A stretch of DNA of 64,000 bases. Origin: Minisyncoccota bacterium (GTDB taxonomy: Bacteria; Patescibacteriota; Minisyncoccia; Phycocordibacterales; JBAYGS01). The DNA lies in NCBI GenBank assembly GCA_041666545.1, contig JBAYGS010000003.1, positions 41,086 to 105,085 on the forward strand, written 5' to 3'. The notes beneath the pieces are model-generated. The model saw nothing but the letters and a program-made list of their open reading frames with translations. It ran no database searches and had not been told where the DNA came from. This document shows positions 1 to 64,000 of the stretch, piece by piece (positions within the stretch are counted from its first letter, which is position 1; every line of letters begins with the position of its first letter). The translations under genes and the position numbers were made by a program.

Positions 1-27
1 TGCGACGACCCAGCTGGTACAGTCCTA

Positions 28-699
28 ATGAATTGGTTTGTGCCTCTTTTGTTTGCAGTCATTTCATTCTCCGCTTTCATGGCCCTTCTCACCGGAGATA
101 ACAGTTTATTAAAGGAACTGACCGGGACCAGAGGCGAGTTAGCCTGGCCACTGTGCAAAATGCTTAATTCCGCGATTTATGAGGGTGAAATTTTCAAATG
201 GGCGTCTAAACAGCGTCTTTGGAATAGCTTAGGGCTCGACAGATTCTTTGCCTTCATTGATAACCAACTGGAGACCTTCTTTCATTGGCTTGAATCTAAG
301 TTCAAGGAAAAAAGCACCAACGAGAGAGAGGTCTCTTTGGACAGAATTTTGGCTATGCTCTGCACGGCCTTTCTGGGAATGGTCTTGACCACAATCGGGG
401 CATACTTATTCCTGATTCTGTCACTCTTCTTCTTGGCACTCACGGGCTTAATCGTACTCCTCGACCTACCGACGATGATCTTCGTCCGAATCGCCACTCG
501 CCCAGCCTTGGCGGCCGGCGAAGGCGCGGCGACGGCCATTTTTCTGGAAGGAATTTTCTATCGATCATTCGAGGCCGCTTCCGGCTATGATTGGTTGAGG
601 CTCATCCTGTTCTCGCTACTCGGCGCCATCCTCGGCATTTCAGCTTATGCCTTACGACAAAGGCTGATTACCGTCGGAGCCATTGTTAAAGAAACTTGA
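28..699 (+). CDS. hypothetical polytopic membrane protein
   Basis: Complete 223 aa ORF with several hydrophobic helices. Followed by a hairpin plus T-run terminator at 703-738. No recognisable family. Confidence 0.4.
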   Translation: MNWFVPLLFAVISFSAFMALLTGDNSLLKELTGTRGELAWPLCKMLNSAIYEGEIFKWASKQRLWNSLGLDRFFAFIDNQLETFFHWLESKFKEKSTNEREVSLDRILAMLCTAFLGMVLTTIGAYLFLILSLFFLALTGLIVLLDLPTMIFVRIATRPALAAGEGAATAIFLEGIFYRSFEAASGYDWLRLILFSLLGAILGISAYALRQRLITVGAIVKET

Positions 700-702
700 T
701 TC

Positions 703-738
703 CCGCCCCGCACAGGCAGCCTGTGCGGGGCATTTTTA
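703..738 (+). terminator. rho-independent terminator (GC hairpin ccgccccgcacagg/cctgtgcgggg plus T-run)
   Basis: Perfect inverted repeat followed by attttta, directly after the stop of ORF 28-699. Confidence 0.6.
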
Positions 739-851
739 TTTCCCCAGCTTTTTGCTATAGTGTCATCATTATTAAAATAAAATACTAATCCACGAATCTT
801 ATCCTAATCCACGAATTACGAATGAGGTCATTCGGATATTAGTAGATTGGC

Positions 852-3008
852 ATGAAATTTGTAGATTGGTATCAACAATCTATGAAGAAAAAAGAATTCT
901 CCACGATAGTCGGCGGCAAGACTTTGACCGCAACCTTCAGCGACTTGGCCGAAAGGGCTAACGGTTCAGTGATGTTGCGCTACGGCAACACAGTTGTGTT
1001 GGCGACCGCAGTAATGTCAAAAGAATCTCGCGATGGCGAAGATTTCTTACCGCTCACAGTTGATTATGAGGAAAAGTTTTACGCTTCCGGTCAAATTCTC
1101 GGCTCGCGATTTGTGAGAAGGGAAGGTAAGCCGTCAGACGAAGCAATCCTCTCCGGCCGAATTGTCGACCGCACCATCCGCCCGCTTTTCGATCACTGGA
1201 TTCGAAACGAAATCCAATCAATCATCACGGTGCTCTCGATTGAAGAGGACGACCCGGATATGCTCGGCATCTGGGGCGCCTCGCTCGCGATTGGAACCTC
1301 GCATATCCCTTGGAACGGGCCAGTTTCCGCAATTCGCTTGGCCAAGATGAAAGGCGATGACAACTTCATCATCAATCCCAGCTACAAAATCCGCGAAGAC
1401 AAAAATCTGGAATTTGAACTTGTGGCCTGTGGCAAAGACGGCAAAATCAACATGATCGAGCTCGGTGGCAACGAAGTCCCGGAAGAAACCGTCGCCAAAG
1501 CTTTGCAATTTGCTTCCGAAGAAATCGAAAAGGTCCAGGATTTTCAAAATAAAATCATCAAAGAAATCGGCAAAAAGAAATTGATAATTCCGAAGCCGGA
1601 AACACCGAAAGAACTGACCCCGCTTTTCAAAGAAATCGTGCTCGCTAAACTCGAGAAGCAAGTTTTTACTGGTGTGCCGGGTGACACTTCGATTGAGGCA
1701 CTCAAGAAAGAGTGGCTCACGGCGGTTGAAGAGAAATTTCCTGGCACCAATATCAACCTACCGATCGATCTCTTTGAAGATGCCACCAATGAAATCGTCC
1801 ACACCGAAGCGATTGAGAATAATCGCCGAGCTGACGGCAGGAAGATTGATGAAATCCGCCCACTCTACGCGCAAGCCGGCGGAATTTCGCCAATTCTTCA
1901 CGGTTCAGGAATTTTCTATCGAGGTCAAACCCACATTCTGACCGCGCTCACCCTGGGTGGTCCTTCCGACACCCAAATTATTGACGGAATTGAAGAAAAA
2001 AATGTACAAAAGCGTTTCATGCACCATTACAACTTCCCACCATTCTCAACCGGTGAAACCGGCCGAGCCAGTAGCACCAACCGCCGAATGATCGGCCACG
2101 GCGCTCTCGCGGAAAAAGCCCTCGTGCCAATAATTCCTGACCAAGAGCAATTTCCTTATACCATCCGTTTGGTCTCGGAAGCTCTTTCTTCCAATGGTTC
2201 GACTTCAATGGGTTCGGTCTGTGGCTCGACTCTGGCTTTGATGGACGGCGGTGTACCAATCAAGAAACCGGTGGCCGGCATCGCTTCCGGTTTAATGCTT
2301 AGCGAGGACGGTAAGAAATATAAAGTGCTCACTGACATTCAGGGACCGGAAGACCACTATGGCGATATGGATTTTAAAGTCGCGGGCACACTGGAAGGCA
2401 TCACCGCTATGCAGATGGATGTGAAAGTCGGCGGTATTCCGCTTTCCATTTTTCCGGAAGCTCTCGAGAAAGCTCGGCTAGCCCGAATTCAAATTTTGAA
2501 AGTCATCACCGAGGCCATCCTGGAACCGCGACCGGAAATCTGCGCCAAGGCGCCAAAAATCCTAATCATCAGAATCAAACCGGACCAGATTGGCGGCGTC
2601 ATCGGCTCCGGTGGCAAGACCATCAATGACATCAAGGAAAAAACTGGAGTGGAGGCCATCGACATCGAGGATGACGGCAAAATTTTCATTACCGGTAAAA
2701 ATGGTTCAGCTGAAAAAGCGAAAAAGATTATTGAGGAAATGACACACGAATACAAACGCGGTGAAAAATTCCAAGGTGAAGTGGTAAAAATCTTGGACTT
2801 TGGCGCTTTTGTGAGAATCGGCTACAACGCCGAAGGTTTGGTACACATTTCTGAAATCGCGCCCTTCCGAGTCGACCGGGTCACCGCCGTCCTGAAAGAA
2901 GGCGACAAAGTACCGGTCGTCGTTAAAGAAATCGATGAGCGAGGCCGAATCAGTCTCTCAATCAAACAAGCCGACCCGAACTTCGTGAAACAGCCGGGGA
3001 AAGTTTAG
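852..3008 (+). CDS. pnp: polynucleotide phosphorylase (PNPase)
   Basis: 718 aa. N-terminus GKTLTATFSDLAERANGSVMLRYGNTVVLATAV is classic PNPase. Two RNase PH-like regions, then KH (GSGGKTINDIKEKTGV) and S1 (GEVVKILDFGAFVRI) at the C-terminus. Confidence 0.93.
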   Translation: MKFVDWYQQSMKKKEFSTIVGGKTLTATFSDLAERANGSVMLRYGNTVVLATAVMSKESRDGEDFLPLTVDYEEKFYASGQILGSRFVRREGKPSDEAILSGRIVDRTIRPLFDHWIRNEIQSIITVLSIEEDDPDMLGIWGASLAIGTSHIPWNGPVSAIRLAKMKGDDNFIINPSYKIREDKNLEFELVACGKDGKINMIELGGNEVPEETVAKALQFASEEIEKVQDFQNKIIKEIGKKKLIIPKPETPKELTPLFKEIVLAKLEKQVFTGVPGDTSIEALKKEWLTAVEEKFPGTNINLPIDLFEDATNEIVHTEAIENNRRADGRKIDEIRPLYAQAGGISPILHGSGIFYRGQTHILTALTLGGPSDTQIIDGIEEKNVQKRFMHHYNFPPFSTGETGRASSTNRRMIGHGALAEKALVPIIPDQEQFPYTIRLVSEALSSNGSTSMGSVCGSTLALMDGGVPIKKPVAGIASGLMLSEDGKKYKVLTDIQGPEDHYGDMDFKVAGTLEGITAMQMDVKVGGIPLSIFPEALEKARLARIQILKVITEAILEPRPEICAKAPKILIIRIKPDQIGGVIGSGGKTINDIKEKTGVEAIDIEDDGKIFITGKNGSAEKAKKIIEEMTHEYKRGEKFQGEVVKILDFGAFVRIGYNAEGLVHISEIAPFRVDRVTAVLKEGDKVPVVVKEIDERGRISLSIKQADPNFVKQPGKV

Positions 3009-3040
3009 AGGTTTAGAAGTTTGGAAGTTGAAAAGTTTAA

Positions 3041-3078
3041 AACCGCCAAGCATTTACATGTAACTACTTGGCGGTTTT
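3041..3078 (+). terminator. rho-independent terminator after pnp
   Basis: Hairpin ccgccaag...cttggcgg followed by ttttcc. Confidence 0.55.
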
Positions 3079-4276
3079 CCATTCGTGTCATTCGTTTTCA
3101 TTCGTAATTTGTGTCGTGTGCCGGTCTACTTTAAAGCTTCATGTTTCAAGCTTTATATCGTATAATTTCCAAATGGATCCTGAACTTAGCCAATTTCTTG
3201 GGGGTAATTCCGCGACACCAAAGCCCGAAACCTCAGCTATCCCGCCGAAACCGCCAACACAGCCGATGCCACCACCCCCGGTGCCACCAAAACCAACAAC
3301 ACCGGAAACCCCGACATCTTTACACGGCCAAACAATCGGCCCGTTTTTTAGCGATTTAAACGGCAACCACGACAACAAAGACGCGGAGCTAAAGCCTTTG
3401 CGAACCTACGAAGGTGATGTTGCCGCTTTTATGAAATCTCACGGCACTTCAACAGTCTCAATCGCCACCGCCGAAAGTCAAAGACGAGCCGCCACCCCGA
3501 TTGAAAGAGTCTCAACTACCACCGGTGAGGAGCCGAAATCCTACACAACTCTAATCGTCACAATCATCAGTTTGATTTTAGTCGTTGGTGGAATCACGGC
3601 GATTTTCTTTGCCGTCAATTCGGTCAAACCGCCGACTACGGTCATAGTCGAGGAGATCAAAACTTTGATTCCAACCGAATCACAGAAGGGAATCGACCTA
3701 AACCTTATCGACACGGCCCGTCTGAAATTAATTTTGCAGAATGAGGTTTCCAACAGCAAAATACCACTCGGCTCATTTTTGGGCTTTTATTTCACCCAAA
3801 CCAACGCCTCGACCGGCAAACAAATTTTACCAGCCCAGCAATTCTTAAAATTATTGGTTAAAAATATCCCCGACTCGCTTTTGCGTACCATTTCCAACGA
3901 CTTTCTTTTTGGTTTGGTCTCTTATGATGGTAATCGGCCATTTTTGATTTTAAAAGTTGATTCCTTCCAGCAGGCTTACGCCTCAATGTTAGAGTGGGAA
4001 AAAGATTTAGCCTACGACTTTTCTGACCTCTTGGCCTATCCAAACGACACTTCGGTCGCCACAACCACCGCCTCCACGAACGCTTTGCTTTTCAACGACC
4101 AGCTCTTTAGTGATACGGTAATTAAAAATAAAGATGTAAGAATTTTGCGAACCGCAACCGGCCGAACCAGAATCCTTTATTCAATTTTGGACCAATCGAC
4201 AATTTTGATCACCCCAAGCGAAAACGCTTTCGGCAAAGTTTTGGAACGCCTTGCCACCGCTTCGTTGGTGAGGTAG
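3068..4276 (+). CDS. hypothetical Pro/Thr-rich protein with a single TM segment (true start probably Met at 3173, MDPELSQ)
   Basis: Long ORF. The 5' end of the tracked ORF overlaps a family-D repeat, so a later start is likely. PxxP-rich region, then a hydrophobic helix LIVTIISLILVVGGITAIFFAV, then an extracytoplasmic domain. Confidence 0.4.
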   Translation: MAVFHSCHSFSFVICVVCRSTLKLHVSSFISYNFQMDPELSQFLGGNSATPKPETSAIPPKPPTQPMPPPPVPPKPTTPETPTSLHGQTIGPFFSDLNGNHDNKDAELKPLRTYEGDVAAFMKSHGTSTVSIATAESQRRAATPIERVSTTTGEEPKSYTTLIVTIISLILVVGGITAIFFAVNSVKPPTTVIVEEIKTLIPTESQKGIDLNLIDTARLKLILQNEVSNSKIPLGSFLGFYFTQTNASTGKQILPAQQFLKLLVKNIPDSLLRTISNDFLFGLVSYDGNRPFLILKVDSFQQAYASMLEWEKDLAYDFSDLLAYPNDTSVATTTASTNALLFNDQLFSDTVIKNKDVRILRTATGRTRILYSILDQSTILITPSENAFGKVLERLATASLVR

Positions 4277-4400
4277 CGCTCGACACCGATTACAAATACC
4301 CGCGAACTCTTAACCTCTTTTATATTCGTGTGCCCTATTTGTAAGGGTTCTTAACTATTCGTGGATTTGTGTCGTGAGCTCGCTGTAGTATAATAGCGAA

Positions 4401-4757
4401 ATGATTGATACAACAAAACTCAAAACCAAATTAGAAGCTGAGCTCGCCACCCTCGAGACCGAACTTAATGGCATTGGCCAAAAAAATCCCAATAACCCGG
4501 CCGATTGGCAAGCTACACCGGGAAACATCGACGCCGATAGCGCCGACCGCAATGAAGTTGCCGACACCATTGAAGAATTTGAAGACAACACCGCCATTCT
4601 CAAAGATTTGGAGATCCGTTACAACAATGTCAAAGACGCGCTCGCCAGGATTACCGCCGGCACTTACGGAACCTGTGAAGTCTGCAAAAAAGCCATCGAC
4701 CCTAAACGATTAGAGGCCAACCCTTCTGCCACCACCTGTATTGAACACACGAAATGA
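4401..4757 (+). CDS. DksA/TraR-family zinc-finger protein (C4-type)
   Basis: 118 aa. C-terminal CEVCKKAIDPKRLEANPSATTCIEH resembles the DksA/TraR zinc finger, with a coiled-coil N-terminus. Confidence 0.5.
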   Translation: MIDTTKLKTKLEAELATLETELNGIGQKNPNNPADWQATPGNIDADSADRNEVADTIEEFEDNTAILKDLEIRYNNVKDALARITAGTYGTCEVCKKAIDPKRLEANPSATTCIEHTK

Positions 4758-4761
4758 AACA

Positions 4762-4850
4762 CCAATAACCAAGAGACAATAACCAAAATTAAGTTGGTTG
4801 GAATTTGTTTGATTATTGTTTCTTGGATTTTGTTATTTGATTACTATGTC
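4762..4850. repeat. family-B palindromic unit overlapping the comM start region
   Basis: caataaccaagagacaataaccaaaa ... ttgattattgtttcttggattttgttatttg. Confidence 0.65.
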
Positions 4851-6414
4851 TTTCTCAAGAGTTCTTTCCGCCCAGACAAATTATCTGGACGCGGCGATTA
4901 TCAAAGTTGAAACCGACTTATCAAAAGGCCTGAATTCTTTTTCGATTGTCGGCTTGCCGGACAAAGCGGTGGAAGAAGCCAGGGACCGCATTTCGGCCGC
5001 TATCAAGAACAGCGGTTTTCTTTCACCTAAACAGAAGAACCAGAGGACGGTCGTAGCGCTCGCACCGGCGGAACTCAAAAAGGAGGGTGCCAATTTTGAC
5101 CTGGCAATTGCTCTGGGTTATCTCTTAGCTACCAAACTAATTCGTTTTAACCCGGAAAAAAGACTGTTTCTTGGAGAATTATCCCTCGATGGCAAACTTC
5201 AACCGATTGCCGGCAGTTTAGCCCTAGTCTCGGAAGCCAAAAAACGCGGAATTGAGGAAGTTTATCTGCCAAAACAAAACGCCACGGAGGGTGCTTTAAT
5301 TTCTGACATAAAAATTTTTGGTGCCGACAATTTACTAGAAATTATTGCCCACCTAATCGAGAAAAGCCTCGACAAAACAGATGAGAGCCCGAGAATTTTG
5401 AAATTTGAGCTAGAAGTCACTCCACCAACCCAAGTTATTTATGAGGAGCCGGAGCGGGGTTTGGATTTATCAGATATCAAAGGTCAAGAAAGCGCCAAAA
5501 GAGGACTTTTGATTTCGGCCGCCGGTGGCCACAACTTGGCAATGTACGGCCCGCCCGGTACCGGCAAAACCATGCTGGCCCGAGCTTTTACCCATCTTTT
5601 GCCAAGCCTCTCTTTTGAAGAAGCTTTGGAGGTGACGGCCATCCATTCGGTTTCCGGAACACTTAAAGAAACCTTAGTGACTCGGCCACCACTTAGAAGT
5701 CCACATCACACCTCCTCGTATGTTGCGATTGTCGGCGGTGGTACAGTGCCGAAGCCAGGAGAAATTACTCTCGCCCACCGAGGAGTTTTGTTTTTGGACG
5801 AATTTCCGGAGTTTGAAAGACGAGTCATCGATGGTCTGCGTCAACCACTTGAAGACCGGGTGGTCAGTGTTTCCCGAATCAAAGGCACCGCCCAATTTCC
5901 GGCGCAGTTTATTTTAATCGCTGCAATGAATCCTTGTCCTTGCGGTAATTTTGGCATTTCTGGCAAACCCTGCATTTGTAGTGCCTCGAACATTGAAAGG
6001 TACAAGAGAAAAATTTCCGGACCAATTATCGATCGCATTGATTTGTGGGTTGAAGTCTCAAGCGTTGATCATGAATCACTAACCAGCCGAGAAAAAAGTG
6101 GCGCTGATACCAAGACCGTACGCAAGCAGATTGCTGAAGCCAGAGAAATTCAAGCTAAACGATTTAAGGATTCTAAGAGACCAATTAAAACCAATGGAGA
6201 AATGAGCGCCAAAGATGTAATTGAGCTGATCGACTTGGCCAAAGAAGTCAAAGATGAGTTTAACAAGTCGGCAAAAAAGTTGGACCTCTCGGCCCGGTCC
6301 TATCACCGAGTTTTAAAGTTGGCTCGCACCATTGCCGATTTAGAAAAAAGCGACGCGGTAGAGCGAGAACATATTTTCGAAGCTTTGCAGTACCGACCGA
6401 AACAGAGAATGTAA
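4816..6414 (+). CDS. comM: YifB/ComM family Mg-chelatase-like AAA+ ATPase
   Basis: 532 aa. N-terminal Lon-like ChlI domain (IVGLPDKAVEEARDRISAAIKNSGF). Walker A GPPGTGKTMLA, Walker B VLFLDEFPEF. C-terminal Mg-chelatase domain. Confidence 0.85.
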   Translation: MFLGFCYLITMSFSRVLSAQTNYLDAAIIKVETDLSKGLNSFSIVGLPDKAVEEARDRISAAIKNSGFLSPKQKNQRTVVALAPAELKKEGANFDLAIALGYLLATKLIRFNPEKRLFLGELSLDGKLQPIAGSLALVSEAKKRGIEEVYLPKQNATEGALISDIKIFGADNLLEIIAHLIEKSLDKTDESPRILKFELEVTPPTQVIYEEPERGLDLSDIKGQESAKRGLLISAAGGHNLAMYGPPGTGKTMLARAFTHLLPSLSFEEALEVTAIHSVSGTLKETLVTRPPLRSPHHTSSYVAIVGGGTVPKPGEITLAHRGVLFLDEFPEFERRVIDGLRQPLEDRVVSVSRIKGTAQFPAQFILIAAMNPCPCGNFGISGKPCICSASNIERYKRKISGPIIDRIDLWVEVSSVDHESLTSREKSGADTKTVRKQIAEAREIQAKRFKDSKRPIKTNGEMSAKDVIELIDLAKEVKDEFNKSAKKLDLSARSYHRVLKLARTIADLEKSDAVEREHIFEALQYRPKQRM

Positions 6415-6541
6415 TACCAATCTACCAATTTTATTCCAATCTACAAATATCCAGATAATTAAGAACTCACAAAAAACCGCTCACGCGGTTTTTGGATTTC
6501 TTTTTCTTCATACCATATACCTTATACTATATACCCAATAC

Positions 6542-7594
6542 CTATCTGAAAGGGTTTTGCGCGCCTCGGACTTCGAAGTGTAAGTGCGGTCCGGTTGAAC
6601 GACCGGTAGAACCGACATAGCCGATAATCTGGCCTTGCACGACATAAGAACCTTCGTAGGCAACATTGGTATCAAGGTGCCCATAAAGAGTTTGAGTACC
6701 GTTCGCGTGGGCAATAACGATATATTCGCCGTAGCCACCGTTCCAACCCGAGGAACGACTGATGATGACTTGGCCACTCGCCGCAGCCATGATTGGTGTA
6801 CCTCTTGAGGCACCGATATCAATCCCGTTATAGCCATGCAAGCCCTGGGTTTTTCTGCCACCAAGAACCGGCCAAATGTAATAGGTGCCGTAGTCTGGAC
6901 CACCTGCGCCACGGATTTTTGAGGTGCTACTGATTGTCGAAACACTGTAGCCGGCCATTTCACCATCGGGAATAATTATCGTATCACCAACTATCAAACT
7001 GGCACCTTGATCCAAACCGTTAAATTGTCTGATTTCACCCGCGTCGCCTTTGTACTTTTTGGCAATGCTCTGTAGAGTTTCACCTTTAACCACGGTGTGT
7101 TTGATACCGGAGATAGGTAGGATAATCAATTTTTGACCGACCTGAATCGGACCGGTAATGTCGTTGGCCCAAATAATCGTGTTGGCTGAAACACCAAACA
7201 TTTTAGCAATACCGGAAAGTGAATCGCCAGAATGAACAACGTAGACACTAATCTGACTTGATTTTGGATCTTCGATGTCCGCCAAGGTGCCGGCCGGGCC
7301 AGCTTCCGAAAGTAGGGCGGAGCTTGCCACGATTGTGATGTCACCACCCTTGGACAAGCTCGGGTTAGGGTTCCGGGTCGCCTGAAGCAGGGGCATATTT
7401 TGAGAATTAACTACCGACCCGTTAGTTCCGGCCTCAGCCTCATTATTGACCAAACTAGAAATAAAACTTAAAAGCCCCGCGTTTGCAGTTCGCGGAGCTA
7501 AAATCAAACTTAAAAATAGAACGGTAGCGGTAATAGTTGAGAAAACCAAAATCGGCTTCATTTTGGAAAAGCCTTGGTTGAGCCATATTTTCAT
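6542..7594 (-). CDS. LysM-domain M23 family metallopeptidase
   Basis: 350 aa. Signal/TM N-terminus, two LysM-like repeats (VHSGDSLSGIAKMFGVS; VVKGETLQSIAKKY), and a C-terminal M23 motif HGYNGIDIGA...GPHLHFEVR. Confidence 0.8.
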   Translation of the reverse strand: MKIWLNQGFSKMKPILVFSTITATVLFLSLILAPRTANAGLLSFISSLVNNEAEAGTNGSVVNSQNMPLLQATRNPNPSLSKGGDITIVASSALLSEAGPAGTLADIEDPKSSQISVYVVHSGDSLSGIAKMFGVSANTIIWANDITGPIQVGQKLIILPISGIKHTVVKGETLQSIAKKYKGDAGEIRQFNGLDQGASLIVGDTIIIPDGEMAGYSVSTISSTSKIRGAGGPDYGTYYIWPVLGGRKTQGLHGYNGIDIGASRGTPIMAAASGQVIISRSSGWNGGYGEYIVIAHANGTQTLYGHLDTNVAYEGSYVVQGQIIGYVGSTGRSTGPHLHFEVRGAQNPFR

Positions 7595-7943
7595 CTGGTT
7601 GGCCTTACAGATTGCGCCAGTTGAGCCAGAATATTTTAGAGATTTAGAGATAAGCCTAATTTATACTCTCTAAAACTTTGAAGCTTTGACCTTTCTATCT
7701 TTAGGATTTCCTAAATTACGGCTCTACATAGCCGTGCTTCGAAGTTTCCCGAGAAAGCCTGATTTACAGCCATTTCTGACATATATGGCTCAACAAAGCC
7801 ATATAAACGGCAAAACAACCCTTTCGGTATATATCCATACTAGCTTTTAAAGACTTTAAGGTCAAACCAGTTGTCCACCTTTAGGAAAATGGAACATAGA
7901 GCATGGAGCATAAGGAAAAACCAAAGACAGGCACGGCCGCGCG

Positions 7944-8522
7944 TTGCGCGCGGCCGTGCCTGTTCTTGACTTTTTAACAGAGACATGCATAATTATACAC
8001 AGACTCGTCCTAAAACAAAAAGAAAGGAAACTTGTGAAAAATGAGTTTTTGTCACTCACCGGCAGTGTTTTACTTACGATTGATTCTTGGGTTGGCCTTC
8101 TCATGTTCTACCTAGTCTATCGATCAGGTTTCGATTGTTTGATTCGTGAGCCCTTTCACAAAATCCAAGCACTTACGCGCAATTGGAATTGGCAAACCAG
8201 ATTCAGTGCGGGTTTAGTCCTGCTTGTCCTCACGGCGATAGTTTTCTATGCTCCCGGCAGGTTCTTGAGTGAAAGGTTTTCAGATAATCCGAGATACGGC
8301 CAACCGATCTCTAATGAACTGGTTTCATTCAAAAACAAGATCTTTCGACCAAGAGCTGTGATCACTGTCGATGGAAAAACCGTACTCTACAATGAGGATG
8401 GCAAGTTCTACAGTCTGGACGGTCTGATCCTTGGACAAAAGCCGGACGAACTGTTTAAGCCCGGCGCTTCTTACACTGTTTACAGCCAAAGCAACCAATT
8501 GTGGTTTGCTCGACTGAACTGA
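7944..8522 (+). CDS. hypothetical membrane protein (likely GTG start at 8034 behind an AGGA RBS)
   Basis: The tracked ORF start lies inside a strong hairpin (7927-7965). An in-frame GTG at 8034 is preceded by aaaggaaac. Two predicted TM helices. A terminator follows at 8535-8561. Confidence 0.35.
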   Translation: MRAAVPVLDFLTETCIIIHRLVLKQKERKLVKNEFLSLTGSVLLTIDSWVGLLMFYLVYRSGFDCLIREPFHKIQALTRNWNWQTRFSAGLVLLVLTAIVFYAPGRFLSERFSDNPRYGQPISNELVSFKNKIFRPRAVITVDGKTVLYNEDGKFYSLDGLILGQKPDELFKPGASYTVYSQSNQLWFARLN

Positions 8523-8534
8523 CAGATCTCTTTT

Positions 8535-8561
8535 AAGCCGTGCGCTTCGCACGGCTTTTTA
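8535..8561 (+). terminator. rho-independent terminator
   Basis: agccgtgcg-cttc-gcacggct followed by ttttt. Confidence 0.6.
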
Positions 8562-8601
8562 AATACTTTCTACTTTCTATCTTATACCTTATACTTCCCC
8601 C

Positions 8602-10551
8602 ATGTCTTCCCACTTAGAAAGTCTAAATCCTCGCCAACACGAGGCCGCTACAACCCTTGAAGGACCTTTACTAATCATCGCCGGAGCCGGAGCCGGTAAA
8701 ACCAAAACTATCGCCCATCGGATTCTTCACCTCATTAAATCTGGCGTAGCACCTCATCAAATTCTCGCCATCACCTTCACCAACAAGGCCGCCAAAGAAA
8801 TGCGGGAAAGGGTTATGGGTCTAATCAGAGGGGATTCCGAGCTCAATCTACCAATTGCCTTTTCTGAACAGCCTTTTGTGAGCACTTTTCATGCGCTCGG
8901 TGTCCACATCATCAGAGAAAATTCTTTGAAACTTGGCCTGACCAGAAATTTTACAATTTTTGACCGCAACGACTCGCTTCGCGCCGTCAAAGAAGCTGTA
9001 AAGTCTGCCGGTTTGGATCCAAAAGATTACGAACCGAAGAAATTTCTGAATGCGATCTCTTGGCAAAAAGGCGAGGGGAGGACCTTGAGCGATTTTGAGG
9101 CGGAGAGTTCGAAAAATTACTTCTCCGAGCTCGTCGCCTCCGTCTGGGCAAATTATGAAAAGGTTTTGAAAGCTGAAAAATCGCTCGATTTCGACGACTT
9201 GCTTTTAAAAGCTGCCAAATTATTGAAAACCGACGCCGAAGTTAGGGGACATTACCGAGATATCTGGAAGTATATCCACATTGATGAATATCAGGACACC
9301 AACAAGGTCCAGTACCAGATTGCCAAATTGTTAATCGGTGAAACTAATAATATTTGTGTCGTCGGCGACGAAGACCAGTTAATTTATGCTTGGCGTGGCG
9401 CCAACATTTCCCACATTTTGCATTTCGAAAAAGATTTCCCAAATACCAAAGTGGTCCTGCTGGAACAAAATTATCGCTCGACCAAAAATATCTTAAGTGT
9501 CGCCAACCAAATCATCTCTAAGAACAAAATCCGGACTGCCAAAAAACTTTTTACCGACAAAAGCGATGGGGATAAAATTGGCCTTTATGCCTCGATTAAC
9601 GAAACTGATGAAGCTCAGTTTGTTGCCCACAAAGCTCTGGAATTAATCCAAAGTGGCGCCTCGCCTAGAGAAATCGCTGTGCTCTACCGAGCCAATTTTC
9701 AGTCGCGAGTTTTGGAAGAAGCTTTTCTGCTACACAACATTCCTTACCAAGTTTTAGGCACGCGTTTTTTTGAACGAAAAGAAGTGAAGGATGTCCTGTC
9801 ATTTATTCGTGGTGCTTTAAATCCCGACAGCTCGGCCGATTTGAAAAGGATTATCAATGTTCCACCAAGGGGCATCGGCAAGGTCACTTTGATAAAAATT
9901 TTGGCCAAGCAGGAGGCAACTTTGCCACCGGCAACCCGGGCCAAGGTTGAAGATTTTAGAGAGCACTTGGCCAACATCAAAGAGGCAGTCAGCTTAAAAG
10001 TTCCTTCTGAGTTGGTGAAATTTGTTTTGCAAGAAATCGGTTTGGAAAAAGAGTTGCTAAACGGTACAGAGGAGGACCACGAGCGTCTAGAAAACTTACG
10101 AGAACTCGCCACTCTGGCAACTCGTTATGATCATTTACCACTTCCTACCGGCACAGAAAAACTTTTGGAAGACGCGGCGCTTGCGACCGACCAGGACGAG
10201 CTGGTCAAAGATGAAAAAGCTGTTAAGCTGATGACAGTCCACGCTTCCAAGGGTTTGGAATTTGATAGCGTTTTCATCACCGGCTTGGAAGACAATCTCT
10301 TCCCACACCGCCAAATCGGCGAAGCCCGTATTTCGGCGGGGGAGGAAGAAGAGGAACGCCGCCTGTTTTATGTGGCCGTCACCAGAGCGCGCAAAAAACT
10401 ATTCCTTTCCTATTCCAGCAGTCGAACCATTTTCGGTTCGTCGCAAATGAACGCACCGTCAGAATTTATCACCGATATCGATGATATTTTCCTCGAAGCC
10501 GAGGAGCGTAATTGGGATTTGCCGGCCGAGAAGATAATTTATTTTGATTAA
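8602..10551 (+). CDS. UvrD/PcrA-family ATP-dependent DNA helicase
   Basis: 649 aa. LNPRQHEAATTLEGPLLIIAGAGAGKTKTIAHRI (Walker A) and DEYQDTN (motif II), with the UvrD C-terminal domain. Confidence 0.9.
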   Translation: MSSHLESLNPRQHEAATTLEGPLLIIAGAGAGKTKTIAHRILHLIKSGVAPHQILAITFTNKAAKEMRERVMGLIRGDSELNLPIAFSEQPFVSTFHALGVHIIRENSLKLGLTRNFTIFDRNDSLRAVKEAVKSAGLDPKDYEPKKFLNAISWQKGEGRTLSDFEAESSKNYFSELVASVWANYEKVLKAEKSLDFDDLLLKAAKLLKTDAEVRGHYRDIWKYIHIDEYQDTNKVQYQIAKLLIGETNNICVVGDEDQLIYAWRGANISHILHFEKDFPNTKVVLLEQNYRSTKNILSVANQIISKNKIRTAKKLFTDKSDGDKIGLYASINETDEAQFVAHKALELIQSGASPREIAVLYRANFQSRVLEEAFLLHNIPYQVLGTRFFERKEVKDVLSFIRGALNPDSSADLKRIINVPPRGIGKVTLIKILAKQEATLPPATRAKVEDFREHLANIKEAVSLKVPSELVKFVLQEIGLEKELLNGTEEDHERLENLRELATLATRYDHLPLPTGTEKLLEDAALATDQDELVKDEKAVKLMTVHASKGLEFDSVFITGLEDNLFPHRQIGEARISAGEEEEERRLFYVAVTRARKKLFLSYSSSRTIFGSSQMNAPSEFITDIDDIFLEAEERNWDLPAEKIIYFD

Positions 10552-10556
10552 CTAAG

Positions 10557-11342
10557 ATGTACGCACGGAAATCACTGGGTCAACATTTCTTAAATTCGCC
10601 AGCCGCGATTAAGGCCATTATAGATGCTGGACAAATCAAAAAGGATGAAATTATTTTAGAAATCGGGCCCGGTCGAGGAGTCTTGACCGGAGCCTTACTT
10701 CAGAAGACCAGCCGAGTCATCGCAGTCGAAAAAGACAGCCGACTAATGCCGGTTTTGCAGCAAAAGTTCACTAAAGAAATAACTTCCGGTGAGCTGACCC
10801 TGGTGAGCGCCGACATTCTTAACTTTTCTCTGACTGACGACTCACCACTCACTACTCATTACAAACTAATCGCCAACATCCCTTATTATCTAACCGGTGC
10901 GATTTTCAGAAAGTTTTTGGAAACCGAAAATCAGCCGGAAAAAATGGTTTTGCTGGTGCAGAAAGAGGTCGCCGACCGGATTCTGGCCAGAGACAACAAG
11001 GAAAGCTTGCTCTCGCTTAGCGTCAAGGCTTTTGGCAAACCAAAATACATCAAAACTGTTAAGGCCGGTTCTTTTAACCCGCCACCGAAAGTCGACTCGG
11101 CAATTTTAGCCATTGATGAAATCTCGCGAGATTTTTTTAAAGACTGCAGTGAAAAGATTTTTTTCAAATTGATTCATCTTGGATTTGCCCATAAAAGAAA
11201 ACAGCTAGTCGCCAACTTGGCCGGCAGTTATAAGAGGGAGAAGATTACAAAAATTCTAGGGCAGTTGGAATTGTCCCCAACCATCCGAGCCGAGGACCTG
11301 AAAATCAAAGACTGGCAACAGCTGGCCAAACTAATCGCCTGA
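10557..11342 (+). CDS. rsmA: 16S rRNA (adenine1518/1519-N6)-dimethyltransferase
   Basis: 261 aa. N-terminal KSLGQHFLNSPAAIKAIIDA and the SAM-binding EIGPGRGVLT motif are typical of KsgA/RsmA. Confidence 0.9.
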   Translation: MYARKSLGQHFLNSPAAIKAIIDAGQIKKDEIILEIGPGRGVLTGALLQKTSRVIAVEKDSRLMPVLQQKFTKEITSGELTLVSADILNFSLTDDSPLTTHYKLIANIPYYLTGAIFRKFLETENQPEKMVLLVQKEVADRILARDNKESLLSLSVKAFGKPKYIKTVKAGSFNPPPKVDSAILAIDEISRDFFKDCSEKIFFKLIHLGFAHKRKQLVANLAGSYKREKITKILGQLELSPTIRAEDLKIKDWQQLAKLIA

Positions 11343-11370
11343 TACGCAAGGAAACACCGCCAACTTATCT

Positions 11371-11781
11371 TTACCTGGTTGTACCCGTGCCCGGCTTACT
11401 GCCGTAGGTGCCGTCATTTTGAAGATCGACACACGATGTATAAACCCTGATACTGCAAGCTTGGGCATTGCCTTTGCGATAAGTGCCCACTTGATAACGA
11501 CCTTCAACATTATTATTCGGATATAACTTTGAATCTCCTTGGGCATAATAAAGTTTGATAACTGAATTGGTTCTATAATCCAAAATCCAATGGGAGTTGC
11601 CACTACAAGTACAAACACTTGAACCCATTGTGAGCAGGTGCATGCCCCCAAAAGGAGTCTCGTTGCCGGCAGCCTGAGAATCGGTTGCTGACGAGATTAA
11701 TAAAACCAAAGCTAGTGCCAAAAGAGAAACCGTGAGTAATTTTTTTATTACATTTACCATAACATTTATATTATACACCAC
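11371..11781 (-). CDS. small secreted Cys-containing protein (start probably at an internal Met, MVNVIKKLL)
   Basis: Signal-peptide-like LLTVSLLALALVLLISSA, then a soluble region with several Cys. No recognisable family. Confidence 0.3.
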   Translation of the reverse strand: MVYNINVMVNVIKKLLTVSLLALALVLLISSATDSQAAGNETPFGGMHLLTMGSSVCTCSGNSHWILDYRTNSVIKLYYAQGDSKLYPNNNVEGRYQVGTYRKGNAQACSIRVYTSCVDLQNDGTYGSKPGTGTTR

Positions 11782-11833
11782 CCCTCGCTTTATCGTTTTA
11801 GGAAAACTTTAAAACGCTTGATATAATTAGCTG

Positions 11834-12811
11834 ATGAAAAACAATCGGCTCACTTTATGGGCAAGCATTGTTCTGGCACTTTTGATTGTCGGCGGAACTT
11901 GGTATTTCTCCGTTAGCAAAGACAGTCAACAAAATATCGTCTCTGATAGCAGTGGCTTGAAACAAGTGGCTAGTCTGGTGACAGAAAAAGATTCTGATCG
12001 TGATGGTTTGAAAGACTGGGAAGAGTCACTTTGGGGGACTGACCCAATGAATCCTGATACTGACGGCGATGGCACAAATGATAGTGACGAAGTCAAGGCC
12101 GGAAGAAATCCCTTGATTCAGGGACCAAACGATATCTTGCAAAAATCGGACGACATCACACAAGTCACTAACATCTCCGCAAACGAGGAACTTAGCCAGA
12201 CTGACAAATTCTCGCGCGAACTTTTTGCCCGTTATTTAGCTTTCAAGCAGGGCAGTGAGACTTTGGACCCAAAGAGTCAAGAAATCATTATCAATAGTAT
12301 GTTGGCGGAGAACCAGACGACTATTTCTGCTAAAGTTCATTCTTCAGCCGAGCTAAAGGTGAGCCAAGACAATTCGGCAGCTGCCTTAAAAAATTATGGC
12401 AACCTGCTTGGCGGGGCCATTATTTCGTCTAGTCCGAAAAACACCCGAAACGAGATTACGATTTTAAACGAAGCGGCCCAGTCCGGAGATGAGAACAAAA
12501 TCGGAGAGCTGGACCCAATAATCACCGGCTACCAAGATTTGATCAAAGCTGTTTTGACTATAGAAGTTCCAACAGGGGCCATCTCAATCCACATCGCTTT
12601 CATCAATAGTTTGGAAAAAGTCTTGGTTAATATCAAAACTTTGCGACAATTCTTTACTGACCCGATCGCCGCTTTGTCAGGAATCAATAATTACGAGGGC
12701 GCTGTCACCTCTTTGCAATCAAGCTTGACCGCTTTCAGGAGCTTTTTCCAGGTTAAGGGCATCGTTTTCGAACCGACCGCCCCAGGGAACGCGCTTGTGG
12801 GCAACTTTTAG
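11834..12811 (+). CDS. membrane-anchored protein with thrombospondin type-3-like Ca-binding repeats
   Basis: N-terminal TM helix. DSDRDGLKDWEE...DPMNPDTDGDGTNDSDE aspartate-rich repeats. First gene of the co-directional secretion-like locus. Confidence 0.4.
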   Translation: MKNNRLTLWASIVLALLIVGGTWYFSVSKDSQQNIVSDSSGLKQVASLVTEKDSDRDGLKDWEESLWGTDPMNPDTDGDGTNDSDEVKAGRNPLIQGPNDILQKSDDITQVTNISANEELSQTDKFSRELFARYLAFKQGSETLDPKSQEIIINSMLAENQTTISAKVHSSAELKVSQDNSAAALKNYGNLLGGAIISSSPKNTRNEITILNEAAQSGDENKIGELDPIITGYQDLIKAVLTIEVPTGAISIHIAFINSLEKVLVNIKTLRQFFTDPIAALSGINNYEGAVTSLQSSLTAFRSFFQVKGIVFEPTAPGNALVGNF

Positions 12812-12829
12812 CTATTTAAAAACCTTTTC

Positions 12830-14764
12830 GTGTTAAAATTTAGCCATACAGGAACAAGAATGACCCAAACATTTTGGAAAATTGGTAAAAAATTCCTTAC
12901 CGGGTTGCTTGTTTTGGCTTTTGTAATGCCAATGGTTTTCGCGACTTCGGCGAATTCTGCTAATGCCCAAGATGCAGGTGGGCTTGGTAGTGTCGTCCCT
13001 GTAGGTGACGCCAAAAACTTAGTCAAAAACACCGCCACCGCTTTCTCTACCAATGCCGAGAAAGTGAGAACTTATGTTTTAAACAACATCGCTTACACCG
13101 TAGCCAAAGGCATCGCCCGCCAACTGACAACGAGCATCGTCAACTGGATTAACTCTGGTTTTAACGGCAGTCCGGCCTTCGTCACCAATCCCACACAATT
13201 CTTAATCAATACCGCCGACCGAATTGCCGGCGACTTGATCGAAGGTTCGGAGCTTGGCTTCCTTTGCGACCCTTTCCGCCTCGACATCCGTTTGGCTTTA
13301 GGTTTAAAGTATCGACCTTTCTATGACAAAGTGACCTGTTCTTTTACCGGCGTTGTCAACAATGTGAGAAACAGCGTCTCCGGTTTTACCGATGGCAACT
13401 TTAGAAATGGTGGTTGGGGTAGTTGGCTGACTCTCACCAATCAACCGCAGAATAATGTTTTTGGCGCCTATTTGGAATCACAAAACGAATTGGAAATTCG
13501 CATCGCCGGCCAGAGAATTTTGGAGTCAAAGAAACTTGACTGGGGTGGCGGTTTTCTATCTTGGGAAACTAATTGTCGCGATGTCCCTCTGCCGGGCGAC
13601 TCCGGTTTCGTCGGCCCAACTTTGCCGGGAACAACCGCGAACGCCGTCGGCTCGGGATTTGTCGGACCGGTAAACAGCGGTGCCGGCCAGGTTAGACGCC
13701 AACAGACTTGTGACATCGCCACTCCTGGTAGCGTGATTAATGACCAACTCAAAAAAGCCTTGGGTTCCGGTATCGACCAGCTCAACTTGGCCGACGACTT
13801 CAATGAAATCGTAAATGCCTTGGTAGTCCAGATGGTTACTCAAGTGGCAGGCGGCGGGTCAAATAGACCTAACACGGTAGGTAACACAGGGGGTCTAAAA
13901 GGAGCAAGCCAAGCGTCAACAGGTGGAGGAGCACCCTTAACTTCAGACCTTGCCCGAGTCCAGGACAACGCCTCATTGAAAAATATCATGACTGGTGTGA
14001 AAGCTGAGCTTGACAATATGATTAGCAACGAAATTAGGTACATCGCCACCAAGATATCATCCTTAAACATTCTAAACACCACGGAAGATTCGGTTATTTA
14101 CTTAAGAAGATGTTATGACGAAAAAGTAAACGGCACACAAATCATTACCCAAAACCAAACCCAAACTCGCATCTACTGTTTGATTGGCAACGTACAATAT
14201 GAAGGACAATACTGCAACAACCAACAGGTCTACCAAGTCCAGAGCAACACCCTAATCAATGGCTTGACCCAAACAGAGGCTGCGACTGCCCGATCTAGGA
14301 TGACCGCCGCCGAGACGACAATCCAACAAGCAATTACCCCACTAAAAGCCCCGATTGAACTAGACATAGCCACCGCCCAAACAATTAAAACCGGTTTAAT
14401 TGCTCTTCAGACCGAAATCAACACAACCCTGGCTCAAAATGAGTTGTTTATCAATGCTGACGGCTCACTTAGAGCAGACTTGAGCCTGGCAGACGCGAAC
14501 GCCAATGTCCAGTTGTTAGGCAAAGCTCAACAACTGTCAAACCAATATCAAGCCCTGACTAGTCGAAATGATTTACACCGAGAAGACAGCTTACTTGACG
14601 CCGAATACGAACGCGACTCCGTAGTTCGTCCTCAGATGGCAACATTAATGGACGGAACACCAGGTCCACAAGGTACGCCAGGTATTTCAACAAAGATTGA
14701 AGCTTGTGCCAACTTCCCTTTTGCTGACAGACAAGCCCAAGGCGGTTGGGGAGCAACTCAATAA
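12830..14764 (+). CDS. large secreted hypothetical protein (probable start at 12860, MTQTFWKIG)
   Basis: Signal peptide LLVLAFVMPMVFATSANSANA, then a 600 aa Gly/Asn/Thr-rich extracytoplasmic protein. Sits immediately upstream of the VirB6-like gene. Confidence 0.4.
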   Translation: MLKFSHTGTRMTQTFWKIGKKFLTGLLVLAFVMPMVFATSANSANAQDAGGLGSVVPVGDAKNLVKNTATAFSTNAEKVRTYVLNNIAYTVAKGIARQLTTSIVNWINSGFNGSPAFVTNPTQFLINTADRIAGDLIEGSELGFLCDPFRLDIRLALGLKYRPFYDKVTCSFTGVVNNVRNSVSGFTDGNFRNGGWGSWLTLTNQPQNNVFGAYLESQNELEIRIAGQRILESKKLDWGGGFLSWETNCRDVPLPGDSGFVGPTLPGTTANAVGSGFVGPVNSGAGQVRRQQTCDIATPGSVINDQLKKALGSGIDQLNLADDFNEIVNALVVQMVTQVAGGGSNRPNTVGNTGGLKGASQASTGGGAPLTSDLARVQDNASLKNIMTGVKAELDNMISNEIRYIATKISSLNILNTTEDSVIYLRRCYDEKVNGTQIITQNQTQTRIYCLIGNVQYEGQYCNNQQVYQVQSNTLINGLTQTEAATARSRMTAAETTIQQAITPLKAPIELDIATAQTIKTGLIALQTEINTTLAQNELFINADGSLRADLSLADANANVQLLGKAQQLSNQYQALTSRNDLHREDSLLDAEYERDSVVRPQMATLMDGTPGPQGTPGISTKIEACANFPFADRQAQGGWGATQ

Positions 14765-14770
14765 TAAAAA

Positions 14771-16507
14771 ATGACCAGACTCAAAAAATATCTGCCATAT
14801 ATCCTGATTGCCGTAATCCTTTGCGGTTTGGCCTTTTCACCTTTACTGATAAACACCGACCATGCTTTGGCGGCTACAGCCGGAGGTTCGTCTGACACCC
14901 CGGGTGGAGAGGGTGGACTAATCAGCACAGTGGCAAGCGGAGTCTTCGATAAATTTATGTCGTCGGTCACTTACATCATCCTCTGGCTAGTCGCGAGGAT
15001 TACTTGGGTCTCCGGCGCCCTGCTCGACCTTTCTGTCTACTACAGTTTGAACTTGGCCACCCTCTTGTCGAGAACTAATATTGTCACTATCGGCTGGACA
15101 ATTTTCCGCGACCTGGCCAATGTTTTCTTCATTTTCATCCTCCTTTATTACGGTATTAGAATGATTATCAGCTTGCCGGTTGATAAAAATTTAATCACGC
15201 GATTGATTGTGGTCGCCCTGCTTATCAACTTCAGCCTCTTTATCAGTCGGGTAGTGATTGACGCTTCAAATGTGGTGGCCTTACAATTTTATAAAGCCAT
15301 TCGGCCAAACTATACTACTGATATATCTAACCCAGATTTTTATTTGGACAACATCTCGAGCCAATTTATGTATGGCTTGCAACTTTCGAGCACCTACGAC
15401 CCGGGCTCTGGCGATAAAAGTGTCCTTCGAGATACAGCCGGTATTGCTTCGAAGAAAATTATCGTGATGATAATGGGCATAATCTTGCTCTTGGTGGCGG
15501 CTTTCGTCTTCGCGGCCGCCGCGATTCTCTTTACCGTGCGAACGGTAGTTTTGATACTCCTGATGATTCTTTCACCAATCGCTTTTATCGGCTCTCTCAT
15601 ACCCAAAACCCAAAGTTATTCTGAAGAATGGTGGACCCAACTTTTCAATCAGTCATTTTTTGCTCCGGCCTACTTGGTTATGACCTATGTCGTTTTGAAG
15701 GCTCTCGGAGGTATCCAAACGATGATTCCTGTACCGGCCGGTGCCTCTTTTACCGACGCTTTCGGAGGAATGGCTTTAACCAGTGTCTCGATAATTATGA
15801 ATTATGTAATTCTGATTATCCTGATGCTTTCTTCTTTGATTATTGCCAAGAGAATGGGCGCTCACGGGGCCGATATGGCACAGAAGGCGGCCGGCAAGAT
15901 GTCGTTTGGGATGGCGGGAGCCTTCGGCAGAACAACCTTCGGCAAAGTCGCTCAATCTTTTGGCGGCAGTAAATTTGCGCAGGGTATGGCTGCCAAATCT
16001 GGGGCCGTTGGCGCCGCCAGCAGGTTAGCACTCAAAGCCACGAATGCTGTCGGCCAGTCTAGCTTTGACCTCAGGGCAACAACGATGGCCGGTGGGGGTA
16101 TAAGCAGTCTTGTTGGCGATGTTGGAAAACCAAGAACAGCAAAAGAACTAGCAAAGGAGGCCGAGGAGGATCGTAAAGTTAAAGCTCAGGCACAGGTCAA
16201 AGCTGATAACGCCAGATTGGGCCAGTCAATTTCCAATCTCGCAACAACCAATCCTGCTGCTATCCCTGGAATTGTCAGTAATTTAGACAAGGACCAGTTT
16301 AAGTCTATTGATCCAAAGATTTTTGTTAACAACTCAACCGCTGCTCAGAGCCTGGAACCAGAACAGCTTAAAAATCTACAGAACAACCCCGACATTACTC
16401 AGGCTGACCGTCGCGCAATTAGACAACACATTTTGAACCTTGGTGCTGTAGGCACACCTACCCACACCTTCATGGATAGTGGCCCTGGTAGTGTTTTGTG
16501 GGCATAA
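14771..16507 (+). CDS. VirB6/TrbL-like polytopic membrane protein
   Basis: 578 aa. Signal peptide, 6 or more TM helices, and a hydrophilic Gly/Ala-rich C-terminal tail. This architecture is typical of VirB6/TrbL/ConG-type T4SS channel proteins. Assignment is by architecture and context only. Confidence 0.45.
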   Translation: MTRLKKYLPYILIAVILCGLAFSPLLINTDHALAATAGGSSDTPGGEGGLISTVASGVFDKFMSSVTYIILWLVARITWVSGALLDLSVYYSLNLATLLSRTNIVTIGWTIFRDLANVFFIFILLYYGIRMIISLPVDKNLITRLIVVALLINFSLFISRVVIDASNVVALQFYKAIRPNYTTDISNPDFYLDNISSQFMYGLQLSSTYDPGSGDKSVLRDTAGIASKKIIVMIMGIILLLVAAFVFAAAAILFTVRTVVLILLMILSPIAFIGSLIPKTQSYSEEWWTQLFNQSFFAPAYLVMTYVVLKALGGIQTMIPVPAGASFTDAFGGMALTSVSIIMNYVILIILMLSSLIIAKRMGAHGADMAQKAAGKMSFGMAGAFGRTTFGKVAQSFGGSKFAQGMAAKSGAVGAASRLALKATNAVGQSSFDLRATTMAGGGISSLVGDVGKPRTAKELAKEAEEDRKVKAQAQVKADNARLGQSISNLATTNPAAIPGIVSNLDKDQFKSIDPKIFVNNSTAAQSLEPEQLKNLQNNPDITQADRRAIRQHILNLGAVGTPTHTFMDSGPGSVLWA

Positions 16508-16517
16508 AACCTAAAAC

Positions 16518-17276
16518 ATGAGATACGACTCAACAAAACTAAACGAAATTTATAAAACCCTGCCAAAAGATGTTCAGGAAGCGATGTTTTCGGTTGACTC
16601 CGCCAACGCTGTTCAAAAAATCGGCAAAGATAACGGCTTGATGATTGATAAAATGGGTACCCTTGGTCAAATGGTTGGTCTGGTAATGCTCGGTGTCATT
16701 AAATCCGTGAGTTTCGCCAAAGAAATCGAACACGAACTCGGAGTCAACTCAACAACCGCTCAAAAGATTGTCGCTCAAGTAAACGAGCAAATCTTTTTGC
16801 CAATCCGAGAATCGCTCCGGAAAATTCAAGAAAAAGAAATCAAGCCGGAATGGGACAGTGAATCAACCACCACCTTAAACCACGAAGATGTGTTGAAGGG
16901 GATTGAGGAACCCGGAGCAGTCACCGCCGATAAGCAAACCTTACTTAGCGAAAGCAAACCGGCGACCGCACCGGCGCCAGTCAACTTGCCGACCGGACCG
17001 ATGGGGAATGCACCGGCAGAAATCAACGCTTGGCCAAAATCACCTGAAATAACGAAAGCCCCACTCGAAACATCGGCAAAACTAAAAGTGGAAAGCATGG
17101 GAGTAAATATCCTTGAGGATAAAATGAGTAAAGTTGTCCATATCGCTAAAGAAACTAAAATCATTGAGCCAGAACCTTCAAAATTGCCGCCAGTTGCTCC
17201 GAAACCACCAACTCCACCCTCAATGCTGAAGAAGCAATATGGGACAGTTGATCCGTATAGAGAACCGGTAAGCTAG
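16518..17276 (+). CDS. hypothetical protein with a Pro-rich C-terminus
   Basis: Complete ORF inside the cluster. No recognisable motifs. Confidence 0.35.
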   Translation: MRYDSTKLNEIYKTLPKDVQEAMFSVDSANAVQKIGKDNGLMIDKMGTLGQMVGLVMLGVIKSVSFAKEIEHELGVNSTTAQKIVAQVNEQIFLPIRESLRKIQEKEIKPEWDSESTTTLNHEDVLKGIEEPGAVTADKQTLLSESKPATAPAPVNLPTGPMGNAPAEINAWPKSPEITKAPLETSAKLKVESMGVNILEDKMSKVVHIAKETKIIEPEPSKLPPVAPKPPTPPSMLKKQYGTVDPYREPVS

Positions 17277-17306
17277 TTTGTAGTGAGTAGTGGGTAGTGA
17301 GTAGTT
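17277..17306. repeat. family-A repeat (gtagtgagtagtgggtagtgagtag), left inverted copy flanking the four-helix-bundle gene
   Basis: Its exact reverse complement (aactactcactacccactactcactac) occurs at 17664-17690. Confidence 0.8.
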
Positions 17307-17309
17307 AAA

Positions 17310-17666
17310 ATGCAAGTCAAAACTTACAAAGATCTGATTGTTTGGCAAAAGTCTATGGAGCTGGCCACTTTGATTTATAATTTAACCAAAGAGTTCCCAA
17401 GAGACGAGGTCTATGGCTTGTCTTCACAAATCAAACGGGCCGTAATTGCAATCCCATCGAATATCGCCGAAGGACAACGCAGGAAGGGGACGAAAGAATT
17501 TATTCAATTTCTACACATCTCTTATGGGTCTGGAGCAGAACTGGAAACTCAGCTGGAATTAGCCAAAAGACTATCTTTCGGTAATTTGAATAGCTATACT
17601 GTCATAGAAAACCTTTTAAACGAAATCATGCGAATGTTAAATAAGTTAATTTACTCACTTCACTAA
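17310..17666 (+). CDS. four-helix-bundle protein (23S rRNA intervening-sequence protein family; Avd-like fold)
   Basis: 118 aa. DLIVWQKSMELATLIYNLTKEFPRDEVYGLSSQIKRAVIAIPSNIAEGQRRKGTKEFIQFLHISYGSGAELETQLELAKRL matches the TIGR02436 / PF05635 signature closely. Confidence 0.8.
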   Translation: MQVKTYKDLIVWQKSMELATLIYNLTKEFPRDEVYGLSSQIKRAVIAIPSNIAEGQRRKGTKEFIQFLHISYGSGAELETQLELAKRLSFGNLNSYTVIENLLNEIMRMLNKLIYSLH

Positions 17667-17698
17667 CTACTCACTACCCACTACTCACTACCAACTCC
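17652..17698. repeat. family-A repeat, right inverted copy (overlaps the stop of the four-helix-bundle gene)
   Basis: ctcacttcactaactactcactacccactactcactaccaactcc. Confidence 0.8.
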
Positions 17699-17699
17699 T

Positions 17700-18137
17700 A
17701 TGCGTTTCCAAACACCGCAATTCATAGAAATCGAGGACAAAATTTTTGGGCCTCTCACCCTGAAACAGTTCATCTACCTTTTGGGTGGCGCTGGTTTGGC
17801 TTTCATTTTTTACCGATTCCTTAATATTTTTGTGGCCGTACCCCTAATCATTGCCTCCTTGGGCTTTGGTATCGCTTTGGCTTTTTATAAGATCAACAAC
17901 AGACCATTTGCCTATATTATTGAAGTCGCGGCCAAATATTTCCTACGCAACAAACTTTACATTTGGAAGAAAAAAGATAAACCGGTAGTCCAGAAGACGG
18001 AGAGCAGTGAAGAAGACCTGGTTTCCGGGCTTTATGTCCCCAAACTTTCTGACAGCAAATTAAAAGATCTGGCCTGGAGCCTGGACATCAAAAATGTTGA
18101 GAACCCTGGGACTTCCGAGACCATGCGAGGAAAATAA
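17700..18137 (+). CDS. small membrane protein with two TM helices (possible VirB3-like component)
   Basis: 145 aa. Two hydrophobic helices near the N-terminus, then a charged tail. Positioned upstream of the VirB4-like ATPase as VirB3-like proteins often are. Context only. Confidence 0.3.
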   Translation: MRFQTPQFIEIEDKIFGPLTLKQFIYLLGGAGLAFIFYRFLNIFVAVPLIIASLGFGIALAFYKINNRPFAYIIEVAAKYFLRNKLYIWKKKDKPVVQKTESSEEDLVSGLYVPKLSDSKLKDLAWSLDIKNVENPGTSETMRGK

Positions 18138-18249
18138 TGGACCTAATCGTCATAATATTTTTTTGATTTTCCTCTGTTTTGGGATTTATTTGGAGCTTGG
18201 TGTTTGTTATTTGGTGCTTCTTTATTGGGTTTTATGATAAAATGGCTTT

Positions 18250-18885
18250 ATGGCAAAAGCGAGCAGTTCAGAAACAACTCAAGGATTTGTTCCGATTAAG
18301 GAAGTCAGAGACGGCATCGCCGTTTTGAAAAATGGCGGTTTAAGAGCAATTCTTTTGGCTTCTTCTTTGAATTTTGCGTTGAAATCGGCCGATGAACAGC
18401 AAGCTATCATTTCTCAATTCCAAAACTTTTTGAATTCATTGGACTTCTCGGTACAAATTTTCATCCAATCACGCCGACTAGATATCAGGCCATATATTGC
18501 CCTACTCGAAAGCCGGTACAAAGAACAGCTTTCGGATTTAATGAAAATCCAGACCCGAGAATATATCGAGTTCATCAAGAATTTTACCGAAAACACCAGT
18601 ATTATGAGCAAAAGCTTTTTTGTAGTCATTCCTTACACCCCATCAGTTCTCGGTTCGGGTTCAAAGGGCCTCCTGGGCCGAAAAACCGAAAAGGTGACTC
18701 CGCAGACCTCGATGGAAAACTTCGAGGAAGACAGGAGCCAGCTCGACCAAAGAATTTCTGTCGTGGCCCAAGGGCTGACTCGATCCGGCATCAGAGTGGT
18801 ACAGCTTGGCACTGAGGAAGTTATCGAGCTTTTCTACAAAATTTTTAATCCGGGTGAGAGCGAAAAACCGATCCAAGTAAAATAG
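18250..18885 (+). CDS. hypothetical soluble protein, possibly a VirB4 N-terminal-domain-like fragment
   Basis: 211 aa. VPIKEVRDGIAVLKNGGLRAILLASSLNFALKSADEQQAIISQFQNFLNSLDFSVQIFIQSRR recalls the N-terminal region of Gram-positive VirB4/TrsE-type ATPases. Unverified. Confidence 0.3.
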   Translation: MAKASSSETTQGFVPIKEVRDGIAVLKNGGLRAILLASSLNFALKSADEQQAIISQFQNFLNSLDFSVQIFIQSRRLDIRPYIALLESRYKEQLSDLMKIQTREYIEFIKNFTENTSIMSKSFFVVIPYTPSVLGSGSKGLLGRKTEKVTPQTSMENFEEDRSQLDQRISVVAQGLTRSGIRVVQLGTEEVIELFYKIFNPGESEKPIQVK

Positions 18886-18902
18886 TGGCTATTTTACTTG
18901 GA

Positions 18903-18998
18903 ATCACCAAACACCAAGAAACAAATTCCAAGCAAACTCCAATAACAGAAACCTGAAAACTTTAGTTATTGTTTCTTGGTTATTGATTATCTACATCC
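18903..18998. repeat. family-B palindromic unit (ccaagaaacaa...ttattgtttcttggttattgattat)
   Basis: Reverse-complement arm and forward arm of the gttattgtttcttggttattg motif, upstream of the second four-helix-bundle gene. Confidence 0.7.
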
Positions 18999-19358
18999 AT
19001 GATTCATAAGTTTGATTTAGAAAAGCGAACGACAGATTTTGCAAAAGAAACCATCCTACTTTGCAGGAAATTACCTAAAGACCCGATAAACAACCGCCTA
19101 ATGGGACAAATTGTCGGTTCTTCCGGCTCTATTGGAGCTAATTACCGTGAAGCTAATGACTCACTGGGTAAGAGAGACTTTATCCACCGTTTGAAAATAT
19201 CCCGCAAGGAAATCAAGGAAACACTCCATTGGTTTGATTTGATTGAGACGGCCAATCCTAATTTCAAACCAGTGATACTGCCCCTCGCTAAGGAAGCGAC
19301 TGAACTGCGAAATATCTTTTCGGCGATTATTAAGAAATGCGAGGACAAGCAAGTATAG
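18999..19358 (+). CDS. four-helix-bundle protein (23S rRNA IVS protein family), second copy
   Basis: 119 aa. ...IVGSSGSIGANYREANDSLGKRDFIHRLKISRKEIKETLHWFDL matches the same family as 17310-17666 and is divergent from it. Confidence 0.75.
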   Translation: MIHKFDLEKRTTDFAKETILLCRKLPKDPINNRLMGQIVGSSGSIGANYREANDSLGKRDFIHRLKISRKEIKETLHWFDLIETANPNFKPVILPLAKEATELRNIFSAIIKKCEDKQV

Positions 19359-19373
19359 TATAATTGTATGACT

Positions 19374-19424
19374 GGTTATTGATGTTTGTTTGGTTATTGT
19401 TTCTTGGTTATTGATTATTTACAC
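19374..19424. repeat. family-B repeat, direct copy downstream of the second four-helix-bundle gene
   Basis: ggttattgatgtttgtttggttattgtttcttggttattgattatttacac. Direct repeat of 18964-18990. Confidence 0.7.
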
Positions 19425-19426
19425 CT

Positions 19427-21235
19427 ATGAGTTTCTTAAGTAACTTATTTACCAAAAAGAAAACGGTCTCAGGTATTTCTCCAATTTTGCCACAGGAAAT
19501 TTATCAATCCGGAGTTTTGGAGTTGCAAGATATTATCGCACCTTCCGCCCTCAAAATCAGTCCCAAGGAGCTTAATTTGGGCGAAAAGATTGTCCGGTCA
19601 TTTTTTGTGATTTCTTACCCTCGTTTCCTTTCGGAATCTTGGTTTGCGCCAATCATCAACCTCGACAAAGTTTTTAATGTCTCGATTTTTGTGCACCCAA
19701 TCGACACCGTCAAAGTTCTGCGCCAATTCCAGAAGAAAGTCGCCGAGGTGCAGAGCCAGATCAGCGCCAGGGAATCAAAAGGCTTGGTGAGAGACCCGAT
19801 GCTTGATACTGCTTATCACGATTTGGAACAACTACGCGATAGCCTGCAACAAGCCCAGGAAAAACTTTTTGATGTCGGCCTCTATATCACCATTTACGGC
19901 GATAACGACAATGAGTTGGACAAAATTGAATCAGAAATTAAATCAATTCTCGAGTCTAAACTTGTGTATGTAAAACCCGCCCTTTTCCAACAAGAGCAGG
20001 GCTATATCAGTTCGCTACCGATTGCCGACGACCAACTCCAGGTTCACTCAAAGCTCAATTCCACCCCTCTTTCCAGTCTTTTCCCGTTCGTGTCTTTCGA
20101 CCTAACTTCAGATAAAGGCATCCTTTACGGCGTTAATCGCCACAATTCCAGTCTGGTGCTTTTCGACCGCTTCTCGCTTGAAAACTACAATTCGATTACC
20201 TTCGCCAAATCTGGCGCCGGAAAATCGTACGCGACTAAACTGGAAATTTTGCGAACTCTGATGTTTGACGCCGATGTCATCGTAATTGACCCGGAAAAAG
20301 AGTACGAATACATGGCCGAGGCGACCGGTGGCAAATACTTCAATATTTCCTTAACTTCCGAACATCACATTAACCCCTTCGATTTACCGACGCCGAGCGA
20401 AGACGAGTCTCCGGCCGATGTTTTGCGTTCCAACATCATCAACCTGGTCGGCTTGTTTAGAATCATGATGGGTGGGCTTACCCCGGAAGAAGACGCGATT
20501 ATTGACCGGGCCATTACCGAAACCTACGCCCTGAAAGACATCTCGCCCGATTCCAACTTTGCCAATATTGAGCCACCGCTACTTTCAGATTTCGAATTGG
20601 TCTTGGCCGGCATGGAGGGCGGGGAATCGTTGGTACAAAGAATCACCAAATACACTAAAGGCACCTGGTCCGGTTTCCTCAATCGGCCGAGTAATGTGGA
20701 AATCGACAAAAAATTTGTTGTTTTCTCTTTGCGAGACATGGAGGAGGAGCTCAAACCAGTCGCGATGTACATCGTCACTCATTATATTTGGAATGCCATC
20801 AGAAAACACCTGAAGAAACGCCTACTGGTCATTGACGAGGCTTGGTGGATGATGAAATCCGATGATACCGCCTCGTTTCTTTTGAGCCTCGCCAAACGCG
20901 GACGAAAATATTATTTAGGCCTGGCCACAATCACCCAAGATGTTGATGACTTTTTGCGTTCGCCTTACGGTTTACCGATTGTCACCAACTCCTCAATTCA
21001 AATTTTACTCAAACAATCACCGGCCGTTATAGACCGACTGAAGGAAGTCTTTAACCTAACAGATGAGGAAAAATATTTACTTCTGGAATCTGATGTCGGG
21101 GAAGGGATTTTCTTCGTCGGCCTTAAACATGTTGCCATCAAAACTATCGCTTCATACACCGAGGACCAGATTATCACTTCGGACCCATCTCAAATTCTAG
21201 CTATCAAAAAGGCTCGCGCCGAGCTTAATTCTTAA
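19427..21235 (+). CDS. VirB4/TrsE-like conjugation-type ATPase (AAA-like, CagE/TrbE/VirB family)
   Basis: 602 aa. N-domain IVRSFFVISYPRFLSESWFAPIIN. Walker A FAKSGAGKSY. Walker B LLVIDEAWWMM (the DEAW motif typical of VirB4). C-terminal ATPase region. Confidence 0.75.
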   Translation: MSFLSNLFTKKKTVSGISPILPQEIYQSGVLELQDIIAPSALKISPKELNLGEKIVRSFFVISYPRFLSESWFAPIINLDKVFNVSIFVHPIDTVKVLRQFQKKVAEVQSQISARESKGLVRDPMLDTAYHDLEQLRDSLQQAQEKLFDVGLYITIYGDNDNELDKIESEIKSILESKLVYVKPALFQQEQGYISSLPIADDQLQVHSKLNSTPLSSLFPFVSFDLTSDKGILYGVNRHNSSLVLFDRFSLENYNSITFAKSGAGKSYATKLEILRTLMFDADVIVIDPEKEYEYMAEATGGKYFNISLTSEHHINPFDLPTPSEDESPADVLRSNIINLVGLFRIMMGGLTPEEDAIIDRAITETYALKDISPDSNFANIEPPLLSDFELVLAGMEGGESLVQRITKYTKGTWSGFLNRPSNVEIDKKFVVFSLRDMEEELKPVAMYIVTHYIWNAIRKHLKKRLLVIDEAWWMMKSDDTASFLLSLAKRGRKYYLGLATITQDVDDFLRSPYGLPIVTNSSIQILLKQSPAVIDRLKEVFNLTDEEKYLLLESDVGEGIFFVGLKHVAIKTIASYTEDQIITSDPSQILAIKKARAELNS

Positions 21236-21237
21236 AC

Positions 21238-22005
21238 ATGGCTGTTAAAGAGCGTATCGACAACACTACTGCCGGCTTGATGATTGCGGCCGCCTTTTTC
21301 CTCTTTGATTTAGTTGGCGGACTAGTAAATCTTATACCTTACGCAGGACAAGTTTTAAGCGATTTGGTCTCATTGACTGGCTTTTTAGTTATGGGCTTTT
21401 GGTTTATTTTAAAGGGAGTTAAGTTTTTGGACGGTGAAAATATCGGCAAAAAGGCCGGTACGCTGGCGTTTTCAATAATAATCGAGGCAGTCCCAATATT
21501 AAATGTTTTGCCGGCCCTGACATTTTTTGTAGTCAGGACAATTATCATGGTAAAATCAGAGGATAAGGTTAATGCCTTAAAGGAATCAACTGGTGCCGTG
21601 GGCAAGTTGGCGGAACGTGGCCACTCAAAGTCCAAAGGTAAATCCGAGAAGCCGGACGAAACACCGGCAGATGAGGACGGCGAAGAATCCGAGGAGTCTG
21701 GACCAGACTCTGGTCAAAGCGATACAGATGGGACATCAGCAACTCAAGAATATAATTCTGCTCCTATCGCCCATAAGGCATTTGGTGGCGTAGATACTGG
21801 ATCAATCAAAGACAGGAGCTTACGAGGGCCAGATTCAATCGATGACACCCCAGAAGAAAAATTGGCGGAACTGCAGTCTGGTCCTGGTGGACCAGATATA
21901 GTAGAAGCCGGCAACGAACGCCGGCGAGAAAAATTCAAAGAAATGATAAAAACAGGCGACGACCTACACCAAAACTCCTCTGGAGTTTTTCCGGACAGAA
22001 GATAA
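21238..22005 (+). CDS. membrane protein with an acidic C-terminal tail
   Basis: 255 aa. 3-4 TM helices, then a D/E/S-rich tail. Confidence 0.35.
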   Translation: MAVKERIDNTTAGLMIAAAFFLFDLVGGLVNLIPYAGQVLSDLVSLTGFLVMGFWFILKGVKFLDGENIGKKAGTLAFSIIIEAVPILNVLPALTFFVVRTIIMVKSEDKVNALKESTGAVGKLAERGHSKSKGKSEKPDETPADEDGEESEESGPDSGQSDTDGTSATQEYNSAPIAHKAFGGVDTGSIKDRSLRGPDSIDDTPEEKLAELQSGPGGPDIVEAGNERRREKFKEMIKTGDDLHQNSSGVFPDRR

Positions 22006-22064
22006 GGTAATTTGACTGAAACATTACGCAGTTTTGAAAACATAATGAGACTTTGATGATATAA

Positions 22065-23087
22065 TTGAAAGTGTTAATTATGAAAAAGCTAATCCTTGTT
22101 GCTCTCACGATGTTTCTGTTGGTGAATGGAGCTCTCTCCTCCGCCCAGACCATCGATTTGACCCAAAATCTCTCGGTCACTCAAAATCCAGAACGACCAA
22201 GAGCTTACGATACTGTTTCGATTTCAGTTGAAAGTTATTTGGTAGACTTAAATTCAGCTTCAATTACTTGGTCAGTAAACGGCAAGCTCTCGGAAAAGGG
22301 GACCGGCAACAAAACTTTCAAAATTAAACTCGGGGCGGTTGGCTCTTTAACCACGGTTGGCCTAAGCATCAAAGCCAGAACCGGCGAATCAATCGACAAA
22401 GTCTTTGCTTTACGCCCATCTGAAGTGGACCTTTTGTGGGAAGCCCAAACCTATACCCCGCCTTTTTATAAAGGCAAGGCCCTTTTCTCCAACCAGGGCC
22501 GTTTGAGGATTATTGCGGTGCCAAATTTTAAAGATTCGAGTGGCAAAACTATTTCAGCCGGCAATTTAATCTATACCTGGAAACAAGACGACCAGGTTTT
22601 GGGCAATCTTTCCGGTTATGGCAAATCCACTTTAATTGTTGACGGCCCGCTCTTGCCAATTCTAACCACCATAAGTGTCCAAGCGATGACCGCCGACAGT
22701 CAACTAGTCGCAGAAAGTCGTCTCTCATTAAGGTCTCTGACTCCTAGTATTTTATTTTATGAGAACAACCCGCTCTACGGCATTATGTATCATCAAGCCA
22801 TGGGCTCTGCCTTTACTTTACGCGGTTCAGAAATTACTTTAGCCGCTGAACCATATTTCTTCTCTGGTCACGAAAAAACGACTCTGGAAACCACCTACGA
22901 CTGGCAACTCAACGGTGTTATTGTAGGAGATAACGAGAACGGCGAGGTCACCTTAAGAAATGATAAGGCCCAAACTGGCCAGTCGATTTTGAGCCTGGAA
23001 ATAACCAACAGCCAAAAAATTTATCAATCGGCCCGACAAACCTTGACCTTGAATTTCTCTAGCGAAGGTGCTAACCCAACCTTCTAA
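22065..23087 (+). CDS. secreted hypothetical protein
   Basis: Signal peptide LILVALTMFLLVNGALSSAQT, then a beta-rich 300 aa domain. Confidence 0.35.
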   Translation: MKVLIMKKLILVALTMFLLVNGALSSAQTIDLTQNLSVTQNPERPRAYDTVSISVESYLVDLNSASITWSVNGKLSEKGTGNKTFKIKLGAVGSLTTVGLSIKARTGESIDKVFALRPSEVDLLWEAQTYTPPFYKGKALFSNQGRLRIIAVPNFKDSSGKTISAGNLIYTWKQDDQVLGNLSGYGKSTLIVDGPLLPILTTISVQAMTADSQLVAESRLSLRSLTPSILFYENNPLYGIMYHQAMGSAFTLRGSEITLAAEPYFFSGHEKTTLETTYDWQLNGVIVGDNENGEVTLRNDKAQTGQSILSLEITNSQKIYQSARQTLTLNFSSEGANPTF

Positions 23088-23917
23088 TGAAAAAAATGTC
23101 TAAAAATTTACGGCAGACTTTTTTAATAATTTATGTGGTTTTTCTTTTCAGTTCTTCAGTCATTACTGCTCAAGCCGCTGAACCTGTCAATTATATCCCT
23201 TTGGAGCCGTCTTTTTTAGGGCTTCCTACTGGCAGCACCGGTGGTATCACTTTTGGTGAATATCTCACTAGGTTTTTCTCCACTGTAATCGGTCTAGCGA
23301 TTATCTTGGCCGTCTTAATGATTGTTTGGGGCGGCTTTCAATATCTCTCAACCGACGCAATCACCGACAAACAAGAAGGGAAAGAGAAGTGGACTCAAGC
23401 GATTTATGGTCTAGTTTTGGTCCTAGCATCCTACCTCATCCTCCAGACAATCAACAAACAAATTATCACCATCCCTAATACTATTTTAAACCCTGGGAAC
23501 ATAACTTCTCATAGGGTGGAACCGATTGGTAGTGACGCAGCGATGAATGAAGCCGACCGCCTGGCCAACGCTCAAGCCAACCGACAAATCTCGGACATTA
23601 ACGCCAAAATTGAAGTAGCCCAAACTGAGGAAGAGGCAATTGATTTATTAAACCAAGCCGAGCAAGTTAAGCAGACCAGACTAGACGAACAAAAAACCGC
23701 CCATATCGCCGACACTCAAAGTTTTTTCGCGACTGAATTCCCAAAACTTCAGGAGAACTTTTCAAACGGACTTAAAAATCAGGTCGCAACTAACCGTGTG
23801 GCAATTCTGGAGAAACTCAAGGAGTTGACAACTTTTCTGGACAGAAACGGTTATGGAGCCGACGCGGACCGAATTCACCAGGAAACCGTCGCCAGACTTA
23901 ACCAATATCCAAACTAA
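23087..23917 (+). CDS. pilin-like protein with signal peptide and two TM helices (TrbC/VirB2-like architecture) plus a C-terminal coiled coil
   Basis: Signal peptide ending AQA, then two hydrophobic helices (VIGLAIILAVLMIVWGGFQYL; AIYGLVLVLASYLILQTI), as in VirB2/TrbC pilins. Assignment by architecture only. Confidence 0.3.
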   Translation: MKKMSKNLRQTFLIIYVVFLFSSSVITAQAAEPVNYIPLEPSFLGLPTGSTGGITFGEYLTRFFSTVIGLAIILAVLMIVWGGFQYLSTDAITDKQEGKEKWTQAIYGLVLVLASYLILQTINKQIITIPNTILNPGNITSHRVEPIGSDAAMNEADRLANAQANRQISDINAKIEVAQTEEEAIDLLNQAEQVKQTRLDEQKTAHIADTQSFFATEFPKLQENFSNGLKNQVATNRVAILEKLKELTTFLDRNGYGADADRIHQETVARLNQYPN

Positions 23918-23922
23918 TTAAA

Positions 23923-25146
23923 ATGTCAAAAAAAGTTATTTGGGTTCTTATAATAATATTAATCTTAATAATAGCCATCGCTATCTTCGGCTACTTCTTT
24001 TTGCAAACTCCGACTGGCCAGAAATTTGTGCAAGACAACGGGCTTTCCATCTTTATGCCTTTCGGCAATCAGGACCTACCACCGATAACTGGCGGGACTG
24101 GTGGCGGATTAGGGGTCAGTACTACCACCTTGCCTTCGACCGAACTGCCCTCGACCGAACCTTTGCCTAAATTGAGGAAAATCTGGGCCTCACCGACAGC
24201 GGGAGCAATCATTTTCTCTAAAAACAATACTAGTGACATCCGCTTTACCGACCGAAGTACCGGCCACATTTATGAGATGCTCGCCACCGACCGAGAGCCG
24301 GAGCGAATTTCTAACACGACAATTCCTAAGGTTTATGAGGCCGTTTGGAGCCCCGACGGCAACACTGTATATGCCAGATACTTAAAAGGAGAGACTAGCC
24401 CGAGCATTGAAACCTATGAAATAAAACTGGCTTCAACTACCGGTCAGGATTTTATTGGAACTTTCCTGCCAAAAAACATCTCAAGCCTGGCAACGAACCC
24501 CGCCGGCGATAAGGCTTTCTACTTGTCGCGAGAGACCGCCGGTGCCACCGGTTATGTTTGGCAAAAGAGTGGTAAGAGCCGAATCAACATTTTCTCTTCA
24601 CTTTTATCGGAATGGTTGGCCTCTTGGCCAAACGACACTTTTATCCTGCTTACAAATAAACCGAGCGGTACTTCACCGGGTTTTGCCTACCTGCTAAACT
24701 CAAAAACCAGCGAGATTAAAAAAATTGCGGAAGGTTTTAAAGGGCTCACTGCCTTAGCGAACGCAAAAGCCGATCTGGCCCTTATTGGTGGCAACGGACT
24801 AACAATCGGCACATGGAGACAGAAGGACAACAGTCTAAACAGCCTACCAATCAGCACTTTGCCAGAAAAATGTGTTTGGAAGGATGACCAGGCTGTCTAC
24901 TGTGCTGTGCCGGACTCTATCCCCGAAGGGGTCTATCCTGACAGTTGGTACCGGGGTGCTGTCTCTTTCAGGGATTCGCTTTGGGAAGTGAATACCGCCA
25001 CATTAACCACCAATCTCACAATATCCCTTAGTCTCACGGCAGGGGAAGATTTTGATGTCATTTCACCAGTGCTAAGCCCAGACAAAAAGAGTCTAATTTT
25101 CATCAACAAAAAAGACTTGAGTCTCTGGCTTTTGGAACTGCAATGA
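23923..25146 (+). CDS. membrane-anchored beta-propeller-like (TolB/PD40-like) protein
   Basis: N-terminal TM helix, Gly-rich linker, and WSPDGNTVYARY-type repeats. Confidence 0.4.
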   Translation: MSKKVIWVLIIILILIIAIAIFGYFFLQTPTGQKFVQDNGLSIFMPFGNQDLPPITGGTGGGLGVSTTTLPSTELPSTEPLPKLRKIWASPTAGAIIFSKNNTSDIRFTDRSTGHIYEMLATDREPERISNTTIPKVYEAVWSPDGNTVYARYLKGETSPSIETYEIKLASTTGQDFIGTFLPKNISSLATNPAGDKAFYLSRETAGATGYVWQKSGKSRINIFSSLLSEWLASWPNDTFILLTNKPSGTSPGFAYLLNSKTSEIKKIAEGFKGLTALANAKADLALIGGNGLTIGTWRQKDNSLNSLPISTLPEKCVWKDDQAVYCAVPDSIPEGVYPDSWYRGAVSFRDSLWEVNTATLTTNLTISLSLTAGEDFDVISPVLSPDKKSLIFINKKDLSLWLLELQ

Positions 25147-25174
25147 GACTCACAACTTACAGTTAGAGAATAAA

Positions 25175-25203
25175 CAAAAAAGAGGCGAGTGCCTCTTTTT
25201 TAA
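25175..25203. terminator. bidirectional terminator between convergent genes
   Basis: aaaaaagaggc-gagt-gcctcttttt, with an A-run and a T-run on either side. Confidence 0.6.
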
Positions 25204-25688
25204 AACTCCTGCGCCAACTCGGCCGGCTCTTTGTTTTCAATATATTTGATGACCACCCTTCGACCCTGACCCATTCCAGTTGATTCGGTGACAACATTCG
25301 GTTCAGATTCCAACAGTGTGTGAACCAACATCCTCTCAAACGAGGTCATTGGGTCCATCTCGATACTACTTTTGAAGGAGACGGCACGGTCTGCCATGAT
25401 TTTTGCTTTAGCGCGCAAACGATTGAGCATCGACTCTTGATAATCATTAACATCAACCGAAAATTCAGTCTCGTCCTCACCCAGCTGTTTGCCGGCCAAT
25501 TTTCTCACCAGGTGATTGAAAGCGGTAAAGTGTTCACCTCCTTGTCCGATTAAAAGACCTGACTCTTTGCTGCGAACCACAAAAATCGGCCTTTTTAGAA
25601 TTTGATGATTTACAAGTTCAATGCTTTCAGTCTCAATCGAAAGTTTCTTAAGCAGTTCCTCAATGATTGTTTTAACTTTCGGTTCCAT
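25200..25688 (-). CDS. jag: RNA-binding protein Jag/KhpB (KH + R3H domains)
   Basis: 162 aa. KH-like GLLIGQGGEHFTAFNHLVRK and R3H-like MTSFERMLVHTLL. Located downstream of yidC in the conserved rpmH-rnpA-yidC-jag operon. Confidence 0.8.
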   Translation of the reverse strand: MEPKVKTIIEELLKKLSIETESIELVNHQILKRPIFVVRSKESGLLIGQGGEHFTAFNHLVRKLAGKQLGEDETEFSVDVNDYQESMLNRLRAKAKIMADRAVSFKSSIEMDPMTSFERMLVHTLLESEPNVVTESTGMGQGRRVVIKYIENKEPAELAQEF

Positions 25689-25703
25689 AGCTTATTTCTA
25701 CGC

Positions 25704-26438
25704 CTAGGCGGGCTTTTGGTCAAGTCGATAACGCCGTCGCACCACGATTTCCTGGCCAATTGCAAAGAGATTGCTAGTCACCCAGTAAAATCCGACCACG
25801 GCCGGCAGTTGGTAGGCAATGATGATAATGAAAACCGGCATTACGTACTTCATCTGCATGCTCATGCTCCGAGCCAAGTCATCTTTGAAGGAAGGTTTGT
25901 CGGATTTGGCCGGAGTGGCCGGCAAGGCATAACGCATTTGGAAAAACTGACTGACACCGGCCAAAAGGGCAACGAAAATACTTTTCTGCGAGATGTCTAA
26001 AAGTCCAAAAAAATTCATGCTGATTAAATCCGGCACTGGAACAAAGTTGTAAAGCAAGCCAGCATTAACCTGTGGCAAACCGCCATTTAAAAAGACCCAG
26101 TAAAGAGCGAGAATGATTGGAATCTGAATTATGACCAAAAATATTCCGGCAAGCGGATTAAGCTTTTTCTCTTTATAGAGAGCCATCATCGCGCGAGCCT
26201 GCTCCTCGCGGTTATCTTTATGTTTATTTTTTAAAGCGTCGAGCTCTGGTTGGATTTTTTTCATAATCATCTGAGTCTCGACTGACTTCTTGGAAAGAGG
26301 GAAAAGGATTAGTTTTACCAAGACAGTAAACAAAATCACAATTAAACCGGCATCTGCCCATGGGAGAACATGGAATAAAAAAATTAACCCGTTGTATAGC
26401 GGTTTGTAAAAAATGGCTTGAAACAAGGTCGAAATCAT
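25704..26438 (-). CDS. yidC: membrane protein insertase YidC (short form)
   Basis: 244 aa. PLSKKSVETQMIMKKIQPELDALKNK...QIPIILALYWVF is the YidC/Oxa1 signature. Operon context matches. Confidence 0.85.
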   Translation of the reverse strand: MISTLFQAIFYKPLYNGLIFLFHVLPWADAGLIVILFTVLVKLILFPLSKKSVETQMIMKKIQPELDALKNKHKDNREEQARAMMALYKEKKLNPLAGIFLVIIQIPIILALYWVFLNGGLPQVNAGLLYNFVPVPDLISMNFFGLLDISQKSIFVALLAGVSQFFQMRYALPATPAKSDKPSFKDDLARSMSMQMKYVMPVFIIIIAYQLPAVVGFYWVTSNLFAIGQEIVVRRRYRLDQKPA

Positions 26439-26474
26439 CGACCTATCTTAGCTTATTTTGGGAGTTTTTTCAAA

Positions 26475-26813
26475 CTAAGCCACCCGCAGTCCGGCTGAGG
26501 CTAAAATATCCTCGATTTCTTTCTTCATCCCTTTAAAATTAAGTTTTCCGACACCTGGCTTTAAAAAAAATACCGCCGAGAAATTTTCCCTTAGGTTGGG
26601 AAGAAGTTTCCGAACAATTGAATACCCGCGCCTCTTCAGTAAATTCCTTTTCACTGCGGAATCGGCAACTTTTTTAGCAACAACAAAACTTACCTTTCTA
26701 CCCTCGAAGCTTTGCAACAAGCGTAGGGAAAGGTTGGGGGAGTGGAAGTTTCTGCCAGATTTAAGAATTTCCCCGAAAAGTTGTTTGGAGACTTTTTGAC
26801 TTCGGGCCAACAT
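26475..26813 (-). CDS. rnpA: RNase P protein component
   Basis: 112 aa basic protein (VVAKKVADSAVKRNLLKRRGYSIVRK) immediately downstream of rpmH. Confidence 0.85.
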   Translation of the reverse strand: MLARSQKVSKQLFGEILKSGRNFHSPNLSLRLLQSFEGRKVSFVVAKKVADSAVKRNLLKRRGYSIVRKLLPNLRENFSAVFFLKPGVGKLNFKGMKKEIEDILASAGLRVA

Positions 26814-26831
26814 AAAATCGGGTGACGAAAT

Positions 26832-26966
26832 TTAGACCGAGATTTTCTTTCGTCCTTTTTGGCGGCGTTGTTTGAGAACTTTCCGGCCACCGGTCGACTT
26901 GGAGCGTACCAAAAATCCGTGAGACTTGGCGCGTTTTCGTTTTTTGGGATTATAAGTGAAAGACAT
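26832..26966 (-). CDS. rpmH: 50S ribosomal protein L34
   Basis: Not in the ORF track because it is under 60 aa. Hand translation of the minus strand gives [44 protein letters not shown]. The KRxxxHGF...G.kvL..RR.KGRk motif is canonical L34. Confidence 0.85.
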
Positions 26967-27085
26967 TTTTTTAAAAATTAAGTCTTAACCCTACCTGTTG
27001 GCAGAGAAAAACTCAAATAAATTATTAACAGCTTATACACATATTATTAACATAATTTAACCTTGTCCACAAGTGTTATAATCGC
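26967..27085. promoter_or_regulatory. rpmH-dnaA divergent intergenic region: candidate oriC part 1 and dnaA promoter
   Basis: AT-rich 120 bp between divergently transcribed rpmH and dnaA. DnaA-box-like TTGTCCACA at 27062-27070, followed by tgttataat. Confidence 0.5.
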
Positions 27086-28486
27086 TTGGATAGATATATA
27101 CTTTACCCACTAAAATCCTTTATGCCTCCAATTATGTTCGACAACAAGTCACTCTGGGATCGAGTTTTGATAGAAGTGGAACTTTCGGTTTCAAAAGCCA
27201 ACTTCACAACTTGGTTTAAGGACACTTTTATCGACAAAGTAGACGAGGGTGCGGCCTATTTAGGGGTTCCGAACGCTTTTGTTAAGGACTGGCTCTCAAA
27301 AAAGTATCACCAATTGATTTTAAAGTCTTTAAGAGGTCTTGATGAGCGCATCCGCTCTTTGGAGTATGTAGTGGCCAAGAGTGACGGCCGGAGAGGGCAA
27401 GCTGACGCGCCACAGGCCTTGCCAAGAATGGCCCCCGGCAACGAATTACCCCTTCAAGACTTCTACATCAACAAAGACGACAACTTGAACCCTCGTTACA
27501 CCTTTTCAACTTTCGTGGTCGGTCCGTTCAACGAATTCGCTCACGCCGCCTCCCAGGCAATTTTAAAGAAGCCTTTGGCTTACAACCCGCTTTTTATTTA
27601 TGGTTCGACTGGCCACGGCAAAACTCACCTAATTCAGGCCATCGGCAACCACATTAAGACCACTTTGGAAGGGAAGAAGATTTTTTATCTGACCTCAGAG
27701 AGGTTTGCGGTAGATTTTGTTAACTCCCTAAACACCGGAAAAGCCAATGTTTTCAAGGAAAAATACCGAAAATATGATGTTTTAATTATGGATGATGTCC
27801 AATTCATCTCCAACAAAGACAAAACCCAGGAGGAGCTCTTCCATTTGTTCAACACTCTTTACGATAACAATAAGCAGATTATTTTCTCGGCTGACAAACA
27901 CCCGAACTTGATGCTCGACCTGCAAGATCGCCTGCGGTCCAGATTTAACGCCGGCATGATTGTTGAAATTTACCCGCCCGACTTTGAATCGCGACTCCAA
28001 ATTTTGAAAACCAAATCCGGTTTGATGAATTTTTCCCTCGCCCCAGACATTATTGAGTTTTTAGCCACTACAGTGGAAGGCAACATTCGGGAATTAGAAG
28101 GGGTTTTGAACTTGATTATCTGCCAAACCCAATTAAGAGGGAAGGATCTTTCAATCTTAGAGATTAAAAACTTAATTAAAAACAACAGCCGGCCCAAAAA
28201 ATCTGTTTCAGTTAAAGATGTAATTAAGACGATTGCCGACTTTTATAATGTGGAGGAGGGTAGCATCTACGAGAAGACCCGTAGAAAGGAGGTGGTTAAG
28301 CCACGCCAGGTGATTATGTATTTTTTGAGAGAAGAGCTAAACATTTCTTACCCTTCGATTGGTGAAAAAATGGGTGGTCGCGACCACACCACAGTTATCC
28401 ACTCATGCGAAAAGATTAAGAACGAATTACGCGACAACAACATTTTGGCCCAGGAAATCAACCAGTTAAAAGCGATGATAGGGTGA
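27086..28486 (+). CDS. dnaA: chromosomal replication initiator DnaA
   Basis: 466 aa. AAA+ NPLFIYGSTGHGKTHLIQAIGN. DnaA signature helix-turn-helix domain IV at the C-terminus (VKPRQVIMYFLREELNISYPSIGEKMGGRDHTTVIHS). Confidence 0.93.
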   Translation: MDRYILYPLKSFMPPIMFDNKSLWDRVLIEVELSVSKANFTTWFKDTFIDKVDEGAAYLGVPNAFVKDWLSKKYHQLILKSLRGLDERIRSLEYVVAKSDGRRGQADAPQALPRMAPGNELPLQDFYINKDDNLNPRYTFSTFVVGPFNEFAHAASQAILKKPLAYNPLFIYGSTGHGKTHLIQAIGNHIKTTLEGKKIFYLTSERFAVDFVNSLNTGKANVFKEKYRKYDVLIMDDVQFISNKDKTQEELFHLFNTLYDNNKQIIFSADKHPNLMLDLQDRLRSRFNAGMIVEIYPPDFESRLQILKTKSGLMNFSLAPDIIEFLATTVEGNIRELEGVLNLIICQTQLRGKDLSILEIKNLIKNNSRPKKSVSVKDVIKTIADFYNVEEGSIYEKTRRKEVVKPRQVIMYFLREELNISYPSIGEKMGGRDHTTVIHSCEKIKNELRDNNILAQEINQLKAMIG

Positions 28487-28709
28487 GGATAAGTTCTGGA
28501 TAACCCATCTAATAAGTTGTTAGTAGCCACTTCATTGTTTGTTGGTAAGAGGTAGAGAAAAAGAAGAAACTTTTTCCTCTCACCAAACCCCACAAAGAGT
28601 TAGTTTCAAAAAAGGACAAGAAAAATCAAAAACTGGCTCAACGAAGAGGTTTAAAAAATTATCAACATATCCCCAGAGCTAATCATAATAAAAGATTATA
28701 TTACTAAAT
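28487..28709. promoter_or_regulatory. dnaA-dnaN intergenic region: candidate oriC part 2 (DnaA-box cluster plus AT-rich stretch)
   Basis: 8/9 matches to the TTATCCACA consensus: TGAGGATAA (rc TTATCCTCA) at 28490, TGGATAAC (rc GTTATCCA) at 28505, TTATCAACA at 28650. An AT-rich tract aatcataataaaagattatattactaaat lies just before dnaN. Confidence 0.5.
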
Positions 28710-29810
28710 ATGAAAGCAGACTGTTCAAAAGATTTGTTGGCGGAAGTTTTAAACAAACTGGAGAAGATCGCAGGCAAGCACCAAACTCTGCCGGTTCTTT
28801 CTGGAATTTTAATTGAAGCGGAAAAAGGCAGTCTGGTTTTAAAAGCCACTAACCTTGATGTCGCAGCCGAGTTTGTTTTGCCGGCCAAAGTTGAGGAGGC
28901 CGGCCGGACAGTTGTACCGGCCGCCGCTCTGGCCTCGTTTGCCACCAATTTGTCTGGGGGCAAAAACATCCGTTTAGAACTTAGCCAGAACAACCTAAAA
29001 CTGGTGGCACCAAACAACACCGCCCTGATTAAGACTCTGCCTGTTGAGGAGTTCCCTTCTTTGCCGGAAGTTGTTAGCGGTCAAATTTTTACTTTGATGG
29101 CCAAGGATTTGGTTAAAGGACTAGTTTCAGTTGCCTACAGCTCGGCCGGGCACAGTTTGAAGCCGGAATTGGCCAGCGTTTCTTTGCGGGGTGACGGTGA
29201 GTCTCTGGTTTTTGCCGCTACCGACTCCTTCCGTCTGGCTGAAAAGAAAATCAAAATCAAAAAAGACTTAGACTTTAACCCTATTTTGGTCCCAGTTAAA
29301 AACGCCAACGAGATTGTCAGACTCCTCGAGAAAATTAATGGGGAAGTTGAAATTAAAATCGACAAAAATCAAATGGCGGTTTCAGCCGAAGGTTTAACTA
29401 TCATCACCCGCCTTGTCGACGGTTTGTTTCCGGATTATCAACAAATCATTCCTAAAGAAAAACAAACCGAAGCGACAGTTTTAAAACAAGACTTATTAAA
29501 CGCACTTAAACTCTCAAATATTTTTTCCGGAAAGTTCAACCAAATTAATTTCTCAATCAAACCAACAAGTAAAACTTTTAAAATTAGCTCAAAGACTGCG
29601 GAGTTGGGGGAGAACGAGCAGAATCTCGACGCCGCTCTTTCTGGAGAAGAGGTTGATGTAAATTTTAACTACCGCTACATCTCTGACTCCTTCCAGTCGA
29701 TTGACTCCGATAGCATAAATCTCTCTTTTAGCGGTCAAAATCGAGCCATGGTGATCACTGCAGTGGGCGATCGCTCCTTTCTCTACTTGGTGATGCCAAT
29801 GAACAAATAA
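28710..29810 (+). CDS. dnaN: DNA polymerase III beta sliding clamp
   Basis: 366 aa, three-domain beta-clamp-like, directly downstream of dnaA. Confidence 0.9.
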   Translation: MKADCSKDLLAEVLNKLEKIAGKHQTLPVLSGILIEAEKGSLVLKATNLDVAAEFVLPAKVEEAGRTVVPAAALASFATNLSGGKNIRLELSQNNLKLVAPNNTALIKTLPVEEFPSLPEVVSGQIFTLMAKDLVKGLVSVAYSSAGHSLKPELASVSLRGDGESLVFAATDSFRLAEKKIKIKKDLDFNPILVPVKNANEIVRLLEKINGEVEIKIDKNQMAVSAEGLTIITRLVDGLFPDYQQIIPKEKQTEATVLKQDLLNALKLSNIFSGKFNQINFSIKPTSKTFKISSKTAELGENEQNLDAALSGEEVDVNFNYRYISDSFQSIDSDSINLSFSGQNRAMVITAVGDRSFLYLVMPMNK

Positions 29811-30067
29811 TGTTCAATATCTCCAACTTTCTAAGCAAATTCGCCAAACTCGGTCATGGCGAGCAAGCGATTATTGAAGAGACTAAAGTCGCGGTTCAAG
29901 AGGTGCTGCATTTTAGTTTGGAGGGCAAAGCAATCCGTTTTGCGAACGGTGTTGTAAACATTTCCGCCCCGGCGGTGGCGAAGAGCGAAATCTTTCTTCA
30001 TAAGGAGGAAATTTTGGAAAAACTCAGACAAAAAATTCAGAAACCAAAAATTTTGGATATCAAGTAA
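29810..30067 (+). CDS. DUF721/DciA-like small protein
   Basis: 85 aa. ...LEGKAIRFANGVVNISAPAVAKSEIFLHKEEILEKLRQKI resembles the DUF721 (DciA) pattern L.NGvL.v.v.ssaw..EL...k.eiLekl. Sits downstream of dnaN, where DUF721 genes typically occur. Confidence 0.45.
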   Translation: MFNISNFLSKFAKLGHGEQAIIEETKVAVQEVLHFSLEGKAIRFANGVVNISAPAVAKSEIFLHKEEILEKLRQKIQKPKILDIK

Positions 30068-30079
30068 AATTTCTTTAAA

Positions 30080-32602
30080 CTATTTTTGAATTAAGAAGTT
30101 GCTGGAGACTTCACCGCGATTCAAAACCGCGTCATAAACCACCACCCTTAAAGTGTTAAAGTCACTGACACTGTCGATTTCATTAGGGACAAAAGAGAAA
30201 CTAAAAGGCGTCCGGGTGGCCGAACCGGCAAAGGAACCATTAATAAAGTAGTCGGCTTTGGTGAGATTAAATCTGGACTTAGCCGAAATCGAGATGGTGA
30301 CTCGGGTGTCAGCTCGCAAAACCGCCCCGTTTTGTGGCGAAAGTACGCTAATCTGCGGGGCGTACTCCGGTTTGTGAATATCATCAAGCTGGGTAGGGAT
30401 AATTGATAGATCCTTCTCTTTGATTTGTTGATCCGCGACCCATTTTCGCACCGGCACCTCCCACAGGTTAAATTGTGGGTCTGTTGTCGGGTCGGCAGGC
30501 GCGCTGCCTAGAGGGCTGTTTCTATCTACCCAGTAAAGTAGTGAATGTACATCTGGCACAACTTTCTCCTCGCGCAGTTCAGCTGGGGTGTATTCGGTCG
30601 CCAGTTTACCAGATAACTTATCAACAAAATAATTTTGGGTACCCTGCCAAAAACCACGAAGTGGCGGTTTTAGGTTGGAGTCGATTGGATTCGGTTTAGT
30701 AAATTGTTCGTCGGGAAGCTGTGGTAAAACAGCTTGCATAAACTCTCGCCAAAGAGGGGTGATAATAAAACCAGCCACCTTCTTTTCCATCGGGCTGTTG
30801 TTGTTGTTACCTGCCCATGCGCCAACTGCTAAATTTGGTGTGTAGCCGATTACCCAAGCGTCTCGGTAGTCATTGGTAGTGCCCGTCTTGGCGGCGACCG
30901 CCTGACCCGAAAAATCGATGTAAGGTCGAGTCTTGGCGGTGTTGTCAGAAAGGATGTCACTAATTTCTCTCGCAATATCTTGAGGAATAGTTTGGAACGG
31001 ACTTCTTTTCGGTTCGTAAACAACCTGTCCATTAGGGTCCTCGACCCGTAGAATGCTGATTGGCGCGTTTCTTACACCATCATTGGCAAAAACACTGTAG
31101 CCAGAGGTCAGCTCTAAAAGAGAAACCTCGCCACCACCCAAAACTAAGGTCAAACCATACTGGTCGGCGTTACCAAGGCTTGAAATTCCCATGTCTTTGG
31201 CGACTTTCAGCGAGTCTCTGATACCTGCCAAATAGAGGACCTTAATTGAAGGAATATTCAGTGATTCAATAAGCGCGGTTCGTAGCGAAACCGGACCGCG
31301 GAATTTGCCGTCATAATTTTCTGGCATATAACATTCCGACTCGTGCTCCGCAATAATCGGCGTGCCGTCAGGGTTGCAGGTAGTTTGGAATTCTGTCTGC
31401 AAATCAAAAACAGTAGTGGCCGGCGTATAGCCTTTCATAAAAGCTGTGGCATAGACGAAAGGTTTAAAAGCCGAGCCGGGTTGGCGGTGGGCTAAAGTCA
31501 CATTGAAATTACCGTCAATTTCTTTATCAAAATAGTCCCGAGATCCAACCATCGCCAAAACCTCGCCGGTTTTCGGGTCAATTGCCACCAAGGCGGCGTT
31601 TTCGGCGTTGAAGGTGGTTTTATTTTGGAGTGCGTGTCGCTTCACGATTTCTTCGGCTTTGGCTTCCATGCCGTAGTCGAGAGTAGTGATTACCTTGTAA
31701 CCGTTTTGTTCCAAGGCGCGTTTACCAAGCAACTCTTCAAGCTGTTGTTTAACATAGAGTGAGAAGTGTGGAGCCTTAATCCCTGTATCAGATTGAAGTG
31801 CAAAGGTGACTTTTTCTTGGCTCGCCGAATCAAAGTCAGTTTGGCTGATAAACTTATTCTCCAACATTTTGGCCAGGACCAGATTTTTTCTGGAGTCCAA
31901 ATCTTTACGGTGAGAGCCGTAAGGAGAGTAATAACTCGGGGCTTGAGGCATCGCGGCGAGATAAGCGGCCTGGGCCAGGCTCAAATTTTGGGAAGAAATT
32001 CCAAAATAAGTTTTGCTGGCCTCCTCTACGCCGTAAATGCTACCCCCGTAAGGCGCGCCATTTAAATACAAAGCCAAGATCTGATCTTTGTTTAGTTGTT
32101 GCTCAAGTTTCCAGGCCAAAACCCACTCTTTGAGTTTTCTGGAAATGGTTTTGTCGGTAGTTAAAATAGAATTCTTAACAACCTGTTGGGTAATCGTTGA
32201 ACCACCTTGGGAAAAGCCACCACCGAGGATGTTTGCCAAAATGGCGCGAGCAATAGAGGTGAATTTAATGCCACGGTGCTGGTAAAACTCATTATCCTCA
32301 ATCGCAACCGTTGCGTTCTTAACGTTTCGCGAGATTTCCTCGTATGGGATGATGGTTCGCCTGGTGTTGGCGAAAACATCATAAAGCAAGACTTCACCAG
32401 TCCGGTCGTAAATTTTAGTTGATTCGGCTATTTTGTTACTTTCAAAAAAATGCAAATCCGGCACAGTGAAGGTGGAAATCCAAAAAATAAAAAGTCCTGC
32501 CAAGACCAAAACGGCCGCTCCTGCGAAGTGCCAGAAAGCTTTTTTTCTGAAGGTTTTCTCGAAACGCTTAAAGGTTAACCTCATGCTCGTCCATAGTATC
32601 AT
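30080..32602 (-). CDS. class A penicillin-binding protein (PBP1A family, transglycosylase + transpeptidase)
   Basis: 840 aa. N-terminal TM. Glycosyltransferase-51 motifs (EDNEFYQHRGI; GGSTITQQ). Transpeptidase SxxK/SxN-type region. C-terminal extension. Confidence 0.9.
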   Translation of the reverse strand: MILWTSMRLTFKRFEKTFRKKAFWHFAGAAVLVLAGLFIFWISTFTVPDLHFFESNKIAESTKIYDRTGEVLLYDVFANTRRTIIPYEEISRNVKNATVAIEDNEFYQHRGIKFTSIARAILANILGGGFSQGGSTITQQVVKNSILTTDKTISRKLKEWVLAWKLEQQLNKDQILALYLNGAPYGGSIYGVEEASKTYFGISSQNLSLAQAAYLAAMPQAPSYYSPYGSHRKDLDSRKNLVLAKMLENKFISQTDFDSASQEKVTFALQSDTGIKAPHFSLYVKQQLEELLGKRALEQNGYKVITTLDYGMEAKAEEIVKRHALQNKTTFNAENAALVAIDPKTGEVLAMVGSRDYFDKEIDGNFNVTLAHRQPGSAFKPFVYATAFMKGYTPATTVFDLQTEFQTTCNPDGTPIIAEHESECYMPENYDGKFRGPVSLRTALIESLNIPSIKVLYLAGIRDSLKVAKDMGISSLGNADQYGLTLVLGGGEVSLLELTSGYSVFANDGVRNAPISILRVEDPNGQVVYEPKRSPFQTIPQDIAREISDILSDNTAKTRPYIDFSGQAVAAKTGTTNDYRDAWVIGYTPNLAVGAWAGNNNNSPMEKKVAGFIITPLWREFMQAVLPQLPDEQFTKPNPIDSNLKPPLRGFWQGTQNYFVDKLSGKLATEYTPAELREEKVVPDVHSLLYWVDRNSPLGSAPADPTTDPQFNLWEVPVRKWVADQQIKEKDLSIIPTQLDDIHKPEYAPQISVLSPQNGAVLRADTRVTISISAKSRFNLTKADYFINGSFAGSATRTPFSFSFVPNEIDSVSDFNTLRVVVYDAVLNRGEVSSNFLIQK

Positions 32603-32628
32603 ATTTTGTTTTGTGATAAATTAGGGTT

Positions 32629-33861
32629 ATGTTCAGATGGTTTAAAGGAGTGCCGACTTTGTCGCGTGACCCAAATAAGATCGAGGAGCTTTTGACTCGC
32701 GGCGTCGAGCGAATTTTTCCTTCCCCGGAATTCCTTAAAAAGGCCTTGCTAAGTGGGCGCCAACTAAAAATTTATCTCGGTATCGATCCGACCGGGCCGA
32801 CCCTGCATCTGGGGCATGCCATCCCGATTATGAAGCTCGCTGAATTTCAAGCTTTAGGCCACCAAGTTATTCTTTTAATCGGGGACCAAACCGCCATGAT
32901 TGGCGACCCGACCGACAAAAGTGCCACTCGGCAAAAACTGACTCGGGCGGAAGTGTTGAAAAACTGCCGAAATTACAAAAAACAAGCCTCAAAAATTCTG
33001 AAATTTACCGGCACCAACAAGGCCGAACTTCGTTACAATTCGAAATGGCTCAACAAACTTTCCTTAACCAGTCTATTGGAGCTGGCCTCAAACCTGACTT
33101 ACGCTCAAACCATTAAACGTGATATGTTCCAGCAAAGGATCAGTGAGGGTCGAGACCTTTATTTGCATGAGTTTCTGTATCCTTTGATGCAGGGCTACGA
33201 TTCCGTGGCGATGGATGTTGACGGGGAAGTTGGTGGCAACGATCAAACCTTTAACATGTTGGTTGGTCGCGATTTGCTCAAAAAAATCAAAAACAAAGAA
33301 AAGTTTGTAATCACCAGCAAACTGCTGGAAGACACCTCTGGCAAGAAAATGGGGAAGACCGAAGGCAACATGGTGACTTTAAGTGATGCGCCGAACGAAA
33401 TGTTTGGAAAAATTATGAGCTGGCCGGACACCCTGATCCCAATCGGTTTGGAGCTCCTAACTTTTCTGCCGATGAATGAAGTTAAAAATCTCGTGAGCAG
33501 CCTGACTAAAGGAGTTAACCCTAAGGAGGTTAAAAGTCGGCTGGCTTTTGAGGTGGTGAAAATTTACCACAACGCTAAGGCGGCTGAAGGGGCCGTGAAA
33601 AATTTCAATGCAACGTTTAAAGCCGGAGCGATTCCCGAAAATGTTTTGACGGTAAAAACTGCTCCGGATTTGCTTTCCGAAGTTTTACTCAAAGCGAAGA
33701 TGGTGGAATCAAAAACCGAATTTCGTCGTCTGGTTTCCGAAGGAGCGATCGAGGATTTGGATGGTAAAACTAGAATTAGTAATCCAACTGCGAAGGTGGA
33801 AAAAACCACTAATCTGAAAATTGGGAAAAAAAGATTTATTAAAATCGAGGTTGAAAAGTAA
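32629..33861 (+). CDS. tyrS: tyrosine--tRNA ligase
   Basis: 410 aa. HLGHAIPIMK (HIGH motif), KMGKTEGN (KMSKS variant), and a C-terminal S4-like domain. Confidence 0.9.
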   Translation: MFRWFKGVPTLSRDPNKIEELLTRGVERIFPSPEFLKKALLSGRQLKIYLGIDPTGPTLHLGHAIPIMKLAEFQALGHQVILLIGDQTAMIGDPTDKSATRQKLTRAEVLKNCRNYKKQASKILKFTGTNKAELRYNSKWLNKLSLTSLLELASNLTYAQTIKRDMFQQRISEGRDLYLHEFLYPLMQGYDSVAMDVDGEVGGNDQTFNMLVGRDLLKKIKNKEKFVITSKLLEDTSGKKMGKTEGNMVTLSDAPNEMFGKIMSWPDTLIPIGLELLTFLPMNEVKNLVSSLTKGVNPKEVKSRLAFEVVKIYHNAKAAEGAVKNFNATFKAGAIPENVLTVKTAPDLLSEVLLKAKMVESKTEFRRLVSEGAIEDLDGKTRISNPTAKVEKTTNLKIGKKRFIKIEVEK

Positions 33862-33899
33862 GGAAAAAACAGTTATCCACAGGGAGCTGTTTTTTTCTA
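33862..33899 (+). terminator. AT-rich hairpin terminator after tyrS carrying a perfect DnaA box in its loop
   Basis: aaaaaacag-ttatccacagggag-ctgttttttt. TTATCCACA at 33876-33884. Confidence 0.35.
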
Positions 33900-33976
33900 G
33901 TTTGCAAAAAATATTAGATTTGGTAAAAAGTAGGCATATCAGGCCGTGAAGCGGCAAATTAAAATTTAAACTAGGT

Positions 33977-34126
33977 ATGAATGACGAATTTGATCCAAAA
34001 GATTTAAGCCGAGACGATGACACTGTTGTCAGTGATGATCTAACAAGCGACACCATCAGTCTTGAAGATGCGATTGATGAGGAAGATGTTGAGGAGGACG
34101 ACTATACTGGTGAGACCTACGAATAG
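33977..34126 (+). CDS. possible 49 aa extremely acidic small protein
   Basis: Hand-translated: MNDEFDPKDLSRDDDTVVSDDLTSDTISLEDAIDEEDVEEDDYTGETYE, followed by a strong terminator. Weak RBS. Could be a chance ORF in a GA-rich sequence. Confidence 0.2.
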   Translation: MNDEFDPKDLSRDDDTVVSDDLTSDTISLEDAIDEEDVEEDDYTGETYE

Positions 34127-34135
34127 TAAAAATGA

Positions 34136-34176
34136 AAACCCCGGCGCCGATAACGGCGCCGGGGTTTTCTTGTGGA
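34136..34176. terminator. bidirectional rho-independent terminator (convergent with ruvC)
   Basis: aaaaccccggcgccg-ataa-cggcgccggggtttt, a 15 bp GC stem flanked by an A-run and a T-run. Confidence 0.75.
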
Positions 34177-34195
34177 TTAGCTGTGGAGAAGCTGT

Positions 34196-34684
34196 TTACT
34201 CCTTGTGGAGATCGTGTTCGCTCGCCAAACAAGTTATCCCCAAGGCCACCGCGTCAAGTTCGTCATCTTGTTGTTTTTTGTCAGTCAGAACAATCAATTT
34301 TGGCAGCATCGCCATTACTTGCCGTTTGTCGCTTTTACCGTAGCCGGTGACAGCAATTTTTACCTGAAGCGGGGTGTATTCAAAAATTTTCAGACCAGCC
34401 GCTGAGGCTTCGTAAATAATAACCCCGCGTGCCTCGGCGACTCCCATCGCGGTTTTCTGATTGGTTTCGAAATAAAGTTTCTCAATCGCCAAAGCTTTCG
34501 GCTCATATTTAGAAATGACTGATTTAACCTCCCGGCCAATTTCTAAAATTCTTTCCGCCAAAGGTTTTTTGGCTGAAGTCTTGAAACACTCAGAATAAAC
34601 CACGATTTCTTTTCGTTTTGGCAGTTTTTCCAAAACGGCAACGCCAACGCGCTCATATCCGGGATCAATCGCGAGGATTCTCAT
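34196..34684 (-). CDS. ruvC: crossover junction endodeoxyribonuclease RuvC
   Basis: 162 aa. MRILAIDPGYERVGVAVLE, with the RNase H-like fold catalytic Asp in place. Confidence 0.9.
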   Translation of the reverse strand: MRILAIDPGYERVGVAVLEKLPKRKEIVVYSECFKTSAKKPLAERILEIGREVKSVISKYEPKALAIEKLYFETNQKTAMGVAEARGVIIYEASAAGLKIFEYTPLQVKIAVTGYGKSDKRQVMAMLPKLIVLTDKKQQDDELDAVALGITCLASEHDLHKE

Positions 34685-34767
34685 AGGAGTTTGGATGTTT
34701 TGAGGTTAGGAAGTTGGGAAGTTAAACTTCTGAACTTCTAAACTTCAAGCGAAGCGAAACTAAAAAC

Positions 34768-35298
34768 TTACTCAGCGTTGGTAAAAATCTCTTGGACCTC
34801 ATCATTTTCCTCTAAAGCCTCAATCAAAGCCTCAAGCTTGGCGCCATCTTCCTCGGAAATCGGGGCCATGGTTTTCGGCATCCAGCCTTCGTGGGTTTTC
34901 TCGAAGGCCCAACTGGCGCTCCCGGGCGCGGCGAGGGCAGAACCGTGCTCCGAAAGAATAAATTTGATTTCCTGGGCGGCCTTATTGCGATTGTCGGTCA
35001 AAGCGTCAATGATGAGAGCTACTCCGCCTGGGCCATAGGCCTCATAGACAATTACCTCCATATTTTGCGAGCCGGCCTCGGTAGCCTTTTTCACGGCACG
35101 ATCAATGTTATCACTCGGCATGTTAGCGGCGCGAGCTTTTTCAATGATGCTCTTTAAGCCAGGCGAAGAAGTGTTGCCGTTAGCTTTTTTAGCTTCCAAA
35201 GTGATTAAACGGGAATATTTGGAAAAGATTTTGCTTTTCTTGGCATCCGAAACTGCCTTCTTATTTTTTACTTTTGACCATTTGTTGTGACCGGACAT
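34768..35298 (-). CDS. yebC: YebC/PmpR family DNA-binding regulator (short form)
   Basis: 176 aa. MSGHNKWSKVKNKKAVSDAKKSKIFSKYSRLITLEAKK is the canonical YebC N-terminus. Adjacent to ruvC as in many bacteria. Confidence 0.8.
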   Translation of the reverse strand: MSGHNKWSKVKNKKAVSDAKKSKIFSKYSRLITLEAKKANGNTSSPGLKSIIEKARAANMPSDNIDRAVKKATEAGSQNMEVIVYEAYGPGGVALIIDALTDNRNKAAQEIKFILSEHGSALAAPGSASWAFEKTHEGWMPKTMAPISEEDGAKLEALIEALEENDEVQEIFTNAE

Positions 35299-35508
35299 GG
35301 GAAGTGAGTAGTTAGTAGTGGGTAGTGAGTAGTAAAAGAAAGACCACTATACTTTATACCTAATATTTACCCCAGGCTACTTGACTAGTCGATTGGTTTA
35401 AGATATTACAGGAGTAGACAGAATTACAGCTCGAGCTGTTTTCGACTGTTCTTAACAAATAATCCTAAAGCATTTTAAAATGCTCCGGTAAATCAACGAG
35501 GAACCTGT

Positions 35509-36261
35509 ATGAATACAGAACCCGCAAATGTTGAAAAGACCCCTCAAATCAGAAAAACCACCTACGACCTTGGTCTTAAGATAATGGCGAATTTGCCTAA
35601 AGTTGCGCTGACCGAAGAACAAGAGCGATTTTTCCTTCAGCATCCGGGGCTTCTGGTGCCGGCCCTTCAACACGGCTTTAGCGAGCCGGAGATATTTGCC
35701 TTGGAGCCGGAGACTATCAATTGGATCAAAGGTTGGGAGAGTTTTTATGACTTGGTTTTCGGTATCAAAACCCAGTTGCTTTGGAAGGTCAAAATTCCTT
35801 TCCGTCGTGCGAAATTCAATCGCTTCATCATAGTGGTCCAAGGACTGTCAATGACTCATGTCTATAACGCCTGTGCTGGGCATTTTCCGTGCCAGTGCTA
35901 CGCTAACAACTTGGACATCTCGGTGACCGAGAATGAGCGTCACCCCACCGAACCCTATGCCATTTGGGTTAAGGATAGCGTAGAGGCCGACGAGAATCTC
36001 AAAAGTCTCTCAGCCAATCAGCTCAAAGGACAAGGTATTTGTGGCGAGACCATGCTTGAGCGAATGCTCCACGAGGTCAAACATTTCAGGGAAACCGGCA
36101 AGCATCTGGATACGGCTACGGCCACGATTTGTTCAGGTTCGCGCTATTCCGATGGTGGTGTTCCTGGCGCACGCTGGTATAACGGCGAGTTTCAGGTCGG
36201 TTGGTATGATGCGGGCCGTGTCTCTCCACGCTTACGGGCTCGCGAGGTGATAACCATCTAG
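35509..36261 (+). CDS. hypothetical Cys-rich soluble protein
   Basis: 250 aa. CAGHFPCQCY and other Cys/His residues. No family recognised. Preceded by a plausible sigma70 promoter (ttgact-17-tattac). Lies in an insertion between yebC and ruvB. Confidence 0.35.
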   Translation: MNTEPANVEKTPQIRKTTYDLGLKIMANLPKVALTEEQERFFLQHPGLLVPALQHGFSEPEIFALEPETINWIKGWESFYDLVFGIKTQLLWKVKIPFRRAKFNRFIIVVQGLSMTHVYNACAGHFPCQCYANNLDISVTENERHPTEPYAIWVKDSVEADENLKSLSANQLKGQGICGETMLERMLHEVKHFRETGKHLDTATATICSGSRYSDGGVPGARWYNGEFQVGWYDAGRVSPRLRAREVITI

Positions 36262-36508
36262 ATTTTCTACCGTGCTTCTTGGCCGGAAACGCATCTGCGT
36301 TTCCGGCCTTTTAAATATTCGTACTGGTGCTATACTTTTAAAAACAGTTCATTTAAATGAAAGGTAAAGTATGAAGCCAAAATGGCCAGCATTTATGTTG
36401 AGGCATTGGGGACCGCTACTTAATGGAAAAGGTGCCGGTCTCGCCTTTGTTTTTGCCGCTTGGGTTGCGATAACGGTGACGACACTTAGTCGACTTTTCC
36501 CATAGCCG

Positions 36509-36769
36509 ATGAGTCGGGTCAGTACCATCCTGGCCTTTTCTCTGAGTGCTATAATAATGGAAAGTTCTTTAAATGAAAGGCTTATTGTGAAATGTTTAAG
36601 CAAGGCTTATCTTGACCAGTTTTTCGCCGAGAAGTGGGAAACATTTTGTTCCAAGTTTCCACCATTCTACCGGAAGAAGTTCGATACCGGGTATTGGCTC
36701 GCACTCGCAGCTAGCCTGTTCGCCTTTTCCTTGGCAGTGGACTACTTGATACAAATGCTTCGCCAGTGA
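36509..36769 (+). CDS. small hypothetical protein with a C-terminal TM helix
   Basis: 86 aa. Preceded by the duplicated leader motif tttaaatgaaagg. Followed by a terminator. Confidence 0.25.
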   Translation: MSRVSTILAFSLSAIIMESSLNERLIVKCLSKAYLDQFFAEKWETFCSKFPPFYRKKFDTGYWLALAASLFAFSLAVDYLIQMLRQ

Positions 36770-36778
36770 GGTAAAAAC

Positions 36779-36802
36779 AAAACGCGGCTGTCCGCGTTTT
36801 TT
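36779..36802 (+). terminator. rho-independent terminator
   Basis: aaaacgcgg-ctgt-ccgcgtttttt. Confidence 0.6.
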
Positions 36803-36857
36803 CATTCTTGAATCTTGAATCTAAATTCGTGAATCTATTTTTTTCTTGAATCTATTT

Positions 36858-37877
36858 TCACAGCAGTTTCCCGGAACCTTTCAGCTTCAAGTGATTATAG
36901 GCTTTCGTGGTCGCGGTTCGGCCACGCGGAGTCCGTTCGAGAAAACCGAGTTGCAATAAATACGGTTCGTGGACTTCTTCAATCGTGGCTTCCTCTTCTG
37001 AAAGAGCGGCCGACAGAGTATTTAAACCGACCGGCCCTCCGCCAAATTTTTCAATCAAAGTTATCAGCAAATTTCGGTCGGCGCCATTTAAGCCGGCTTC
37101 ATCTACTCCCAAAAGACTTAAAGCTTCAAGCGCGCTCTTTTCATTGAGTTCGCCCTTTTTAACTTGAGCAAAATCTCGACAGCGCTTCAAGAGGTAGTTG
37201 GCAGTTCGTGGCGTAAAGCGGCTTCGTTTGGCGATTTCAAAAATTGCCTGGTCGCTGATTTCAACTCCCAAAATTTTGGCCGATCTTTTAATAATCTCGG
37301 CAATCTCTTTGTCAGTGTAAAAATCCAAACGAAAAGTTCCGCCGGAGAATCGGGAGCGGAGGGGAGAGGAGAGCATGGCCACACGAGTTGTGGCGGCGAC
37401 TAAAGTGAAAGGCGGCAGCTCCAGTTGGATAGTTCTTGCCGAAGGTCCTTTGCCTATGATAATATCCAAACTTCCTGATTCCATCGCCGGATAGAGAATT
37501 TCCTCGATGGAGCGATTTAGGCGATGGATTTCGTCTATGAAAAGAATATCCCCGGCCGACAAGTTGGTGATGATTGATGCTAAATCACCGACTTTTTCGA
37601 TTGCCGGTCCGGAGGTGACTTTCATTTGGGTATTGAGCTCTTTGGCAATTAGGTGAGCAAGGGTGGTCTTCCCCAAGCCTGGTGGCCCGTAAAAAAGGAT
37701 ATGCTCCGGCGGGTGATTGCGCTCTTTAGCGGCCGTGAGGAGAATTTTCAGGTTTTCTTTGACCGAATTTTGGCCAATATATTCCTGCCAACGACTTGGA
37801 CGCAGGGTCTGGTCTAAAAATGCTTCCTCGGCCGGTTCCTTGGCTATTTTGTTGGCTTTTTCATTCAGGCTTGACAT
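36858..37877 (-). CDS. ruvB: Holliday junction branch-migration helicase RuvB
   Basis: 339 aa. [12 protein letters not shown]...[16 protein letters not shown] (Walker A), FIDEIHRL (Walker B), and a C-terminal winged helix. Confidence 0.93.
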
Positions 37878-38284
37878 ATAAATTGTTTTATGCTAGACTA
37901 CCACTGTTATTTGAAAGAGGCGAGACGCGGTCATTATGGGCTCCAGAAATAGGGGTCATGAGATTTTAAGCTGGGCAATCCAGAATTTAAATCTCTAAGT
38001 AATGGATTTCACGGTCTTTAAATTCTTTTAGAGGACGTCTTGGTTTCGTATCTTCGGATATTAGGCTGATACTATCCTTGTAAAAGCGGTTTAGCTTTTG
38101 GCGTCATGCTAAAAGTATTACTTAGAGATTTAACATCTGGATTTGGGGCCCCGGTTAGAACATTTCGTTTTAACCGGGGCCTTTCGTTTTCTATCTCTCA
38201 TTATTCACGGCTTTAGCCCTCTGGCAACTGGGGATAGCGACTGCAACACCAAAAACTTTTTCTTGCAAGGAACTGTGGACAGTC

Positions 38285-39955
38285 TTACATTTCTGCTTCC
38301 AAATCAATCACTCGTTTGACCTCCTCAAGTGAAGTCAATCCGGCCAAAATTTTCATAATTCCGTCTTGTCGCATGTCGGGAATATTTTGCGCCACCGAAG
38401 CTTTTTTAATCTCTCGCTCGCTTGGGCTGGCTTCGACCACTTTTTCGATCGCCTGATCGGTAATGATGGCCTCATAAACTCCGGCGCGGCCCTTGTAGCC
38501 GGTATTGTTGCAGACAGCACAGCCGACCGGCACAAACATTTTCTCGATTGGTGGGAGCGGATCCTTAAGCTCACTTAGGATTTTCTTGAACAATTCTTGG
38601 TCGGCCGGTTCGATCGGCGCCTCCTTCTTGCAAGCCTGACAAAGTTTACGAACTAAACGTTGGGCCATCGCTAAACTCAAAGCTGAAGTGATAATTTTTG
38701 GGTTGACCTTAAGATCAATCAGTCGGGTGAAGGTCCCGGCGGCATTATTGGTGTGCAAAGTTGAGAAGACCAAGTGGCCGGTGAGTGCCGAGTTGATGGC
38801 CACACTCGCGGTTTCGCTGTCTCGGATTTCACCAACCATGATGACATCCGGATCTTGTCGCAAAGCGCTCCTTAGGCCAGAAAGGAAAGTGTAGCCCTTT
38901 TCGCTGTCGGTTTGAGTTTGCACGATTCCCGGTAAATGGTATTCGATCGGGTCTTCAATGGTGATTATCTTAATGCTTGGATCGTGGAGTTTCCGAAGCA
39001 GGGCATAGAGCGTGGTGGTTTTACCGGAACCGGTTGGGCCGGTGGTGAGCAACATGCCGTTGGGCTTGCTAATGGTTTTATTGACCAATTCCAAAAGTTT
39101 TTCACTCATCCCGAGTTGTTCGAGTGGCACCGAGATTGATTTCGGATTCAAAACGCGCATCACGATTGATTCAGCGTAGGCACCGGGCAGAACCGAAGTT
39201 CGAATTTCGATATCGGCGTCGCTCACCCCTACACTAAAACGACCGTCCTGGGCTTCTGAACCGACATTGAGCTTTAGGCCGGAGATTAATTTAATACGCG
39301 AAAGCAGTAAGCGGTAAGTTTGGCGGTCAAATTTAATTACATCGGTTAGAACACCGTCCAAACGAAAGCGAATTCGGACATACTCTTCTTCCGGTTCGAT
39401 GTGGATGTCGGAAGCGTTGATAGCCAAAGCTCCGGCCAAAATTACCTCTAAAATTTTTGAAATTTTAAAACCCTTGGTGCCCTTTAACAGTTCATAGATT
39501 TTTGAAGTGATGTCGTTTAAATTTTTAACATCTTTCATAACCGAAGCGACTTCCTCGGCGGAAATATCAAGAGCGCCGGCTTTGGATTCGCTGGCGTAAG
39601 AAAGAGTGGCATAAAGCGACCAGGCTTTTTCCAGGCTTGTGGCTGAAACCATGAAAAGGGTTAGTGCATAGCCGGCTGTTTCGAGTTTTTTCAAAACCAA
39701 CAGAGTTTTGTCGAATTGAGGGGAGAGGACCGCTACCTTTAATTTTTTTCCGGAAATGTCAAAGACTGCCATTTTAGCTTCTCGTGCTTCCGCCTCCGGC
39801 ACAAGTCGGAGGGCGTCGCTGTTAACCGGGGCGGTCAAAAGATTACCGTAGGCGATGCCATACTTACCTGACAGCAATTCGGCGGAATCTTCCGCCTCTT
39901 TCCTTAAAAGAGTTTTGATTCGTTCCTCCTGTTTGTCGTCATTAAAATCAATCAT
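38285..39955 (-). CDS. pilB: type IV pilus assembly / type II secretion ATPase (PilB/GspE family)
   Basis: 556 aa. Walker A LLTTGPTGSGKTTTLYA, Asp box, His box, and the C-terminal tetracysteine CQACKK...CAVCNNTGYKGRAGVYE typical of GspE/PilB. Confidence 0.9.
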   Translation of the reverse strand: MIDFNDDKQEERIKTLLRKEAEDSAELLSGKYGIAYGNLLTAPVNSDALRLVPEAEAREAKMAVFDISGKKLKVAVLSPQFDKTLLVLKKLETAGYALTLFMVSATSLEKAWSLYATLSYASESKAGALDISAEEVASVMKDVKNLNDITSKIYELLKGTKGFKISKILEVILAGALAINASDIHIEPEEEYVRIRFRLDGVLTDVIKFDRQTYRLLLSRIKLISGLKLNVGSEAQDGRFSVGVSDADIEIRTSVLPGAYAESIVMRVLNPKSISVPLEQLGMSEKLLELVNKTISKPNGMLLTTGPTGSGKTTTLYALLRKLHDPSIKIITIEDPIEYHLPGIVQTQTDSEKGYTFLSGLRSALRQDPDVIMVGEIRDSETASVAINSALTGHLVFSTLHTNNAAGTFTRLIDLKVNPKIITSALSLAMAQRLVRKLCQACKKEAPIEPADQELFKKILSELKDPLPPIEKMFVPVGCAVCNNTGYKGRAGVYEAIITDQAIEKVVEASPSEREIKKASVAQNIPDMRQDGIMKILAGLTSLEEVKRVIDLEAEM

Positions 39956-40102
39956 ACGGCTAATTTTAGCTTTTTTTAGACGGGCTTACAACGCAAGAAA
40001 AAGGGGGAGGGAAAGCCCCGCCGGCCGAGGACGTCCGGCGGGGCTTGACAACTTTTTGTTTTGTGATAGGGTGGCGGGAGAACCTTCAACCAAAGGTGTT
40101 CA

Positions 40103-40597
40103 ATGAAAATCGTTAACTATGTCGCAGTTCTTTGTTTGAGTCTGGTGTTTGTTGGTTGCAAGTCCCCGCTCTCCCAGGGCCAAAAGCCGGTTCCGGTCGT
40201 GAACAACTATTATTACAATACCCCGCCTCCGGCCCCGGTGGTCGCCAAACCGGCCCCAGCTCCAGCGAAAGCGAAACCCGCTCCGGCCCCGGCCAAAACG
40301 GCGGTAACGGCGCAGAAGCCCGCTCCGCCCAAGGTCGCGCCGGTCCCAGTGTTGAAATCCGGGCGCCCGGACTACAGCGTCTTGTTTATCAACCGGACCA
40401 AAGAGGTCGTGGCCATTGCCCTCAATAACGGGCGGCTGAAATTCAGTCTGAAGCCGGGCGAAGAGAAGGAGGTTCCGGCGGAGGCCTCGAACAACCAAAT
40501 TCCTTACGAGGCGAAAATCGGCAACACTGCCTACGCCGACGGGACCATCAAGGTTGACCCCGGCTCGGTCTTTTACCGGATTACGATTCGACAGTGA
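40103..40597 (+). CDS. lipoprotein with a Pro/Ala-rich linker (high-GC gene)
   Basis: Signal peptide with lipobox LVFVGC, (P-A-P-A-K)n low-complexity region, then a 90 aa beta domain. Local GC is well above the window average. Confidence 0.4.
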   Translation: MKIVNYVAVLCLSLVFVGCKSPLSQGQKPVPVVNNYYYNTPPPAPVVAKPAPAPAKAKPAPAPAKTAVTAQKPAPPKVAPVPVLKSGRPDYSVLFINRTKEVVAIALNNGRLKFSLKPGEEKEVPAEASNNQIPYEAKIGNTAYADGTIKVDPGSVFYRITIRQ

Positions 40598-40619
40598 GTC
40601 GGTCCGGCACCAAACCACC

Positions 40620-40658
40620 CCCCCACCCCTTTGCGGGTGAGGGGTTTTTTTATTATAT
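40620..40658 (+). terminator. G/C-rich hairpin plus T7 terminator
   Basis: cccacccctttgcgggtgagggg followed by tttttttatt. Confidence 0.5.
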
Positions 40659-40723
40659 TCGCATGCCTTATTCGTAAAGGTTCTCAACAGTTTTTAATGC
40701 TCAACTAAGCCGTATCTTTGCTA

Positions 40724-40845
40724 TTGACCCCGTTAGAGATAGGTCATCAGAGATGACCGTAGCTATATGCTAGTAGCAGCATTCTATTTTATGGCTTTGA
40801 ATAAGGTTTTTTAGAGCATTCTAAACAGAGGATCTCTAACGGGGT
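40724..40845. repeat. small element with 14-17 bp terminal inverted repeats (accccgttagagat / atctctaacggggt) and an internal palindrome ggtcatcagagatgacc
   Basis: Seen directly in the sequence. The arms are about 90 bp apart in the intergenic region between a lipoprotein gene and a secreted-protein gene. Confidence 0.5.
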
Positions 40846-40944
40846 TGACTTTAGTCTTAAAATTTGATATACTATAGGTAGGAATACAGAAACCTAAACC
40901 ATGTTTGTGCCGACTTTTAGTAGTCGGCACAAGGAAAGGACCAG

Positions 40945-41835
40945 ATGAAAAATCTCATGTTCGTTGTAATGTTGCTCGTGTCAGCTCTGGCTCACGGCGC
41001 CGAAGTGAATCAGGAAATCGTCATGAAGCCGGTGGAACCGAAAGCGGTTCACCAAACTCCGGCGAGGCCGAAAATCGTGCCGCAAAAAGAGCTCACGGTT
41101 AAGGAGCTCTTCGAGCGTGAGCAAGTTCGGCGCCAAGAAAAAGAAATGGCTGCGAAGATTGCGACCGGAGAGCAAATCATTCCGGCAGCCGGACTCACAT
41201 CCACGCAGTCTGGAACGGTGCCAGTTGTTCAGGCTCCGACGCGAGTCGGCAGCAGATCAGCCCACCGGTATCCCAATCAGCGCTCATTCGGAGGGCATCG
41301 GAGCTTCGGTGGTAGCCGCCCGTTTGGAGGCAATCAAGCTCCGAATGGGTACATCACCACTGCTCCGGCGGCGACGGTGCCGGCCAATGTGCAGGTCTAT
41401 GTCGGGTCACCGGCCGTATCGCAACAGCCCGCTCCTGCCAAAAGCGGGTTCTGGCGAAAAGTTGGCCAAGCCACCGGGTTTGGTCCACTCTTCACCGAGT
41501 ACCGGCCTCAAATCGCCGAGTATGCCGCGACCCACGGAGCGGTCGGCGCCTCCCAGTTCAGTGGGGTGCCTTACCAGACTACGGAGTCGGTGAGCGCATC
41601 CACTTGGGACAACTCCTACCAACCTTACGGTTGGGGCTCGAGGCCAAACACTTCGAAAGGCTCCTACTACGGCTACAGCCGAGTGAGTCAGCCGACCTAC
41701 GGGGCTTATGTCCCGGACGGCGCGGCTCCGACCTCGTATGTCCGGTTCGAGTCGGTAAGCCAAAGGCTCGGACCGCAGGACTACGGAGTCCCGGGTGGGA
41801 GCACGAAGGTGTTCCGGCTCTTCGGTCGGGACTAG
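40945..41835 (+). CDS. secreted low-complexity protein (high-GC gene)
   Basis: Signal peptide MFVVMLLVSALAHGA, then a Gly/Ser/Tyr/Pro-rich sequence with repeats (RSFGGHRSFGGSRPFGG). Confidence 0.35.
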   Translation: MKNLMFVVMLLVSALAHGAEVNQEIVMKPVEPKAVHQTPARPKIVPQKELTVKELFEREQVRRQEKEMAAKIATGEQIIPAAGLTSTQSGTVPVVQAPTRVGSRSAHRYPNQRSFGGHRSFGGSRPFGGNQAPNGYITTAPAATVPANVQVYVGSPAVSQQPAPAKSGFWRKVGQATGFGPLFTEYRPQIAEYAATHGAVGASQFSGVPYQTTESVSASTWDNSYQPYGWGSRPNTSKGSYYGYSRVSQPTYGAYVPDGAAPTSYVRFESVSQRLGPQDYGVPGGSTKVFRLFGRD

Positions 41836-41907
41836 GCCACTCAGTTCTTCACAAAGCGCGTCGCAAGATGCGCTTTTCTTTTTGTTCAATTTAGCTACAA
41901 TCACTGG

Positions 41908-42375
41908 ATGAGAATTATAAGCAAAAGTTTGGCCGAAACCGAAAAATTCGCCCAAGATTTTTTAAATAAAATTAAACCAAAAGAAAACGACGCGACGGTC
42001 GTCGGTCTACATGGTGATTTAGGATCTGGAAAAACCGCTTTTGTTAAACTGATTGCGAAAAATTTAGGCATTACTGAAAACATCACCAGCCCCACTTTTG
42101 TCATTATGAAAAACTACCCACTTATTCTTCAAAACTTCCCAACTTCAAAACTTCCCAACTTCAAAACTCTCACACATATTGACGCCTACCGTCTCGACCG
42201 TGGCAGTGATCTTGCCAAGCTTGGTTTTGCTGATTTACTAAATAATCAAGAAAATCTGATTCTGCTTGAGTGGCCGGAAAAAGTGGCCGATGTTCTACCG
42301 AAAGACTATGTAAGGATTGATTTTAAATTTATTGACGAAAACACCAGAGAAATTTCTACTGATTTTTGGCTTTAA
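41908..42375 (+). CDS. tsaE: tRNA threonylcarbamoyladenosine biosynthesis protein TsaE (YjeE ATPase)
   Basis: 155 aa. VGLHGDLGSGKTAFVK (Walker A) ...TSPTF...HIDAYRL core, with an in-frame 16 aa insertion encoded by a family-E repeat. Confidence 0.8.
   Translation: MRIISKSLAETEKFAQDFLNKIKPKENDATVVGLHGDLGSGKTAFVKLIAKNLGITENITSPTFVIMKNYPLILQNFPTSKLPNFKTLTHIDAYRLDRGSDLAKLGFADLLNNQENLILLEWPEKVADVLPKDYVRIDFKFIDENTREISTDFWL
42127..42168. repeat. family-E repeat (aaaacttcccaacttc x2) inside the tsaE coding sequence, in frame
   Basis: Encodes LILQNFPTSKLPNFKT between conserved TsaE segments. Confidence 0.75.
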
Positions 42376-42497
42376 TTCCGGCTCGGTTTGAGGTAATCTT
42401 GAGGAGGAAGGTAAACCCAAAACCCTAAGGCAATAACAATTGCTCGGGTGACCCTAAAACAGGCTATGCCTGTTCGGTAAACAAGAAAGGAATACCA

Positions 42498-43271
42498 GTG
42501 AAAAATGCCAAACGAGCCTTTGATTTGATGTGCAAAGACCTGTTGGTTATCGAGCCGATGGGTATCGCTTACGCCGCTCTGGCGGAAGACGGGCTATTCT
42601 CGGCCAAAATTGTGAATGTGGAAAAGGCTATTCATCGGCTGGCCGACAAAAACGGTCCGGACGCTATGGGCTCTCTGCCTTTCAAACGAGTTTTGACCAT
42701 TCGAAGCATTGTGGCAATGGTGATGCTCGGCTATCCGGCGGAAGCCATCGATTGGCTAAAGAGTCTTGGCGCGAACTATCAAGGGTCGGCGACCAGCGAT
42801 GAGGCGATTTTCTCTCACGGGTGCACGATCGGTATGATTTTTGGTCTTAACGAACTCTCCGAGGCCGGTGAGCCGATTAGTCCCGGTTTGGAAGAAGCAG
42901 TAGCACAAAGCCTTACTACTTTTCTTCAGATTGGGAAAGAAAAAGGTCTGAACGAGTATCTCAAAGATCAAAATTTGGCGTTGCTCTTTCGAAGGTTCAT
43001 CACTCCAGCCAATTCTGGCAAAGATGGTGAGTGGGGCCGGGCGGAGACAATCAACTTTGTCCTCACAGTGATCAAGGCCGATCGCAAGAAGTTTGGTTTG
43101 ATGGGCGAGGAGCTTGGTCGGATGCTCTGCGAGAGTCTGCTCGGCAATTTGGAGTGGCACTCGGCATGGCAGACTGTTCATTTTGCCCTCGGGCTGATGA
43201 TGCGGCACCGAGCCGGACCAAAGCCCAATTTGCCGGTTGGTGGCGAACTATTGAAGAAAAAGAAAAAGTGA
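42498..43271 (+). CDS. hypothetical all-alpha protein
   Basis: 257 aa, no recognisable motif. Moderately high GC. Ends with a poly-Lys tail. Confidence 0.35.
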   Translation: MKNAKRAFDLMCKDLLVIEPMGIAYAALAEDGLFSAKIVNVEKAIHRLADKNGPDAMGSLPFKRVLTIRSIVAMVMLGYPAEAIDWLKSLGANYQGSATSDEAIFSHGCTIGMIFGLNELSEAGEPISPGLEEAVAQSLTTFLQIGKEKGLNEYLKDQNLALLFRRFITPANSGKDGEWGRAETINFVLTVIKADRKKFGLMGEELGRMLCESLLGNLEWHSAWQTVHFALGLMMRHRAGPKPNLPVGGELLKKKKK

Positions 43272-43498
43272 AAATTCGCCCCGCGTTTGCTGCAAACGCG
43301 GGGCTTTTAATCTCCCCAAACTCCTTGACTTTACCCAACAAAACTGTAGGGTAGTAAAGGACCTGGCTAATTGGCCAAAGTTCATTGTCAGTCAACCGCC
43401 GAGGCTTTTGTTCTGAAAAGGCAAAAGATTAGGCAAAATTGTTCAGAAACCAAGTCTTGAAAAGGATTTGGTGGAGAACATAACCTGAAAAGGTTCGT

Positions 43499-44293
43499 AT
43501 GAAGATGGATACCGCGTCAATTGTTGGTGCCTTATTCGCCGAGCAAGAAAAAAGTCCTCTCACTAAAGCTTTGGAGATTATCTCCTCAGATCAGTCAGAT
43601 GACCAAAAAACTGGAGCTCTGGCCTCGTTGCTACTCTGCGAAAGTGGAGGATGTTCCTTTGAGCACATTCGAAGAGTGACGCTTATCGCCGTGGCCGCCG
43701 GCCCGGATTTCTTGGCTGCATTCGTTAAAAATTTCGAGTACACCTTCCTCAACTTCATGACTCTTGCCACGGTAAAAGACATGGAGTTCAAGATTCACGC
43801 CGTTCTGGTCGGCTTACTTGAGGGGGAAATCAGACTTGACCCGAAACGCAAGAATCCGACTATGCATGTCAGCCCGACAATCATATTGCCCTTGGCTTAC
43901 ATGAAAGCATTGCCACTCGACAGAATGAGCCCGGATGTCGCGAGTCGGTTTTCGAGCGCAGTCGCGGAATATTTAAAGGAGGGCCATCTCTGTGAATCTC
44001 TAACAACACACGCTAAGGAGCAGAAGTTGCGTTGTGTGGAGTACCGAGCCTTTTTTGGAACGGTCGCGGAACTTTTACCGGCAGCATCTGGTCGGCAAAA
44101 CCGACTCTTGTGGCAGGTGGTCGAAGAGTTTGTTCACAAAATCAAGCCAGTTCTTACCGAGCCAGCAATGATCACCCACTACACGGCCGGCATTGCTCAC
44201 GCATTCAGTCTGCCACTTGAGCCGGCTGATCCCGAAAGTGAACGGATGAAACAGAAAATCATGAAGGCGGTCCGCGGAGACCTGTTCAGTTAG
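43499..44293 (+). CDS. hypothetical all-alpha protein
   Basis: 264 aa, no recognisable motif. Upstream region has three copies of ytgaaaagg. Followed by terminator 44312-44350. Confidence 0.35.
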   Translation: MKMDTASIVGALFAEQEKSPLTKALEIISSDQSDDQKTGALASLLLCESGGCSFEHIRRVTLIAVAAGPDFLAAFVKNFEYTFLNFMTLATVKDMEFKIHAVLVGLLEGEIRLDPKRKNPTMHVSPTIILPLAYMKALPLDRMSPDVASRFSSAVAEYLKEGHLCESLTTHAKEQKLRCVEYRAFFGTVAELLPAASGRQNRLLWQVVEEFVHKIKPVLTEPAMITHYTAGIAHAFSLPLEPADPESERMKQKIMKAVRGDLFS

Positions 44294-44311
44294 TTGTTGT
44301 GTTTTATGCCA

Positions 44312-44350
44312 CCCCCCCGCACCAATCAGTGCGGGGGCTTTTATTTTTCT
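44312..44350 (+). terminator. rho-independent terminator
   Basis: cccccgcac-caatca-gtgcggggg followed by cttttattttt. Confidence 0.65.
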
Positions 44351-44391
44351 AAATGCTAGAATGTAGCTATATTTTTCATAATTCCTAATTC

Positions 44392-46842
44392 GTGAATCCT
44401 AAATCTACCCCAAAAAGACTGGTTTTACTCGACGCTCACGCGATACTGCACCGCGCTTACCATGCCTTGCCGGAATTTTCTTCAAGCAAAGGGGAACCGA
44501 CCGGGGCACTTTACGGGCTTTCAGCGATGCTCATCAAGATTATTGCTGATTTGAAGCCCGACTATTTGATTGCCGCTTACGATTTACCCAAGCCGACCTA
44601 TCGCCACGAAGCTTTCAAAGACTACAAAGCCGGCCGAGCCAAGGCCGACCCGGAACTGGTGTCGCAAATGAGGCGCTCGCGTGACGTTTTCACCGCTTTT
44701 AATATTCCAATTTATGACAAGGAAGGTTTTGAAGCGGATGACATAATCGGCACAATTGTCGAAAAGCTAACAGCTAAAAGCCAAAAGCTAAAAGCTGATG
44801 TAGACATAGTGATTGCCTCGGGCGACATGGACACCTTGCAGTTGGTTTCGGACGACAAGGTTCGAGTTTATACTCTGAAAAAAGGTATTAAAGACACGAT
44901 TATCTATAACGAAAAAGGTGTTATTGAACGGTTTGGTTTTGGGCCGGAACTTTTGCCGGATTACAAAGGTTTGCGCGGGGACCCGTCGGATAATATTCCG
45001 GGGATAAAAGGAATTGGTGAGAAGACCGCCACGATTTTGATTACCAATTTCGGTTCGGTTGAACAGATTTATAAACAAATTAAAAAAGACGAAAAGCCAT
45101 TACTTAAGGCAGGGATTACGCCCCGAATTGTTGAGCTTCTGAAAACCAACGAAGAAGAGGCGCAATTTTCCAAAATGCTTGGCACAATTCGTAGAGACGC
45201 GCCGATTGACTTCAGATTGCCGGAGCAGACCTGGAAGGAAAGTTTGGACGTTACAAAAACCGAGGAATTGTTCAGCGAACTGGAATTTCGAGCGCTCGGG
45301 ACACGCTTTAAGGAAACTTTAAATAAAGAAGCGCCAAATTCAAAAACCCAGGTTCCAAATAAATCTCAAATCATAAAGTCAGAAAATTCAGAAACTACAC
45401 ACTACTCACTACCCACTACTCACTTACCATCCGACTTCTTCGAAACCTCGCTTGCCCTCTGGGTCGTCAATTCTAACCTGACCAATCCGACCATGGAGGA
45501 TGTTTTGAATTTTGGCCGGACGGATGATTATGAAAAAGCCAAGAAGTTGATTTTTGAAACACTCAGGCAAAGAAAAAGCGAGAGAGTGTATGAGGAAATC
45601 GAGAAACCTTTGATTCCTGTCGTAAAAGCGATGGATGAGCGGGGAGTGAAGATTGATACGGAACTTCTCAAGAAACTTTCGGTTGAATATCATAAGAAAC
45701 TGGATGGCTTGGAAAAAGAAATTCACCAATTGGCCGGTGAGGAATTTAATGTGGCTTCCCCGAAACAATTGGGAGAAATTTTGTTCGTTAAGATGGGCTT
45801 GGCTGGCAAAAGGCAAAAAAAGACTGCAACTGGGGCGTTTTCTACCAAGGAAAGCGAACTTGAAAAATTGCGAGAGTCGCATCCGATTATAAGTTTGATT
45901 TTGGAGTATCGCGAATTTGCCAAATTGCTTTCCACATATATCGACACGATTCCGACTCTGGTGGACAAGAATAACCGGCTACACACGCATTTTTTGCAAG
46001 CCGGCGCCGCGACTGGGCGAATGGCCTCGGAAAATCCGGGTTTGCAAAATATTCCCAACAAAACTGAATTGGGCCGAGCTATTAGACAAGCTTTCGTTGC
46101 CGAAAAAGGTTTTAAACTTTTGGCGCTCGATTATTCGCAGATTGAACTCCGGATTGCCGCGTTTTTGTCGGGCGATAAAAAGTTGATTGAGATTTTTAAG
46201 AACGGCGAAGATGTTCATACAGCGGTGGCGGCGGAAGTTTTCGGTGTGCCGGGCGACAAAGTCCACAAAGATATGCGTCGCAAAGCCAAAGTGATTAATT
46301 TCGGCGTGATGTACGGGATGGGGGTGAATGCGCTTCGGACTAATCTGGGCGCCGGCACAACTCGTGAGGAAGCGCAGAAATTTTACAACGACTATTTTGA
46401 AAAGTTTTCAGGTTTGGCCAAATATTTAGATAAGGTGAAAGCTGAAACCGCGAGACAAGGTTACACCGAAACTTTTTTTGGCCGAAGGCGATATTTTGAA
46501 GGAATTAATTCTAAATTACCGTTTATTCGTGCCGCTGCTGAACGAATGGCGATTAACGCGCCGATTCAAGGCACCGAGGCCGACATTGTGAAGCTCGCGA
46601 TGATTAAAATTTGCGAATACATCAAATCGGAAAAACTTGAGGAACAAGTTTTTCCGATTCTCCAAGTCCATGACGAATTGGTTTATGAAGTTCGCGAGGA
46701 TTTAATTTCCAAAATCGCTCCAGCTATCAAAAAAATTATGGAATCAGTTATTCCACCCGAAAAAGTTGCCGGCATCGTCTGTGTCGCCGAAGCGTCCGAG
46801 GGGGAGAGGTGGGGGGAGATGAAGAAGGTAGAAGGTATATAG
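44392..46842 (+). CDS. polA: DNA polymerase I (5'-3' exonuclease + polymerase domains)
   Basis: 816 aa. N-terminal 5'-3' exo (LVLLDAHAILHRAYHALP; GIGEKTA). C-terminal pol motifs (LALDYSQIELRIAA; YGMGVNAL; QVHDELVYEV). The linker carries in-frame repeat-derived insertions. Confidence 0.93.
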   Translation: MNPKSTPKRLVLLDAHAILHRAYHALPEFSSSKGEPTGALYGLSAMLIKIIADLKPDYLIAAYDLPKPTYRHEAFKDYKAGRAKADPELVSQMRRSRDVFTAFNIPIYDKEGFEADDIIGTIVEKLTAKSQKLKADVDIVIASGDMDTLQLVSDDKVRVYTLKKGIKDTIIYNEKGVIERFGFGPELLPDYKGLRGDPSDNIPGIKGIGEKTATILITNFGSVEQIYKQIKKDEKPLLKAGITPRIVELLKTNEEEAQFSKMLGTIRRDAPIDFRLPEQTWKESLDVTKTEELFSELEFRALGTRFKETLNKEAPNSKTQVPNKSQIIKSENSETTHYSLPTTHLPSDFFETSLALWVVNSNLTNPTMEDVLNFGRTDDYEKAKKLIFETLRQRKSERVYEEIEKPLIPVVKAMDERGVKIDTELLKKLSVEYHKKLDGLEKEIHQLAGEEFNVASPKQLGEILFVKMGLAGKRQKKTATGAFSTKESELEKLRESHPIISLILEYREFAKLLSTYIDTIPTLVDKNNRLHTHFLQAGAATGRMASENPGLQNIPNKTELGRAIRQAFVAEKGFKLLALDYSQIELRIAAFLSGDKKLIEIFKNGEDVHTAVAAEVFGVPGDKVHKDMRRKAKVINFGVMYGMGVNALRTNLGAGTTREEAQKFYNDYFEKFSGLAKYLDKVKAETARQGYTETFFGRRRYFEGINSKLPFIRAAAERMAINAPIQGTEADIVKLAMIKICEYIKSEKLEEQVFPILQVHDELVYEVREDLISKIAPAIKKIMESVIPPEKVAGIVCVAEASEGERWGEMKKVEGI
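45395..45428. repeat. family-A repeat inside the polA coding sequence, in frame
   Basis: actacacactactcactacccactactcacttacc encodes TTHYSLPTTHLP in the exo-pol linker. Confidence 0.75.
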
Positions 46843-46865
46843 TATTAAGTATATGGTATAAAAAA

Positions 46866-46890
46866 CCGAAGCGGGTAGCGCTTCGGGGGT
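46866..46890 (-). terminator. rho-independent terminator for the minus-strand gene 46895-47158
   Basis: On the minus strand ccgaagcgctacccgcttcgg is followed by tttttt. Confidence 0.5.
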
Positions 46891-46894
46891 GTTG

Positions 46895-47158
46895 CTAAGA
46901 TAATCGGCGTGCTTTTCGGACAAGGCGAAAAGTTCCAACTGGTGCAGTGCAGAGACCAAACGGCACATTTGCTAAATTTGAGCTTCTTGTTTTATCACTC
47001 AAAATTCTGGCGAGATTTGCCAGACACAAGTCCGCTTCTTTGGCGTTGGGATTCTGTTTCAAGTCTGCTTCAATCGCAATTCTTAACTCCTTTGCGATTC
47101 CGGGGCTGTATTTCTTGGCGATTTCCGCTATATATCTTTTTGCTTTTTTACTAATCAT
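46895..47158 (-). CDS. small hypothetical basic protein
   Basis: 87 aa complete ORF with a terminator downstream on the minus strand. Confidence 0.3.
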   Translation of the reverse strand: MISKKAKRYIAEIAKKYSPGIAKELRIAIEADLKQNPNAKEADLCLANLARILSDKTRSSNLANVPFGLCTAPVGTFRLVRKARRLS

Positions 47159-47308
47159 AGAACCTCCAGGTTGGGCCTGAATTTAGCTTAACACCTTAAA
47201 TATTTTAAGCAACGGCTCGCAAGGACTGGCTCGTAGGAGCGGTTCTTGCGGTAGAAAATAAAAGCCGTCCGAAGCGGACGGCGCGATGAGAGCGACTTGG
47301 TTGTTGGG

Positions 47309-47716
47309 CTATCGAAGCAAAAGAAAGGCGGCGAGACCAGCACACAAATAGCCGATTAATCTTTTGGGACTGAGGTCGCCGGACATGACTGTTTGGTATG
47401 TGGCGATCACGGCGATCTGTACCATGACGGTGGCCATAAACAAAGTACCCGCCTCTTTCAGGGTTGCTTGCGTTATTACACTGTTGAAAGCCATGACTCC
47501 TACGGCACCAAATATTCCGCCGGCCAAAATCATCAGCCACTTAGCTTTAGTCAGGTCCTCAAGTTGGTTTATGGCTGGTAGTGAGACGATTGCAAGAACC
47601 ACGGCGGTGAAGATCCCTGTGGCGATATTGCTCCGTAGACCGCTACGATTCATAAAGAGGGGCCAGATAGCGAAGCAAAATCCTGCCACGGCAACTTTCA
47701 AAGCTACATTACGCAT
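47309..47716 (-). CDS. small 4-TM membrane protein (EamA/DMT-like half-transporter?)
   Basis: 135 aa, four hydrophobic helices. Family assignment tentative. Confidence 0.3.
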   Translation of the reverse strand: MRNVALKVAVAGFCFAIWPLFMNRSGLRSNIATGIFTAVVLAIVSLPAINQLEDLTKAKWLMILAGGIFGAVGVMAFNSVITQATLKEAGTLFMATVMVQIAVIATYQTVMSGDLSPKRLIGYLCAGLAAFLLLR

Positions 47717-47881
47717 GTTTCCTTTTCAGTGTGGTTTTTCTATTTTCAGATTAGTCTTAAACTCAGCACCTGTCAACAAAAGCTCCTGACTTATAGTAGG
47801 CACACGCAAGAACGGTTCTCGCGGTAGGCAATGAAAAACCGCCCGAGGGTTGCCGGGGCGGCTTAAGGGTTTTTAAATTGC

Positions 47882-48091
47882 TCACTCTCGGCCTAACAGT
47901 TTGTTGGTGACTGTGACTGCGAGTTTCCAAATTAGACAGAGGGCGCCACCAATAGTTAGCATTGTCGTGATTACTGTGGCTGCAATTTTTGCCCATTCAG
48001 TGTCCGGAGAAAAATCACCGAAAAAAGGGAAGGCAATTAGAATTAAGACGAAAATGACACCGAAGCCCGCGATGAATCCAAAAAGCTTCAT
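47882..48091 (-). CDS. small 2-TM membrane protein
   Basis: 69 aa with two hydrophobic helices. Confidence 0.25.
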   Translation of the reverse strand: MKLFGFIAGFGVIFVLILIAFPFFGDFSPDTEWAKIAATVITTMLTIGGALCLIWKLAVTVTNKLLGRE

Positions 48092-48240
48092 ATTTTATAT
48101 GTCGGAAGAACTGTTTCCGGGACAAGTCTAACGAAATTGTTGTAATTGGCAAGGTGTAAGACTGGACAGGTGGGTATGGTTGACATTTTTAATATTAAAT
48201 GTAGGCTGAAAGAGGAAACCTTAAAGAAAGTGAGTTAAAA

Positions 48241-48564
48241 ATGACCGCAACAATCCCCGAGAGTTTGTGTGACCACATGTTTAGTTGTTTAGGGGGCAAG
48301 CTTAATGCCTCTCCGGCGAATAATCCCTGTGGCCACTCCCGCGACGCCTATTTTACCATTGTTCCTGAGGCTCCGGTCTCGGGCGCCACCATTACAGAGA
48401 AGTTGATTGGTTATTATCGTGGCGTCGGCGCTAATGTGGAGATTTGTACCAGCTTTTGTTTTGAAGTCACTTTGAGAGACGGGACCAAGCTTTGGGTTTC
48501 GGTCTCGAATTACTCCGACGACGGGAGGGGCAAGATCATTTTTAGCGTCGAGGTTATGAGGTGA
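48241..48564 (+). CDS. hypothetical protein
   Basis: 107 aa ORF followed by a strong terminator at 48573-48608. Confidence 0.3.
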   Translation: MTATIPESLCDHMFSCLGGKLNASPANNPCGHSRDAYFTIVPEAPVSGATITEKLIGYYRGVGANVEICTSFCFEVTLRDGTKLWVSVSNYSDDGRGKIIFSVEVMR

Positions 48565-48572
48565 ATTTTATA

Positions 48573-48608
48573 AAACCGACAGTGGCAAATTGTCGGTTTT
48601 TTTCTTTT
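48573..48608 (+). terminator. rho-independent terminator
   Basis: aaaaccgacag-tggcaaat-tgtcggttttttt. Confidence 0.7.
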
Positions 48609-48658
48609 CACTATTTTTTATACTATATACCTAATACTTTATACTATATACTTTACCT

Positions 48659-49348
48659 ATGCTTCTTTTCCTCTACGGCGAAAATAAGGACAAAGCGCGA
48701 GAGAAAGCTCGTGAGTTAATGGAAAGTTTGGCTAAGAAGCGCCCGGAGGCGTCGCTTTTTAAACTGGAAACTGATGGTTTTGATTTGGCCAAACTTGAGG
48801 AGCTGGTTCTAGGGCAAGGACTTTTCTCGAATAAGTACATTGTTTTTCTCGACTCACTTTTTGAAGATGCTGAAATCAAAGAGCAAGTTCTAAAATTTTA
48901 TAAAGAAATCGGCGCTTCCGAAAATGCTTTCATCTGGCTGGAAGGGAAAGTCGACAAGGCGACTCTAACTAAACTCGAAAAAGTTGCTGAGAAGGTTCAG
49001 AAATTTGAAAGTGGTGAAGGGAAGGCGAGAAAATTCGGCCTGGGTGGCGGTCAAGCAGTTTCCCTTAATGATTTTAATATCTTTGATTTGGCTAGTGTTT
49101 TGGCTAGGCGTGATCGACGACAACTTTGGCTCCTGTACCGCGAGGCAATTTCGAAAGACTTTCCACCGGAAGAAATTTGTGGAATTTTGTTTTGGAAACT
49201 AAAAGATTTACTCACCAAAGGGAATAGCAGTTTTGAAAAGGCCGAAATTAAAAAAATGGCTGAAAAATTGGTTTCAATCTATCACGACGCTCATCGAGGT
49301 AAGCTGGACTTTGAAATTTCCCTCGAGAAGTTTGTTTTAACGGTTTAA
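48659..49348 (+). CDS. holA: DNA polymerase III delta subunit-like (HolA-like, short)
   Basis: 229 aa. MLLFLYGENKDKAREKARELMESL...LFSNKYIVFLDSLFEDA resembles the HolA N-terminus (lyGee..l, L..~r~vv~~). Short for holA. Confidence 0.5.
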   Translation: MLLFLYGENKDKAREKARELMESLAKKRPEASLFKLETDGFDLAKLEELVLGQGLFSNKYIVFLDSLFEDAEIKEQVLKFYKEIGASENAFIWLEGKVDKATLTKLEKVAEKVQKFESGEGKARKFGLGGGQAVSLNDFNIFDLASVLARRDRRQLWLLYREAISKDFPPEEICGILFWKLKDLLTKGNSSFEKAEIKKMAEKLVSIYHDAHRGKLDFEISLEKFVLTV

Positions 49349-49473
49349 ACTGGTTAGTTTTTGTTGCCGCTGTACCAAAGCGGTTTTTTGTTCTTTAAAA
49401 ATATTTAGGTAACTAACTGCCTCAAACGAGGTTAAAGCTAGTAGACAGTTCCTAATCTCAAACCGAAAAAATT

Positions 49474-50469
49474 ATGAATCAAACCGAACTCAATCAAATT
49501 GCGGAAATTTATGGCCTAGGCCGAATTCAGTCGGCTGTGAAAAATGAAAAAGGCCTGGTGAATGATACCTACTATCTCAAGACGGACCGGGGTCATTTTA
49601 TGGCGCAAAAGTTAAATCCGATTTTCACCGAAGCAGTGGTCGAGGATCACGATGTCGTGGCTAGGCACCTTCTACTCAACGACTTTCTGGCCCCCAAGAT
49701 TGTGGAAGTCAGAGACAATGTGCTGTCGGCTAGAATCAGCGGCGCCCTTTGGAAAGTGTGCTACTACATCCCACATGATGAAGATGTAAAGGTGAGTGAC
49801 AAGACTGTGGTTGAGGCGGCCGCCGCACTCGGTAGATTCCACGGGATAATGGGCTGTTGCCCGCTTCAGCCGAAGTTTAAAATCCCAAATTTCCACGAGA
49901 CTCGGAAGATAATCGAGAAGCTCTCCCGCGTTTTCTTAAGTGAGGAGTATGCCGAGAAGGCGATGTGGGTGACGGAAATTTATCACGATATTGTTGGCTC
50001 AATCACGAAGCATTATTTGCCGACCGATTTGTCTCCGACTCTAATTCACGGCGATCCAAAGTTCGACAATTTTCTTTTTCGTGATGGGGAAGTAGTTGGG
50101 ATGTTTGATCTTGATACCGTGATGCTTGGTCACGAGCTTCTGGATCTGGGCGATGCCTTTCGCAGTTGGTGTCGTGAAAGCAAAACCGAGTTTAACCTGA
50201 ATCGGTTTAACTTAGCTCTTAAAGCTTATCGATCGAAACATAACTTGTGGTGGCGAGGAGGAAAGCTTATCGGGGATGATCTGGTTAAAGATGCGGTGGC
50301 ACTGATTACCCTTGAACTGGCGGCCCGCTACCTCATCGACTACTTCGAAGAAACCTACTTCGATTGGAAAAAATATAAGTATCGCTCGCGAGCCGAGCAA
50401 AATCTCAGTCGCACCAAACGCTATTTGGCCTATTACCACAATATGCAGAAAGCGTTTGGGATGGAGTAG
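49474..50469 (+). CDS. phosphotransferase family protein (APH/choline-kinase-like)
   Basis: 331 aa. Brenner/catalytic motif HGDPKFDNFLF...GMFDLDTVMLGHELLDLGDAF is typical of aminoglycoside phosphotransferase / homoserine kinase II-like kinases. Confidence 0.7.
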   Translation: MNQTELNQIAEIYGLGRIQSAVKNEKGLVNDTYYLKTDRGHFMAQKLNPIFTEAVVEDHDVVARHLLLNDFLAPKIVEVRDNVLSARISGALWKVCYYIPHDEDVKVSDKTVVEAAAALGRFHGIMGCCPLQPKFKIPNFHETRKIIEKLSRVFLSEEYAEKAMWVTEIYHDIVGSITKHYLPTDLSPTLIHGDPKFDNFLFRDGEVVGMFDLDTVMLGHELLDLGDAFRSWCRESKTEFNLNRFNLALKAYRSKHNLWWRGGKLIGDDLVKDAVALITLELAARYLIDYFEETYFDWKKYKYRSRAEQNLSRTKRYLAYYHNMQKAFGME

Positions 50470-50479
50470 GGAAAACAAA

Positions 50480-50990
50480 ACTCGTCTTGGGAAAGATGGG
50501 TTTTTTAAATCCAAAAGCCGAGATCTAATCTTGTCGGCCACAACTCTCGCTTTGCCGTCGCAAAGCTCGGTCGCAGCCCCCGCCTCGCGGCCTCGCCTGC
50601 TGGCTCGGCATCGCACCGCAAGGGTACTTCCAATTTCTAACTCGCATAGCTCGAAGAAATTTAGGTCGCTCCGGCTCGGACAAGTATCGAAATCGGACTT
50701 GTCGTCACAAATATTTTGTTCGCCGTCGCTCACAAAATTTTCTGACCACGCCTCGGCTGTTTTGCTTGCTCACAAAACATGCCTCCGGCTCGGACAAGTA
50801 TCGAAAAAAGCGGAGCAGTCCGCTTTTTTCTATCTTGTCCGCCCGGTAGGAAGTTCGACCCTTACAGGGTCAGTGCCCTGTTTGGATTTTTCTTGCGCGT
50901 GAGAAAGCTTAGAAAAATGCTCAAACAGGCTTCGATTCCTACACGGAGACATAACATGTCTCCTCGGGCGGACCATTCCGCTTCGCTACA
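50480..50990. repeat. tRNA-Lys 3' flank: mosaic of conserved hairpins (loop tcgccgtcgc), a duplicated ctccggctcggacaagtatcgaaa motif, and a partial tRNA-Lys 3'-end copy
   Basis: gtccgcccggtaggaagttcgaccc at 50838-50862 resembles the tRNA 3' end gtccgcccggtaggaatcgaacc at 50994-51016. The repeat ctccggctcggacaagtatcgaaa occurs at 50661 and 50783. Confidence 0.55.
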
Positions 50991-50993
50991 TAG

Positions 50994-51066
50994 TCCGCCC
51001 GGTAGGAATCGAACCTACGACCTTCTCCTTAAAAGGGAGCCGCTCTACCAACTGAGCTACGGGCGG
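50994..51066 (-). tRNA. tRNA-Lys (anticodon UUU)
   Basis: Hand-folded from the minus strand: GCCCGUAGCUCAGUUGGUAGAGCGGCUCCCUUUUAAGGAG...GGUUCGAUUCCUACCGGGCGG. Acceptor stem pairs. Anticodon loop CUUUUAA. CCA not encoded. Confidence 0.8.
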
Positions 51067-51146
51067 ATAAAAAAGTAGAAGAACTATATCAAAAAATAGT
51101 TCTTTGTCCAATTACTATAAACTATAAACTAGCTGCTACCAGTCGA

Positions 51147-51578
51147 CTAAAGCGGCAAATCAAAGGCGAGAAAACCCGGGCCGCTAACTAAAAGTGAAAG
51201 CAAGATTACGATGAGTAGTAAGTAAACCCGCTTATTGTAAACAATTGCACCGGCCCATCTCGGAGTTTTGGATTTCAATGCTTGAATTAGCAAAATCAAA
51301 ATCAAAACTAAGGCAACTGGTTGGGTGAATAATCCGATAACCAAAAAAATTCCGCCCAAAACCTCTAAGAGGGCAATTATTCTGGCCAGAATTGATTTTG
51401 GGGCCGAGAGACTCCTGTAAAGCTGGTAACCGGAATAAATAATAATCAAACCGGCCACGATCCGAAGAAGCGTCGGTCCGGCGAGTCCGTAGGTCAATAA
51501 ATTTGGAAAAATACTTAACATGGCATTATGATAGCATAATGAATAATCAATAACCAAGAAACAATAACCAAGAAACAA
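51147..51578 (-). CDS. DoxX family membrane protein (likely start at internal Met, MLSIFPN)
   Basis: 4 TM helices. LLRIVAGLIIIYSGYQL...GGIFLVIGLFTQ is DoxX-like. Confidence 0.55.
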   Translation of the reverse strand: MFLGYCFLVIDYSLCYHNAMLSIFPNLLTYGLAGPTLLRIVAGLIIIYSGYQLYRSLSAPKSILARIIALLEVLGGIFLVIGLFTQPVALVLILILLIQALKSKTPRWAGAIVYNKRVYLLLIVILLSLLVSGPGFLAFDLPL

Positions 51579-51655
51579 TAACCAAGGTAAGTAGACGCTA
51601 CCGAGTATTGTTAATCGGAATTTGTTCGGTTATTGTTTCTTGGTCATTGGTGATT
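51546..51655. repeat. family-B palindromic unit (3x caataaccaagaaa, then ttattgtttcttggtcattg)
   Basis: Long imperfect inverted repeat in the divergent intergenic region between the DoxX and SpoU genes. Confidence 0.7.
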
Positions 51656-52161
51656 GTGGAGTGATTTTATATTTAATTATGTCAAAACAAAAAAAAGAAG
51701 TTTGTCTCGTGCTAGACAATATCCGAAGTGTCTATAATGTTGGCGCGATTTTTCGGACTGCCGACGCTTTGGCTGTTGATAAAATCTATTTAGTCGGTGT
51801 GACACCTGCGCCGATTGATCGTTTTGGCCGATTTCGCAAAGATTTGGCTAAATCTGCTTTGGGTGCGGAGAAGAGTGTGGCTTGGGAATCGGTTTCGACC
51901 CTGACTGTTGTCTTAAAAAAACTAAAAAAAGCTGATTATCAATTGATTGCGGTCGAACAAGGCAACGGTTCAGTTGATTATAAAAAGGTAAAGATTAAAG
52001 CAAAAGTTGCTTTTGTCGTGGGTGAAGAAACCAAGGGAATCACTAAAAAATCTTTAGCTCTTTGCGATTTAGTAGCCGAAATCCCGATGCGTGGCCAAAA
52101 AGAGTCGCTCAATGTTTCCGTGGCGACCGGAGTGGCGCTTTTTAGAATTCTGAATCAGTAG
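51622..52161 (+). CDS. SpoU/TrmH family RNA 2'-O-methyltransferase
   Basis: DNIRSVYNVGAIFRTADALAVDKIYLVG and the C-terminal LNVSVATGVALF are SPOUT class motifs. Probable start at MSKQKK (51679). Confidence 0.8.
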   Translation: MFGYCFLVIGDCGVILYLIMSKQKKEVCLVLDNIRSVYNVGAIFRTADALAVDKIYLVGVTPAPIDRFGRFRKDLAKSALGAEKSVAWESVSTLTVVLKKLKKADYQLIAVEQGNGSVDYKKVKIKAKVAFVVGEETKGITKKSLALCDLVAEIPMRGQKESLNVSVATGVALFRILNQ

Positions 52162-53159
52162 CTTGAGATATCGACCGTGTTGCCGGCCGAGTCAATAAGT
52201 TTAATGATTTCTCGTTTGCTTTTCCAAATTTCGTCGGTGCGATTTAAGAAAACCCGCCATTCGGAGGTCGAGTAAAAATCGGTGTCGTTTAGGTGATCGT
52301 CGACACAACCGTTGTAATTAAAGTGAGCCGTGATGAAGTCTTGGCAGGTGTTGCCGGCTTTGAACGGAAAAATCTCAGTTGGCATCTGACAGAGACTGAT
52401 TCTGTCAATGTAGTCGCGACAAGTGTCATTGAAGCTTTGCGGGTCAAGCGGGATGTTGGCGTCTCTGGCGGCCGGACATTGATAGTTGATTATTGGGGTG
52501 AAGGTCTGGAATTGGTTAAGGTAGCCTGAACATTTGTTCCCACGGAAAGAATAGCCGACCGGCGACCGACCGGTTGAGATGATCGCTCGTTCACCCGGTG
52601 TAAGGACAATAGCGCCTTCAGAGTTTAATTGGCCGGAACGAAAGATTTGGGTGCCACCGCCAATAGGATAACCGTTACCGGTTGCGCCACTGGCAATTTT
52701 CCACCCGGTAATATTAACCCCTTTGGCATTATTGCTGGCGGCCCTGATTGTGATGTATTCCTGTTGCGGGTTAGAGGCAATAGCGCCATAGGTGCTATCT
52801 ATTAAGACCAAATCGGCGTAAACCGAAATACCTTTGTCTGGCAAAATGTCCGCTACAGCCGAAGCTGGCCCGGTAGGAGTTTGGGGTGCTTGATTATTGT
52901 TGGTTTGGCCGGTGTTCGAATCGGTCGGGCCGGTACCGCCACTACCGACTAGACCTTCCAAAGGTTTGGGTAGACTGCCATAGCCGGTGCTGTTTTCGCC
53001 AATAGTTGTGGGTGGGATGAGATACGGTCCTTGAGTGGCAATTGGTCGGTTATAGCCACCGGTCCAAACCCAGGCGATGATGATGAGAATCATGATGGCC
53101 ACCAAAGACATAAAGTCTTTGCCGGCGCTTTGAGTTGGTTTAGTTTTTTTATCGGCCAT
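52155..53159 (-). CDS. membrane-anchored lamin-tail-domain (LTD)-like protein
   Basis: N-terminal TM, Gly/Thr-rich linker, then EYITIRAASNNAKGVNITGWKIASGATGNGYPIGGG, which resembles LTD sequences. Confidence 0.45.
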   Translation of the reverse strand: MADKKTKPTQSAGKDFMSLVAIMILIIIAWVWTGGYNRPIATQGPYLIPPTTIGENSTGYGSLPKPLEGLVGSGGTGPTDSNTGQTNNNQAPQTPTGPASAVADILPDKGISVYADLVLIDSTYGAIASNPQQEYITIRAASNNAKGVNITGWKIASGATGNGYPIGGGTQIFRSGQLNSEGAIVLTPGERAIISTGRSPVGYSFRGNKCSGYLNQFQTFTPIINYQCPAARDANIPLDPQSFNDTCRDYIDRISLCQMPTEIFPFKAGNTCQDFITAHFNYNGCVDDHLNDTDFYSTSEWRVFLNRTDEIWKSKREIIKLIDSAGNTVDISSY

Positions 53160-53212
53160 CGAAATAGTATTAGGTATATAGTATTAAGTATATAGTATGG
53201 GGAAAGAAAAAT

Positions 53213-54190
53213 CTAAGAGTAAAGAATTTGATGCTTGGGGCAGAAGTGAGCGCTGCGACCGCCGAGTTTGAGTTTGGTGATGATACCGGAGCATCTTTTC
53301 TTGCCACATTTTCCGCTAGTCTTTTGATAAGCCTGATGGTGATACTGGAAATTGCCCTTGGTGCCGAGTGGAGTGCGATAATCCGAAGTTGAATCACCGC
53401 CAAATTGGATGCCTTTTCTCAAAATCAGCTTCATTGAGTCGAACATCTTTTTTAGCTTTAGTGCAGGAATTTTAGAGACAATCGAGAGGGGATGGATGCC
53501 AGAGTCCCAAAGAATTTCGTCAGAATAAATATTGCCAATGCCGGATACAACTTTTGGGTCCATGAGAACCTGTTTGATTCTGCTTTTGGGCCAAGTGAAT
53601 AGACGGCCTTGGAATTTTTTGAAATCAAAACTTTTTTCGAGGGGTTCTGGGCCAATGTCGGCCAAATGCCCAGTTTCGTGAGCGGTTTTGGTTGGTAGGA
53701 GAGTGACTTTAGCGAACTTTCTCACATCGGAGAGAGCCAAATGTTTGCCATTTGTAAACGAAATAACTAAATGAACGAATCGGCTGTAGGGGTCTTTAAG
53801 CGCCTCGGGCGCAATCGCGATCCAAGGGGAAGCTGTTAGCTGTTGGCCTTTAGCTTTTAGTTTTTCGGATTTACTTGAAACTTTTAACTTGGAACTTGGA
53901 ACTCGCCTGTACGTTCCGTACAGGAGTTGGCCGGTCATTTTCATGTGAACCAGAATTGTCTGACCGTTTGAGAGGTTTATCAAAACATTTTTACCGCGCC
54001 TTTCGACATTTTTAATTTTCGCGCCAATTACGCTGACCCGAAATTTTCGGAAAAATTTCGGGTCCTTAATATTATCTTTTCCCTCATGAATTTTTCCGCC
54101 ATAATCGGTCCAAGCATCAGAAATAGTAAGGCCGGAAATCAGCCGGTCTAGCATTGTTGCGGTAGTGTGGACTTCGGGAAGTTCGGGCAT
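53213..54190 (-). CDS. mutM: formamidopyrimidine-DNA glycosylase (Fpg/MutM/Nei family)
   Basis: 325 aa. N-terminal MPELPEV (catalytic Pro2/Glu3), H2TH region, and a C-terminal zinc finger CGKKRCSGIITKLKLGGRSAHFCPKHQ. Carries an in-frame repeat-derived insertion. Confidence 0.85.
   Translation of the reverse strand: MPELPEVHTTATMLDRLISGLTISDAWTDYGGKIHEGKDNIKDPKFFRKFRVSVIGAKIKNVERRGKNVLINLSNGQTILVHMKMTGQLLYGTYRRVPSSKLKVSSKSEKLKAKGQQLTASPWIAIAPEALKDPYSRFVHLVISFTNGKHLALSDVRKFAKVTLLPTKTAHETGHLADIGPEPLEKSFDFKKFQGRLFTWPKSRIKQVLMDPKVVSGIGNIYSDEILWDSGIHPLSIVSKIPALKLKKMFDSMKLILRKGIQFGGDSTSDYRTPLGTKGNFQYHHQAYQKTSGKCGKKRCSGIITKLKLGGRSAHFCPKHQILYS
53848..53906. repeat. family-E-like repeat inside the fpg coding sequence (minus strand), in frame
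   Basis: The minus-strand sequence encodes VPSSKLKVSSKSEKLKAKGQ, inserted in Fpg. Confidence 0.7.
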
Positions 54191-54378
54191 GATTATAAGG
54201 GTATAGCTCCGACGGTTGTTTTACAAGGTCGGGACCCCGTCTAAAGCGTCGGGGCGTAAGGCGTCTAAGGAAGAATGACTTGACAAACAAATGAATTTTA
54301 ATATAGTCTGATTTCAGAAAGGGGTTGGTTTTATAAATCAATCTAAGTGCGGTTAACTCAAAGTGAAAGGATTGGAGT

Positions 54379-54858
54379 ATGAGCGCAAAAAAGCCGGAGG
54401 TCAGCTTGGATTACCTTCTTAATGCCCTGGTTGATATGGGGTTTCTCAAGCAAGCGCAGGTGGATGAAGTTCGGGCCCAAACTCTTCGCAAGGGCGGGGT
54501 GGTCGAATGGCTCATGAAACACGGACGGCTGACTGAGTGGCAGGTCACCAAGGCCAGGGCGGCCCAGTTCGGCGCCGAGGTCATCGAGGACGACAAGGTC
54601 GTCGTCGCTAAGAACTGGAGAAGGCGTTTACCCAGAAGTGTTGGCGCCAAGTTCTTCAAGGAACGCCAGGTGGTTCCGGTCCAAATCAGTGCTGGTGGTA
54701 CCCGGGGTGTCTGCAAGGTGGCGCTGAACGATCCGTCGGACCTCGACACGATTGACTTCCTTTATCACCTGACCCGCATGGACATTGTGGTCAGGGTTGC
54801 TTCGAGGCCAGCTATCAAGAATGCCCTGTCGAAAATGCGCGACCGGGTGGGGCGATAG
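54379..54858 (+). CDS. stand-alone GspE/PilB N-terminal-domain (T2SSE_N / MshEN-like) protein
   Basis: 159 aa. Two helical-hairpin repeats (LLNALVDMGFLKQAQVDEVRAQ; VEWLMKHGRLTEWQVTKARAAQFGAEVI) followed by the beta segment VALNDPSDLDTIDFLYHLT, as in GspE N1 domains. High GC. Confidence 0.5.
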   Translation: MSAKKPEVSLDYLLNALVDMGFLKQAQVDEVRAQTLRKGGVVEWLMKHGRLTEWQVTKARAAQFGAEVIEDDKVVVAKNWRRRLPRSVGAKFFKERQVVPVQISAGGTRGVCKVALNDPSDLDTIDFLYHLTRMDIVVRVASRPAIKNALSKMRDRVGR

Positions 54859-54921
54859 TCAGGGTTTATTGTTTTGCATAACACCAAGATTAGTTCTTGG
54901 TGTTTTTCTATTATTTTTTCT

Positions 54922-56187
54922 CTAGCAGTTTTTTAATTCCTCTCTAGCAACAGTCGCATCATCCCAAGGGATTTTGGTGCCGTTTGGCCCGCAGATACAG
55001 GGGTCGGTGCCTTTGCCAGTAATTAAAACCGTATCGCCAGTTTGGGCGAGTTTCAAAGCCTCGCGAATCGCTTCGCGGCGGTCCATAATAATTTTATATT
55101 GTCCGTCGGCGATTCCTTTAGCCACTTCCTCAACGATTGCTCTCGGGTCCTCATCGTAAGGGTCTTCATTGGTAAGAATTATTTCATCGCAATATTGATC
55201 GGCAACTTTCCCCATGGCCGGTCTTTTCCATTTGTCTCGGCCGCCACCGGTGTTTCCCAAGACGCAGATTTTTCGCGAATCTTGGAAAACCTGATAAAGC
55301 TTTTCTAGGGAATCGGCGGTATGGGCGTAGTCAACAATTACCTCAAACTTCTGATTGTCAGAAATCTTTACATTTTCCACTCGACCGCGGATCCCTTTGA
55401 ATCTTTCCAGGGCGGATTTTATAACCGAAATTCCGATACTTTGCGATTTGGCATAAGTAATGGCCGCGAGCATATTGTAAACATTAAAAAGACCGGAAAG
55501 GTGAGAGGTGATCAAGGTCTTGTCGATTGTAATATCGGTGTCATGAAGGTGTAGTTCATACGGTTCAGCATCTTTGACCGAGAACTTGATTTTCTCCGCA
55601 ATATTTAGAGCGAGAAATAGAGCTAATTCTTTATCGTCGCCATTTACCACCAAAACTCTTCGCTTCTTTTTGGATTTGGCCAGAGCCCGACCGATTGAGA
55701 GTTTGGCGTCTTTATATTTTTCAAATGAGCCATGAGCCTCAATGTGTTCCGGAGAAATGTTGGTGACGATCAGTCCGTCAAAGTTTATCAGGCGGTGGCG
55801 AGAAAATTGGGCGCCTTGGGAGGTGACTTCAAGGATGGCGTACTGGCAACCCGCCTTCACGGCTCGGCGAAGAAACTTCTGCATGAAAAATCGTCCCGGC
55901 ATCGACATCTTAAATTTATTGTCTTCAGAGTTCTGGTCAATTTTAAAGCGCACTGTGTTTTGTAGAGCAGTTTTAAATCCGGCCTCTTCTAAAATCGCAT
56001 TTAAGATTTCGGTAGTCGAACTTTTTCCTTTGGTGCCGGTGACACCAACGACGATCAGTTTACGAGAAGGGAAGCGGTAAATAATCGCGCCCAAAAGCGA
56101 CATCAGGTAGTGATAGGCCGGCTGAAAAAAGTTGTAAGCCTTAGCCGGAATTATTTTCTCAATTTGTCTTAGAATTTTTTCTTTCAT
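54922..56187 (-). CDS. Mur ligase family protein (MurE-like UDP-N-acetylmuramoyl-tripeptide synthetase)
   Basis: 421 aa. VVGVTGTKGKSSTTEIL (P-loop), the Mur ligase middle and C-terminal domains, and a DNPR-like motif. Confidence 0.7.
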   Translation of the reverse strand: MKEKILRQIEKIIPAKAYNFFQPAYHYLMSLLGAIIYRFPSRKLIVVGVTGTKGKSSTTEILNAILEEAGFKTALQNTVRFKIDQNSEDNKFKMSMPGRFFMQKFLRRAVKAGCQYAILEVTSQGAQFSRHRLINFDGLIVTNISPEHIEAHGSFEKYKDAKLSIGRALAKSKKKRRVLVVNGDDKELALFLALNIAEKIKFSVKDAEPYELHLHDTDITIDKTLITSHLSGLFNVYNMLAAITYAKSQSIGISVIKSALERFKGIRGRVENVKISDNQKFEVIVDYAHTADSLEKLYQVFQDSRKICVLGNTGGGRDKWKRPAMGKVADQYCDEIILTNEDPYDEDPRAIVEEVAKGIADGQYKIIMDRREAIREALKLAQTGDTVLITGKGTDPCICGPNGTKIPWDDATVAREELKNC

Positions 56188-56757
56188 TTATTTACCTAAA
56201 ACTTTTAATGCAGCTTTTATTCTTTCGCCGGTATCAGCAATTTTTAGATCGACTTCTTTTAGCGCTTCACGGGCTTCTTGGTGCTTATAGCCAAGAGCCT
56301 TCAGGGCTTCAAGTGCATCAATTTCGTCACGCAAACTCATTTCATCAGCTTCTGTATCGACACCGAGTTTGCCTTTGAGTTCCAAAACAATTTTGTCGGC
56401 CATTTTTTTGCCAATGCCGGAAACTTTGGTGAGGTGGGCAGTCTCGCCGGAGATAATCGCTTTTCGTAAAGAGGGGACAGTTGTCACATTCAAAATTCCC
56501 AGAGCGGTTTTCGGACCGATGCCAGAGACCGTAATCAAAAGTTCAAAAAAAGAAAGCTCCTCTTTGTTTAAAAAACCATAAAGGTCCAGGGCGTTTTCTC
56601 GGACGGCTAAATGAGTCCAAAGTGAGATAACTTCACTCTTTTGGCTTTTGGCGATAGTTTCGGCGGTAGCGAAGACCTTGTATCCCACTCCACCAACGGA
56701 AATTACCAAATATCGCTCAGTGGTGTCGGCTACGGTACCGCTTAGGTGGGAAATCAT
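56188..56757 (-). CDS. ruvA: Holliday junction DNA helicase RuvA
   Basis: 189 aa. MISHLSGTVADTTERYLVISVGGVGYKV, with helix-hairpin-helix GIGPKTALGIL and the C-terminal domain III. Confidence 0.9.
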   Translation of the reverse strand: MISHLSGTVADTTERYLVISVGGVGYKVFATAETIAKSQKSEVISLWTHLAVRENALDLYGFLNKEELSFFELLITVSGIGPKTALGILNVTTVPSLRKAIISGETAHLTKVSGIGKKMADKIVLELKGKLGVDTEADEMSLRDEIDALEALKALGYKHQEAREALKEVDLKIADTGERIKAALKVLGK

Positions 56758-56918
56758 GAAGTTAAGTATATAGTATAAGGTATATAGTATAAAGTATCAG
56801 ATAATTCCACAGGAATGGATAAATTTGCATTTTTTGAAAGTCTCTGTTAGTATTGCCCTTGTTCGTTTTTCTGATGTCTTTAACTACAAACTACTCACTA
56901 CCAACTACTAACTAACTT

Positions 56919-57182
56919 ATGCCTATCACATCTTCAGCCAAAAAAGCTCTCCGCGCTTCCAAGAGAAAGCGAGTTTTCAACTTACGACGACAAAAAGCTT
57001 CCGATGAGTTGGTAAAGCAGATTCGCAAACTGGTGGCCCAAAAGAAAGTCTCCGAAGCCAAGGCCTTGCTTCCTAAAGCCTATCAAGCTCTGGATAAATC
57101 GGCCAAGATGAAGACTATCAAGAAAAATACCGCTTCCAGAAAGAAATCTCGGTTGGCCAAGCTTCTCAAGAAGAACTCTTAG
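56919..57182 (+). CDS. rpsT: 30S ribosomal protein S20
   Basis: 87 aa. MPITSSAKKALRASKRKRVFNLRRQKA...KSRLAKLLKK is the canonical S20. Confidence 0.9.
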   Translation: MPITSSAKKALRASKRKRVFNLRRQKASDELVKQIRKLVAQKKVSEAKALLPKAYQALDKSAKMKTIKKNTASRKKSRLAKLLKKNS

Positions 57183-57185
57183 TCA

Positions 57186-57218
57186 AAAATTCCGCCCAAA
57201 GCGGAATTTTTGTTTCGG
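57186..57218 (+). terminator. rho-independent terminator after rpsT
   Basis: aaaattccgc-ccaaa-gcggaatttttgtttc. Confidence 0.65.
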
Positions 57219-57355
57219 GTGGTCAGGAATATTTTGCTCGCCGTCGCTTGCAAAATTTCACGACCCTGCCCCGCCGGTTTTGCCTGCTAGCAAAACAGGG
57301 CGCTGGCCAGCATATGTATCAAAAAACCTGAAGCAGTTCATGTTTTTCTATCATG

Positions 57356-57427
57356 TGCTCTTGGCCAGAATCGAACTGGCATCGTTCCCTTCGGAGGGGA
57401 ACATCCTATCCATTGAACGACAAGAGC
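57356..57427 (-). tRNA. tRNA-Arg (anticodon CCG)
   Basis: Hand-folded: GCUCUUG-UC-GUUC-AAUGGAUA-GGAU-G-UUCCC-CUCCGAA-GGGAA-CGAUG-CCAGUUCGAUUCUGG-CAAGAGC-A. All stems pair. Anticodon loop CUCCGAA. Confidence 0.7.
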
Positions 57428-57604
57428 AGGATGAAGAGTTGGTAGGAGCGGCAGGAAATTCGAAACTTACAGTTTCAGTACCCCGTTGAGCTTATTTTTG
57501 TCGTCCGCCGAGGACGCAAAAATAAGCTCAACGGGGCTTCGATTCCTGACGCAAGCAAAATCGTTTGCTTGCTCCGAGAGCACAAACCTCGCGGACTCGC
57601 TTTG

Positions 57605-57676
57605 TGCTCTCGGCAGGAATCGAACCTGCATTTCTCCCTTCGCAGGGGAGTGTCCTATCCATTGAACGACGGGAGC
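57605..57676 (-). tRNA. tRNA-Arg-like (anticodon reads GCG)
   Basis: Hand-folded: GCUCCCG-UC-GUUC-AAUGGAUA-GGAC-A-CUCCC-CUGCGAA-GGGAG-AAAUG-CAGGUUCGAUUCCUG-CCGAGAGC. One acceptor-stem mismatch (C5-A68). The D-arm is identical to the neighbouring tRNA-Arg. Confidence 0.6.
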
Positions 57677-57775
57677 ATATATTGAATTTGCTTACTTTAG
57701 CTTAAAAACCAAAGAATATCAAAACCAATCTTCTAATTAAGCTAGTGAAGCTAATGAAGCTAGCACAGCTAGTCT

Positions 57776-58234
57776 CTAAAATCCCAAAAATCCCATCACT
57801 TGTTCGGAGAAGGGAACTCGCAGGGGCTCTTCTTTGATGTAGTCGTTGAGATAGTCTTTGACCACAATTATGTCGACTTCTCCTAAAGGTAGAGTGATAA
57901 TCGGCAAAAAACCGCTCTGTGCTTTCAAGATCAATTTCGGCCCCGACTCATCACCATCAATTCCGAAAGCTAAAAGATTGCCAAATGGATAGAAAATCTC
58001 CCCGGAAAGGATGCCCTCCTGATTAATTTCAAAAGTAATCAATTTTGGCGGGCGTCGGGTGTGCATAAAAAGGGTGGCGGCAGCAATGACAATGAGGACG
58101 GCAAAAAGGGCGTTGCCAAAAATAATGGCACTGACGACCAGCGAGGCAATAATAATAACCGTGGCGACATACCAGTCGGAAGTTCTAGTTTTGACTGGAT
58201 ATTCCAGAGCTTGCCACTGTAAAGACTTTCTCAT
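57776..58234 (-). CDS. hypothetical membrane protein (start taken at internal Met MRKSLQW)
   Basis: One central TM pair. The tracked ORF start overlaps the upstream VKOR gene, so the in-frame Met at 58234 is more plausible. Confidence 0.3.
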   Translation of the reverse strand: MRKSLQWQALEYPVKTRTSDWYVATVIIIASLVVSAIIFGNALFAVLIVIAAATLFMHTRRPPKLITFEINQEGILSGEIFYPFGNLLAFGIDGDESGPKLILKAQSGFLPIITLPLGEVDIIVVKDYLNDYIKEEPLRVPFSEQVMGFLGF

Positions 58235-58236
58235 GA

Positions 58237-58650
58237 CTAAAGATTTATAAACATTAGGATGAAAATCGCGGTTGTAATGAAAGCCGACACCAAACACCAA
58301 GTGCAATACTGTTTGATGATGAAGGTTTGGACCAAAGACAGGCTAAATGACATTAAAAATCCTCCCGCGCTAATCAGAAATAAAAGTAAAGCGACTGTCG
58401 GCGAATTAGCTGACGGCAGAAAAACAAAATAGGTATAACATAGAGCGATAAGTCCATAATAGGCCATACCCGCCACTTCCAGTCTGACACCCATCAGGGA
58501 GCCAAACCTGCTCCTAACCACGGCATCACAATCGAAACCGACCGGACAGACGATTGGGGTCGGCTTCTGCTTTTCGGTGTAAATAAAATGGGAAACGGCG
58601 AAGCCACAGAAACCTAGAACTGCGATGATAATGAAAATAGCTAACGGCAT
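58237..58650 (-). CDS. vitamin K epoxide reductase (VKOR) family protein
   Basis: 137 aa. 4 TM. Cys pairs CPVGFDC and CTWC in the positions expected for VKOR. Confidence 0.55.
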   Translation of the reverse strand: MPLAIFIIIAVLGFCGFAVSHFIYTEKQKPTPIVCPVGFDCDAVVRSRFGSLMGVRLEVAGMAYYGLIALCYTYFVFLPSANSPTVALLLFLISAGGFLMSFSLSLVQTFIIKQYCTWCLVSAFITTAIFILMFINL

Positions 58651-58734
58651 ATTTAAACTATTGTAGCATAACTTTAGTGAGCTCGAGCAGTTGATTGGCT
58701 TTGCTTCGGGTCAGTCTTTTGGTATCATTGTCGT

Positions 58735-58950
58735 ATGCCAACTGATCCACAAATTTTCTGGTTTTTGATTCTGAGTATCGTCTGGGTTTTGCCTTGGAAA
58801 GGTTATGCCTTGTGGATGGCGGCCAAGCGAAATGATACCAAATGGTTTGTTGCAATTTTGATTTTAAACACACTCGCAATTTTGGAAATAATTTATATTT
58901 TCTTTGTTGTGAGGCGTGATAAAAATAAAAGCGAGGAGGCGGAGTCATAA
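58735..58950 (+). CDS. small 2-TM membrane protein
   Basis: 71 aa with two hydrophobic helices. Confidence 0.25.
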   Translation: MPTDPQIFWFLILSIVWVLPWKGYALWMAAKRNDTKWFVAILILNTLAILEIIYIFFVVRRDKNKSEEAES

Positions 58951-59237
58951 AATTTTAATTTCAAACACCCCGAGTTTCAATAACTCGGGGTGTTTCGTTT
59001 TGGCGGAGGGAGTGAGACCACGAGTACGTTTTTTGAAACTTACAGTTTCAGGCAGCTTTTCCGAAAACTGCACTTGGATTTTAATAGTCGCTTTGCTTCT
59101 TTAAGATCTCGGCGTACCCCGATTGGTTCGCGAAGCGCTCGGCTCAATCGGGCTTCGAATCTCACACGCAGTGCTCCCCAGCACTGCTCTCCTCCGCTTA
59201 ACAAAAAATGGCACTTGCGTGCACATTTTTGTAAAAG

Positions 59238-59324
59238 CGGAGGAGGTGAGATTCGAACTCACGGCCCCCTTACGAGGGCTCCGGTTTTCAAGACCGGTGC
59301 ATTCGACCACTCTGCCACTCCTCC
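59238..59324 (-). tRNA. tRNA-Ser (anticodon UGA)
   Basis: Hand-folded: GGAGGAG-UG-GCAGAGUGGUCGAAUGC-ACCGG-UCUUGAAA(ACCGG)-long variable arm GCCCUCGUAAGGGGGC-GUGAGUUCGAAUCUCAC-CUCCUCC-G. Confidence 0.8.
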
Positions 59325-59406
59325 CGGAAGAACTAGGCCATAATAGCAAAAAAGGTTGGTTTTGCAATTTAATGCCAGCGCGACCAGTTTAGTGTAATAT
59401 ACAAAG

Positions 59407-59808
59407 ATGCGTTTTTTGGGGATTGATTATGGTGAAAAGCGGGTAGGGCTGGCGATTTCCGACGAGAGTGGAAAAATGGCTTTTCCTGACCAAACTTTAC
59501 CAAATAATAAGAATTTAATTGGTGAAATCGCCTCTATCTGTGAGAAGAAGGAGATTGAGAGGGTTATAATTGGTGAGTCGCGAGATTATTCCGGTAAACC
59601 AAACGCCATAATGAAAGAGGCCGAAGAGTTTAGTGTGTCTTTGGCTAAAGCGACCGGTCTTAATGTCATCAATGAGCCAGAATTTCTGACCTCGCACCAA
59701 GCTTCTAAGATTCAAGGCGGGAGTAATCAGATTGACGCGTCAGCAGCAACAATTATCTTGCAATCACATCTTGATAAATTAAATTTGAAAAATCAAAATG
59801 GAAAATGA
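59407..59808 (+). CDS. ruvX: putative pre-16S rRNA nuclease / Holliday-junction resolvase-like YqgF (RuvX)
   Basis: 133 aa. MRFLGIDYGEKRVGLAISDE is the canonical YqgF N-terminus. Confidence 0.85.
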   Translation: MRFLGIDYGEKRVGLAISDESGKMAFPDQTLPNNKNLIGEIASICEKKEIERVIIGESRDYSGKPNAIMKEAEEFSVSLAKATGLNVINEPEFLTSHQASKIQGGSNQIDASAATIILQSHLDKLNLKNQNGK

Positions 59809-60226
59809 CAATTTAAAATTAAAAAAGGAAGAAATCTTAGCAGAAAAGATCGGGTATGACGATTTTGTGAAAGTTGAAATGAAAGCCGGGCAAATTTTGA
59901 GCGCGGAAAAAGTTCCTGAAACCGATAAGCTGGTAAAGTTATCGGTGGATTTTGGCTCCTTCAAAACCGAAGTTAAAAAAGAAGATGGCACGGTGGAAAT
60001 TCAGGAGGCTAAAGATGTCAGGCAGATTATTTCAGGAATCTCGCTCTATTTTCCGGACGCTTCGGTTTTGGTGGGGAAGAAGTGCATGTTTGTCACCAAC
60101 CTAGAGCCGCGAAAAATCAAAGGTCTGGAGAGTAATGGGATGATTTTGGCTTTGTCGACTGAAGATGGCAAGTTTTCTTTGCTTGAACCATCGGCCGAGA
60201 TACCTATAGGGACAAAAGCGAAGTAA
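59798..60226 (+). CDS. tRNA-binding domain protein (CsaA/Trbp111/MetRS-C-like)
   Basis: 142 aa. VGKKCMFVTNLEPRKIKGLESNGMILA is the OB-fold tRNA-binding signature. Confidence 0.7.
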   Translation: MENDNLKLKKEEILAEKIGYDDFVKVEMKAGQILSAEKVPETDKLVKLSVDFGSFKTEVKKEDGTVEIQEAKDVRQIISGISLYFPDASVLVGKKCMFVTNLEPRKIKGLESNGMILALSTEDGKFSLLEPSAEIPIGTKAK

Positions 60227-60297
60227 AAGCACCAAGCACCGAATAAATTTTTCTTTTTTTGCAGATTGAGATTTATTTGGAACTTGTAATTTGAAAT

Positions 60298-60930
60298 TTG
60301 TTATTTTATCTTTCTTACATTATGTTAGATTATCTCGACCCGCTATTTTTAATCAAAGCTCTCGGACTTATCGGAGTTTTGCTCATAATTTTTGCCGAAT
60401 CGGGGTTATTTTTTGGGTTTTTCTTGCCTGGTGATTCGCTCCTATTCACTGCCGGACTTTTGGCCTCGCAGGGTTATCTGAATATTTATTACCTCTTACC
60501 CGGGGTATTTTTGATGGCAGTTCTGGGAGATACCTTCGGCTACACCTTTGGTCGGAAAATCGGCCCCAAAATTTTTACGCGCGAAGATTCGTTATTTTTT
60601 CACAAAAAACACGTTGAGCGCGCCAAAAACTTCTATGAAAAGTATGGTAACAAAACCATTGTTTTGGCGCGGTTTATTCCGATTGTCAGGACTTTTGCTC
60701 CGATTGTGGCTGGGGTTGGGCAGATGGATTATCGGAAATTTTTGACCTATAATATTTTTGGCGGTCTGGCTTGGACGGTTTTGCTTGCCGGAGGCGGTTA
60801 TTTTCTTGGCGAGATTGTGCCCGGGATTGAAAAGTATGTCACTTTGATTTTGGTTCTGATTATTTTAACCTCATTTTTGCCGGCTATCTCGGAAATCTGG
60901 CAGGTTTGGCGCCAAAAGCACAGCGCTTAG
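60298..60930 (+). CDS. DedA family membrane protein
   Basis: 210 aa. GFFLPGDSLLFTAGLLA and ARFIPIVRTFAPIVAGVGQM are DedA/VTT motifs. Confidence 0.8.
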   Translation: MLFYLSYIMLDYLDPLFLIKALGLIGVLLIIFAESGLFFGFFLPGDSLLFTAGLLASQGYLNIYYLLPGVFLMAVLGDTFGYTFGRKIGPKIFTREDSLFFHKKHVERAKNFYEKYGNKTIVLARFIPIVRTFAPIVAGVGQMDYRKFLTYNIFGGLAWTVLLAGGGYFLGEIVPGIEKYVTLILVLIILTSFLPAISEIWQVWRQKHSA

Positions 60931-60972
60931 TTCTCCTTTGAAGAAAGACAAGTTATAATAGAGGCATATTAT

Positions 60973-62067
60973 ATGGCGTCTTTTGTAAAATCTTTTCTGC
61001 GTTTTTTCCCAACCCCGCAATTTTTGGCAATGCCGGCGGTCGGTCTAGATGTTTCTGATCGGGCAATCCGGTTTGTTGAGTTTGGCCGCCGTTCCGGTCT
61101 GCCGGTCCTGAAAAATTTTGGCGAAATTATTCTCCCAGAGGGATTAGTGGTTGGCGGGGAGATTAAAAAGCCCAAGGAATTATCAGAGATTTTGACACAG
61201 GTCAAAGCGAGAACCGGTCTCAAATTTGCTAGAGTTGCTCTGCCGGAAGAAAAAGCTTATTTATTTAGAACCGTAATTCCCAAAGTCGAAGCCAAAGAGG
61301 TGCGTAGTCTTTTGGAATTCAAGTTGGAAGAAAATGTGCCCTTGTCGCCGGCCGAAGTAATTTTTGATTACGAAATTATTCCAAGTCGCGGGCCTAAATC
61401 TGGAAATGAGCTGGAAATCAGTGTCTCGGCTATCCCTCGCCAGTTTGTTGTGGATTTTTCCAATGTTTTGGGATTGGCGGGGCTGACTCCGATTTCTTTT
61501 GAAGTGGAGGCCAGGGCTTTTGTGCGGACTTTGCTAAAAAAGAATGATTCACGGGCCACGATTATCGTCTTTTTCAAAGAAACCAAAACCGTTTTAGCTG
61601 TGGCTATCGGCAACTTAATCTATTTTACTTCAACCCTAAGTATTAGCGGTGAAATGCTTACTAAAACTCTGGCGAACACTCTTAAAATTGCACCGGAAGT
61701 AGCGCGTCGTTTAAAAGCGGAGAAAGGTTTGGCCGGCTATAAAGAAAATCTTGATGTTTTCGCTTCGCTCACTACTGTTTTGGCGGCTCTCAAGGATGAG
61801 ATTAGTCGGATTATGATTTATTGGAATTCACACGAGAAAATTCATAACCGTGTCGAGCAGGATATCAGTCGAGTGGTATTTTGTGGCCAGGATTCGGCCA
61901 TTCCTGGTTTTGATGTCTACATGCGCGCCGCGCTTGGGGTTGAGGTGGCGGTCGGTAATGTTTGGCTCAACGCTTTTGATTTCGATGATTGTATTCCGGA
62001 TATTAGCCAGAGCGAATCGCTCAATTATGCGACCGCTATCGGGCTGGCTTTACCGAAAGAGTTATAG
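60973..62067 (+). CDS. pilM: type IV pilus assembly protein PilM (actin-like ATPase; probable start MPAVGLDV at 61030)
   Basis: VGLDVSDRAIRFVEF N-terminus and a C-terminal GG..IPGF...LG motif. Followed by pilN- and pilO-like genes. Confidence 0.7.
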   Translation: MASFVKSFLRFFPTPQFLAMPAVGLDVSDRAIRFVEFGRRSGLPVLKNFGEIILPEGLVVGGEIKKPKELSEILTQVKARTGLKFARVALPEEKAYLFRTVIPKVEAKEVRSLLEFKLEENVPLSPAEVIFDYEIIPSRGPKSGNELEISVSAIPRQFVVDFSNVLGLAGLTPISFEVEARAFVRTLLKKNDSRATIIVFFKETKTVLAVAIGNLIYFTSTLSISGEMLTKTLANTLKIAPEVARRLKAEKGLAGYKENLDVFASLTTVLAALKDEISRIMIYWNSHEKIHNRVEQDISRVVFCGQDSAIPGFDVYMRAALGVEVAVGNVWLNAFDFDDCIPDISQSESLNYATAIGLALPKEL

Positions 62068-62082
62068 CTGAAATTTAAAAAT

Positions 62083-62625
62083 ATGTTCAAGCTTTTACCA
62101 GAAGAACAGGCGAAAATTATTAAGAGGGAGTACTATTTTCGGATTACCACCACTTCCTTGTTTTTGCTTTTCTTGGCGACCTTACTGGCCTTAGCTTTTC
62201 TTTATCCGATTGACATTCTTTCTTCGTACAAAGTGAATAGTGCTCAGGCGACTTTGAAATCGGAACATGCCGATGAAATCTCAAGCGGAACAAGCAGTTT
62301 GGGTCCAGTTTTGGCAAGAGCGAAAACTGAGCTAGATTTGCTTGGTCAGTTCCGGTCGCCAGTCTCTTGGTATATGCTTCTGGGACGATTGATAAATGTC
62401 AAACCAAAAGGGGTAGTTATCAATTCCTTGAATTTAGGGAAAGGTGCTAAGGACAATGAGTTGTCTATTGGATTTGGCGGGGTAGCGGATGATCGCTTTA
62501 CTCTGCTCGAGCTTGCCAAAAATCTTGAAAAACAAAGTATATTTTCCAAGGTCGTTCTGCCGGTTTCAGAATTGGCCAAAAATAAAGATCTCAACTTTTC
62601 GCTTAGCACGACCGCAACTTTTTAA
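62083..62625 (+). CDS. pilN: PilN-like inner-membrane pilus assembly protein
   Basis: 180 aa. N-terminal cytoplasmic segment, single TM, periplasmic domain. Position after pilM. Confidence 0.45.
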   Translation: MFKLLPEEQAKIIKREYYFRITTTSLFLLFLATLLALAFLYPIDILSSYKVNSAQATLKSEHADEISSGTSSLGPVLARAKTELDLLGQFRSPVSWYMLLGRLINVKPKGVVINSLNLGKGAKDNELSIGFGGVADDRFTLLELAKNLEKQSIFSKVVLPVSELAKNKDLNFSLSTTATF

Positions 62626-62628
62626 AAT

Positions 62629-63174
62629 ATGAAACCGAAAAATACTACAACTAAAACTCTTCTGGCGCTCGCTGTCTGCTTGGCTTTGGGCGGACTCGTT
62701 GGCTACTATTTTTATTTCAATCATATTAAGGGCGACGGGGAAGCTGCTTCGAGCCTGCAAAATGAAATTGATCTCCTGGCGGAAAAAGCGACAAGACTAG
62801 ATTCAATCAAATCAATTTTGGCCGATACTTCTTCTGATCGGGCCAAATTGGCGAAGGCGGTGGTGGCAGCCGATGGGGTGGCCAATTTTGCGAGCGAGCT
62901 GGAGGCGTTGGGGGTAAGCCTTGGCACGACGGTGGCAATCGGCTCGCTTGATGTGAAGAGTCTGTCCGGTTTAGGCTCTGATACTTTGGAAATTTTGGCA
63001 GTCCGGCTTTCGGCTAGCGGTTCTTGGCGACAAGTTACAAGATTGTTTAGTGCTTTGGAGAACTTACCTTATGGCCTGCGTTTCGAGCAGGTCTCTCTCA
63101 ATAAATCAGTCGACTCCAAAACTGGCGTCAGTTGGCAGGTGGCCTTTTCACTGGAAGTCCTAAAAAGAAAATAA
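62629..63174 (+). CDS. pilO: PilO-like pilus assembly protein
   Basis: 181 aa. Single TM, coiled coil (QNEIDLLAEKATRLDSI), C-terminal domain. Position after pilN. Confidence 0.4.
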   Translation: MKPKNTTTKTLLALAVCLALGGLVGYYFYFNHIKGDGEAASSLQNEIDLLAEKATRLDSIKSILADTSSDRAKLAKAVVAADGVANFASELEALGVSLGTTVAIGSLDVKSLSGLGSDTLEILAVRLSASGSWRQVTRLFSALENLPYGLRFEQVSLNKSVDSKTGVSWQVAFSLEVLKRK

Positions 63175-63524
63175 ATTCTATGGATCTAAAAAATATTAAT
63201 CAATTGGTCAAGGCGGTAGGGGCAGATTCCAAAGGGGTTGGAGCCTGGTTTGTCCAAGCCAAACGCGACCCGAACCGTGCCTGGGAAATAATTTTCGGTA
63301 GCTTTCTGGTGGTGGCTTTATTACTCTTGGCTTTTTCCGGCTATTTATTTGTAAAGATTAATCGTGGAGAAATTTTTACTGTCAGTAAACCGGCCACCGA
63401 AAATCTGGGAACGATCGACCGCGAGAAAGTAAAGCAGGCTCTAGACGCAATGGACCGCAAGGCCTTGAAACTTAAGGAAATCAAAAATGGCGGCACAATT
63501 TATGTTGACCCCTCCTTGCAGTGA
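63132..63524 (+). CDS. small single-TM protein downstream of pilO (probable start MDLKNIN at 63180)
   Basis: The tracked ORF overlaps pilO, so an in-frame later start is likely. One TM helix FGSFLVVALLLLAF. Confidence 0.3.
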   Translation: MAGGLFTGSPKKKINSMDLKNINQLVKAVGADSKGVGAWFVQAKRDPNRAWEIIFGSFLVVALLLLAFSGYLFVKINRGEIFTVSKPATENLGTIDREKVKQALDAMDRKALKLKEIKNGGTIYVDPSLQ

Positions 63525-63578
63525 AAGATTTGAATCGATAGATTAAAAATCAATCCTTTGCTATATTTGCAGACGATT

Positions 63579-63650
63579 GCCCCTGTAGTTTAATGGATAG
63601 AACTGTGGACTTCTAAGCCACTAATGGGTGTTCGATTCACCCCGGGGGCA
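63579..63650 (+). tRNA. tRNA-Arg (anticodon UCU)
   Basis: Hand-folded: GCCCCUG-UA-GUUU-AAUGGAUA-GAAC-U-GUGGA-CUUCUAA-GCCAC-UAAUG-GGUGUUCGAUUCACC-CCGGGGGC-A. One U-G pair in the acceptor stem and one A-G at the base of the anticodon stem. Confidence 0.7.
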
Positions 63651-63676
63651 CAGAATTAGCTGTATATAAATTAAGT

Positions 63677-64000
63677 ATGTTTACAGGTCGTGTTGGTCAA
63701 AATGAAAATGTCCCGACTCCGGAAAAACCACCTTTTTTGTATCATGGTTCTGCACATAAGCATATTGAGGAATTAGAGCCAAGAAATGAAAGTGTAAGAG
63801 ATCCGGGAGAAGGTCCTGTTGTTTTTGCTACCCAAGAATTAGCACTAGCGACCATTTTTATGGCCGCGGGTGTTGTGGAAAGTGGTAAGTCTGGTGATGT
63901 ACCCTACGCGGTTATTGTTGGCACCAAAGAAATATTTAAACGAGATGATAATGGTGGCCATGTTTACATTCTGCCGAGTGCCAGTTTCGAAAAGGACCCC
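63677..64000 (+). CDS. hypothetical protein, 5' partial at window edge (ORF open to the end of the window)
   Basis: ATG at 63677, then 108 sense codons with no stop to position 64000: MFTGRVGQNENVPTPEKPPFLYHGSAHKHIEELEP... Confidence 0.3.
   Translation, partial: MFTGRVGQNENVPTPEKPPFLYHGSAHKHIEELEPRNESVRDPGEGPVVFATQELALATIFMAAGVVESGKSGDVPYAVIVGTKEIFKRDDNGGHVYILPSASFEKDP

Follow-up and report, generated by a model that had tools for sequence, protein, structure and literature searches.

We are confident that the 500 bp lying 3′ of the tRNA-Lys gene consist of one intact and two decayed units of an uncatalogued family of structured modules, which lies on the tRNA strand 3′ of many tRNAs in Paceibacteria-type Patescibacteria. 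The order of parts within a unit is put forward with equal confidence: a spacer hairpin; a segment X′, antisense to the acceptor 3′ strand and trailer of the host tRNA; a hairpin of fixed length (hp1) and after it a segment antisense to the T loop and the 3′ strand of the T stem; a core of class A or class B; and a copy of the tRNA 3′ end (X2). Read on the tRNA strand, the array follows the grammar (X - spacer hairpin - X′ - core), repeated, with a last X closing it. X is local sequence, here the tRNA-Lys segment spanning T loop and 3′ end, with X′ as its reverse complement. Positions are those of the window, by which we mean the whole 64,000-nucleotide stretch of DNA that was analyzed.

Repeats 3′ of tRNA-Lys and anatomy of the class-A unit

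The first-pass annotation had described four repeat features at this locus and explained them mainly as a decayed integration scar. A partial copy of the tRNA 3′ end, placed at 50838, is real and nonrandom, with its start at 50837. The 16-mer TTCCTACCGGGCGGAC occurs exactly at 50837-50852 and at 50993-51008 on the minus strand, and the copy including the T-loop TCGA covers 50837-50858. With up to three mismatches allowed, TTCCTACCGGGCGGAC had 3 matches in the window compared to 0.43 expected, and 0 of 100 shuffled sequences reached that count, which sets aside the concern that the copy might fall below significance. The piece described as T-arm-like (plus strand, about 50929-50962) also held up: it is antisense to the T loop and the 3′ strand of the T stem (12/12), is joined to an 8-bp hairpin, and has beside it 9 nt antisense to the acceptor 3′ strand. 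Two exact copies of the 24-mer CTCCGGCTCGGACAAGTATCGAAA exist (chance expectation, 0.00), but the one assigned to 50661 was misplaced, as they lie at 50669-50692 and 50783-50806. The earlier coordinates were off by 1 to 8 nt. The hairpin with the loop tcgccgtcgc does recur near tRNA-Arg, as a 31-nt motif at 50710-50740 and 57228-57258 (expectation, 0.00), with no third copy in the 64-kb window. The 10-mer tcgccgtcgc itself, with one mismatch allowed, had 11 matches in the window compared to 3.0 expected. Both full 31-nt copies lie just 3′ of tRNA genes, so the motif is not equally common away from tRNAs. These four repeat observations are not a private scar of the tRNA-Lys locus.

The tRNA and the class-A unit beside it have the following parts.

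50993-51066, minus strand: tRNA-Lys(UUU) gene, identified by ARAGORN and by Rfam RF00005 (72.4 bits); no CCA is encoded
51013-50993, minus strand: repeat X1, the last 21 nt of tRNA-Lys (TTCGATTCCTAC CGGGCGG A C)
50974-50992, minus strand: spacer of type 2, without a T-run and with a GCGAAGC mini-hairpin (from sequence and fold)
50965-50973, minus strand: X′acc, GTCCGCCCG, an inverted repeat that is the reverse complement of the acceptor 3′ strand, discriminator, and C
50945-50963, minus strand: hp1, the hairpin GGAGACAT-gtt-ATGTCTCC, placed where the acceptor and T-stem complements meet
50931-50942, minus strand: antiT, GTAGGAATCGAA, exactly antisense to the T loop and the 3′ strand of the T stem
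50857-50930, minus strand: class-A core, a three-way junction (covariance model R1 match at 50842-50944, 78.9 bits, E = 3e-20)
50837-50858, minus strand: X2, TCGAACTTCCTACCGGGCGGAC, a direct copy of the tRNA 3′ end and the earlier "partial copy"

The spacer forms the loop of the X1:X′ palindrome, and spacer loops of the GCGNAGC type occur in other loci too. AntiT serves as the 5′ strand of the closing helix P1 and X2 as its 3′ strand. The class-A core takes up about 75 nt of a module of about 150 nt. Its parts are the junction GAAG, P3 (CCTGTTTG/CAAACAGG), a bulged A, a G-C pair, the AT-rich hairpin P4, the junction GG(G)YACUG, and P5 with the pentaloop UGUAA. The GAAG junction overlaps antiT, with its G, A, and A at 50933-50931 in antiT and the last G at 50930 in the core interval. 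We set aside a small open reading frame (ORF) across the module (50830-50976) in view of the indels and the covarying hairpins, and the module units are without ORFs. The neighbors of the array encode an APH kinase, DoxX, a SpoU methylase, and Fpg. The nearest homologue of the flanking APH kinase is 55% identical, and the tRNA-Lys locus is identical in other samples.

Class-B units fill the rest of the locus

A second core class, B, fills the remainder of the 500 bp and is also found 3′ of tRNA-Arg(CCG).

50803-50830, minus strand: terminator-like hairpin GAAAAAAGCGGA-ctgc-TCCGCTTTTTTC (inverted repeat and fold)
50697-50802, minus strand: class-B unit 1 (covariance model R2 match at 50699-50756, E = 3e-5)
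50529-50696, minus strand: class-B unit 2, degenerate, with insertions (compared by eye with unit 1)

The terminator-like hairpin is probably the original tRNA-Lys terminator and doubles as the spacer of the first class-B unit; a homologous hairpin, GATAGAAAAA..TTTTTTGATAC, lies directly 3′ of tRNA-Arg(CCG). Unit 1 then runs through X′ (ACTTGTC, within the 24-mer at 50783-50806), CGAGCCGGAGG, a hairpin, GAGGCGTGGTCAG, the AT hairpin with the loop GAGCGACGGCGA (the "tcgccgtcgc" hairpin), TTGTGAC, and the X copy GACAAGT. Homologous units were found in loci L112, L103, and L116, among others. Unit 2 begins with the second copy of the 24-mer (50669-50692), contains a ttgccgtcgc hairpin at about 50546-50570, and ends in the X copy GACAAGA (50529-50535); it scores below the R2 threshold. 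R2 was built from other genomes only and, with a poor RNAalifold consensus for class B (3 bp), is therefore essentially a sequence model.

Modules at other tRNAs in the window

Class A occurs three times in the window, each time directly 3′ of a tRNA (Lys, Arg(GCG), and Ser) and nowhere else. Three further tRNAs carry modules of one class or the other.

57448-57676, minus strand: tRNA-Arg(GCG) (57604-57676, ARAGORN) and class-A module (R1 match at 57448-57550, 56.9 bits, E = 6e-14)
57205-57427, minus strand: tRNA-Arg(CCG) (57355-57427) and class-B unit (R2 match at 57217-57274, E = 4.6e-5)
59002-59324, minus strand: tRNA-Ser(UGA) (59237-59324) and class-A module (R1 matches at 59097-59167, E = 1.4e-6, and 59022-59073)

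At tRNA-Arg(GCG), both X′acc (GTGCTCTCGG, 57574-57583) and antiT fit their own tRNA, and the downstream copy is partly decayed. The next tRNA begins 26 nt past the end of this module as defined by nhmmer, or 20 nt past the end of the R1 match (57448). That next gene, tRNA-Arg(CCG), is followed directly by a terminator-like spacer and then by its class-B unit. The tRNA-Ser module has X′acc (GCGGAGGAG) at 59189-59197, hp1 at 59168-59187, and antiT at 59154-59167. An insert of about 65 nt follows its GGGGUAC; after this come the P5 UGUAA hairpin and an extra small hairpin, the copy TCTCACTCCCTCCGCC at 59002-59017, and a terminator beyond.

Distribution of the family

A pattern scan with one genome per species found at least 120 loci, nearly all in MAGs of Patescibacteria, and the class-A covariance model gave 175 matches at E < 1e-3 in 120 Patescibacteria loci. 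One pattern match, in Agarilytica (L075), was rated as chance because it had no covariance model match. Another locus (L081) is a 2.6-kb contig binned as Pirellulaceae. Among 158 nhmmer matches, 109 had a same-strand tRNA ending no more than 120 nt upstream, and 34 anticodons were covered. The scanned loci held 109 class-A modules and 29 modules of other classes among 206 tRNAs, an occupancy of about two-thirds that is biased upward, as having a module was the criterion for selecting loci. Co-oriented tRNAs no more than 120 nt apart flank a module in seven cases, one of them the Arg pair of the window.

Identity at variable core columns was 0.56 within a genome compared to 0.47 between genomes, which makes copies from one genome almost as divergent as those from different genomes. 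The module is kept in the cca - tRNA-Gly - yraN neighborhood in at least nine scanned loci (one genome per species), where the CCA enzymes are about 55% identical and YraN about 39%. Rfam found only tRNAs at gathering score in the window and nothing relevant at E ≤ 10 in 50400-51150. No recombinase family appeared among the clustered neighbors of the 120 loci. IMG/VR viral contigs gave 0 strict pattern matches and 46 loose ones, all of which the covariance model rated as chance. A literature search that included sequence strings found no prior description of the module.

The core covaries as a folded strand

In an alignment of 116 class-A sequences, 90.4% of cells at paired positions could pair, compared to 73.9% after shuffling; the covariation score was 0.439 versus 0.147 (0 of 500 shuffles). 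Helices P3, P4, and P5 together held 605 double-sided changes compared to 205 in shuffles, and the same score stood against at most 0.12 in slid controls. The G·U pairs sit on the tRNA-sense strand; pair 19:68, for example, is GC in 66 sequences, GU in 36, CG in 10, and other in 2. Junction and loop nucleotides were conserved also in 29 matches that lay outside the selection by the search pattern. The pair closing the P5 loop flips from C-G to G-C, and UGUAA itself is invariant. Across the family, the hp1 stem measures 8 to 9 bp in 99/142 modules and its loop has a GGG or GGGG center (e.g., CUGGGAG) in 54/142, with conserved flanking nucleotides (G/A)A and G(U). Strand asymmetry and covariation point to one folded strand, for which RNA and single-stranded DNA look alike from sequence.

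X′ is tailored to the host tRNA

AntiT was complementary to its host tRNA at 12/12 positions in 63 of 103 modules and at 11 or more in 89 of 103. The equivalent of X′acc matched at 7/8 or better in 67/103 and tracks the tRNA. We considered whether X′acc could be an ordinary tRNA terminator arm and rejected this because tRNAs without a module rarely carry such a segment (8/8 in just 7/97). A retroelement primer-binding site was likewise rejected because X′ matches the genomic trailer, not CCA: X′ runs on into the trailer complement in 35/55 cases and into a CCA complement in 2/55.

X2 was identical to the tRNA tail at 13/13 positions in 42/95 modules, compared to 0.5% in a permuted control. Where X2 has diverged, the tRNA is better matched by X′ in 34 cases and by X2 in 5. 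Both acceptor segments (X′acc and X2acc) were present in 28 modules, only X′acc in 39, only X2acc in 25, and neither in 11. Mismatches in the X1:X′ helix showed no significant excess of G·U over A·C (18 versus 10, P = 0.18), and maintenance at the DNA level is therefore possible. Read by eye, X1, X′, and X2 vary in concert in orthologous modules (L024, L110, and L095), for which templated DNA copying is an easier account than four independent substitutions.

Alternative folds and competing explanations

The reading that we favor, tentatively and with somewhat less than even confidence, is a new structured RNA that lies in tRNA 3′ trailers and would act in cis, swapping pairing between the tRNA 3′ third and the downstream copy. 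The second explanation of the first-pass annotation, a dedicated structure for tRNA 3′ processing or termination, would be close to this favored reading. One tRNA-matched copy per tRNA gene is expected of a cis-acting element. The module would be transcribed within the tRNA precursor or read-through transcripts and would act in cis as RNA. In one fold, X′ and the downstream X2 would pair, closing core helix P1 and leaving the tRNA free to fold. In the other, X′ would pair with the tRNA's own 3′ third, and X2 could take over from the tRNA 3′ half as a strand of the acceptor and T stems. Since X′ has two partners, X2 or the tRNA 3′ third, the folds would be mutually exclusive and linked by strand exchange. 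The core, with invariant junction and loop nucleotides like those of an aptamer or ribozyme, may bind a factor or catalyze a step, and this event would set the prevailing fold and with it the access of folding, 3′ processing, and CCA addition to the tRNA 3′ third.

Predicted folds of transcripts containing tRNA and module bear on both states. The minimum-energy fold paired the tRNA 3′ third with X′ in 101/108 cases, and the acceptor 5′ strand paired with X2 in 72/108. For tRNA-Lys, the two predicted states have energies of −107 and −121.9 kcal/mol. The module alone is predicted to fold as P0 - hp1 - P1 - P3/P4 - P5 (−65.5 kcal/mol, z = −5.7). Several points weigh against a cis-acting RNA. Spacers between tRNA and module have a terminator-like hairpin with a T-run in 56/109 cases (17% background), so that many transcripts would end before X′. 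Sequestering the tRNA 3′ third looks harmful, not useful. Tandem units, decayed distal units, a core class that varies between genomes at the same tRNA type, and a slightly higher likeness among copies of one genome than among orthologous copies behave like mobile DNA. A more ambitious version, which we regard as rather unlikely, holds that the modules form a clade-wide cis RNA system, each being a ligand- or protein-responsive aptamer or a small ribozyme whose strand exchange would gate tRNA maturation or swap in a spare 3′ half.

Those mobile traits are what a gene-less (nonautonomous) integrative mini-element would explain, a reading that we consider somewhat unlikely. Here, a circle or single strand of [X - spacer - X′ - core] would recombine with a tRNA gene, the X′/X pairing mimicking the duplex from T loop to 3′ end by a logic like that of CTX-phage attP(+) or integron attC. 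A recombinase or HUH-type enzyme encoded elsewhere would recognize the core, and the outcome would be tRNA(X1) - element - X2, with repeated events building tandem arrays whose newest unit lies beside the tRNA. The arrays follow the grammar (X - spacer - X′ - core)n - X, and their identity block extends from the T loop to beyond the tRNA end; identical tandem units occur in L112, L102, L071, L066, and L072; and the tRNA-Lys array has an intact proximal unit and decayed distal ones. The sequence after X2 resembles an original trailer and terminator and is homologous to that directly 3′ of tRNA-Arg(CCG), and half of the spacers provide a terminator right after X1, as integrating elements do. Core classes differ between genomes at the same tRNA type, and copies from the same genome are more alike (0.56) than same-tRNA copies in other genomes (0.50). 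The strand asymmetry fits one active strand, and GCGNAGC mini-loops, which are classic stable DNA hairpins, count for this reading and against a cis-acting RNA. On the other side, integrase, transposase, and HUH genes are not enriched near modules, no copy was found in IMG/VR viral contigs, and no long, autonomous version was found among the scanned loci. A metagenome search found no empty-site allele of the tRNA-Lys locus, which is identical in other samples; this may also count against the element. Each element would need X and X′ matched to one of at least 34 tRNAs, and a jump between tRNA types would produce chimeric tRNAs. Copies within a genome are old and diverged, with no recent bursts, and streamlined genomes that have diverged deeply keep the module at an orthologous locus. 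Junction and loop nucleotides that hardly vary, together with a hairpin of fixed length, are typical of RNA tertiary structure; known folded-DNA recombination sites conserve little sequence. If the modules did originate as mobile elements through recombination at tRNA 3′ ends, they would be compact structured mini-elements and not decayed islands.

The last point touches the main idea of the first-pass annotation, a decayed attL/attR scar of integrase-mediated island insertion or excision at tRNA-Lys alone. Such a scar classically shows itself as a direct repeat of the tRNA 3′ end that begins in the T loop. Just 156 nt separate the direct copies, however, with no integrase or island genes nearby. 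The same core lies between the repeats, refitted to each tRNA, at two other tRNAs of the window and in the 120 other loci with their 175 matches. It covaries as a folded strand, and it comes with a constant inverted copy of the tRNA end that att scars do not need. Because the core recurs and covaries, the scar is contradicted and we consider it hardly credible. A stable small RNA that hitchhikes on tRNA expression and processing is another candidate, and an improbable one. X′ and X2 would form an acceptor/T-arm-like minihelix in which hp1 takes the place of the D and anticodon arms. Excision and capping of the module would fall to RNase P, RNase Z, and the CCA enzyme, as with mascRNA or tRNA scaffolds, and the core would have a role in trans, such as protein binding. 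The module alone has the predicted fold given above, its parts follow a tRNA-like order (acceptor 5′ strand, one arm, T 5′, T 3′, acceptor 3′ strand, discriminator), and the hp1 and P5 loops (CUGGGAG and C-UGUAA-G) resemble U-turn or anticodon-type loops. Against this, the X′acc:X2acc helix is not co-maintained (both strands in 28 modules, one in 39 or 25, neither in 11), X′ follows the tRNA and not X2, and action in trans needs no set of about 30 differently flanked, tRNA-matched copies per genome.

Significance

If the family is what we propose, many tRNA genes of Paceibacteria-type Patescibacteria carry a dedicated, conserved, uncatalogued structured element, and the module load is a large investment for genomes of less than 1 Mb. 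The modules would offer a new RNA class for tests of ligand binding or catalysis and possibly a new mode of tRNA-maturation control or proofreading via strand exchange. Should the aptamer or ribozyme reading be true, hosts with minimal sets of regulatory proteins would have an RNA-based layer of control or repair for tRNA supply; should the modules be integrative mini-elements, they would be the smallest known kind to target tRNAs. The module core is a simple marker for the clade, and its partial and antisense tRNA copies could mislead tRNA and att-site annotation in CPR genomes.

Comparison with known systems

The att sites of tyrosine integrases at tRNAs share the duplication from T loop to 3′ end, with an intact tRNA on one side and a displaced copy on the other, and often a terminator after the intact tRNA. 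In contrast, the module is a gene-less insert of 130 to 170 nt at many tRNAs per genome, with no integrase nearby; in every case it includes the tRNA segment in inverted form and a three-way junction that is conserved and covaries. DNA between att repeats is expected to be unrelated at independent integration sites; the module does not behave this way, with the same core at three tRNAs of the window. Integron attC and CTX-phage attP(+) sites are imperfect inverted repeats that work on one strand and whose folded stem can mimic a duplex target, as the module might. Integration of a folded strand would give the order X1 - element - X2, and tandem arrays occur. The module, however, lacks an IntI/Xer context and cassette ORFs, and, read by eye, its consensus contains neither attC boxes (RYYYAAC ... 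GTTRRRY) nor a dif-like core. Its loops and junctions are strongly conserved in sequence, whereas those of attC are not, and its stem is tRNA specific. MITEs and REPINs are also short, gene-less, multicopy, hairpin forming, intergenic, and sometimes tandem, but the P1 arms of the module copy each neighboring tRNA instead of being constant, its position relative to the tRNA is fixed, its copies are old and diverged (0.56 within a genome), and no association with RAYT or transposase was seen.

Among RNAs, mascRNA and 3′ETS-leuZ derive from tRNA-linked transcripts, and an acceptor/T-like helix in the module could similarly draw in RNase P, RNase Z, or the CCA enzyme. Each of these RNAs comes from one locus with no antisense copy of the adjacent tRNA, while the acceptor-like helix of the module is not co-maintained. 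Group I introns and trans-splicing ribozymes offer an antisense guide, a structured core, and a sense replacement copy in the same order. The module differs in having a core of about 75 nt with three helices, no P3/P7 pseudoknot, no RF00028 match, and no conserved U·G or omega-G splice-site features, and the upstream tRNA is complete without any splicing; group I introns of Patescibacteria tRNAs lie in the anticodon loop (PMC13011429). By eye, no motif of the hammerhead, twister, pistol, hairpin, or group I/II cores fits, and Rfam agrees. Box C/D, H/ACA, and T-box RNAs were rejected for want of guide or specifier features: no target nucleotides are left unpaired, and the "codon" does not vary.

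Riboswitches usually sit in the 5′ leaders of mRNAs. The module instead lies 3′ of tRNA genes and has the tRNA itself as candidate alternative partner, no Rfam family or known ligand, and in many spacers a terminator upstream of the element. Against these differences stand a compact multihelix junction, near-invariant junction and loop nucleotides, and freely covarying stems, as in riboswitches. Riboswitches with a switching P1 may offer a further parallel, as the P1 5′ strand of the module is also complementary to the tRNA and its predicted folds swap between two exclusive states.

Sequence elements downstream of tRNA-Lys

Five tRNA genes are present in the window, and apart from tRNAs no Rfam family was over threshold there. 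The first-pass annotation had described structured repeats 3' of tRNA-Lys(UUU), possibly left by integration. The partial copy of the tRNA 3' end is genuine: the 16-mer TTCCTACCGGGCGGAC occurs exactly at 50837-50852 and 50993-51008 and only there, and allowing up to three mismatches brought the count to 3, where chance would give 0.43. The piece likened to a T arm repeats the T loop and T stem of tRNA-Lys in inverted orientation (inverted repeat I6), and the hairpin with the loop tcgccgtcgc does recur, as a 31-nt motif at 50710-50740 and 57228-57258, with no further copies in the window. The 24-mer is duplicated as reported, with copies at 50669 and 50783; the position 50661 was incorrect. What did not hold was the reading as a local integration scar. 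The array belongs to a family of structured, tRNA-linked modules that is widespread and had not been catalogued.

Elements of the array, 5' to 3' on the tRNA strand
50993-51066, minus strand: tRNA-Lys(UUU)
Spacer, first element after the tRNA: 19 nt, contains a GCGAAGC mini-hairpin
X'acc, after the spacer: GTCCGCCCG, complement of the acceptor 3' strand, the discriminator, and C
hp1, after X'acc: 8-bp hairpin
antiT, after hp1: GTAGGAATCGAA, fully complementary to the T loop and T-stem 3' strand
Class-A core, after antiT: about 75 nt
X2, after the core: TCGAACTTCCTACCGGGCGGAC, the tRNA 3' end repeated in direct orientation
Terminator-like hairpin: right after X2
Two class-B units, past the terminator-like hairpin: each begins with the 24-mer and has a core unlike class A

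The class-B core of this array holds a hairpin with a GAGCGACGGCGA loop. In tRNA-Lys and in the tRNAs of the scanned loci, CCA is mostly not gene encoded; the base 3' of the discriminator is C in 50 of 55, with CAA or CAT as the typical trailer. Adjoining the array is an APH-family kinase gene (49474-50469, plus strand) whose closest homologue is just 55% identical. Several homologues carry Nanoarchaeota or Pacearchaeota labels in public records, a pattern that suggests lateral transfer or else mis-binning between ultra-small bacteria and archaea.

Modules at the other tRNAs of the window

The class-A core was also found 3' of tRNA-Arg(GCG) and tRNA-Ser(UGA), with antisense segments retailored to each host (Arg, GTGCTCTCGG; Ser, GCGGAGGAG). 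All three class-A motifs of the window lie directly 3' of a tRNA, and none was found elsewhere in it. A class-B unit directly follows tRNA-Arg(CCG). The sole window tRNA with no downstream module is tRNA-Arg(UCU) (63579-63651, plus strand), which has an ORF-like region directly 3'.

The two Arg tRNAs at 57355-57427 and 57604-57676 are both minus-strand genes; the acceptor stem of tRNA-Arg(GCG) includes a mismatched C·A pair (5' GCTCCCG, 3' CGAGAGC). From the end of the intervening module to the next tRNA is 26 nt by nhmmer, or 20 nt by the end of the covariance model (CM) match at 57448, which places the module inside a probable tRNA operon. At 59074-59140 (minus strand), the tRNA-Ser core has an insert of about 65 nt that separates GGGGUAC from the P5 hairpin. 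An extra small hairpin, AACGTACTCGTGGT, lies upstream of the tRNA-end copy, and the optional AAGCGTACTCGCGG hairpin of this module also occurs in scanned loci L035, L039, L076, L025, and L026.

Distribution across genomes

A core-derived pattern scanned against a one-genome-per-species collection matched at least 120 loci, in which a CM trained on 116 copies found 175 class-A copies (E<1e-3). Nearly all matches listed are labelled Patescibacteria MAGs (Paceibacteria, Taylor-, Kaiser-, Nomura-, and Lloydbacteria, and generically labelled "Saccharibacteria"); the window organism is Candidatus Paceibacterota under its NCBI label. The lone gammaproteobacterial pattern match was rejected as chance, the CM finding nothing there.

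A same-strand tRNA ends within 120 nt upstream in 109 of 158 nhmmer matches in the scanned loci, and the remainder are mostly second units of tandem arrays or lie at locus ends. At least 34 host anticodons are represented among the listed matches. Of 97 tRNAs without a class-A core in these loci, 29 still have antiT followed by other core types, so the family is broader than class A. We found no copies in IMG/VR contigs and no description of the module in the papers searched or in Rfam.

Structure of the class-A core

The core is a three-way junction. In P1, antiT pairs to the T portion of X2; P3 has 8 bp, and a bulged A and a G-C pair also belong to the core; P4 is an AT-rich hairpin with a UGAG...CGAAA motif at its tip; and P5 has 5 bp and a UGUAA pentaloop. 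Across 116 sequences, the share of cells that pair was 90.4%, versus 73.9% after shuffling, and the covariation score was 0.439, a value reached by 0 of 500 shuffles (0.147 in shuffles; slid controls, ≤0.12). On the tRNA-sense strand G·U pairs are frequent and A·C pairs rare, which implies that the fold belongs to that strand; pair 19:68, for example, is GC in 66, GU in 36, CG in 10, and other in 2.

In 29 copies outside the pattern selection, the junctions GAAG and GG(G)GUACUG, the segments UUGAG and CCAA, and the pentaloop are kept, with the loop-closing pair flipped from C-G to G-C. The hp1 stem is 8 to 9 bp in 99 of 142 copies, and its loop has a GGG/GGGG centre (e.g., CUGGGAG) in 54 of 142.

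Match to the host tRNA

Complementarity of antiT to the host T loop and T-stem 3' strand is 12/12 in 63 of 103 modules and at least 11 in 89. X'acc fits at 7/8 or better in 67 of 103, and X2 is a perfect 13/13 copy of the tRNA tail in 42 of 95; permuted controls gave 0.5 to 1%. Both X'acc and an X2 whose acceptor part is intact were present in 28 modules, only one of the two in 39 and 25, and neither in 11, a co-occurrence not above chance. Where X2 has diverged, the better fit to the tRNA was X' (the antisense copy of the tRNA end) in 34 cases and X2 in 5. It is thus the tRNA itself that the antisense segment follows. In 35 of 55 cases X' runs on into sequence complementary to the genomic trailer, and in 2 of 55 into sequence complementary to CCA; X' therefore corresponds to the gene or precursor rather than to the mature tRNA. 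Among orthologous modules at Gly(UCC) (loci L024, L110, and L095), the T stem varies, and by eye antiT and X2 vary along with it.

By nearest-neighbour prediction, used for all the folds below and taking no account of tRNA tertiary structure or folding kinetics, the module alone folds as expected (-65.5 kcal/mol, z -5.7). The predicted minimum for tRNA-Lys plus module is strand-swapped, at -121.9 kcal/mol, compared with -107 kcal/mol for native tRNA and closed module. In the swapped fold X' binds the tRNA 3' third and X2 binds the acceptor 5' and T 5' strands. Family-wide, X' is predicted to pair with the tRNA 3' third in 101 of 108 transcripts, and X2 with the acceptor 5' strand in 72.

Evolution and gene neighbourhood

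Identity at variable core positions was 0.56 between different tRNAs of one genome, 0.50 for the same tRNA in other genomes, and 0.47 for unrelated copies. They are old copies, with some within-genome homogenisation. At least nine of the loci scanned in the one-genome-per-species collection carry the module in a cca - tRNA-Gly - yraN neighbourhood, with CCA enzymes about 55% and YraN about 39% identical. The order CCA-adding enzyme, tRNA(s) with module, YraN/UPF0102 nuclease-like protein was seen in L006, L019, L023, L027, L043, L056, L058, L087, and L089, and is conserved over deeply diverged Patescibacteria.

No recombinase or transposase family was enriched among the gene neighbours of the scanned loci. 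At 9 of the 120 loci, module-bearing tRNA clusters adjoin a gene for a protein family of about 226 aa, which is multicopy in one genome (L003:2062-2742, L037:1113-1796, L040:3074-3754, L023:691-1440, two in L046, and others). Pfam, NCBIfam, and PDB recognise only its N terminus, a transposase/resolvase-type HTH; the unrecognised C-terminal domain has an LLGIGLYWGEG motif and is possibly LAGLIDADG-like. The family may represent homing-type or mobile-element proteins. By eye, a tRNA-Asp gene overlooked by ARAGORN (L040:3990-4420, plus strand) has a long insert in its anticodon loop and is directly followed by a class-A module whose antiT and X2 match it. The insert would fit the group I introns reported at tRNA position 35/36 in Patescibacteria (PMC13011429).

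Possible functions of the module

A classical att scar ranks last and is very improbable, and a tRNA-like processed small RNA, ranked third, is unlikely. Ranked second, and possible though doubtful, is a gene-less integrative mini-element that works as a folded single strand. A terminator-like hairpin with a T-run is present in 56 of 109 tRNA-module spacers (17% background); units form tandem arrays, identical in some loci and with decayed distal units at tRNA-Lys; the same tRNA type carries different core classes in different genomes; the sequence after X2 at tRNA-Lys resembles an original trailer and terminator and is homologous to the region 3' of tRNA-Arg(CCG); and the X1:X' helix, X1 being the host T-loop-to-3'-end segment, has no significant G·U bias. 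All of these are consistent with entry of a compact element through recombination within the tRNA 3' end.

We tentatively rank first a cis-acting RNA with two mutually exclusive pairings, because there is one copy per tRNA, the complementarity is precursor specific, the module has long been retained in streamlined genomes, and its conservation is like that of an aptamer or ribozyme.

Follow-up and report, generated by a model that had tools for sequence, protein, structure and literature searches.

Heptanucleotide direct repeats as the probable source of an extra, tolerated segment in the Fpg of a Paceibacterota bacterium

Head-to-tail repeats of the heptamer TAACTGA, in sets of 2-6, are abundant genome-wide in marine Beggiatoaceae, cyanobacteria and Bacteroidetes (MacGregor 2015, PMC4679880). 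Most of these sets lie a few nucleotides upstream of starts without an evident Shine-Dalgarno sequence, some overlap stop codons, and a minority occur in ORFs, mainly at protein ends (PMC4679880). The stop codons contained in the unit restrict the genic sites and orientations open to it, and mobility has been suspected, with no mechanism found (PMC4679880). An over-representation of heptameric repeats in bacteria has also been noted more generally, with arrays in Calothrix, Nostoc and Xanthomonas and polymerase slippage as the suggested cause (PMC4692102), while the heptamers found near start codons in Nostoc have been linked to regulation (bioRxiv 10.1101/2022.06.06.494920). A literature search that paired heptamer repeats with Parcubacteria, Patescibacteria or 'candidate phyla radiation' returned no report tying the two together.

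The gene considered here, fpg/mutM, occupies positions 53213..54190 of the minus strand of the window, by which we mean the whole stretch of 64,000 nucleotides that was analysed. The ORF listing describes an intact gene of 325 aa, identified as fpg through Pfam and Foldseek, and its product is NCBI MFA6536449.1, from a MAG of Candidatus Paceibacterota. Pfam matches were obtained for Fapy_DNA_glyco (81.9 bits, cut-off 25.5) and H2TH (74.7 bits, cut-off 34.7), and zf-FPG_IleRS is a borderline pass, its 21.3 bits being equal to the cut-off of 21.3. An alignment of 32 sequences, in which the closest homologs are Parcubacteria/Paceibacteria proteins of 300-374 aa, shows a zinc finger of the C-C-C-H type, not four Cys, with C295, C317 and H320 invariant and C300 nearly so. 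Also invariant are P2, E3, L4, P5 and E6 of the N-terminus MPELPEV, the Met of HMKMTG, and R157/F159 of the DVRKF block; judged from this alignment, the catalytic and DNA-binding motifs are all intact.

The AlphaFold2 model computed from the same 32 sequences (pLDDT 87, pTM 0.85) is predicted to retain the MutM fold, its best Foldseek match being 1r2y_A, one of the MutM-DNA complexes (E = 2.5e-27, target TM-score 0.89). With canonical Fpg/MutM (G. stearothermophilus 1R2Y, L. lactis 1TDZ/1PM5) the protein has in common the fold (target TM-score 0.88-0.89), the PELPEV N-terminus, the H2TH domain, and Met, Arg and Phe at the aligned wedge positions. It differs from them in the alignment of its zinc finger as C-C-C-H and in the presence of ~38 extra residues, which separate the strand behind the Met wedge from the conserved block that comes next. 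These residues consist of a heptamer-derived tract and a return segment, conserved in the lineage, which contains a Trp.

The original prediction, made from the DNA alone, was that fpg carries a repeat-derived, in-frame insertion situated in a loop between conserved blocks, and this is borne out. TRF detects two period-7 arrays within the insertion, the ORF contains neither a frameshift nor a stop that would point to a pseudogene, and three contigs encode a protein identical to the window Fpg. The alignment to solved Fpg structures breaks at ~93-131, L. lactis Fpg having no counterpart to residues ~93-130 and the alignment resuming at ~131, and this region is a variable loop of low confidence in the model. 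The insertion had been placed at 53848-53906; the tract is indeed there, but its end is not, as the repeats continue for 17 nt to 53831 through ...QQLTA. Furthermore, the DNA quoted for it, ctaaaagctaaaagg, contains one extra 'a', the actual sequence being ctaaaagctaaaggcc.

The heptamer-derived tract extends over 53831..53903 on the minus strand and, from TRF and a codon-level reading, consists of ~10 degenerate 7-nt units in a single register that encode residues ~96-120, (R)VPSSKLKVSSKSEKLKAKGQQLTA; the peptide VPSSKLKVSSKSEKLKAKGQ corresponds to residues 97-116. On the coding strand, an AGTTCCA-type array comes first (53873..53903, x4.4 in TRF: AGTTCCA AGTTCCA AGTTAAA AGTTTCA AGT), followed by an AAAAGCT-type array (53831..53867: C GAAAAACT AAAAGCT AAAGGCC AACAGCT AACAGCT, with a TRF row of AAAAGCT x5 at 53831-53865). 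At codon level the units read AGTTCCA AGTTCCA AGTTAAA AGTTTCA AGTAAAT CCGAAAA ACTAAAA GCTAAAG GCCAACA GCTAACA GCT. The longest perfect run is AGTTCCAAGTTCCAAGTT, or 2.6 units, and TRF matches amount to 78-83%; for three-unit probes of AGTTCCA or AAAAGCT, zero matches are expected in shuffles of the window. No palindrome was found inside the tract, and the flanking complementarity is limited to an 11-nt pair at 82%.

Beyond the tract lies the return segment WIAIAPEALKD (W123-D133; 53792..53824, minus strand), delineated by alignment and modelled as a strand (123-127) and a helix (129-132); W123 is nearly invariant across Paceibacteria. The model places a strand at residues 87-96, a low-confidence stretch at ~99-120, and then the strand at 123-127 with its short helix. 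The pLDDT drops under 50 over residues 105-117, with means of 50 and 47 for the 10-residue blocks that begin at 101 and 111, and the heptamer-encoded residues are predicted to be disordered. Met, Arg and Phe, the wedge residues, are located on the DNA side of known Fpg structures. The order of strands relative to the Met wedge would put the tract at the distal end of the 10-residue strand beginning after Met85, and so probably on a side that does not face the DNA.

The Fpg alignment is conserved throughout except for the stretch from LLYGxY to W123, which varies from 0 to ~45 residues. Among the proteins and loci examined, the inter-anchor distance ranges from 25 to 88 aa, with no conserved length or sequence. 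We compared the DNA of the five closest relatives (L002 to L006), whose proteins are 74-80% identical to the window Fpg, and found degenerate heptamers in the loop in 5/5, with differing units: AGTTCCA only in L002, AAATGGA then CTAAACC in L003 and L004, CTAAACC in L005, and ACTTACA in L006. Near relatives P0008, P0009 and L088 lack the tract, and the relatives with the shortest loops are A-rich at the loop site, as exemplified by AAAAACAAAAAACC in L088. A metagenome scan with a degenerate HMKMTGQLLYGTY probe yielded three contigs, one having a minimal loop and another ending inside the array.

The comparison was then widened to 86 Paceibacteria fpg genes, 80 of them added beyond the window and its five closest relatives. 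A period-7 array is present in the loop at 0/9 loci with a loop of <=35 aa, at 1/51 with 36-50 aa, at 6/18 with 51-60 aa, and at 5/8 with >=61 aa. The loop makes up 15% of fpg and yet contains 15 of the 21 intragenic arrays (p = 1.4e-8 over the 86 genes, shared ancestry uncorrected). The Fpg loop is where arrays accumulate within this gene, and the units differ by lineage. Arrays of at least 26 nt number 3.79 per 10 kb in the window clade versus 0.34 in the other loci, a difference of ~11-fold that is likewise uncorrected for shared ancestry, and 55 of the 80 other Paceibacteria loci carry no array of this length. Growth of the loop in 7-aa steps, equivalent to three heptamers, found no support, the Rayleigh statistic over 198 loops being no better at period 7 than at 4, 8 or 9. 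An 8-bp hairpin at 53906-53924 was discarded as the cause of a hot spot: its pairing is 5.75/8 with arrays against 4.76/8 without them (p = 0.08), and it exists largely because of the L-Y-G-x-Y-K codons.

As 7 is not a multiple of 3, translation passes through all frames of the unit one after another, and perfect arrays of AAAAGCT or CTAAACC would have an in-frame TAA at every third junction. In 5/5 genic arrays of AAAAGCT/CTAAACC units another triplet stands in place of this TAA: CAA (window polA, window fpg and L003), CAT (L004) or TCC (L005). The AAAAGCT module can be read through in just one frame, which is why fpg and polA use that frame for it, giving EKLKAKGQQLTA and EKLTAKSQKLKA, respectively. 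Consensus units are stop-free in 23/35 genic cases (coding strand) versus 35/96 intergenic orientations (odds ratio 3.3, p = 0.005), a comparison that rests on crude gene calls. The proposal that such repeats are tolerated when in frame is borne out directly by the single open frame and the mutated TAA codons.

The fpg arrays are part of a broader phenomenon. TRF reports 23 rows of period 7 in the window where dinucleotide-preserving shuffles give 1.25, and 10 rows of period 14 where they give 0.35, while periods 8-11 range from roughly no excess up to ~4-fold. The period-7/14 rows merge into 24 arrays, mostly of 31-35 nt, and a sharp length mode at 31-34 nt is present in heptamer-rich loci and missing in heptamer-poor relatives; over the loci examined, the repertoire comprises 76 canonical units in many unit families. 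Hence, the 'words' from which a general mechanism had been argued are genome-wide heptanucleotide direct repeats. The particular words assigned to 'family E' (GGAACTTGGAACTT) are, however, scarcely dispersed, having beyond fpg just two matches with 2 mismatches each, at 60279 (in the 60275-60306 array) and at 11894.

Seven arrays end 3-6 nt before an ATG (17310, 17700, 35298(-), 48659, 53159(-), 56757(-) and 56919, with gene starts taken from ORF calling only), and six of these have a sense strand devoid of G; two window arrays overlap stop codons. One of the seven is a heptamer/14-mer array (ATACTAT ATACTTA ...; 53164..53198, minus strand) in the intergenic spacer that separates the fpg stop from the gene that follows. 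The array ends 4 nt ahead of the ATG of that gene (53159) and is G-free on the sense strand; its position is conserved in L004 and L006, and it is absent in L005. Upstream of fpg, a 44-nt hairpin element, CCGACG...CGTCGG (54209..54252), occupies the site of an uninterrupted CTATACG/CTTTACG heptamer array in L003 and L004, and related copies interrupt arrays in L002, L003 and L006. The sequence GGTATATAGTATWAAGTAT is present at five intergenic sites of the window. Rfam matches in the window were confined to tRNAs. A 23S-rRNA-IVP/bAvd-like gene was found as one single copy in all the DNA examined for a link with arrays.

Within genes, arrays were found in polA (two), fpg (two), KsgA and RuvA (short), and others. 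The first polA array (AAAAGCT x5; 44760..44796, plus strand; TRF and blastn) encodes the peptide EKLTAKSQKLKA, while the second (ACTACNC x4.4; 45394..45424, plus strand; TRF) lies in the inter-domain linker and contains the exact 24-mer ACTACTCACTACCCACTACTCACT. This 24-mer is found in identical form at three loci, 17282(-), 17666(+) and 45401(+), the last inside polA, and two further window copies with 1-2 mismatches bring the ACTAC type to five loci. The two polA arrays are the sole gapped or divergent spots relative to an 84%-identical ortholog, and with the short arrays of KsgA and RuvA they substantiate the earlier suggestion that other conserved enzymes show the same phenomenon.

A unit common to fpg and polA had also been proposed. 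At the level of the heptamer AAAAGCT this holds, as fpg 53831-53867 and polA 44760-44796 are 86.5% identical over 37 nt (blastn, E = 2.8e-4), these being the two window loci of the 37-nt module, but the exact 9-mer GCTAAAAGC occurs in polA only. From this similarity, the first polA array is likely to be the donor or a sister of the second fpg array. The similarity is nevertheless a moderate sign of copying, because two arrays of one unit resemble each other anyway.

The comparison with L002 suggests an order of events. A neighbour-joining tree built without the loop places the window beside P0001/L002, and the AGTTCCA array is common to the window and L002, almost base for base; it therefore predates their split. 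No donor was found for this AGTTCCA array. The window loop is 39 nt longer than that of L002, and the extra piece coincides with 53831-53867, the AAAAGCT array being absent from L002. One junction of the 39-nt difference shows a GAAAA microhomology, with no clear duplication.

It is in L003/L004, and not in the window, that copying between loci is firmly shown by sequence comparison. The L003 fpg loop (5486-5506) and polA linker (12182-12202, opposite strand) have in common an exact 21-mer, GAAATCTCAAAATGGAAAATT, within a surrounding similarity of about 50/66 nt. As this 21-mer includes an irregular unit, copying between loci does happen. Arrays also change where they stand. In orthologous polA arrays, place, length and register are kept and every unit is changed, from AAAAGCT-type in the window to ATAAACT-type in L003 at the first site, in the same register, and from ACTACNC-type to ACTATAA-type in the linker; orthologous arrays that stay put while their units change are evidence of in-place concerted turnover. 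Slippage and insertion had been offered as alternatives in the original prediction, and on these comparisons in-place concerted turnover and copying between loci both seem to operate.

We consider it probable, at about 65%, that the extra segment of Fpg is a tolerated passenger of heptanucleotide direct repeats, produced by slippage and by copying between arrays. The AGTTCCA array would have been inherited from the ancestor common to the window and its closest relative, and the 37-39-nt AAAAGCT array would be a later addition in the window lineage, its source being a different array in this genome, with that of polA as the likeliest. The copying route may have been ectopic gene conversion or microhomology-mediated template switching, after which replication slippage and concerted turnover would have reshaped the units. 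Selection would act as a filter alone, requiring a net length that is a multiple of 3 and a stop-free frame, with would-be TAA units substituted, and the segment itself would have no required function. Indeed, nothing that we found in the sequences or the model appears to demand a function for the tract, since its length and sequence are unconserved, near relatives lack it, disorder is predicted, and the same modules are found in spacers and unrelated proteins.

Three observations sit less comfortably with a copied passenger. The likeness of fpg and polA in the window is largely the shared unit, and the T>C change that they share is forced by selection. The array DNA decays no faster than the gene between L003 and L004, where identity is 0.90-0.93 in the array windows and 0.75 for the whole gene (a small sample); a neutral passenger would not be expected to behave in this way, and the cause could be repeated conversion or a constraint at the DNA or RNA level. 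Finally, the narrow 31-35-nt size mode is unlike the prediction of simple slippage.

The first alternative is a purely local origin, in which both fpg arrays arose by slippage in place from A-rich proto-repeats and the likeness to polA reflects a mutational preference of this genome for certain units. This would fit the single 7-nt register of the tract with its gradient AGTTCCA > AGTTAAA > ACTAAAA > GCTAAAG > GCTAACA, the evolution of orthologous arrays in concert and in place, the A-rich sequence at the site in shortest-loop relatives such as L088, and the proposal of heptamer slippage as a general bacterial bias (PMC4692102). Even so, we hold it to be rather unlikely: convergence cannot have produced the exact 24-mer present at three loci, nor the exact 21-mer of L003 fpg and polA with its non-consensus unit, the piece missing from the sister L002 coincides with the polA-like 37-mer, and a mode of 31-35 nt is unlike an open-ended microsatellite.

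A second possibility is tentative and again on the unlikely side. Instead of being mere microsatellite debris, the arrays might come from a process of copying or homogenisation that is active in these genomes and writes ~32-nt modules, in genome-specific units, at gene starts and, as by-products, in permissive loops of housekeeping proteins, the G-free arrays 3-6 nt before starts being functional Shine-Dalgarno-independent leaders or regulator-binding sites. If this were true, constraint on functional leader copies, or conversion from them, would explain why the intragenic arrays stay homogeneous and well conserved.

Selection for the loop itself appears less probable still. A Lys/Ser-rich flexible segment might be favoured, for instance because it binds a partner protein or makes additional, non-specific contacts with DNA, with arrays as its raw material, and the loop is indeed K/S/Q/N-rich in many relatives, the array DNA is well kept between L003 and L004, and the adjoining W-containing return strand is conserved lineage-wide. 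However, neither the length (25-88 aa between anchors) nor the sequence is conserved among relatives, P0008, P0009 and L088 manage without the tract, the segment is predicted to be disordered and, from strand order, to lie away from the DNA face, and its modules recur in unrelated proteins and spacers.

A miniature mobile element of the RPE/MITE kind, with 7-nt periodicity inside it by chance, is very improbable. Discrete modules of 31-35 nt with identical internal order do occur at several loci, and they are inserted in frame into unrelated housekeeping genes in the manner of Rickettsia palindromic elements (PMC10969869). Moreover, a true hairpin mini-element does insert into arrays. The modules themselves, however, lack terminal inverted repeats or a palindrome beyond the 11-nt 82% pair, no clear target-site duplication was seen and no transposase association was found, and the units at orthologous sites differ in a concerted way. 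Least probable of all is a contingency locus, in which a gain or loss of one unit shifts the frame and makes fpg a phase-variable mutator switch: loss of fpg gives a mutator phenotype, the unit length is not divisible by 3 and arrays clearly change over evolutionary time, but such a role is highly unlikely because the longest perfect run is 2.6 units (TRF matches 78-83%) and no frameshifted or variant allele is seen in the 90% protein cluster of the window Fpg, whose identical protein is on 3 contigs, and arrays of this kind lie in essential genes such as polA as well.

Slippage-derived low-complexity insertions in the surface loops of proteins are hydrophilic, disordered and variable in length, and carry a tandem-repeat signature in their DNA. 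The fpg tract resembles them in all of this and in its permissive loop, and differs in that the unit is of 7 nt, all three frames are translated, stops are mutated, and units are shared between genes of one genome. In Fpg it marks a permissive site, flanked by the post-wedge strand on one side and the conserved return strand on the other, where 0-45 extra residues are tolerated. More generally, heptamer arrays may explain odd insertions in conserved CPR/Paceibacteria enzymes that would otherwise resemble alignment noise or pseudogene damage, and they indicate that the proteins of streamlined genomes can be extended by a 7-nt repeat as long as a simple frame and stop filter operates.

The resemblance to Rickettsia palindromic elements lies in short repeated DNA that enters unrelated conserved genes in frame, at sites compatible with the fold, and adds a peptide; those elements, however, are ~150 bp families of palindromic mobile sequences, whereas the window inserts are non-palindromic heptamer arrays of 31-39 nt (PMC10969869). 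The cyanobacterial STRR/Nostoc heptamers and the GGGAATC repeats of Xanthomonas are similar in their period-7 excess, their intergenic positions near promoters or starts, their wide variation in length and sequence between close relatives, and the slippage hypothesis attached to them (PMC4692102; bioRxiv 10.1101/2022.06.06.494920). They are mostly G-rich or of defined units and reported as intergenic, whereas the window arrays are G-poor on the sense strand and also form protein loops.

The closest parallel is with the TAACTGA repeats, which the window arrays match in their 2-6 head-to-tail copies, their placement near starts, the overlap with stops, the presence of some sets in ORFs, and the limits set by stop codons. 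Membership of the TAACTGA family was rejected, as the window contains no TAACTGA dimer at up to 2 mismatches; its arrays belong to many unit families rather than one, are hosted by Paceibacterota (CPR), and are found inside the conserved housekeeping enzymes Fpg and PolA and not at protein ends alone. In addition, concerted change of orthologs and sequence sharing between loci are documented here. What is new, then, is the host lineage, the many unit families, the interior position in housekeeping enzymes, and the evidence for concerted change and inter-gene copying. The still unexplained occurrence of heptamer repeats in cyanobacteria, Beggiatoaceae and Bacteroidetes is extended in this way to a very distant lineage, with two additions that bear on mechanism: the concerted change of orthologous arrays, and the sharing of sequence between arrays of different genes.

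Between the fpg loci of two of the closest relatives (L003, positions 5460-5530, and L004, positions 860-950), the DNA of the heptamer array that encodes the Fpg loop is 0.90-0.93 identical, the gene average being 0.75. The array DNA of these two loci is above this average even though the protein loop itself is free of constraint across the family. The AATAACC unit forms a perfect array (CAATAACCAAGAAA x2.8) at the DoxX gene 5' end (window positions 51542-51586) and also makes up the Fpg loop of a Taylorbacteria locus (L008), so that the same unit families reappear in different genomes at positions that are not orthologous.

Two types of hairpin accompany these arrays. A mini-element of approximately 44 nt (CCGACG...CGTCGG) is located within heptamer arrays at window positions 54209-54252, upstream of fpg in L006, and between fpg and the next gene in L002 and L003; the window holds a single copy with exact termini. 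Which arrays are occupied varies among the relatives, suggesting a small hairpin that is mobile or recombines and that targets the arrays. The second is a hairpin whose 8-bp stem pairs perfectly around a 3-nt loop (CCTGTACG GAA CGTACAGG; 53906-53924), positioned directly 5' of the fpg array on the coding strand, with apparently compensatory changes in L003 and L005. Similar pairing is also found in fpg loci without arrays, and is largely explained by the L-Y-G-T-Y-K/R codons.

Other observations concern the remainder of Fpg. Its C-terminal zinc finger (53213-53310) is of the C-C-C-H type (C295-x4-C300 ... C317-x2-H320), with H320 unchanged across 32 relatives and a Pfam score exactly at the cut-off value; the usual Fpg zinc finger is composed of four cysteines. 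A second length-variable loop precedes the TILVHMKMTG strand (columns 128-142 of the 32-sequence Fpg alignment), where one subgroup (P0018, P0019, P0048, and P0049) carries 4-15 additional K/D/G/S-rich residues. The fpg of L063, a further Paceibacteria locus, possesses an array of heptamers (AATTTTC x4.6) that falls at approximately residue 150 and not in the main hot spot. In the same alignment, the 374 aa homolog P0010 displays an N-terminal extension of 53 residues preceding MPELPEV; its start is probably miscalled, as the nucleophile Pro2 has to be at the N-terminus.

Elsewhere in the window, an inverted pair of exact matches to the 24-mer ACTACTCACTACCCACTACTCACT (17282-17305, minus strand, and 17666-17689, plus strand) encloses an ORF (17310-17666) encoding a 118 aa member of the 23S_rRNA_IVP/bAvd-like four-helix-bundle family (Pfam E = 6e-39). 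The two copies could form a long-range stem around this ORF in its transcript, reminiscent of rRNA intervening sequences. The gene is adjoined by TrbL/VirB6-like and PrgI-like genes (14771-18137), parts of a type IV secretion or conjugation-like system, and the TrbL-like ORF itself harbors an AATTATG array (15793-15819).

Arrays are also positioned at gene boundaries. Those belonging to the GGTATATAGTAT family extend across the stop codons of polA (46823-46860, enclosing the TAG at 46840-46842) and of an M23/LysM peptidase gene (6510-6542), and the window PolA C-terminus is three residues longer than that of its L003 ortholog. Arrays at gene 3' ends are C-free, an orientation opposite to that of arrays before start codons. 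Six of the latter (17652-17696, 35303-35333, 48617-48655, 53164-53198, 56764-56797, and 56881-56914) terminate 3-6 nt before the start codon, and their sense strand is devoid of any G; a Shine-Dalgarno sequence therefore cannot be accommodated within the 30-45 nt preceding those genes. They represent possible leader, promoter (TATACT-like), or regulator sites. In this arrangement, these arrays parallel the heptamer repeats of Beggiatoa and Nostoc.
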